NCBI GenBank assembly: GCA_029856435.1
Contig: JAHQXB010000076.1
Coordinates: forward strand, 1-17,524
Reading direction: 5' to 3'
Length of the DNA: 17,524 bases
DNA from: Candidatus Jordarchaeia archaeon
Lineage (GTDB): Archaea > Asgardarchaeota > Jordiarchaeia > Jordiarchaeales > Jordiarchaeaceae
In this document: positions 1 through 17,524 of the stretch, piece by piece
How the letters are laid out: the number at the start of each line of letters is the position of its first letter
Position numbering within the stretch: the stretch's first letter is position 1
Made by a program: the position numbers and the translations under genes
The notes under the pieces: generated by a model
The model's input: only the letters and a program-made list of their open reading frames with translations
Told to the model about the DNA's origin: nothing
Databases searched by the model: none

Positions 1-144
1 GTAAACACCCAGAACAACCTCTCAAACCGAGTCTACGAACAGGAACGCCGACCCCGCCCCAGATACGGCGGAGGCGAACGCCCACCATACTCCGGAAAAC
101 CATTCCGAAGAGACAGAAGCGGTCACCGCGGCGGTAAAAGATAA
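1..144 (+). CDS. ssb: 3' end (partial) of a single-OB-fold ssDNA-binding protein paralogue
   Basis: Frame 1 reads VNTQNNLSNRVYEQERRPRPRYGGGERPPYSGKPFRRDRSGHRGGKR* (TAA 142-144). The first 17 aa are 13/17 identical to VNSENNLSDKVYEQERR of the SSB at 14519-14983 and are followed by a similar Arg/Gly tail. Not in the ORF track. Confidence 0.85.
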   Translation, partial: VNTQNNLSNRVYEQERRPRPRYGGGERPPYSGKPFRRDRSGHRGGKR

Positions 145-763
145 AGAAAGAGGACTCAAAATATTTCCTCCTCAATCCTAACCTATTTTTCTAGAGAACT
201 GAACCAGAAACAAGAGAAGAGCTTCAATCAATGGTCGCAAAATAAATTACCAGGTTAAACCCCACAAAAAAGGAAAGAAAGGATGTACCACCTTTCCTAT
301 TAAGGTGGGGTTGACCTCTAGCAGTTTACGTTGGAAAAAGAAGCCGAGCGTAAAGGGTGCGACGCATAAAGAAAATTATGTGGAACTCTCCATTGGGTAT
401 TCCGTTAGTACGTTTCATTCCAAATATGCGTATCTTAAAGTTCAGTGCTTCTGTGTAGAATGTGCTAGGTAAGAAAAATGAGTCGTATCTGAGTTGGCTC
501 CTGTATGCTGGCAGGATGGATTTAGTGTTTATTGGTTGCGCCTTGTTTTTGGCTTCGCCTTTTAGCTGTGGCTGCAAAAATTTGGGTTTTTTTCCTTTTT
601 GGATTCAGAAACGGTTTTGGGTGAAACGTTTTTGGCAATGTTGATATAGATTTTTTATTTTGGTTGTCTTAGTGTGGGAGTGGTTTCTGAAGCAGTTGTT
701 TGGGTGGATGGTTGCTTTTTGTGTTTAGTTTTTTCTTTTTTGCGATGGGATTGGCTGGGCGGC

Positions 764-1600
764 TCATTTTTTGGTTGGGGGTTTTTGTTTTAGGGTTTTG
801 GTGTGGATTTTTAGGATTTGTAGTGGTGTGGCTAGCCCGAAATGTATATCGTTGTGGTAATTGTTTCTGAGTTGGAGTAACCGTTTAAGGTAAGTTTTGG
901 ATATGCCCAGTTTTGTGAAGTGTTTTGCGGCTTGGGTTAGTGTGTAGCCTCTTTTTTTAAGGTAGTAGTAGGAGGCCATAATGCTCCACTTGGCGGCTTC
1001 CATTTCGTACTTGTTCGCCCTAGAGCTGAAGGGGTAAAGGATGAGTGAGAAGAGGCTTAGGAGTAGGTTCATGGCTAGGCTTTTGATGATTGTGAATGGG
1101 GTTGCCTTTGGTATAGCCACTTTTTGGTGGAGGTCTTCTCCATACAATCTTTTTATTCTGCTGAGCACGCTGCCTAGGACAATTGGTGAGGGAGCCAAGA
1201 GTTTAGACATGAGGGGGCTCGTATTAAAAATCCGGGGAAAATCCGCCCTCAACAAATCTTTTTTTCTACAAACGAAGTGTGATTCAAACATTCCCGTACT
1301 CCTCTCTATTGCCCTCAATACTTTTCCGAGAATGGAAAATTTTTCCTCACGGAGCCCATGTTTAATCTCAAGCCCCTCCAATAAACTTTTAACACGTTCA
1401 ATCTGCTTCACGGTGACCCCATCACCTAAAACAACCAAGAAGTCAAAGTCACTACTAGCAGAAAACTCTCCACCAAGGGCACTCCCAAAAAGATACAAGC
1501 CCACCACACTACGCTCCCCCAAGTAGGAAAAAAGCAGAGAAAAAGCCTCGCCCAAATACTTCCTAACGCCTGGGGGAAGACTCCTGAAATCAGACTCCAT
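764..1600 (-). CDS. Pol-beta superfamily nucleotidyltransferase (AadA/KNTase-like N-domain plus helical C-domain)
   Basis: Motif GLYLFGSALGGEFSASSDFDFLVV fits hG[GS]...DhD. ATG at 1600 (MESDF) is preferred over GTG at 1630. The C-terminal half looks helical. Confidence 0.8.
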   Translation of the reverse strand: MESDFRSLPPGVRKYLGEAFSLLFSYLGERSVVGLYLFGSALGGEFSASSDFDFLVVLGDGVTVKQIERVKSLLEGLEIKHGLREEKFSILGKVLRAIERSTGMFESHFVCRKKDLLRADFPRIFNTSPLMSKLLAPSPIVLGSVLSRIKRLYGEDLHQKVAIPKATPFTIIKSLAMNLLLSLFSLILYPFSSRANKYEMEAAKWSIMASYYYLKKRGYTLTQAAKHFTKLGISKTYLKRLLQLRNNYHNDIHFGLATPLQILKIHTKTLKQKPPTKK

Positions 1601-1857
1601 CAAGCAACCCCACAAAAAAATAATAGACACAAATCCTTAATGCACTAAATCATTAAAAATCCTTTTAAACATTAGCAACACTTCCATAAGAATCAAGGCT
1701 AGCCAAACAATGAATGACGCCGAAAAAATCTGATAAATTTTTCCAAAAAGTAGCACTCCACAAAAAAGTCGCCCCAGAAAAGGTATCCCACAAGTTTTAA
1801 AATGAGCGGACACAAAAATTATTCTCGGTTAACATTCTGTTTCCGGGGTTTTCAAGT

Positions 1858-2280
1858 TTGAGTTCCAAGAATGTTTTTGTTTACGGTACACTTCTAAGCA
1901 GGTATTTTAATCCCAGAAGTGGTGAAATCGACGTGCACCCCAGATCCGAGGTTCTAAGGGGCTTCAGGTTCGAGAGAGCCCTTCTCAAAAATTACAAGTT
2001 GCTATGGTGCAATACGATGAATTACCCCTTCATAACAGCTTCCCAAGGTTATTCGGTGAAGGGTGAAGTCTACTACTCGGTAGGGGAGGAAACCATAAAT
2101 AAATTAGACAAGATAGAAGGAGTCTCTTCGGGACTTTTTGAAAAAGCAACAGTTAGAGTGCTAACTGATAGTGGACACGAAGTAGAAGCTCTAGTCTACG
2201 TTGGCGGTCAAACCCTCAGAAGTCTCAGTAATTGCCCAAGCTATTTCACCCTTATCCCTGAGGAATTCGAAGAAAGGTAG
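1858..2280 (+). CDS. Gamma-glutamylcyclotransferase (GGCT/AIG2-like) family protein
   Basis: N-terminal VFVYGTL, central VKGEVY, LDKIEG (catalytic Glu position) and C-terminal EALVYV motifs; 140 aa. Confidence 0.88.
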   Translation: MSSKNVFVYGTLLSRYFNPRSGEIDVHPRSEVLRGFRFERALLKNYKLLWCNTMNYPFITASQGYSVKGEVYYSVGEETINKLDKIEGVSSGLFEKATVRVLTDSGHEVEALVYVGGQTLRSLSNCPSYFTLIPEEFEER

Positions 2281-2454
2281 CAAAAAAACACCCCAAAACT
2301 AGTTAAATGTTCCAAAAAACCTTTAAAACAGCTCAGAACCTCTCCCCCCTAAACGGTTCCAGGATTTATTTGCCACCCCAAACTAGAGTTTCCAAGAAGA
2401 GAGAGCCGTCATCCTCCACCAGAAAAACCAGAAAAGATAGGCAGGGAACAATAA

Positions 2455-2810
2455 GTGACCTCCTCCATTTGAAAATGGTGGCTTCCAGGTTTCGTTCACC
2501 ATTTCCCGCTTGTCGCCAAGACGGTGTTTTATGGATGCTTGCGAGGTTGCACCTTCACCTTCAAGGCTTTAACGGTGCAAGGCCAACGCCTCTCAGACTT
2601 ATCTCCCTCTTCCTTGTGCTTCAGGGCTTGGTCACCTAGTGACTGGTACTCCAGTCAAGCCCTATGCCAGACGTCAAGCCTGGCACTCGTTCGTTGCCGA
2701 ACGCATCGAAGCCCTTTTCGGGTATCCCAAGCTTCAACCGCACAGCGTGGCTTGGGTTTTCTCCGATTGTTCCCCCTAAGGGGAACATTTCGATATCCTA
2801 TTCGCTTTGC
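2455..2810 (-). ncRNA. Large structured RNA inside the mini-element (omegaRNA-like scaffold candidate)
   Basis: Stems: GUUCCCC-UUAG-GGGGAAC (2786-2769); CCCAAGC/GCUUGGG (2756-2726); junction-closing AUCGAA/UUCGAU (2794-2789 with 2710-2705); CGUUCG-GCAA-CGAACG (2703-2688); UGCCAG/CUGGCA (2685-2665); AGGGCUUG/CAAGCCCU (2663-2623) enclosing two hairpins; UUGCACC/GGUGCAA (2580-2547); CUUG-GCGA-CAAG (2520-2509). GNRA loops and G-U pairs occur only on the minus strand. Confidence 0.72.
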
Positions 2811-2876
2811 CAGATCAAAAAAACTTCCTTAATTCATTCACTGTTTGAAAACGGTGGTCTTCTTGAAGTGGTCTTT
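2455..2876 (-). mobile_element. Non-autonomous IS200/IS605-family mini-element with no tnpA/tnpB ORF
   Basis: Minus strand left end: TTTAT | 19 nt ending in AAGA | CCACCGTT-TTCA-AACAGTGA (hairpin 2857-2838). Right end: GAAG | CCACCATT-TTCA-AATGGAGG (hairpin 2481-2462) | AGG-TCAC ending at 2455. The two related imperfect hairpins are in direct orientation with a compensatory G-C/A-T swap. The guide/cleavage pairs AAGA/TTAT and GAAG/TCAC follow the IS608 pairing rule (AAAG/TTAC, GAAT/TCAA). Confidence 0.8.
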
Positions 2877-3024
2877 ATAAAAATCGAGCGTCAATGAGGA
2901 TTTCAAAATATTTTCAGTGCTCAAAGTCCCTCTTTTATAGAGTTGTTTCTCGTTTCTAGAGATTCAAAAAAGGGGGAAATTGGGGAAGGGAATTTTTTTA
3001 AAATTCTTATTTTTGCAGAAGAGT

Positions 3025-3522
3025 CTATTTCTTGTCTGGTGGTGGTTTCTTTAGCCATTTCTCGTAGAATGTGTCAATGTCTGGTAGAAAGTTGAACACG
3101 GTGGGGTATCCCGGTGGTGCACACTCAACATCCAGTAGTGTTAGGCAGCCTGGGCAGTAGTACTCTCGGAGTTCCTCCCATTCGGGGTTGCTTCCCATGT
3201 ACTTCATGTAGATTTCCTCTATGGATTCTCTGGTGTCTCTAACCCTCACCCGGCATTTGGTTTTCCAGTTCTCCCGGTAGTCTCCGAACTCATATCCACA
3301 GTCACACTTAACTATTCTCTGGCCCCCTTTTGAAACCACGTAGAGGTGCTCGTGGAGAGGCAAGAGAATCTTTTCCTTCCATGGTACACGAGACTGCAGA
3401 ATTTCTAATACTTTGTCGAATCTGTCTGGATCCTTGGGCCCGCTGATTATGGGTTTCAACTCTTCCCAAGTTAATTCCCCATTGATTAATCTTTCCAAAG
3501 TTTTCCTATCATATTTGGACAA
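3025..3522 (-). CDS. acxC: Acetone carboxylase-like gamma subunit
   Basis: LPLHEHLYVV, KCDCGYEFGDYRENWK and YYCPGCLTLLDVE supply four Zn cysteines. The TTG start directly abuts the acxB stop, with a GGAGGTGA RBS upstream. Confidence 0.93.
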   Translation of the reverse strand: MSKYDRKTLERLINGELTWEELKPIISGPKDPDRFDKVLEILQSRVPWKEKILLPLHEHLYVVSKGGQRIVKCDCGYEFGDYRENWKTKCRVRVRDTRESIEEIYMKYMGSNPEWEELREYYCPGCLTLLDVECAPPGYPTVFNFLPDIDTFYEKWLKKPPPDKK

Positions 3523-5739
3523 CTATTTCACCTCCACCATGAAATCTTCAGGCAGCCTCCAGAATTCTCGGAATTCCTTGGCCCACCTCTTAGATAGTCT
3601 GAGACTCTCAGAATACATGATTTTGACCGCATCGCAGAGTTTGCCTTCAATAATTTTCTTCCGCTCCCGCTCCCAGTACTCGTTGAAGGGTACAGATTTT
3701 TCCTTCCTCTCCCTTCTTATCTCTTCCCTACGCTTCCGTGTAGCTTCCTCGTCCACTACCCACTCACCCCTCTGCTCATCATAGTTTGCCACCACTCCAT
3801 AAACCTTGTAAACTATGTCCTTGGTGTAAATGCCGTCGTTAAGATCTTGCTTCACTAGATCCAGCCTTCTCTCCAAGGGATCGCCGTATCCAGGTCCGCC
3901 ACTTAATGCGTAGTGAATCAAATCATAGTTCTCAAGGGTTATGGGATAAATGGTGCAATACTCCTTCCGCGTTATTTCTCCCTTCAAGAGTCTCTCAAAT
4001 TCACCGTTGGCTGGGTCTGGGTCTCCCAAGGGATAGTCTTTTTGCTTCTCAATTATTTCCTTCATATTTGTTTTTTTGGCATATAGGCGATATGCGGTTG
4101 GTTGGGGGTATCCTCCATGCATGCCTCCGCTTCCATGGAAAACCATTCCTTCCCGAGCCCCGAAGAAGTCCACATCCCTAGAGTTGGCAATCATTGCTAC
4201 ACCCTCATAGTTCGCTCCACCTCGATACTTTCCGTAGCCCGCATTGTTGGGCTTCACCCTCCTTGAAAGGTAGGGTATACCTCCCTGAAATAGTTCCCAG
4301 GTCTCCACATCGCCCAGATCTGCTTCAGGATTCCACATAGCGTATCCCCAGTCCAGTCCGTCTCTCACTGCACTTGCTCCCAAGCCCTGACCGCTAATCT
4401 CGAAAGTTGATAGGGCCCACCTTTGACCCATAAGTGGACCAGCGGAATAGACTCCTCCACCCTGAATAGCGTCTCCAGTAAAACCATAACCTGGAATCAC
4501 CTCTTCTCTGTATCCGCGTGAAAACAATCCATAAGACAGACACTTCATCATTCCAGTGTAGGCGGGGATCAAGTTACCCCAAGGACTCTGATAGGAGAGG
4601 TAGGGATCACCAGCGTTGCTCCAAGTCCCTAGGGGATAATCGGTTTCTACAGCAAGGTATGCTCCATCGTTTACCTTGTCTCCGTAAATCAGAACTTGAG
4701 TTAGGAGGACCCATTGCCCTCCCTCCATGGCACCCTTGTCACAGTTCATGGGGTTAGCTCCGGGTCCACTAGCTCCATCAAAACTTAGGGAGATACTGCC
4801 ATCCTCTTTAACTATGATTTCTATGGGTTCGTTGGAGATTTTGTCCACCTTTGCTCTGGGCTGCCAAGCTGTTTCCTTGGAGGGTATATCGAAGAATGAC
4901 GCGGCTCTGTATCTTCCAGGTATTAGGCGTTCTTTTACGCGTTCTTTGAAGATTCTTCTGGTTTCCTCTATGGCTTCCCTTATGAATTGTTTATAGTAGT
5001 CTATTCCCTCCCTCTCTATAAATTTGTAGATTGCGTCCCTAATCATAAGGTCTCCTGCAAGGCGGCATTTTTCATCTAGCTCCCAGTATAGGGGTGTTCT
5101 CACAGATCTGCGGGCATTAATGAGGTGGTCTTTCCATATTTTATCGTTGGAGCCAATCTTTAAGCAGGTGTAGTAGACTCCATCGTCGAAGCGTTGAATG
5201 GCGGATGTCAGGTCGTGTCCCGGGACTATTCCTCCAGTGTCAACTTGGTGTGTGACTCCTCCCGCCCAGCCTATAAGCTCATCCTTCCAGAATATGGGAA
5301 TGAGGGTTTGAACATCGGTGGTGTGCACATTGCCACATTGTGGGTCATTATTGAGGAAAATGTCTCCAGGATTTATTCCGGGGTCTTCCTCATAATTTTC
5401 CCTAATCATAAACTTTATGGCTTCGCTCATCGTGTGGACGTGAACCAAGATGCCCGTTGAAACAACTATGGAGTCTCCCTCCGGAGTGTACAGGGCGAAG
5501 CAGAGCTCACCAATCTCCCTAACTATAGGCGAGGCGGCGATGTGTAGCGCGGTCTCTCTAGCGGAGACCAAGGCTCCTCTCAAACCAGCGTAGGCGCGTT
5601 CATACCTGAAGGGATCTTCCTCTTTAAGTCTAAGCTTATCTATTCCACAGTAGTATCCGGTTTCTTTAAAAACTCTCTCGCTTTCTTCAAGCATTTCCTT
5701 CAAGCTTTTCTTATTCCATCCAATACACCTTCTCGACAT
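3523..5739 (-). CDS. acxB: Acetone carboxylase-like alpha subunit (hydantoinase B/oxoprolinase family)
   Basis: ARETALHIAASPIVREIGELCF, GNVHTTD, GGVTHQVD, AMWNPEADLGDVETWE, GGPGYGDPL and FREFWRLP align with AcxB as recalled. Metal-ligand positions E78, H139, D142 and H164 are present. GGAGGT RBS. Confidence 0.93.
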   Translation of the reverse strand: MSRRCIGWNKKSLKEMLEESERVFKETGYYCGIDKLRLKEEDPFRYERAYAGLRGALVSARETALHIAASPIVREIGELCFALYTPEGDSIVVSTGILVHVHTMSEAIKFMIRENYEEDPGINPGDIFLNNDPQCGNVHTTDVQTLIPIFWKDELIGWAGGVTHQVDTGGIVPGHDLTSAIQRFDDGVYYTCLKIGSNDKIWKDHLINARRSVRTPLYWELDEKCRLAGDLMIRDAIYKFIEREGIDYYKQFIREAIEETRRIFKERVKERLIPGRYRAASFFDIPSKETAWQPRAKVDKISNEPIEIIVKEDGSISLSFDGASGPGANPMNCDKGAMEGGQWVLLTQVLIYGDKVNDGAYLAVETDYPLGTWSNAGDPYLSYQSPWGNLIPAYTGMMKCLSYGLFSRGYREEVIPGYGFTGDAIQGGGVYSAGPLMGQRWALSTFEISGQGLGASAVRDGLDWGYAMWNPEADLGDVETWELFQGGIPYLSRRVKPNNAGYGKYRGGANYEGVAMIANSRDVDFFGAREGMVFHGSGGMHGGYPQPTAYRLYAKKTNMKEIIEKQKDYPLGDPDPANGEFERLLKGEITRKEYCTIYPITLENYDLIHYALSGGPGYGDPLERRLDLVKQDLNDGIYTKDIVYKVYGVVANYDEQRGEWVVDEEATRKRREEIRRERKEKSVPFNEYWERERKKIIEGKLCDAVKIMYSESLRLSKRWAKEFREFWRLPEDFMVEVK

Positions 5740-5741
5740 AA

Positions 5742-7916
5742 TTATACCTCCATGTGGAAGATTCTATGTTCATCTAGTGTCACACTGTAACCTGGTGGAA
5801 CTAGCAGAGTTGTTGCCGGAGCTTCAATGACTGCGGGTCCGTCCACCACGTTTCCAGATTGGAGTAGCTCCATTTCCCAGATTGAAGCTTCATGCCAGCC
5901 GGTTCCCCAGAATATTTCTCTGTACCCTTTGGAAGCCTTCTCCTCGGGCTCCTTTCCGCTTAACTCGTAAGTTGGAAGTTCGGGTTTAGGTACTGGTACC
6001 ACTCCAGTGGCTACCGCTTTGGTTATGTGGTATCCCAGCTCGGGGCTTTTGGTGCCTCTCAAGAAAATTTCCTCAAATAGTTCATCGTATCTTCTAGCAA
6101 TTTCCCACACGTCGTCGGGCTGCAGGTTATCCGAGGGCGATTTCACTTCTAAGTCGTCCAACATTCCCAAATACTGCAACCTAACTGATGGCCTGAACTC
6201 CATTTCGCTAGGGTCTCTTCCCTCCCTCTTAACTTCCTCAACTATATTTTGTTTAAGTTCTGCCCAGGTGGCGTTAAGCATCATGGCTACTATGGGATTC
6301 ATGGCTCCGTTAGGAGTTATTATGAGATCTGCTGTTTTCTCGTGTCGGTATGAGTGGTCGGCACAAGCACATCCAAAGGCTGAAAAGGCTGGGGCCCACT
6401 CCGGTATCAGTATGTCTTGGAATTTCATATCCCTGGAATATCCCGCCACATGCAGAGGTCCTCCCCCGCCGAATGATATTAACGCGTAGTTTTCGGGTCT
6501 GAATCCTAAGCCTTCTATCATACCGTTGAGGTGGTTCTTCATGCTTATCTCTATTAGATCTAATGCTCCCCTGGCAGTGCTGTAGGGATCGGTTTTCATG
6601 GGTTCCGCTAACTGTTCCTCTATGGCCTTAAGTGCGCGCTCCTTATTTAGTGGGACTCTTCCTCCGAGGAAATATTTTGGGTTGAGGTACCCCAGAATCA
6701 AGCTGCAATCAGTCATGGTTACCGTTGTTACCCCTGATTCTTCGTTGCATACGCCTATGCGGTAGCCTGCGCTTTCTGGTCCAAACTCTAGGTTTTCGGT
6801 GATCTTGTTGTATCTAACGTACATCCCGGTTCCTGCGCCTATAGAGTCTAGGGCGAGTGTGGGTATGTTAAGTATATATCTCCCAATAGAGCTTTCCCAT
6901 TTGGTTGGGACATATTTCTCCATCATTAAGGCCACGTCAAAGCTTGTTCCTCCAACATCTGATGATACTAGGTTCTTTATTCCGTATTTTTCTGCTATGA
7001 ACTTGCTGCCTATGACTCCTCCTATGGGGCCAGACATGAGAATGGTTATCAACTGCTTGTGCTTTGGAGAAATTGTTCCGCCATAGGAGGTCAATATCCT
7101 TAGGGGCGCGCGTACTCCCTTCTTCTGAAAGGCTTCTGATAGTTTAATCAACTGTTGCCTTGAAGGTTCAGCCGCATACTGCTCAATTATTAGAGCGTTT
7201 AGCCTTGGAGTTTCACCTCTAACTGGGTTGTGTTCACAGGACAAAACTACGGGGACTTTTTTGCCCTTCTTTGCCATAACCTCTTCTGCGATCTCTCTCA
7301 CCCGCCTCTCATGCATGGGGTTCATGTAGGAGCAGAGAAGACAAACACAAATACTATCAACACCCATATCAAGAAGTTCTTCCACAGCTTTCCTCACATC
7401 GTTTTCGTAGAGCGGAATCAACTGTTCTCCCCAGAAATTGATTCTTCCCCGAACACCCTTAATCTGTTTTCTTGGGATGAGGGGTTTGGGGTGTTCATGT
7501 TCCCTAGCGTGGAGACGTCCCGCGTAGGGAAGCCAAATCCAGCACTGTAGGGCTCTTCCCAGCCTGTGGAGGTCTTCAAACCCCGCATTAACTATGACTC
7601 CTATGTTACTGTTGCCTTTTCTCTCCAACAATCTGTTTGTCATTAGAGTGCCGGAGTAAACTAGAGCTTCTACGGAGCCCGCCACTTCCTCTACTTTAGC
7701 GTTCCAATGGCTTAGGGCGTCGGCTATGGAGTTTAGGATTCCCACTGATTCCTCTTGGGGGGTGGTCAAAGCTTTTCCCACTGCGAATCTTCCCTTTTCA
7801 TCGATGATGAATGTGTCTGACATGGTTCCACCAGTATCCAAGGCGATGGCCTTCACAGAGAATTTTTTTCCTGACTTGGATTTAGACAAGTTTTTCCTCT
7901 CCAAACTCCCATTCAT
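5742..7916 (-). CDS. acxA: Acetone carboxylase-like beta subunit (hydantoinase A family, ATP-binding)
   Basis: DTGGTMSDTF, LVYSGTLMTN, SGPIGG, DVGGTSFD, SIGAGTG, GPESAG, FGGGGPLH and GPAVIEAPATT motifs; 724 aa; 2-nt gap to acxB. Confidence 0.93.
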   Translation of the reverse strand: MNGSLERKNLSKSKSGKKFSVKAIALDTGGTMSDTFIIDEKGRFAVGKALTTPQEESVGILNSIADALSHWNAKVEEVAGSVEALVYSGTLMTNRLLERKGNSNIGVIVNAGFEDLHRLGRALQCWIWLPYAGRLHAREHEHPKPLIPRKQIKGVRGRINFWGEQLIPLYENDVRKAVEELLDMGVDSICVCLLCSYMNPMHERRVREIAEEVMAKKGKKVPVVLSCEHNPVRGETPRLNALIIEQYAAEPSRQQLIKLSEAFQKKGVRAPLRILTSYGGTISPKHKQLITILMSGPIGGVIGSKFIAEKYGIKNLVSSDVGGTSFDVALMMEKYVPTKWESSIGRYILNIPTLALDSIGAGTGMYVRYNKITENLEFGPESAGYRIGVCNEESGVTTVTMTDCSLILGYLNPKYFLGGRVPLNKERALKAIEEQLAEPMKTDPYSTARGALDLIEISMKNHLNGMIEGLGFRPENYALISFGGGGPLHVAGYSRDMKFQDILIPEWAPAFSAFGCACADHSYRHEKTADLIITPNGAMNPIVAMMLNATWAELKQNIVEEVKREGRDPSEMEFRPSVRLQYLGMLDDLEVKSPSDNLQPDDVWEIARRYDELFEEIFLRGTKSPELGYHITKAVATGVVPVPKPELPTYELSGKEPEEKASKGYREIFWGTGWHEASIWEMELLQSGNVVDGPAVIEAPATTLLVPPGYSVTLDEHRIFHMEV

Positions 7917-7953
7917 AACATAATTTTAATTCAAAAATATGGTGAAATCACCC

Positions 7954-7965
7954 TTATAACCTTTT
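7954..7965 (-). promoter_or_regulatory. Putative BRE/TATA of the acx operon
   Basis: Minus strand AAAAGG-TTATAA about 40 nt upstream of ATG 7916, consistent with a short-leader archaeal transcript. Confidence 0.5.
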
Positions 7966-8393
7966 AGTCGAAAAATTTTAGTTCTGGAAAAAAAGCTGAA
8001 AATTAGCGCCCTTAACCCCTAGATTACCTATTTCCTGAAGGCTTCCCCTCATTTACTCCATGGTGTAAGCAATTTGTTCAAAGGCTTGGTTCAGGAGCAA
8101 AACAGGTTTTGTCTAGAACACCAACCTTGAAGCAAAAAAGGCAGTTTTCACCAGAGTGGCGCGTATGTTCCATTCAACTACTCTTGGGGTTACTTTAATT
8201 CCTTTTCCTGATCCTACTAACAATTGGAGGAATTAGATTGTGCTTCTACACGGGCATACAATTGTTGCAATGTGCTGGTTCAAAAAAATTATATCTCCGT
8301 CAATTCGTATCGATTATGCTGATGTGGAAATTTGTGCTCTCCAATAAATGGTTTTGCTAATTAGGTAGAACTAATCTGTTAGGATGTGTTGAA

Positions 8394-9353
8394 ATGGTAG
8401 CTGGGTCTCACCGTATTGATATCCACCACCATATTGTTCCCCGTGAATATGTTAAATCTCTAAACAGCTTGGGAATCACCAAAACATCGGGTGTGACTTT
8501 TCCCCAATGGTCTGAGTCCGAGATGCTTGAAGTGATGAACCGTAATGGCATAAGAACCGCGATTACTTCGATCTCCTCACCTGGCGTCTTTTTTGGTGAT
8601 TCTGCCTTTGCCCGCGACCTAGCGCGAAAGTGTAATGAGATATCTGCCAAGCTTCTGACTGGTAATCCCCAGCGTTGTGGAGCCTTCGCAACCCTGCCTT
8701 TACCAGATGTAGACGGTGCCCTGAACGAAATAGATTATGCTTTGGGCACTTTGGGACTGGACGGTGTTGTACTTATGACCAACTTTGGCGGCCATTATCT
8801 GGGTGACCCACTGTTTGAGCCAGTTTTTGAGGAACTCAACCGCAGAAAAGCAGTTGTCTTTGTTCACCCCACGGATCCCGCCGGCGGTAACCCAATTGGT
8901 CCCAATATTCCAAACTCTCTGTATGAGTATACTTTTGACACTACACGCACAATAACGAATCTAATTTATGGCGGAACACTGGAACGCAATCCCCACGTGA
9001 AGTTTATTTTTGCCCATGCGGGAGGAACCATCCCCTTCCTTGCCTGGCGAATTTCCTTGGGCCTATTTATGATTCCCAACGCTGCGAAAAACGCTCCAAA
9101 GGGATTCATAAACTATCTACAAAAAATATATTATGACACTGCACTCTCAACCACTCCTTACTCCCTGCGTTCCCTCCAAGAATTAGTGAATCCCTCCCAA
9201 ATTCTATTTGGAAGCGATTACCCCTTCGCGCCTGAAAACCTCACATCAGAGCAGATCAAGCAACTCACCAGCTACGACGGTTTTGACGCTGAGGCGCGGG
9301 CTCAAATAGACCGAGGGAATGCACTCAGACTTTTTCCCAGACTGCAGATATAA
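8394..9353 (+). CDS. Amidohydrolase-2 family metal-dependent decarboxylase (ACMSD/6-methylsalicylate/gamma-resorcylate decarboxylase-like)
   Basis: IDIHHH (HxH), FVHP, FAHAGG, YYDTA and LFGSDYPF motifs; 319 aa. Confidence 0.9.
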   Translation: MVAGSHRIDIHHHIVPREYVKSLNSLGITKTSGVTFPQWSESEMLEVMNRNGIRTAITSISSPGVFFGDSAFARDLARKCNEISAKLLTGNPQRCGAFATLPLPDVDGALNEIDYALGTLGLDGVVLMTNFGGHYLGDPLFEPVFEELNRRKAVVFVHPTDPAGGNPIGPNIPNSLYEYTFDTTRTITNLIYGGTLERNPHVKFIFAHAGGTIPFLAWRISLGLFMIPNAAKNAPKGFINYLQKIYYDTALSTTPYSLRSLQELVNPSQILFGSDYPFAPENLTSEQIKQLTSYDGFDAEARAQIDRGNALRLFPRLQI

Positions 9354-9438
9354 ATCTTCACCATTAATTTGTCAACAATATCCTCTAATGAATTTTTAGC
9401 CTTAAATAATCTGTTGCAGAACTTTAAGCTGTTGGCGA

Positions 9439-9472
9439 GAAAACCCCCCGACTCTAGTCGCGGGAAGCATCA
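9439..9472 (+). mobile_element. Isolated IS200/IS605-like right-end remnant
   Basis: GAAAA-CCCCCGAC-TCTA-GTCGCGGG-AAGCA-TCAA is an imperfect palindrome followed by TCAA, resembling ends of the type GAATC..CGACTTTAGTCG..TCAA. No transposase is adjacent. Confidence 0.45.
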
Positions 9473-9762
9473 ATATCCAATAATTTAAATTACCCTTTTT
9501 GGAAATTTTTTGAAAATTACATTTTAGAGTTGTAAAAAATTCACCGAGCACAAAGAGAAAAGTAAAATTGCACAACGGAGAAATTAGGCACTATTAGCCT
9601 AGCGTCACCTTTTGTGGGAGAAATCCAACGCATAAAAAAACCTATTTGAGCCTAAAACCGATGCTTGGCGATGGAAAATGTCAAATTTTAAGCTAGAAAA
9701 GAGTTCAAAACAGCACCACCCCCCGCAACAGGAGACGCTGAAGAAACTGTACCAGAAATTAA

Positions 9763-9779
9763 AAAGAAATCTTTATATA
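9763..9779 (+). promoter_or_regulatory. BRE/TATA of the MFS gene
   Basis: AAAGAAATC-TTTATATA, about 50 nt upstream of ATG 9830. Confidence 0.6.
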
Positions 9780-9829
9780 AAAAGTGATATCAAATTAGTC
9801 TCTCAAAACTTTTCGTGGATGAATGTGAA

Positions 9830-11275
9830 ATGGCTTCCGTCAAGTACCAAGTTTATAGGTACCGCTGGGTTGCAATTCTCGCCTACTGCTTGGTGTGGTT
9901 TATAGCTCAGCCTATTTGGCTCGCCTTCGCACCCATATCCTCAACTGTAAGACAGGCGTTCTTCCTCACCGGTGTCAGTGAGACGGCGATAACGCTTCTA
10001 GTTATAATTTCCCTCATCGCTGAGATAATCGTAAGCATTCCCATAGGGGTTTTGGTGGACAAGAGAGGATGGGTTTTCTGCACCGGAGCCGGAGCTATTC
10101 TAACTACCTTTGTGGGCATAGTCAGAGTTTTCTCACCTGATATCAACTGGCTTTTACTCTTCCAGTTCCTTCAGGGAGTGGCGATGGCTTTCATCTTTGT
10201 CAGTCTCACCAAAGCGGCCGTGAACTGGTTCCCCTCAGGCGAGAGGGCGCTGGCTCAAGGTCTGGGTATGTTCGCCAACAATCTGGGAATGGTTGTGGGT
10301 CTAATAGTCACACCCTTGCTCATATCTATGTTTGGTGAGTATGCTCCACGAACGAGTCTTCAAAATGCGCTCCTAGTCTATGGCTTCGTTGCAGCGATAA
10401 TAACCGTGGTATTCTTTGTGATAGCTCGTGAAGCACCTGAACTGCCTCCGGAGCCCTGGGAAGAAACGAAACCTGTTCCTCTAAGGGAAGGTCTTTCAAG
10501 GATAGCTGGTTCTAGAGACTACTGGTTGCTCGCATCTGCTTTCTTTTTAGGTTTTGGAGTCTACATTTTCCTAACCGACTTCATTGAGCGGATAGCTTGG
10601 TCAAATGCCCCCCTAATTCAGAAGCTGATTGAGCTTTACATCACAATGTATGCGCCACAGTACTCCTTCATTTTCATCCGCTTAGAACAAACGACTGGTG
10701 GTCTCGTCTCGGGTGTAATCACCCTCACCGGAAGCGTTGGTATGCTTTTAATTCCGTGGTTTTCTGACAGAGTTCAGCGGAGGAAACCTTTCCTTCTGGC
10801 GCTGCCAATCGTCTGTATACCCATGGTTTATCTTTTGGGAACCCAATCTGGCAACGTCCTCCTCATCTCAGCTGCAATTTTCGGCTTCTTCCTACTTGCA
10901 CTCGCTCCTGTCCTATTCGAAACAATGGTTGAACTAAAAGCGGTGGGACCTATGCTTGCAGGTTTGGGTCTAGGCATAATGCTCACCATTGGACACCTTG
11001 GAAGCGCTGTGCTTCCACTTGTAGGAGGCGTTTTCCAGGAGGCTTCTTTTTCCTACATCATAGCTGAGTTGTTCTACAATCATGTCATCCTTGCAAGTTA
11101 CATGTCAAGTGTGTTCGCGAATCCCGTTTATTACTATCTCATCGCTCCACCGCCACTGATTCAGATGCCTGGAACCTTCTTTGGGGCTGCCGTGTTCTTC
11201 ACAATCCTCATGGCAATAATACCTATCTTGGCAGCGTTCGTAAGGGAAACCGGAAAAGCAGTAAGGGAGAAATAA
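9830..11275 (+). CDS. Major facilitator superfamily transporter
   Basis: YQVYRYRWV N-terminus, motif A GVLVDKRGW, second-half SDRVQRRK, and about 12 hydrophobic segments. ATG 9830 is preferred to GTG 9815. Confidence 0.9.
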   Translation: MASVKYQVYRYRWVAILAYCLVWFIAQPIWLAFAPISSTVRQAFFLTGVSETAITLLVIISLIAEIIVSIPIGVLVDKRGWVFCTGAGAILTTFVGIVRVFSPDINWLLLFQFLQGVAMAFIFVSLTKAAVNWFPSGERALAQGLGMFANNLGMVVGLIVTPLLISMFGEYAPRTSLQNALLVYGFVAAIITVVFFVIAREAPELPPEPWEETKPVPLREGLSRIAGSRDYWLLASAFFLGFGVYIFLTDFIERIAWSNAPLIQKLIELYITMYAPQYSFIFIRLEQTTGGLVSGVITLTGSVGMLLIPWFSDRVQRRKPFLLALPIVCIPMVYLLGTQSGNVLLISAAIFGFFLLALAPVLFETMVELKAVGPMLAGLGLGIMLTIGHLGSAVLPLVGGVFQEASFSYIIAELFYNHVILASYMSSVFANPVYYYLIAPPPLIQMPGTFFGAAVFFTILMAIIPILAAFVRETGKAVREK

Positions 11276-11280
11276 TTCCC

Positions 11281-11288
11281 TTTTTTTT
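11281..11288 (+). terminator. Oligo-T terminator of the MFS gene
   Basis: T8 run starting 6 nt after the stop codon. Confidence 0.55.
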
Positions 11289-11513
11289 ATATTTGAGTTT
11301 CAATATCAACTTCTGCAGATCACTTTCCAAATAGGAGACAATAAATTTATTCGATTCACAAAAAAGTTAGGATTTCCTAGGCGGCTAATAGTTTTCACGT
11401 AAGCCAGTTAAAAGATTCACGTGTTGAGGAGAAAGGAGGGGTATTTACAGACTCGGTAGATTAAATTAGTGTGTATGGAAGTTAATAAGATCTGCTTAGA
11501 GATGCCTACCTTA

Positions 11514-11639
11514 GGAGTCGGCTGCGTGGAGTCAGGCTGGGGTACAATCCCGTTGGAAAAAATACTTGTCTTCTGGGAAATAATCCTTGGGAGATTAGTG
11601 ATCCGTCACAAGAAAGCCCAGAGAGAGGGCGGCTCCAAC
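11514..11639 (+). ncRNA. Candidate structured RNA of unknown family
   Basis: Outer stem GGAGUCG/CGGCUCC; GGG-UACAAU-CCC; CUUGU/ACAAG enclosing a G-U-rich hairpin (11569-11594) and GUGA-UCCG-UCAC; GCCC/GGGC. Locally GC-richer island within an AT-rich convergent intergenic region. Confidence 0.4.
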
Positions 11640-11949
11640 TAAAACGCTAAGAAAAATAATACGCTATACACTCTGCGGAGAATATCCAAACCAAACAAGA
11701 GGAAAATACACATCCGAAATCCATTCTCCCGCACACTTGCTGTATTTAGAGATTATTAACAGCTTACTATAAACCATCCGAAAAATGTTTGTTCCCATCT
11801 TTTGATTCTTTTTTCCATGTTTTCTTTTTCTTTGTAAGGTATCATGTTTCGGCTTATAAGACTGTTTAACTGAAAGGCTCTGGTGTAGAAGTTGGAGGGA
11901 ATTAGATAAAGACAATTAGAATCGATAATGGGGGAGTATGGAAAGTTTG

Positions 11950-13200
11950 TTACTTCACTAGTTTTTCTAGCTCCGTTATTTTTGGCTCTATTTCCGGGGG
12001 TTCCTCAACGAGTTTCATAGCGGCTTCGATGTCCTTTAATCCTGCACCTGTTAGTACACAAACAGCTATGTCTTTTCCGTCAATTTTTCCCTGCTCTCTA
12101 AGTTTTTTGAAGCCAGCTGCGGCTGCCGCTGAGGATGGTTCACAGAATATTCCCTCTGTTTTTGCCAGCATTTTTTCTGCTTCCAAAATCTCCTTGTCAG
12201 AAACTGCCACACCTATTCCCTTAGACTCTCTGAGAGCCATGAGGGGCCATGGTCCAGGGCAGACGCCGGCGCGTATTCCTTCAGCAATTGTTTTTGCGTC
12301 CTCCATAGGTGCTTCTGTATAGTCTTTTCCTTGGTTGAAGGTGTTTACTATTGTTGCAGCTCCTTCTGCTTGGACGCCCACCATTCTTGGGAGTGTGTCT
12401 ATGAGTCCAAGTTCTTGGAATTCTTTGAATCCCTTCCATATTCCCCCAATGTTGTCTCCTCCACCCATTGGTACAAAAACCCAGTCTGGAGCATTCCAGC
12501 CTAGCTGTTCACATATTTCGTAGGCTATGGTTTTTGATCCCTCTCCTTGATAGGGGCTGAGGGCTTTTGCTGTGGTTAACTGGTACCAGCCCCACTTCCA
12601 GCTTGCCTCCACAGCCAGAACTGCGGCGTTTACCACTGTTCCTTTAATCTTAACTGTTTTTGCTCCGTTCACAATGATGTTTGTGATTTTTGATAGTGAG
12701 GCTTCGCTTGGTATGAAAATGTAGCATTTTAGTCCGGCTTTGGCGCAGTAGGCTGAGGCTGCCGTGGCTGCGTTTCCAGAGGAAGCCATAACAATGGTGT
12801 TCACACCATACTCTACGGCCTTGGAAATATTCACCGTAAAAACTCTGTCCTTGAAGCTCAAAGTGGGGTTAACAAATTCATTCTTCATGTACAGACTTTT
12901 CGACTTTGTTTCCCTAGCGTATCCGTCGCATTTAACTAAGGGGGTTCCCCCCTCACCGAGGGAAACTATTTTTGAATCATCGAGTATGGGTAGAAGCTCA
13001 AAATACTTCCATACCGATGGATGGCGGGACTCAAGCACACTCTTATCTATTTTCTCTTTTGCTTCTTCCAAATTGTAGACTACATCCACAGTCCCATGAA
13101 ACAGGCCCTTGCTTCCGCAACTTCCACAATTATAAATTATTTCGTCAAGAGGATATTCCTTACCGCACTCCAAACATTTCAGCGTCTCAGCAAAACTCAA
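11950..13200 (-). CDS. thrC: Threonine synthase-like PLP enzyme (fold type II) with N-terminal Zn ribbon; substrate uncertain
   Basis: CLECG..CGSC ribbon, SLGEGGTPL, NPTLSFKDR (PLP Lys), ASSGN, EGSKTIAYEI, PRMVGVQAEG, EGIFCEPSSAA and LTGAGLKD. GGAGTGG RBS. Confidence 0.85.
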   Translation of the reverse strand: MSFAETLKCLECGKEYPLDEIIYNCGSCGSKGLFHGTVDVVYNLEEAKEKIDKSVLESRHPSVWKYFELLPILDDSKIVSLGEGGTPLVKCDGYARETKSKSLYMKNEFVNPTLSFKDRVFTVNISKAVEYGVNTIVMASSGNAATAASAYCAKAGLKCYIFIPSEASLSKITNIIVNGAKTVKIKGTVVNAAVLAVEASWKWGWYQLTTAKALSPYQGEGSKTIAYEICEQLGWNAPDWVFVPMGGGDNIGGIWKGFKEFQELGLIDTLPRMVGVQAEGAATIVNTFNQGKDYTEAPMEDAKTIAEGIRAGVCPGPWPLMALRESKGIGVAVSDKEILEAEKMLAKTEGIFCEPSSAAAAAGFKKLREQGKIDGKDIAVCVLTGAGLKDIEAAMKLVEEPPEIEPKITELEKLVK

Positions 13201-13595
13201 TTCATATCCACTCCAAAATATAAATTACTGAAATTTTTTCTCTATTCTCGGATAAAAAACTTTCTAATCTATTTTAAGGGATCTTATTGTAAGTATGTAG
13301 TTTGTTGGCATGAATTGTGTGCGGGGTTAGCCGGTCTTACCCTTTTTTAGGCTTACTTGGAAGGAAGCCCTGTTAAGCCTCCTTTTTTTGAGAGGAACAA
13401 ACAATTATCCATAGAGAGAAGCCACACACTTAAAGACGAGGTCCCTTATTTTAATTATAGATGGGCCCAGAAACATAATCTGCCATTGTGCATGATGCGA
13501 ACTTGTTTTTTCAAAATTGTCTAGTGTGGGTTCGCATTTGAGGATGCGATTAATAAAATACCTAAAGCGAGGTAGAGTAAGAGTGAGACGGAATG

Positions 13596-14237
13596 TTAAA
13601 CTAATTCGTCTTTTTTTAATTTTTTTCCGCAAATTGGACATCCTCCTTTTACTTTGATATATTCCAGTAGATGGTCTCTGTGTGCTGGTCCGGAGCAGTA
13701 GGGGCATCTAATGATTTTACCTTTGCCCAAAGGAAGGTTGCACACTATACACCTTTCCAGCTTGAATCCGCAATGGGGACAGAAGTTTGCATCATGAGGT
13801 ATGGCTTTGCCGCAGCCTGGGCAGCCCATAGTTATTTCTTCTTCCGCGACTGGTATTTTAACTGGTTTCTTGGGGGTACTGGCTAAAATATGTGCCCCCG
13901 TGTTTTCTATGGCTCTTCTTACTTCCCTTTCTATTTTTTTCTGGTTGTCCAGAGCTATGACCAGAAAAATTAGGCCAATTAGCGTAGCAAAAATTATTAG
14001 AAGGATTATAGGTAAAATCTCTATTTCTGTGTTCACCCTACAATAAATATCATTTCCTCGCAGGTAGACTTGTAAACCTCCCTTTGTAAGGAAGCCTCCT
14101 CTGAAATCCCACGACGCCCTTCCCAGTCTAGCCACTCTCTTTAGACTAGAAAAGTTTATCTGCCGGTCGAAAAATTCTAGAAACGCATCGTACTTATCCG
14201 CTGAGTTGGGAACCACTACTTCAAATTCAGCCATCAA
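13596..14237 (-). CDS. Membrane-anchored zinc-ribbon plus RING-variant finger protein
   Basis: TM segment about aa 74-96; CPGC..CPHC ribbon (C139/142/153/156); C163-x2-C166-x11-C178-x2-C181-x4-H186-x2-H189-x3-Y-x6-C200-x2-C203. Confidence 0.8.
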   Translation of the reverse strand: MMAEFEVVVPNSADKYDAFLEFFDRQINFSSLKRVARLGRASWDFRGGFLTKGGLQVYLRGNDIYCRVNTEIEILPIILLIIFATLIGLIFLVIALDNQKKIEREVRRAIENTGAHILASTPKKPVKIPVAEEEITMGCPGCGKAIPHDANFCPHCGFKLERCIVCNLPLGKGKIIRCPYCSGPAHRDHLLEYIKVKGGCPICGKKLKKDELV

Positions 14238-14403
14238 ATCTCCACCTTCAACACCAAGTTACACTAAACCTACTATACCTGTATGCCTCCCTCAGGGTGC
14301 CTAATCAAAATAAACTATGTATTAAGCATTTTAAAAAGGATATGATAGGAACAATGATAAGGATTATTTTTGGGGCGAATTCAATTGAGGTGTTGGCTTT
14401 CTG

Positions 14404-14417
14404 AAAAGGTTTATATA
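14404..14417 (+). promoter_or_regulatory. BRE/TATA of ssb
   Basis: AAAAGG-TTTATATA consensus archaeal promoter, about 100 nt upstream of ATG 14519. Confidence 0.6.
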
Positions 14418-14518
14418 TGCTGGTTGCATTCCTATTAGTGAAATAGAAAAATGTTTGGGCTGTTTTCAGCCATAAGCTTTTTTTCTATTCAAAAGTTTGT
14501 TTAAAAAGATGAATTGAA

Positions 14519-14983
14519 ATGATTGAACCACAAGATGTTCTCATTGAAGATTTAAAACCAGGTCTTAAAAGCATAAATGTAAAATTCAAAGTCAAATCAC
14601 TTAACGAAGAAAGAGAAGTTGTGTCAAAAAGAACCGGTGAAAGCCTAAGGGTCTCCGAAGCACTAGTAGGCGATAGTTCGGGAGCCATTCTACTATCCCT
14701 CTGGAACGATGACATAGACAAGGTGAAAGAAAACCACATTTACAAGCTAAGCAACGGCTACACTTCAGTTTTCAAGAATTCTCTAAGACTAAACATAGGC
14801 AGGTACGGAAGCCTCGAGGAAGTTGAAGACGGCGAAGAGATGGAAGTAAACAGTGAAAACAACCTATCCGACAAGGTTTACGAGCAAGAAAGACGACGTA
14901 GGCCAAGCTATGGCGATTCCGGATCCAGATATGGGGGATCCCGACCATACAGAAGTGATAGAAGTAGAGGAAGAAGATATTAG
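14519..14983 (+). CDS. ssb: Crenarchaeal-type single-OB-fold ssDNA-binding protein
   Basis: IEDLKPGLKSINVKFKV, EALVGDSSGAILLSLWND and NGYTSVFKNSLRLNIGRYG are typical OB-fold SSB/RPA motifs; Arg/Gly/Ser-rich tail. Confidence 0.92.
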   Translation: MIEPQDVLIEDLKPGLKSINVKFKVKSLNEEREVVSKRTGESLRVSEALVGDSSGAILLSLWNDDIDKVKENHIYKLSNGYTSVFKNSLRLNIGRYGSLEEVEDGEEMEVNSENNLSDKVYEQERRRRPSYGDSGSRYGGSRPYRSDRSRGRRY

Positions 14984-15482
14984 TCTGAACTCCTCTTCAA
15001 TTTTTTAAAAACATTGTTGACTCACTCCGAGAATAAAGCCATTCTAAAAAATTTAGAATACCTCCTTGCAGAAACTTTTTAACGACTAAGAAGAACTGAA
15101 CTTTTAACTCTTGCAAGTATTTGGGTATAGTTCTTTTTTCATGCTATGCTCATAATTTTATTTTTTTACTTTTTTACCATTTTTTTGAATTTTTTGCAAT
15201 TTTACATTGTTAATTTGAAAAATTTCAATATACAAGACACTATTGGAAATGGTAAATCTTTGTAACAGGGCTTCTCTCTAAGAAGACTCTTAAAAGCAAA
15301 GTGTTGAATAAACCAATTCTGATTTATCAATTTCCACAGCCAAAAAATTATTAATTAAATAAAAGGCAAATGAAAAGAGATAACTTTATTTCGTGTCACT
15401 TCTTACCATTCACGGCAAAAATTTTTTCGAAACAATTATAACGGAAGCTTATCAGGCTGATTTATTTTAAGGAGGTAGCTTT

Positions 15483-15659
15483 ATGAGTAGTAAAGGTAGG
15501 GGAAAAGACGTAGCTTGTCCAAGGGGTCCCATATTCGCTGTGGGTCCGGGCGGTCTCGCCATATGCCTGTGCTGTGGAGAGACGGTGCCCCTAAAAGAGG
15601 GTGAATCATGTAAAGATATTAAGTGTCCCAAGTGTGAAACTCGTATGGTGAGATGCTAA
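15483..15659 (+). CDS. 58-aa Cys-rich Zn-finger-type microprotein
   Basis: MSSKGRGKDVACPRGPIFAVGPGGLAICLCCGETVPLKEGESCKDIKCPKCETRMVRC*. Strong AAGGAGGT RBS at 15470-15477. Matches the GPGG-x-C-x2-CG..C..CPKC..M-x-R pattern. Below the ORF-track cutoff. Confidence 0.85.
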   Translation: MSSKGRGKDVACPRGPIFAVGPGGLAICLCCGETVPLKEGESCKDIKCPKCETRMVRC

Positions 15660-15662
15660 CCT

Positions 15663-16781
15663 TTAGTCTCTTTTTGGGAAGTGGCGCAGACAAAACTTTA
15701 TTCCCGGAATAACGTTGTACGAGATTCCAATAATGTGTGGAGACAGGGCGGCTTTTGAATCAGAGTATATCTCGTATTCATGTTCGATTCCCAGCCCTAC
15801 TAATGTTTTATGAATTTCCCCAGTTACCTTCGCTATCATTAATTCATCGTTGGCTGCGGTTTTAAGCACCAATTTTACCTGTTTTAATGCCTGTGGATTT
15901 TCCCCAATCATGTAATTAAGGTTATGCTTGTACAGATTGTTGTAGGCTTCCTCATCCCCGCCGATGATTTCTCCACTTTTATCTCGTTTAATTGTGGGCA
16001 TTAATGGTTTATCCCTGGAGCATACCAAGTCTGCGGTGTGCAGAATATCGCTCCATAACATGGAACCATACTCTGCGGCTCTCTCCCTCCCAAAGAGCCT
16101 TTCGTGGATGGGAATAATCACATTCAAATTGAGCACGTCAACAGTTAAATTCGCGGGACTTAAAAACCACACAGGCCGCAAATTTTTCCGGGCGATGAAT
16201 AGCCATCACCATTGCCCCATATCCTCCCATAGAACCTCCAATTAAGCCTCTGTACCGTTTATCGGGGACGGTGCTGTAATTTGCATCAACATAATCTATG
16301 ATGTCCCTGACCACATAGTCCTCAAAGTTGCCCATGTAGGGGGAGTTGAGGTAGTAGCTTCCTTTTGTTTCCAGCTGTCCCGTAGGGTTTTTAAGGTCGT
16401 CCTTATTTGGCAGGTGTAGACTGCCATCAGGCTGCACAAAAATAAAAGGTTCCGGTTCCCCGCTTATTATGAGCCTGTCGAATTTTTCAAAAGAGGGCAA
16501 GCGGTCTAAATCCATTTCTGCGAGAACATTCTTGGGAATAAAAGCTACAGGAATAAGCATGTTATCTTCCAGACGCGAAGTCACAGTCCAACGCTTATTA
16601 TTTCCTGTATATCCCTTGCAAAAAGTAAATCACAAGATACCTTTTATCCCCAGAATCAAATAGCCGGGGGGAAGATAAATTGACAATTCTCGATCCACCG
16701 GGCTATTGATAGGTTTACTCTCCAGCTCCTAGCGCGAATAACATCAACACGATACCTATCACCATCAACTTTTTTAGCCAT
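15663..16781 (-). pseudogene. Alpha/beta-hydrolase (enterochelin esterase-like) interrupted by four frameshifts
   Basis: Reconstructed reading: MAKKVDGDRYRVDVIRARS/LESKPINSPVDRELSIYLPPGY/FDSGDKRYLVIYFLQ/GYTGNNKRWTVTS..GSYYLNSPYMGNFEDY..GLIGGSMGGYGA..KFAACVV/LSPANL. Indels near 16715, 16660, 16615 and 16162-16166. GxSxG elbow is intact. Confidence 0.85.
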
Positions 16782-16916
16782 AATCTCACGTTCAAGTTTT
16801 TGTTGTTAATTATTTCCAAGTTGATATAAACTTATTGTGGCCACATTCGCGAAAACCCGTTGGGGCATTGCCTTCAAATTCGTAATTATTAGTTAAAAGC
16901 CGAAACCAATTGGGCT

Positions 16917-17108
16917 TCAACCTATTCCTCTGTTTGTCCCATTATACCCCCCTTTACCTAGCCATTCGATTTTAAAACCTTCTTCCACTTCGCTTTGGAA
17001 AGGTATAACTTGATTTCTGAGATCAAAAAATTTTATGCTGGAATAATCCGGTAAGTAATCACTAAAATATGTGAATACACTCCTCAGGTTTTCATGCGGA
17101 AGGTTCAT
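16917..17108 (-). CDS. Short hypothetical protein, possibly a truncated gene
   Basis: ATG with GAGAGGGG RBS and an upstream TATA; 63 aa; ends shortly after LGKGGYN. Confidence 0.4.
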   Translation of the reverse strand: MNLPHENLRSVFTYFSDYLPDYSSIKFFDLRNQVIPFQSEVEEGFKIEWLGKGGYNGTNRGIG

Positions 17109-17125
17109 TGCCCCCTCTCGTTTGG

Positions 17126-17136
17126 TTTATATATAA
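17126..17136. promoter_or_regulatory. TATA tract shared by divergent genes
   Basis: TTTATATATAA reads as a TATA box on both strands, between ATG 17108 (-) and ATG 17189 (+). Confidence 0.5.
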
Positions 17137-17188
17137 TTCAAACATTTATTAAGTTAGAACATCTACTACAAATAGGTCAAGGATTCAA

Positions 17189-17524
17189 ATGACAATACCC
17201 AAAGAAGAGCTGAAAAAGATAATACTCGAACTACTAAAAACCGACGAAGAATTCAGAGGAGAACTCTACAAACTCTTTGCAGAGGCCACCCTCACAAGAC
17301 GCGAAATAGAATCCCTAACCAAAGAAATAAAAAATCTAACCGAAAAAATAGCCCACCAAACAGAAAACATAATAAAAAGCACCACAACCCTCCAAAAAAA
17401 CCTCGAACTAATGAGTAAGCGTATGGATAGCTTCGAGAATGAGATGAGGCTGCTAAGAGAGGAAACTGCTAAGCGTATGGATAGCTTCGAGAAGAGTCTC
17501 GAACTAATGAGTAAGCGTATGGAT
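17189..17524 (+). CDS. 5' part of a coiled-coil repeat protein (DUF3782/PD-(D/E)XK-associated-like N-terminus); runs off the window
   Basis: MTIPKEELKKIILELLKTDEEFRGELYKLF..LELMSKRMDSFENEMRLLREETAKRMDSFEKSLELMSKRMD is open for 112 codons. The L-K-x-D-E-E-F-R start is typical of these archaeal proteins. Not in the ORF track. Confidence 0.75.
   Translation, partial: MTIPKEELKKIILELLKTDEEFRGELYKLFAEATLTRREIESLTKEIKNLTEKIAHQTENIIKSTTTLQKNLELMSKRMDSFENEMRLLREETAKRMDSFEKSLELMSKRMD
17402..17524 (+). repeat. In-frame exact tandem repeat modules
   Basis: AAGCGTATGGATAGCTTCGAGAA at 17417 and 17471, with a third copy starting at 17513 (spacings 54 and 42 nt). CTCGAACTAATGAGTAAGCGTATGGAT at 17402 and 17498. 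Confidence 0.92.

What the first reader, a model, noticed from the sequence alone, without database searches (positions are those of the whole stretch)
2435..2810. About 350-nt ornate RNA ending at the right end: candidate stand-alone guide RNA with an unusually large scaffold
Seen: at least nine stems, a four-way junction, a three-way junction, GCAA/GCGA/UUAG tetraloops, and a 10-bp stem (GGAAAUGGUG 2506-2497 with CACCAUUUUC 2480-2471) that competes with the DNA right-end hairpin. Established: TnpB omegaRNAs end at the right end and use about 16-20 nt of 3' flank as guide, and are typically shorter than this. Inference: an orphan omegaRNA with the guide UUAUUGUUCCCUGCCUAUCU acting in trans with a TnpB, a TnpB-derived regulator or an unknown effector, or else a new large ncRNA class captured by IS ends. 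I could not assign it to a known RNA family.
Basis: partly seen in the sequence, partly recalled or inferred. Interest (0 to 1): 0.88.

Follow-up and report, generated by a model that had tools for sequence, protein, structure and literature searches.

The report
Gene-less mini-transposon carrying TnpB guide RNA
The folded RNA is the body of a 422-base, gene-less copy of an IS200/IS605 "peel-and-paste" transposon in an Asgard-type archaeon; it keeps a TnpB-type guide-RNA scaffold plus an extra conserved 130-base domain of unknown role, an already described kind of element.

Summary
The minus strand of 2435-2810 folds far better than shuffles (z -4.5), and the named stems, GNRA loops and 10-bp alternative stem are present.

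It is not a free-standing gene. It is the interior of a 422-bp ORF-less IS200/IS605 derivative (PATE), window 2876->2455. The element sits precisely 3' of TTTAT with no target duplication, and a sister species has the empty site.

The genome holds 10 copies: six "type A" like this one, and four shorter "type B". The 3' part has TnpB omegaRNA hallmarks:
- a subterminal right-end hairpin;
- a pseudoknot between a hairpin loop and the last 6 nt, which co-varies across copies and across tnpB-carrying relatives;
- homology that stops exactly where the flank (guide) begins.

A 130-nt 5' block (H1-H4) is about 90% conserved. It occurs in both types and in gene-less elements from other metagenomes, but not in any tnpB-carrying relative I found.

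No cognate TnpB, no second target for the guide and no Rfam family were found. Published omegaRNA scaffolds span 79-466 nt, and PATEs encoding orphan omegaRNAs are described.

Verdict: new member of a known kind, with one unexplained conserved domain. Other agents of this scan reported other copies in this genome.

The parts
2877..2881 (-). TTTAT target / transposon-adjacent motif (TAM) just 5' of the left end
   Evidence: TTTAT or TTAT precedes 8 of 9 full own-genome copies (C68 differs). It also precedes the relatives in other genomes. The empty site in sister genome G004 reads ...TTTTTTAT|TTGTTG....
2827..2876 (-). Left end (LE) with subterminal imperfect hairpin CCACCGUUUUCAAACAGUGA (about 2857-2838). 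The last G of the consensus is A in this copy.
   Evidence: Conserved in all copies. The same LE precedes tnpB genes in G031 and G124.
2817..2823 (-). T7 run between the LE and the RNA body. Its length varies among copies (T0-T8). It is a possible archaeal terminator or slippage tract.
   Evidence: Alignment A7. Function not tested.
2769..2786 (-). H1 hairpin, first helix of the conserved 5' block
   Evidence: One compensatory C-G to A-U change (copy C83).
2705..2767 (-). H2 three-way junction: closing stem AUCGGAG/CUUCGAU, stem CAAGC/GCUUG with an inner CAC/GUG hairpin, and stem CCC/GGG
   Evidence: One compensatory U-A to C-G change (copy C79). More than 94% of cells are paired.
2688..2703 (-). 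H3 hairpin with a GNRA loop. The loop is GCAA here and GGAA or GGGA in metagenome relatives.
   Evidence: 100% of cells are paired. All changes are A to G, giving U.G wobbles.
2664..2686 (-). H4, a 9-bp hairpin that ends the conserved 5' block
   Evidence: Two compensatory pairs in the metagenome element L048.
2624..2662 (-). Pseudoknot hairpin GGGCUUG...CAAGCCC with an inserted hairpin GACUGG-AGUA-CCAGUC. Its loop GUGACC (2635-2630) pairs with the last 6 nt of the element.
   Evidence: Homologous hairpin in type B, in metagenome elements and in the tnpB-carrying IS of G031. Pseudoknot counts.
2483..2623 (-). Type-A-specific middle part, about 140 nt against 40-60 nt in type B. It holds GCC/GGC (UGAGA loop), UUGCACC/GGUGCAA, the GCGA hairpin 2524-2506, and GGAAAUGGUG (2506-2497), which can pair with 2480-2471.
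   Evidence: Found only in the six type A copies of this genome. Helices are 90-100% paired but mostly invariant, with no covariation.
2465..2481 (-). Right-end (RE) subterminal hairpin. It is shortened in this copy by a 3-nt deletion relative to the other five type A copies.
   Evidence: Alignment A7. Hairpin arms co-vary between CCACC-type and CCCC-type elements.
2455..2460 (-). Terminal GGUCAC (transposon-encoded motif). It is the 3' strand of the pseudoknot and the last bases of the element.
   Evidence: Homology among copies ends at 2455. Matched loop/terminus pairs:
- GUGACC/GGUCAC
- GUAACC/GGUUAC (copy C113)
- GUGAAC/GUUCAC (type B)
- GUCAAC/GUUGAC (G031)
- GUCAGC/GCUGAC (G036)
- GUAAAC/GUUUAC (G012)
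.
2435..2454 (-). 3' flank in the guide position (UUAUUGUUCCCUGCCUAUCU)
   Evidence: It differs in every copy. The only exact match in the genome is itself. It corresponds to the DNA right of TTTAT in the empty site of G004.

Best explanation

**Shown:**
- It sits exactly 3' of TTTAT with no target duplication.
- It has left- and right-end subterminal hairpins of the kind a Y1 TnpA uses.
- It occurs in about 10 copies.
- Its last roughly 210 nt have the architecture of a TnpB omegaRNA: a hairpin whose loop forms a pseudoknot with the last 6 nt, a right-end hairpin, and then the flank as guide.

**Inferred:**
- The element descends from the 3' end of a tnpB gene. The reading frame of the TnpB C-terminus is still open through the RNA body in several relatives.
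- When transcribed, the RNA is loaded in trans by a TnpB encoded elsewhere. It guides cleavage of the vacated site (TTTAT plus flank) after TnpA excision, so that recombination restores the copy.
- The 130-nt block H1-H4 directly upstream of the pseudoknot hairpin is most simply an extended 5' part of this scaffold. Its role could be binding, stability or 5' processing.
- This particular copy has a 3-nt deletion in the right-end hairpin and a G-to-A change in the left-end hairpin. It is probably no longer mobile.
For: **Repeat family and boundaries.**
- Copies and limits.
- Empty orthologous site in sister genome G004, confirming precise insertion after TTTAT without duplication.
- No ORF, no Pfam hit and no tnpB remnant in any frame.
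- Y1 TnpA and many tnpB genes exist in the genome. One is an intact 431-aa TnpB, 36% identical to the TnpB of the nearest full-length relative.

**Link to tnpB.**
- In G031 the same left end is followed by a 422-aa TnpB (PF07282, 5e-18).
- That element also has a right end with a homologous pseudoknot hairpin, hairpin and terminus.

**Structure counts.**
- 3' module of type B, a metagenome element and G031: 93% paired, 6 double-changed pairs (1/500 shuffles as good), covariation 0.152 against 0.079 (0/500).
- Whole 235-column RNA of seven type-B-like elements: 98.3% paired, 9 double-changed pairs (0/500).
- Pseudoknot in type A: 97% paired, with a G-C to A-U compensatory change.
- Loop and terminus co-vary across the TnpB clade.

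**Other.**
- The frame of the TnpB C-terminus is open in L048, L055 and L056.
- Literature: PATEs often encode omegaRNAs used in trans (PMC10055086). OmegaRNA hallmarks are a loop-TEM pseudoknot plus a right-end hairpin (PMC12558985). Scaffolds span 79-466 nt (PMC10278001).
Against: - No transcript data exist for this organism.
- No TnpB with a matching right end or omegaRNA was found in the 97.8%-complete but fragmented assembly, so the partner is unknown.
- The 5' block H1-H4 was not found in 31 tnpB loci of the phylum with a covariance model.
- Its in-frame translation did not match any TnpB among 1.84 billion protein representatives. Its membership in an omegaRNA is therefore by position only.
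- The type-A-specific 140 nt have no homologue outside this genome and no covariation.
- Among own-genome copies, about half of the stem changes break pairs, as expected for neutral decay.
- No Rfam family matches.
Confidence: 0.62

Rival explanations
1. Inert fossil. The copies are decaying relics of a past burst of a non-autonomous transposon. The folds are inherited from the ancestral tnpB 3' end and omegaRNA, and no RNA function remains in this genome.
For: - Within-genome variation shows no excess of pair-preserving changes (93.5% paired against 93.3% in shuffles).
- Type A copies carry stops in the ancestral frame.
- This copy has damaged end hairpins.
- One copy is interrupted by another MITE and one is 5'-truncated.
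- No cognate TnpB was found.
- The element is absent from the five other genomes of the genus.
Against: - The H1-H4 block and pseudoknot hairpin stay about 90% identical across elements from different organisms whose ends and middle parts have diverged or been exchanged.
- Compensatory changes are present.
- The pseudoknot is intact in this copy.
Confidence: 0.2
2. The 130-nt H1-H4 block is a separate functional RNA module, not part of a TnpB scaffold. It could be a protein-binding or processing domain that makes the guide RNA independent of a tnpB mRNA, or it could recruit another effector. It would spread by riding in PATEs.
For: - It is the best-conserved part of the family, more so than the omegaRNA middle part.
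- It is always fused at the same nucleotide to the pseudoknot hairpin.
- It occurs with two different classes of end hairpins (CCACC and CCCC types).
- It is absent from tnpB-carrying relatives.
- The H3 loop is GNRA in 11 of the 12 sequences of A3 (GCAG in C48) and GGGA in L056.
Against: - It never occurs without IS ends and a pseudoknot hairpin.
- The ancestral TnpB frame runs open through it, which fits an origin as ordinary tnpB 3' coding sequence overlapped by the omegaRNA.
- Only 3 of its 40 pairs show double changes.
- Parents may simply be unsampled.
Confidence: 0.12
3. Guide RNA for a nuclease-dead TnpB-derived regulator (TldR-like) or another domesticated effector, acting on a host promoter rather than on the transposon's own empty site.
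For: Orphan guide RNAs and many tnpB fragments coexist in the genome. Domesticated TnpBs are known (PMC10705468, listed).
Against: - Each copy's 16-nt guide matches only its own flank at 0 mismatches.
- Guides differ in every copy and are simply the insertion flank.
- Intact IS ends, the TAM and the empty site point to a mobile element.
Confidence: 0.03
4. Small protein gene. The open frame (..NVPQREQSEKPKPRCADEAWDTRKG..) that gene callers annotate on relatives encodes a 75-155-aa protein.
For: The frame is open in L048, L055 and L056, and ORFs were called on them.
Against: - There are stops and frameshifts in own-genome copies, including this one.
- There is no Pfam hit and no consistent start.
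- The only protein matches are ORFs on other copies of the element.
Confidence: 0.02

Closest known systems
PATEs (palindrome-associated transposable elements) of IS200/IS605 that encode omegaRNAs, e.g. in Geobacillus stearothermophilus (Meers et al. 2023, PMC10055086)
   Same: - ORF-less.
- Left- and right-end hairpins shared with tnpB/tnpA-carrying elements.
- Conserved TAM and multiple copies.
- An omegaRNA that must use a TnpB encoded elsewhere.
   Different: - Archaeal (Asgard-type) host.
- The RNA body is 2-3 times the size of the minimal core.
- It includes a 130-nt block not seen in the tnpB-carrying relatives found here.
- No cognate TnpB was identified.
TnpB omegaRNA of ISDra2 and other IS605/IS1341 elements (structures by Nakagawa 2023 and Sasnauskas 2023, as cited in PMC12558985; survey by Nety 2023, PMC10278001)
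   Same: - 3' end at the right-end boundary, with the guide read from the flank.
- Subterminal hairpin close to the scaffold end (11 nt, against the published 'within 10 nt').
- Pseudoknot between a hairpin loop and the terminal motif.
- Hairpin-rich scaffold within the published 79-466 nt range.
   Different: - Not overlapped by a tnpB ORF.
- No sequence similarity beyond the nearest archaeal relatives.
- No Rfam model matches.
Haloarchaeal sotRNAs / omegaRNAs of IS1341-type tnpB genes (Gomes-Filho 2015, cited in PMC12558985; Picinato 2025, PMC12558985)
   Same: An archaeal, structured RNA at the 3' end of IS200/IS605 elements, with a pseudoknot to the TEM and a right-end hairpin.
   Different: Those are processed from tnpB transcripts and are expressed and partly circularised. 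Here there is no tnpB and no expression data.
IStrons (group I intron fused to IS605/IS607; Zedaveinyte et al., bioRxiv 10.1101/2023.11.20.567912)
   Same: A large structured RNA fills the 5' part of an IS605-type element that ends in an omegaRNA. ORF-less PATE forms exist.
   Different: - No group I intron match, even at E up to 10.
- The element ends in C, not the G expected at a group I 3' splice site (my own recollection of group I intron rules, not checked here).
- The 5' block is only 130 nt.

Membership tests
IS200/IS605 non-autonomous element (PATE) | No protein-coding gene inside the element | tested here: met
   All stop-to-stop frames are 119 aa or shorter and have no Pfam hit. tblastn with the genome's TnpBs finds nothing.
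IS200/IS605 non-autonomous element (PATE) | Subterminal imperfect hairpins at both ends, no terminal inverted repeats needed | tested here: met
   The left-end hairpin is CCACCGUUUUCAAAC(A/G)GUGG and the right-end hairpin is CCACCAUUUUCAAAUGGUGG. Both are slightly damaged in this copy.
IS200/IS605 non-autonomous element (PATE) | Insertion 3' of a fixed 4-5-nt target, without target-site duplication | tested here: met
   TTTAT or TTAT lies 5' of the copies. The empty site in G004 equals the two window flanks joined.
IS200/IS605 non-autonomous element (PATE) | Ends shared with elements that carry tnpA and/or tnpB; a Y1 TnpA available in trans | tested here: inconclusive
   The same left and right ends occur with tnpB in G031, G124 and G126. 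The own genome has Y1 TnpA genes whose left-end hairpin is related but not identical. Mobilisation was not testable.
TnpB omegaRNA | Scaffold ends at the right-end boundary and the adjacent flank serves as guide | tested here: met
   Conservation stops at 2455, and flanks are unrelated between copies.
TnpB omegaRNA | Right-end subterminal hairpin within about 10 nt of the scaffold 3' end (Nety 2023) | tested here: inconclusive
   The hairpin ends 11 nt before the end in type A and 8 nt before it in type B. Its arms co-vary.
TnpB omegaRNA | Pseudoknot between an upstream hairpin loop and the terminal transposon-encoded motif | tested here: met
   The 6-bp pseudoknot is 97-98% paired, with compensatory variants in copy C113, type B, G031, G036 and G012.
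TnpB omegaRNA | Homology to the RNA region of a tnpB-carrying element | tested here: inconclusive
   Met for the pseudoknot hairpin, right-end hairpin and terminus. Not met for H1-H4 or for the type-A-specific 140 nt.
TnpB omegaRNA | A cognate TnpB that binds it | not testable with these tools
   tnpB genes are present, but none has a matching right end or omegaRNA.
TnpB omegaRNA | Transcribed and 5'-processed RNA | not testable with these tools
   No transcriptome is available. TTTAT plus AAA forms a TATA-like TTTATAAA at the left-end junction, read from sequence only.
Any curated Rfam family (including group I/II introns, ribozymes, IS605-associated motifs) | Covariance-model match | tested here: not met
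   There are no matches at gathering score. Only chance-level matches appear at E up to 10 on the window and on relative L048.

The most novel reading that the evidence does not exclude
The 130-nt H1-H4 block is a new, PATE-specific functional RNA domain, fused at a fixed position to a TnpB-type pseudoknot core. It would turn the element into a self-sufficient guide-RNA gene: its own 5' end formation or stability, or recruitment of an effector other than canonical TnpB. It would spread horizontally among Asgard-type archaea with interchangeable transposon ends and 3' scaffolds, and type A would be an expanded form.
Probability: 0.18. Interest if true: 0.65.

Novelty: new member of a known kind. 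Interest (0 to 1): 0.33.

Why it matters
**What is documented.**
- A well-bounded family of gene-less IS200/IS605 elements carrying TnpB-type guide RNAs in an Asgard-type archaeon and in related metagenomes.
- An empty-site control.
- Exchangeable end hairpins.
- A pseudoknot that co-varies across a TnpB clade.

This is useful for annotation: gene callers place spurious ORFs on these elements. It also helps in mining compact archaeal TnpB systems.

**The open question.** Why is a 130-nt structured block the most conserved part of the family, yet missing from the tnpB-carrying relatives?
- If it is needed for guide-RNA biogenesis without a tnpB mRNA, that would say how orphan guide RNAs stay functional.
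- If it is only the omegaRNA 5' half of an unsampled parent, the finding is ordinary.

Tried and rejected
- **Rfam.** Searches at gathering score and at E up to 10, on the window and on a relative, gave nothing. I therefore rejected known ribozymes, introns and sRNA families, including an IStron-like group I intron.
- **tnpB remnant inside the element.** tblastn with all own TnpB ORFs and Pfam on every frame gave nothing.
- **Cognate TnpB by right-end similarity.** A motif scan and lenient blastn of tnpB 3' flanks found no match.
- **Public collections for the type A 3' module.** A metagenome pattern scan gave 0 hits. BLAST over 400 genomes of the phylum found only left-end matches plus chance hits such as L036, which lies inside a coding region.
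- **Genome-contig scan with a 20-base 5'-block pattern.** It returned two chance hits, in a Bathyarchaeia and a Poribacteria MAG.
- **Translation of the RNA body against 1.84 billion proteins.** The only matches were ORFs called on other copies, plus an unrelated repeat protein.
- **Covariance model of the 5' block.** It found only the 10 known own-genome copies and nothing in 31 tnpB loci.
- **Second genomic targets of the guides.** None at 0 mismatches in any copy (near-matches seen only for the low-complexity C160 guide), so a regulator-type role is unlikely.
- **A mis-registered pseudoknot.** My first pairing (GGUGAC with GGUCAC) scored 47% paired. Corrected to GUGACC with GGUCAC.
- **K-turn, C/D-box and hammerhead readings of the junction bulge CGGAUGAA.** I considered these by eye and dropped them, because the opposite strand lacks the required partners and no model matches.

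Full report
**1. Observation**

The minus strand of window 2435-2810 folds to -141 kcal/mol. One hundred dinucleotide-preserving shuffles give -115.4 +/- 5.7 (z -4.54, none as good). The plus strand gives z -3.0. The region is a G+C island: 54% in a window otherwise about 35-55% G+C, 35-45% on either side.

They include the GCAA and GCGA tetraloops, the UUAG loop, a three-way junction, and the 10-bp pairing of 2506-2497 with 2480-2471. The four-way junction appears only in a fold that pairs the proposed guide with the scaffold, so I do not count it. Rfam gives no match at gathering score and only chance-level matches at E up to 10.

**2. What the stretch belongs to**

The sequence is repeated in the window's own genome (3.54 Mb, 181 contigs).
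- Six "type A" copies of about 415-426 bp are 88-93% identical. One more is interrupted by a foreign 115-bp insertion.
- Four shorter "type B" copies share the first 220 bp or so and then differ.

Homology starts at window 2876 and stops at 2455.
- Nearly every copy is preceded by TTTAT or TTAT.
- Each begins with AAAGACCACCUCAAGAAG plus a hairpin CCACCGUUUUCAAAC(A/G)GUGG.
- Type A ends with the hairpin CCACCAUUUUCAAAUGGUGG plus AGGAGGUCAC. Type B ends with CCACCCUU(C/U)UCAAAGGGUGG plus UAGUUCAC.

A sister species of the same genus (G004) has the orthologous intergenic region without the element. It reads ...CGATTTTTTAT|TTGTTGTAATCCCTGCC..., which is the two window flanks joined. The element therefore inserted precisely 3' of TTTAT without a target duplication. 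That is the signature of IS200/IS605 single-strand transposition.

No copy has a neighbouring tnpB or tnpA. No frame of the element has a Pfam hit, and none matches the genome's TnpB proteins. This is an ORF-less IS200/IS605 derivative, a PATE. The genome does encode Y1 TnpA, in two partial loci at contig ends with a related left-end hairpin. It also holds about 15 tnpB loci, most of them broken.

**3. Link to TnpB**

BLAST over 400 genomes of the phylum finds only the left end elsewhere. In G031 that left end is followed by a 422-aa TnpB (PF07282, 5e-18). The element ends ...CCACCUACUUCAAUAGGUGGUAGUUGAC. About 90 nt upstream lies a hairpin GGCUG-CUGUCAAC-CAGCC. Type B has the homologous hairpin GGCUG-UCGUGAAC-CAGCC and ends in GUUCAC. 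In each case the loop is complementary to the last six bases.

The same rule holds in type A:
- loop GUGACC at 2635-2630 with terminal GGUCAC at 2460-2455;
- copy C113 has GUAACC with GGUUAC.

It also holds in more distant TnpB elements of the phylum:
- GUCAGC with GCUGAC in G036;
- GUAAAC with GUUUAC in G012.

A pseudoknot between a hairpin loop and the terminal transposon-encoded motif, plus a right-end hairpin, are the features the literature gives as characteristic of TnpB omegaRNAs (PMC12558985; PMC10278001).

I counted pairs on an alignment of five type B 3' modules, one metagenome element and the G031 tnpB element. The four helices are 93% paired, with six double-changed pairs (1 of 500 shuffles as good) and a covariation score of 0.152 against 0.079 (0 of 500).

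**4. The 5' block**

Between the left end and the pseudoknot hairpin lie four structural units:
- H1, 2786-2769;
- a three-way junction, 2767-2705;
- H3 with a GNRA loop, 2703-2688;
- H4, 2686-2664.

This block is shared by types A and B. A pattern from it retrieved three metagenome contigs. A translated search retrieved three more records: one from a further metagenome, one from an NCBI MAG, and a third (L057) that duplicates the L049 element already found.

All of these are ORF-less elements from DNA of about 53-54% G+C (contigs L048-L050), so from other organisms. In them the block plus the pseudoknot hairpin is about 90% identical to the window's. The other parts differ:
- the linker to the left end;
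- the middle of the 3' module;
- the end hairpins themselves, which are CCCC...GGGG instead of CCACC...GGUGG in L056, L049 and L057.

On the seven type-B-like RNAs, an 11-helix model including the pseudoknot is 98.3% paired. It has nine double-changed pairs (0 of 500 shuffles as good) and covariation of 0.168 against 0.122 (0 of 500). Three of the nine lie in the 5' block, in H2 and H4. Within the own genome alone there is no significant covariation. About half of the stem changes there break pairs, which is what neutral decay of inserted copies would give.

I could not find the block in any tnpB-carrying element.
- A covariance model of it hits only the ten known copies in the own genome.
- It hits nothing in 31 tnpB loci of the phylum.
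- Its translation matches no TnpB among 1.84 billion protein representatives.

Yet one frame is open through the whole RNA body in L048, L055 and L056, while the other two frames have stops. It is the frame that in G031 encodes the TnpB C-terminus (...KPPTSIGGS*). The length differences in the variable part are multiples of three (alignment).

The simplest reading is that the body descends from the 3' coding end of a tnpB gene, which is where omegaRNAs normally lie. On that reading the full-length parents are unsampled or diverged. The alternative, that H1-H4 is a separate captured module, is not excluded.

**5. The type-A-specific part**

The window's copy belongs to type A. Its 3' module is about 210 nt, against about 105 nt in type B. 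It has an extra hairpin inside the pseudoknot hairpin and about 100 more bases before the right-end hairpin.

This part exists only in the six copies of this genome. Its helices are 90-100% paired but nearly invariant, so there is no covariation evidence for or against them. Invariance says nothing about whether it or the right-end hairpin forms in RNA.

**6. Function**

*Shown:* a mobile-element architecture, a TnpB-type RNA core, and a flank-derived guide position.

*Inferred:* the RNA works as PATE omegaRNAs are proposed to (PMC10055086). It would be loaded in trans by a TnpB and direct cleavage of the vacated TTTAT-plus-flank site, so that recombination restores the element.

Supporting details:
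- Each copy's 16-nt guide matches only its own flank in the genome. This fits homing and argues against a regulator with a host target.
- The genome has one intact TnpB (contig C43, 431 aa), 36% identical to the G031 protein. Its own right end differs, so cognate pairing is unknown.

This copy has a 3-nt deletion in the right-end hairpin and a G-to-A change in the left-end hairpin. It is probably immobile, although its pseudoknot is intact.

Transcription is untested. A T-run of variable length (0-8) follows the left-end hairpin.

**7. Comparison and novelty**

PATEs carrying orphan omegaRNAs are described. Processed TnpB omegaRNAs range from 79 to 466 nt and are hairpin-rich. A scaffold of about 330 nt is therefore large but within the known range.

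New here:
- the host group. Earlier notes of this scan call the genome Asgard (Freyarchaeia/Jordarchaeia). I checked only that it encodes a true actin, 456 bits;
- the family itself, which matches no Rfam model;
- the conserved, so far PATE-only, 5' block.

I file it as a new member of a known kind. Other copies of this element in the same genome were already noted by this scan. One follow-up reached the same classification. I arrived at mine from my own searches and took one lead from those notes, the loop-terminus complementarity in type B.

Noticed in passing
L006 about 1765-1885 (G000 contig C168): The type A copy on C168 is interrupted by a foreign insert of about 115 bp. The insert has terminal inverted repeats (GGTGATGTAGATT ... 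AATCTACACC) and a 9-bp direct repeat TGGTCTGTG on both sides. This looks like a second, unrelated MITE family. A similar AATCTACATCACC end is seen near the C68 copy.
   Followed up: no
L053 6656-6785 (IMGVR_UViG_3300029202_000001): A viral contig carries a mini-element of about 125 bp with the same TTTAT target, left-end hairpin and GGGUGGUAGUUCAC right end, but almost no interior. Viruses may move this transposon family between hosts.
   Followed up: partly
L032 1253-1549 (minus strand) and L043 360-653 (genome G018): A third gene-less form of about 290 bp has the same left and right ends but an unrelated interior lacking the H1-H4 block. The family swaps its RNA cargo.
   Followed up: partly
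L012 1484-1500 (genome G004, same genus): This is the empty orthologous site of the window's insertion. None of the five other genomes of the genus has any copy of the element, so the family entered this species after the genus diverged.
   Followed up: yes
L048 6457-6888; L055 36-503; L056 1592-1963; L057 279-674: Public gene calls place 123-155-aa ORFs across these gene-less elements. They follow the leftover TnpB C-terminal frame and are probably annotation artefacts.
   Followed up: partly
L055 about 350-470 and L056 about 1410-1535: Two metagenome copies lie directly next to tRNA genes. In L056 the TTTAT target is 20 nt after the tRNA 3' end.
   Followed up: no
window 2817-2823 and the equivalent place in other copies (alignment A7 columns 55-62): A T-run between the left-end hairpin and the RNA body varies from 0 to 8 T among copies. 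It could be a slippage-prone tract or a tunable archaeal terminator in front of the RNA.
   Followed up: no
G000 contigs C23, C41, C48, C92, C145, C162, C177 (loci L014-L027): Most tnpB loci of this genome are broken by stops or lie at contig ends. Only C43 holds a clearly intact 431-aa gene. Several distinct right-end and omegaRNA types coexist.
   Followed up: partly

Follow-up and report, generated by a model that had tools for sequence, protein, structure and literature searches.

In the IS605 type of insertion sequence, the genes tnpA and tnpB are divergent, and in IS608 of Helicobacter pylori cleavage reportedly takes place at a distance of 19 nt on the 5' side of the left subterminal hairpin and of 10 nt on the 3' side of the right one (Barabas et al. 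2008). Among archaea, no insertion sequence family is more widespread than IS200/IS605, which occurs in over 65% of Asgard genomes (PMC13343696). The cleavage motifs at the ends of such elements pair with DNA guides located at the feet of the hairpins, a principle restated in PMC10055086, and in the experimentally studied ISGst2 of Geobacillus stearothermophilus, which encodes TnpB2, the transposon-adjacent motif (TAM) is TTTAT and the right cleavage motif (TEM) is TTCAC (PMC10055086). In the structure of ISDra2 TnpB, the bases of the omega RNA which immediately precede the guide pair with bases about 100 nt upstream, forming a pseudoknot (PMC10097598). Gene-less derivatives of this family form an established class known as palindrome-associated transposable elements (PATEs), a term that comes from work on Haloquadratum (PMC3119063); PATEs "often encode omega RNAs," and ISGst-related PATEs with an omega RNA as their only content are found in G. 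stearothermophilus (Meers et al. 2023, PMC10055086).

The window analyzed here is a stretch of 17,524 nucleotides of contig JAHQXB010000076.1 (assembly GCA_029856435.1) from a Candidatus Jordarchaeia archaeon, an Asgard archaeon whose genome (G000) is represented by an assembly of 181 contigs, among which the element described below is placed on C34. According to our analysis, positions 2455 to 2876 on the minus strand very probably represent a non-autonomous IS200/IS605 element of the IS605 group, that is, a PATE derived by internal deletion from an insertion sequence with tnpA directed towards the left end and tnpB towards the right end, and moved by TnpA. The top strand of this 422-nt mini-element corresponds to the minus strand of the window and reads 5'-AAAGACC...GGTCAC-3'. 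Elements of this kind have already been described, and the present one is a well-supported example of a PATE. In common with other PATEs, it is devoid of protein genes, retains both IS200/IS605 ends, exists in several copies, would depend on TnpA supplied in trans, and has an omega-RNA interior which would need TnpB in trans. It differs from them in its Asgard host, in the length of its scaffold (about 310 nt, the pseudoknot partner lying 181 nt before the end versus about 100), in the decayed condition of its copies, and in that no partner TnpB was found in the G000 assembly.

The element is located between convergent genes and disrupts neither of them. Its neighbors are a gamma-glutamyl cyclotransferase-like gene (1858 to 2280, plus strand) and the gamma subunit gene of an acetone carboxylase/hydantoinase-type operon (3025 to 7916, minus strand). 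This operon comprises acetone carboxylase gamma-like, hydantoinase B, and hydantoinase A genes and is followed by genes for an amidohydrolase and an MFS transporter (8394 to 11275, plus strand). The element itself contains no protein gene: stops are present in all top-strand frames, copies differ from each other by 1- and 2-nt indels, and the open reading frames listed within it are not conserved among copies, in agreement with the initial annotation, which had described a non-coding unit of 422 nt. An Rfam search of the element at gathering and permissive thresholds returned no relevant match.

Six copies of about 420 nt are present in the host genome, on C34 (the window copy), C88, C84, C83, C113, and C168, together with five related copies of about 310 nt on C160, C79, C68, C48 (truncated), and C152 (cut by the contig start). 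The two families have the left 220 nt or so in common, while the right part is shorter in the 310-nt family; the 420-nt family contains about 75 to 100 extra nucleotides between a conserved stem and the right hairpin. Pairwise identity among the five full copies of the 420-nt family is 88.5 to 91.5%, and each is 93 to 96% identical to their consensus. When the copies were aligned with their flanks, the likeness extended from GTGAC (window position 2455) to ...CTTTATAAA, nothing was conserved past the end that does not adjoin TTTAT, and neither terminal inverted repeats nor a target duplication was present. Positions 2455 and 2876 are the exact points where the likeness of the six copies ends. 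The top strand of each of them (6/6) is preceded by TTTAT, in the window at 2877 to 2881 (minus strand), and this target or transposon-adjacent motif belongs to the target rather than to the element, as it is kept in the empty sites of sister species; it also flanks the related full-length elements described below. The 20 nt 3' of the right end (2435 to 2454) agree with the donor joint TTTAT|TTATTGTTCC... and, under the TnpB/omega-RNA model (PMC10055086), would act as guide if the scaffold were transcribed. When second targets were sought for the 16-nt flanks of nine sister or related copies (a set that leaves the window flank aside), with up to 3 mismatches allowed, the matches listed were chance-like, and a single one among them, at 3 mismatches, was preceded by TTTAT.

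Partial matches of about 220 nt were considered as tnpB-bearing parents and rejected, given that the adjoining open reading frames are ordinary host genes and the matches are the second, shorter mini-element family. A solo right-end remnant of this family (GAAG-hairpin-TAGTTCAC) is found at C161:985-1033, directly after a host gene and with no left end within 1 kb. The sister copy at C168:1923-2459 harbors a nested, MITE-like insertion of about 107 bp (C168:2214-2329) that has short inverted ends and is accompanied by a 9-bp target duplication (CACAGACCA); about 60 or more places in the host genome match it by BLAST, about 30 of them near full length at 82 to 93% identity.

Empty sites could be read directly in sister species. 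The element is absent from five sister species of the same genus, both at the locus and elsewhere, while the locus itself is present. In G004 the empty site reads ...ACAACAAATAAAAAATCGAGC, or in longer form ...GGCAGGGATTACAACAAATAAAAAATCGAGCGTCAATGA, and the window without positions 2455 to 2876 reads ...ACAATAA|ATAAAAATCGAGC, or in longer form ...GGCAGGGAACAATAA|ATAAAAATCGAGCGTCAATGA; G001 is likewise empty at this locus. The sister-species sequence breaks at exactly the two positions where the copy alignment ends, and the extent given in the initial annotation therefore stands to the nucleotide. A precise empty site was also recovered for the C88 copy in G003, G004, and G001, whereas that of the C83 copy, whose flanks are too diverged for a blastn comparison of the junction, is indicated by match coordinates only. 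Since the sister-species sequence runs uninterrupted through TTTAT, the insertion took place 3' of TTTAT and without target duplication, and since the locus is empty in the sister species, it took place after these species split. Such scarless insertion 3' of TTTAT is a signature of IS200/IS605 elements. Searches of 40 relatives and of 400 genomes from the phylum yielded left-end matches in a few genomes and no further copies of either family; when metagenomes were scanned with a strict left-end pattern, there was no match. Beside the C84 copy, a sequence of about 45 nt (query part L003:2262-2306) matches dozens of contig ends in G004, which points to a high-copy repeat that breaks the assembly of that sister species.

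Short, gene-less, multi-copy repeats may also be MITEs with terminal inverted repeats moved by a DDE transposase, or REP/BIME-like elements. We consider the probability of such an origin practically negligible here, given the lack of terminal inverted repeats and of a target duplication, the direct and unequal ends, and the strand-specific insertion beside TTTAT; a true MITE with inverted ends and target duplication is at hand in the same genome, nested in the C168 copy, and looks quite different.

The architecture of the two ends is that of the IS200/IS605 family. The motif CCACCRTTTTCAAAY occurs twice in the window, at 2843 to 2857 and 2467 to 2481, both times on the minus strand, against 0.01 occurrences expected from shuffles. 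Read on the minus strand from 2881 to 2455, the layout is TTTAT | AAAGACCACTTCAAGAAGA (19 nt, of which AAGA is the last part), the left hairpin, about 340 nt, GAAG, the right hairpin, and AGG-TCAC | flank. The left subterminal hairpin, CCACCGTT-TTCA-AACAGTGA (2838 to 2857), is imperfect, with 6 of 8 pairs, as its 3' arm carries two mismatches (AACAGTGA versus AACGGTGG in sister copies); a perfect left hairpin, CCACCGTTTTCAAACGGTGG, is found in sister and full-length elements. At its foot lies the left DNA guide AAGA (2858 to 2861), read from the sequence and kept in all relatives, which pairs with the TTAT of the TAM, and TTTAT is placed exactly 19 nt before the hairpin foot. The right subterminal hairpin, CCACCATT-TTCA-AATGGAGG (2462 to 2481), has 7 of 8 pairs, the right-end consensus of the sister copies being CCACCATTTTCAAATGGTGG followed by AGGAGGTCAC; it is preceded by the right DNA guide GAAG (2482 to 2485), likewise read from the sequence and kept in relatives, which pairs with the TCAC (2455 to 2458) of the terminal GGTCAC (2455 to 2460). 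The two ends are thus unequal and in direct orientation, with both hairpins on one strand.

According to the IS608 pairing scheme, in which bases 1, 2, and 4 of the guide pair with bases 2, 1, and 4 of the motif, AAGA fits TTAT and GAAG fits TCAC. The initial annotation had predicted TTxT and TCxC from these guides, and both predictions are borne out, as are the two related direct hairpins, the TTTAT 19 nt before the left one, and the TCAC after the right one, all of which lie where it had placed them when the minus strand is read. The tnpB element of G031, with left guide GAGA and TCAT at 19-nt spacing, also fits this rule, its boundary being assumed. Between hairpin and right cleavage point, the family consensus has 10 nt, the sister 310-nt family 8 nt, and the window copy, whose right end has lost 3 nt relative to the sister copies, 7 nt. 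The locus has in common with IS608/IS605 of H. pylori the subterminal hairpins, the 19/10-nt spacing (10 in the family consensus), the tetranucleotide guide rule, and, in its parental type, the divergent tnpA and tnpB of IS605, and differs in its hairpin sequence, in its TAM (TTTAT versus TTAC), in its TEM (TCAC versus TCAA), and in that the window copy is gene-less. A comparison with ISGst2, made by motifs only, shows the same TAM TTTAT, a nearly identical TEM (TTCAC in ISGst2 and in the 310-nt family, GTCAC in the 420-nt family), and the same guide pairing, whereas ISGst2 is bacterial and encodes TnpB.

Both ends had been described as intact in the initial annotation. They are indeed both present; however, the left hairpin keeps 6 of 8 pairs, the right end combines a 3-nt deletion with a 7/8 stem, and both hairpins are weakened. 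Folded as single-stranded DNA, the left end of the window copy reaches -1.8 kcal/mol (z 0.04), no better than shuffles and with the hairpin missing from the predicted fold, and the right end reaches -4.7 kcal/mol (z -0.9), compared with -7.6 to -9.3 kcal/mol for the ends of sister copies.

Full-length elements with the same ends exist in other archaea. An exact-pattern scan for the 26-mer of the left end, carried out on one genome per species, found it in Methanosalsum, Methanohalophilus, Methanolobus, Methanomethylovorans, and other Methanosarcinaceae metagenome-assembled genomes (MAGs), as well as in Candidatus Sifarchaeum, one MAG each of Hadarchaeota and Micrarchaeota, and an uncultured archaeon. 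At eight such loci, the left end is preceded by TTTAT or TTAT and followed by a right end of the type GAAG-CCACCC...GGGTGG-TAGTTCAC, which lies 255 nt downstream in the Sifarchaeum locus, a mini-element, and about 1.3 or 1.6 kb downstream in the others. The same-end elements of 1.35 to 1.65 kb belong to Methanosarcinaceae and to the uncultured archaeon. Those of about 1.6 kb encode a Y1 TnpA whose gene reads towards the left end and stops within the hairpin or shortly beyond it, and TnpB directed towards the right end, whereas those of about 1.3 kb encode TnpB only; tnpA and tnpB are found together between the same ends in L053, L056, L057, and L063. The 26-nt left-end core is identical across archaeal phyla (L048 to L068, covering Hadarchaeota, the Asgard class Sifarchaeia, Methanosarcinaceae, and Micrarchaeota), and the Hadarchaeota left ends are 93 to 95% identical to that of the window over about 55 to 60 nt, which suggests that this insertion sequence lineage has spread horizontally. 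In G018, which matches contigs of Candidatus Sifarchaeum subterraneum, two gene-less elements of about 300 nt (L031:1240-1550 and L034:355-655) have the same TTTAT flank, the same left end, and the TAGTTCAC right end with a different interior; in them, another Asgard class has its own, independent mini-elements of the lineage.

The autonomous parent suggested by the initial annotation is thus represented by tnpA-tnpB elements of other archaea, while the host genome contributes only a C-terminal TnpA fragment. None of the outcomes which the initial annotation had named as contrary to its reading was encountered: other copies, elements with the same ends, and precise empty sites at these boundaries were each looked for and found. 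At C15:19886-20026, TTTAT and the same left end are followed on the opposite strand by the C terminus of a TnpA (WSPGYYIGTAGHVSAETIRKHIEGN...), of which about 30 codons are present before the contig end cuts it; this fragment is 63 to 70% identical to the TnpAs of the same-end elements (E 4e-6 to 5e-7). None of the G000 contigs continues the C15 end. A cognate TnpB was not found when the fragmented 181-contig assembly was searched by tblastn with three parental-type TnpBs, the best match being 27% identical and located on C43. Given the 181 contigs of the assembly and a parent left end which runs off its contig, the parent could be missing from the assembly.

A second IS200/IS605 lineage with CCCAC...GTGGG hairpins is present in the same genome (C166:58-700, C58:2-500, and C43:36800-38150). 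On C166 and C58 it is represented by two complete-looking tnpA genes, which lie at contig ends and have a TTTAC-like flank on the left, and on C43 by an intact tnpB of 431 aa, whose ends we read as TAM TTCAC (guide GAAG) and TEM TGAC (guide CAAG). The C166 and C58 tnpA genes, identified with Pfam, were considered as partners of the mini-elements and are not obvious ones, belonging as they do to the other lineage with its CCCAC-type hairpins and TTTAC-like flank. The C43 TnpB, the only intact TnpB in the genome, was likewise discarded as a partner, as it belongs to the lineage with CCCAC-type ends and different hairpins.

The interior of the element derives from the tail of tnpB. The top-strand translation of the 310-nt family matches TnpB residues 321 to 381 (the last 60 residues) of L056 with an E value of 1e-6, the corresponding DNA matches 107 to 134 nt of the 3' region of the L056 tnpB, and the motif GGGCTGTCGTGAACCAGCCC is identical letter by letter in both. 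The 420-nt family of the window carries the same TnpB tail in frameshifted form, according to conceptual translation; its direct TnpB match is not significant (E 2 to 3), and the assignment rests on its homology to the 310-nt family. By these matches, the interior corresponds to the scaffold-encoding (omega-RNA) part of tnpB, in decayed form and with an approximate extent of 2455 to 2765 (minus strand). The initial annotation had proposed an RNA as the only cargo: its view of the content agrees with the tnpB 3'-end/omega-RNA scaffold found here, whereas a role as RNA is our inference and the cognate TnpB is not among the assembled genes.

The last six bases of the elements are complementary to a loop located 95 to 185 nt upstream, 181 nt from the end in the 420-nt family. 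In the window copy, GUGACC (2630 to 2635, minus strand) lies at the 3' edge of a loop closed by a GGGCUUG/CAAGCCC stem, and its last C already opens the 3' arm of this stem. It is the exact complement of the terminal GGUCAC, so this complementarity is intact. The two strands are predicted from sequence to form an omega-RNA pseudoknot, with the terminal hexamer as its 3' strand. Of the 13 elements which share the stem-loop, a set made up of both mini-element families, L056, and G031, 10 have an exact 6-nt complement at the homologous loop. Its covarying states are four: GUGAAC/GUUCAC in the 310-nt family and L056, GUGACC/GGUCAC in the window copy, C88, C83, and C168, GUAACC/GGUUAC in C113, where both sides changed together, and GUCAAC/GUUGAC in the G031 tnpB element. 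This concerted change in C113 suggests that the pseudoknot was of importance at the time when the family spread. With the omega RNA of ISDra2, the element has in common a scaffold made of the tnpB 3' end plus the right end and the same pseudoknot layout; it differs in its larger scaffold, in having no protein partner, and in showing no sequence similarity.

The whole element (2455 to 2876) folds as RNA with -146.7 kcal/mol on the top strand (z -4.2), compared with z -2.9 for the other strand, and covariation in the base pairs of the RNAalifold structure predicted from the five full 420-nt copies is not above that of shuffles. A strong predicted structure in an intergenic position between convergent genes might be expected of a structured non-coding RNA gene or regulatory element recruited by the host, resembling a transposon in looks only. 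We hold this to be very improbable: the element is missing from all five sister species searched, at the locus and elsewhere, its copies occur at unrelated loci, each beside TTTAT, its interior comes from a TnpB tail, and no sign of structure-preserving selection was seen among the five full copies.

We propose that an internal deletion of an insertion sequence with outward-directed tnpA and tnpB would have left the left end, the last 75 or so degenerate tnpB codons, and the right end, and that a Y1 (HUH) TnpA made elsewhere would have moved the resulting element as single-stranded DNA. TnpA would bind both subterminal hairpins on the top strand, where pairing of the AAGA and GAAG guides with TTAT and TCAC would set the cleavage points; the element would then exit as a circle, with TCAC joined to AAAGAC, and insert 3' of TTTAT, leaving the target unduplicated. 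If transcribed, the scaffold together with its 3' flank would constitute a guide RNA directing TnpB to the empty site of the element itself (TTTAT plus flank).

We regard the window copy as most likely an old and decaying relic rather than an active unit, given that no matching TnpB is assembled, that the copies are 9 to 11% different from each other, and that both hairpins of the window copy are weakened; the nested MITE in the C168 copy and the truncation of others are further signs of decay. Alternatively, the element might be a working stand-alone guide-RNA cassette, transcribed and used by a TnpB supplied in trans from an unassembled or unbinned parent to cut the empty site (homing), with TnpA still mobilizing it. 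The unbroken pseudoknot complementarity of the window copy, the concerted change in C113, the better folding of the top strand, an assembly from which the parent could be missing, and the tolerance of TnpA for flexible spacing between motif and guide (Meers et al., PMC10055086) speak for this reading. We nevertheless deem it unlikely in view of an assembly without cognate TnpB, copies which differ by 9 to 11% mutually and by 4 to 7% from their consensus, stem substitutions that look neutral, the weakened hairpins, and the nested or truncated state of sister copies. More doubtful still is the idea that the dispersed gene-less copies make up a distributed set of guide-RNA genes for one unassembled trans TnpB, in which case their long scaffold would represent a new, larger Asgard omega-RNA architecture. 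The relic interpretation, which we prefer, should probably not be hardened into a verdict that the element is dead, considering the fragmented assembly, the parent running off its contig, the spacing tolerance of TnpA, and the C113 double change.

With its exact boundaries and its empty sites, the locus documents an IS605 lineage which targets TTTAT in an Asgard archaeon, and it has little import beyond annotation. Nearly identical ends of this lineage are present in Hadarchaeota, Sifarchaeia, Methanosarcinaceae, and a Micrarchaeota genome. The locus is also a clean example of a right-end cleavage motif that serves both TnpA, through pairing with the DNA guide, and the predicted omega-RNA pseudoknot. 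Repeats of this kind should be masked as relics of mobile elements and not annotated as new RNA genes. The parental TnpB, if recovered, would be another archaeal nuclease with a TTTAT TAM and a defined scaffold.
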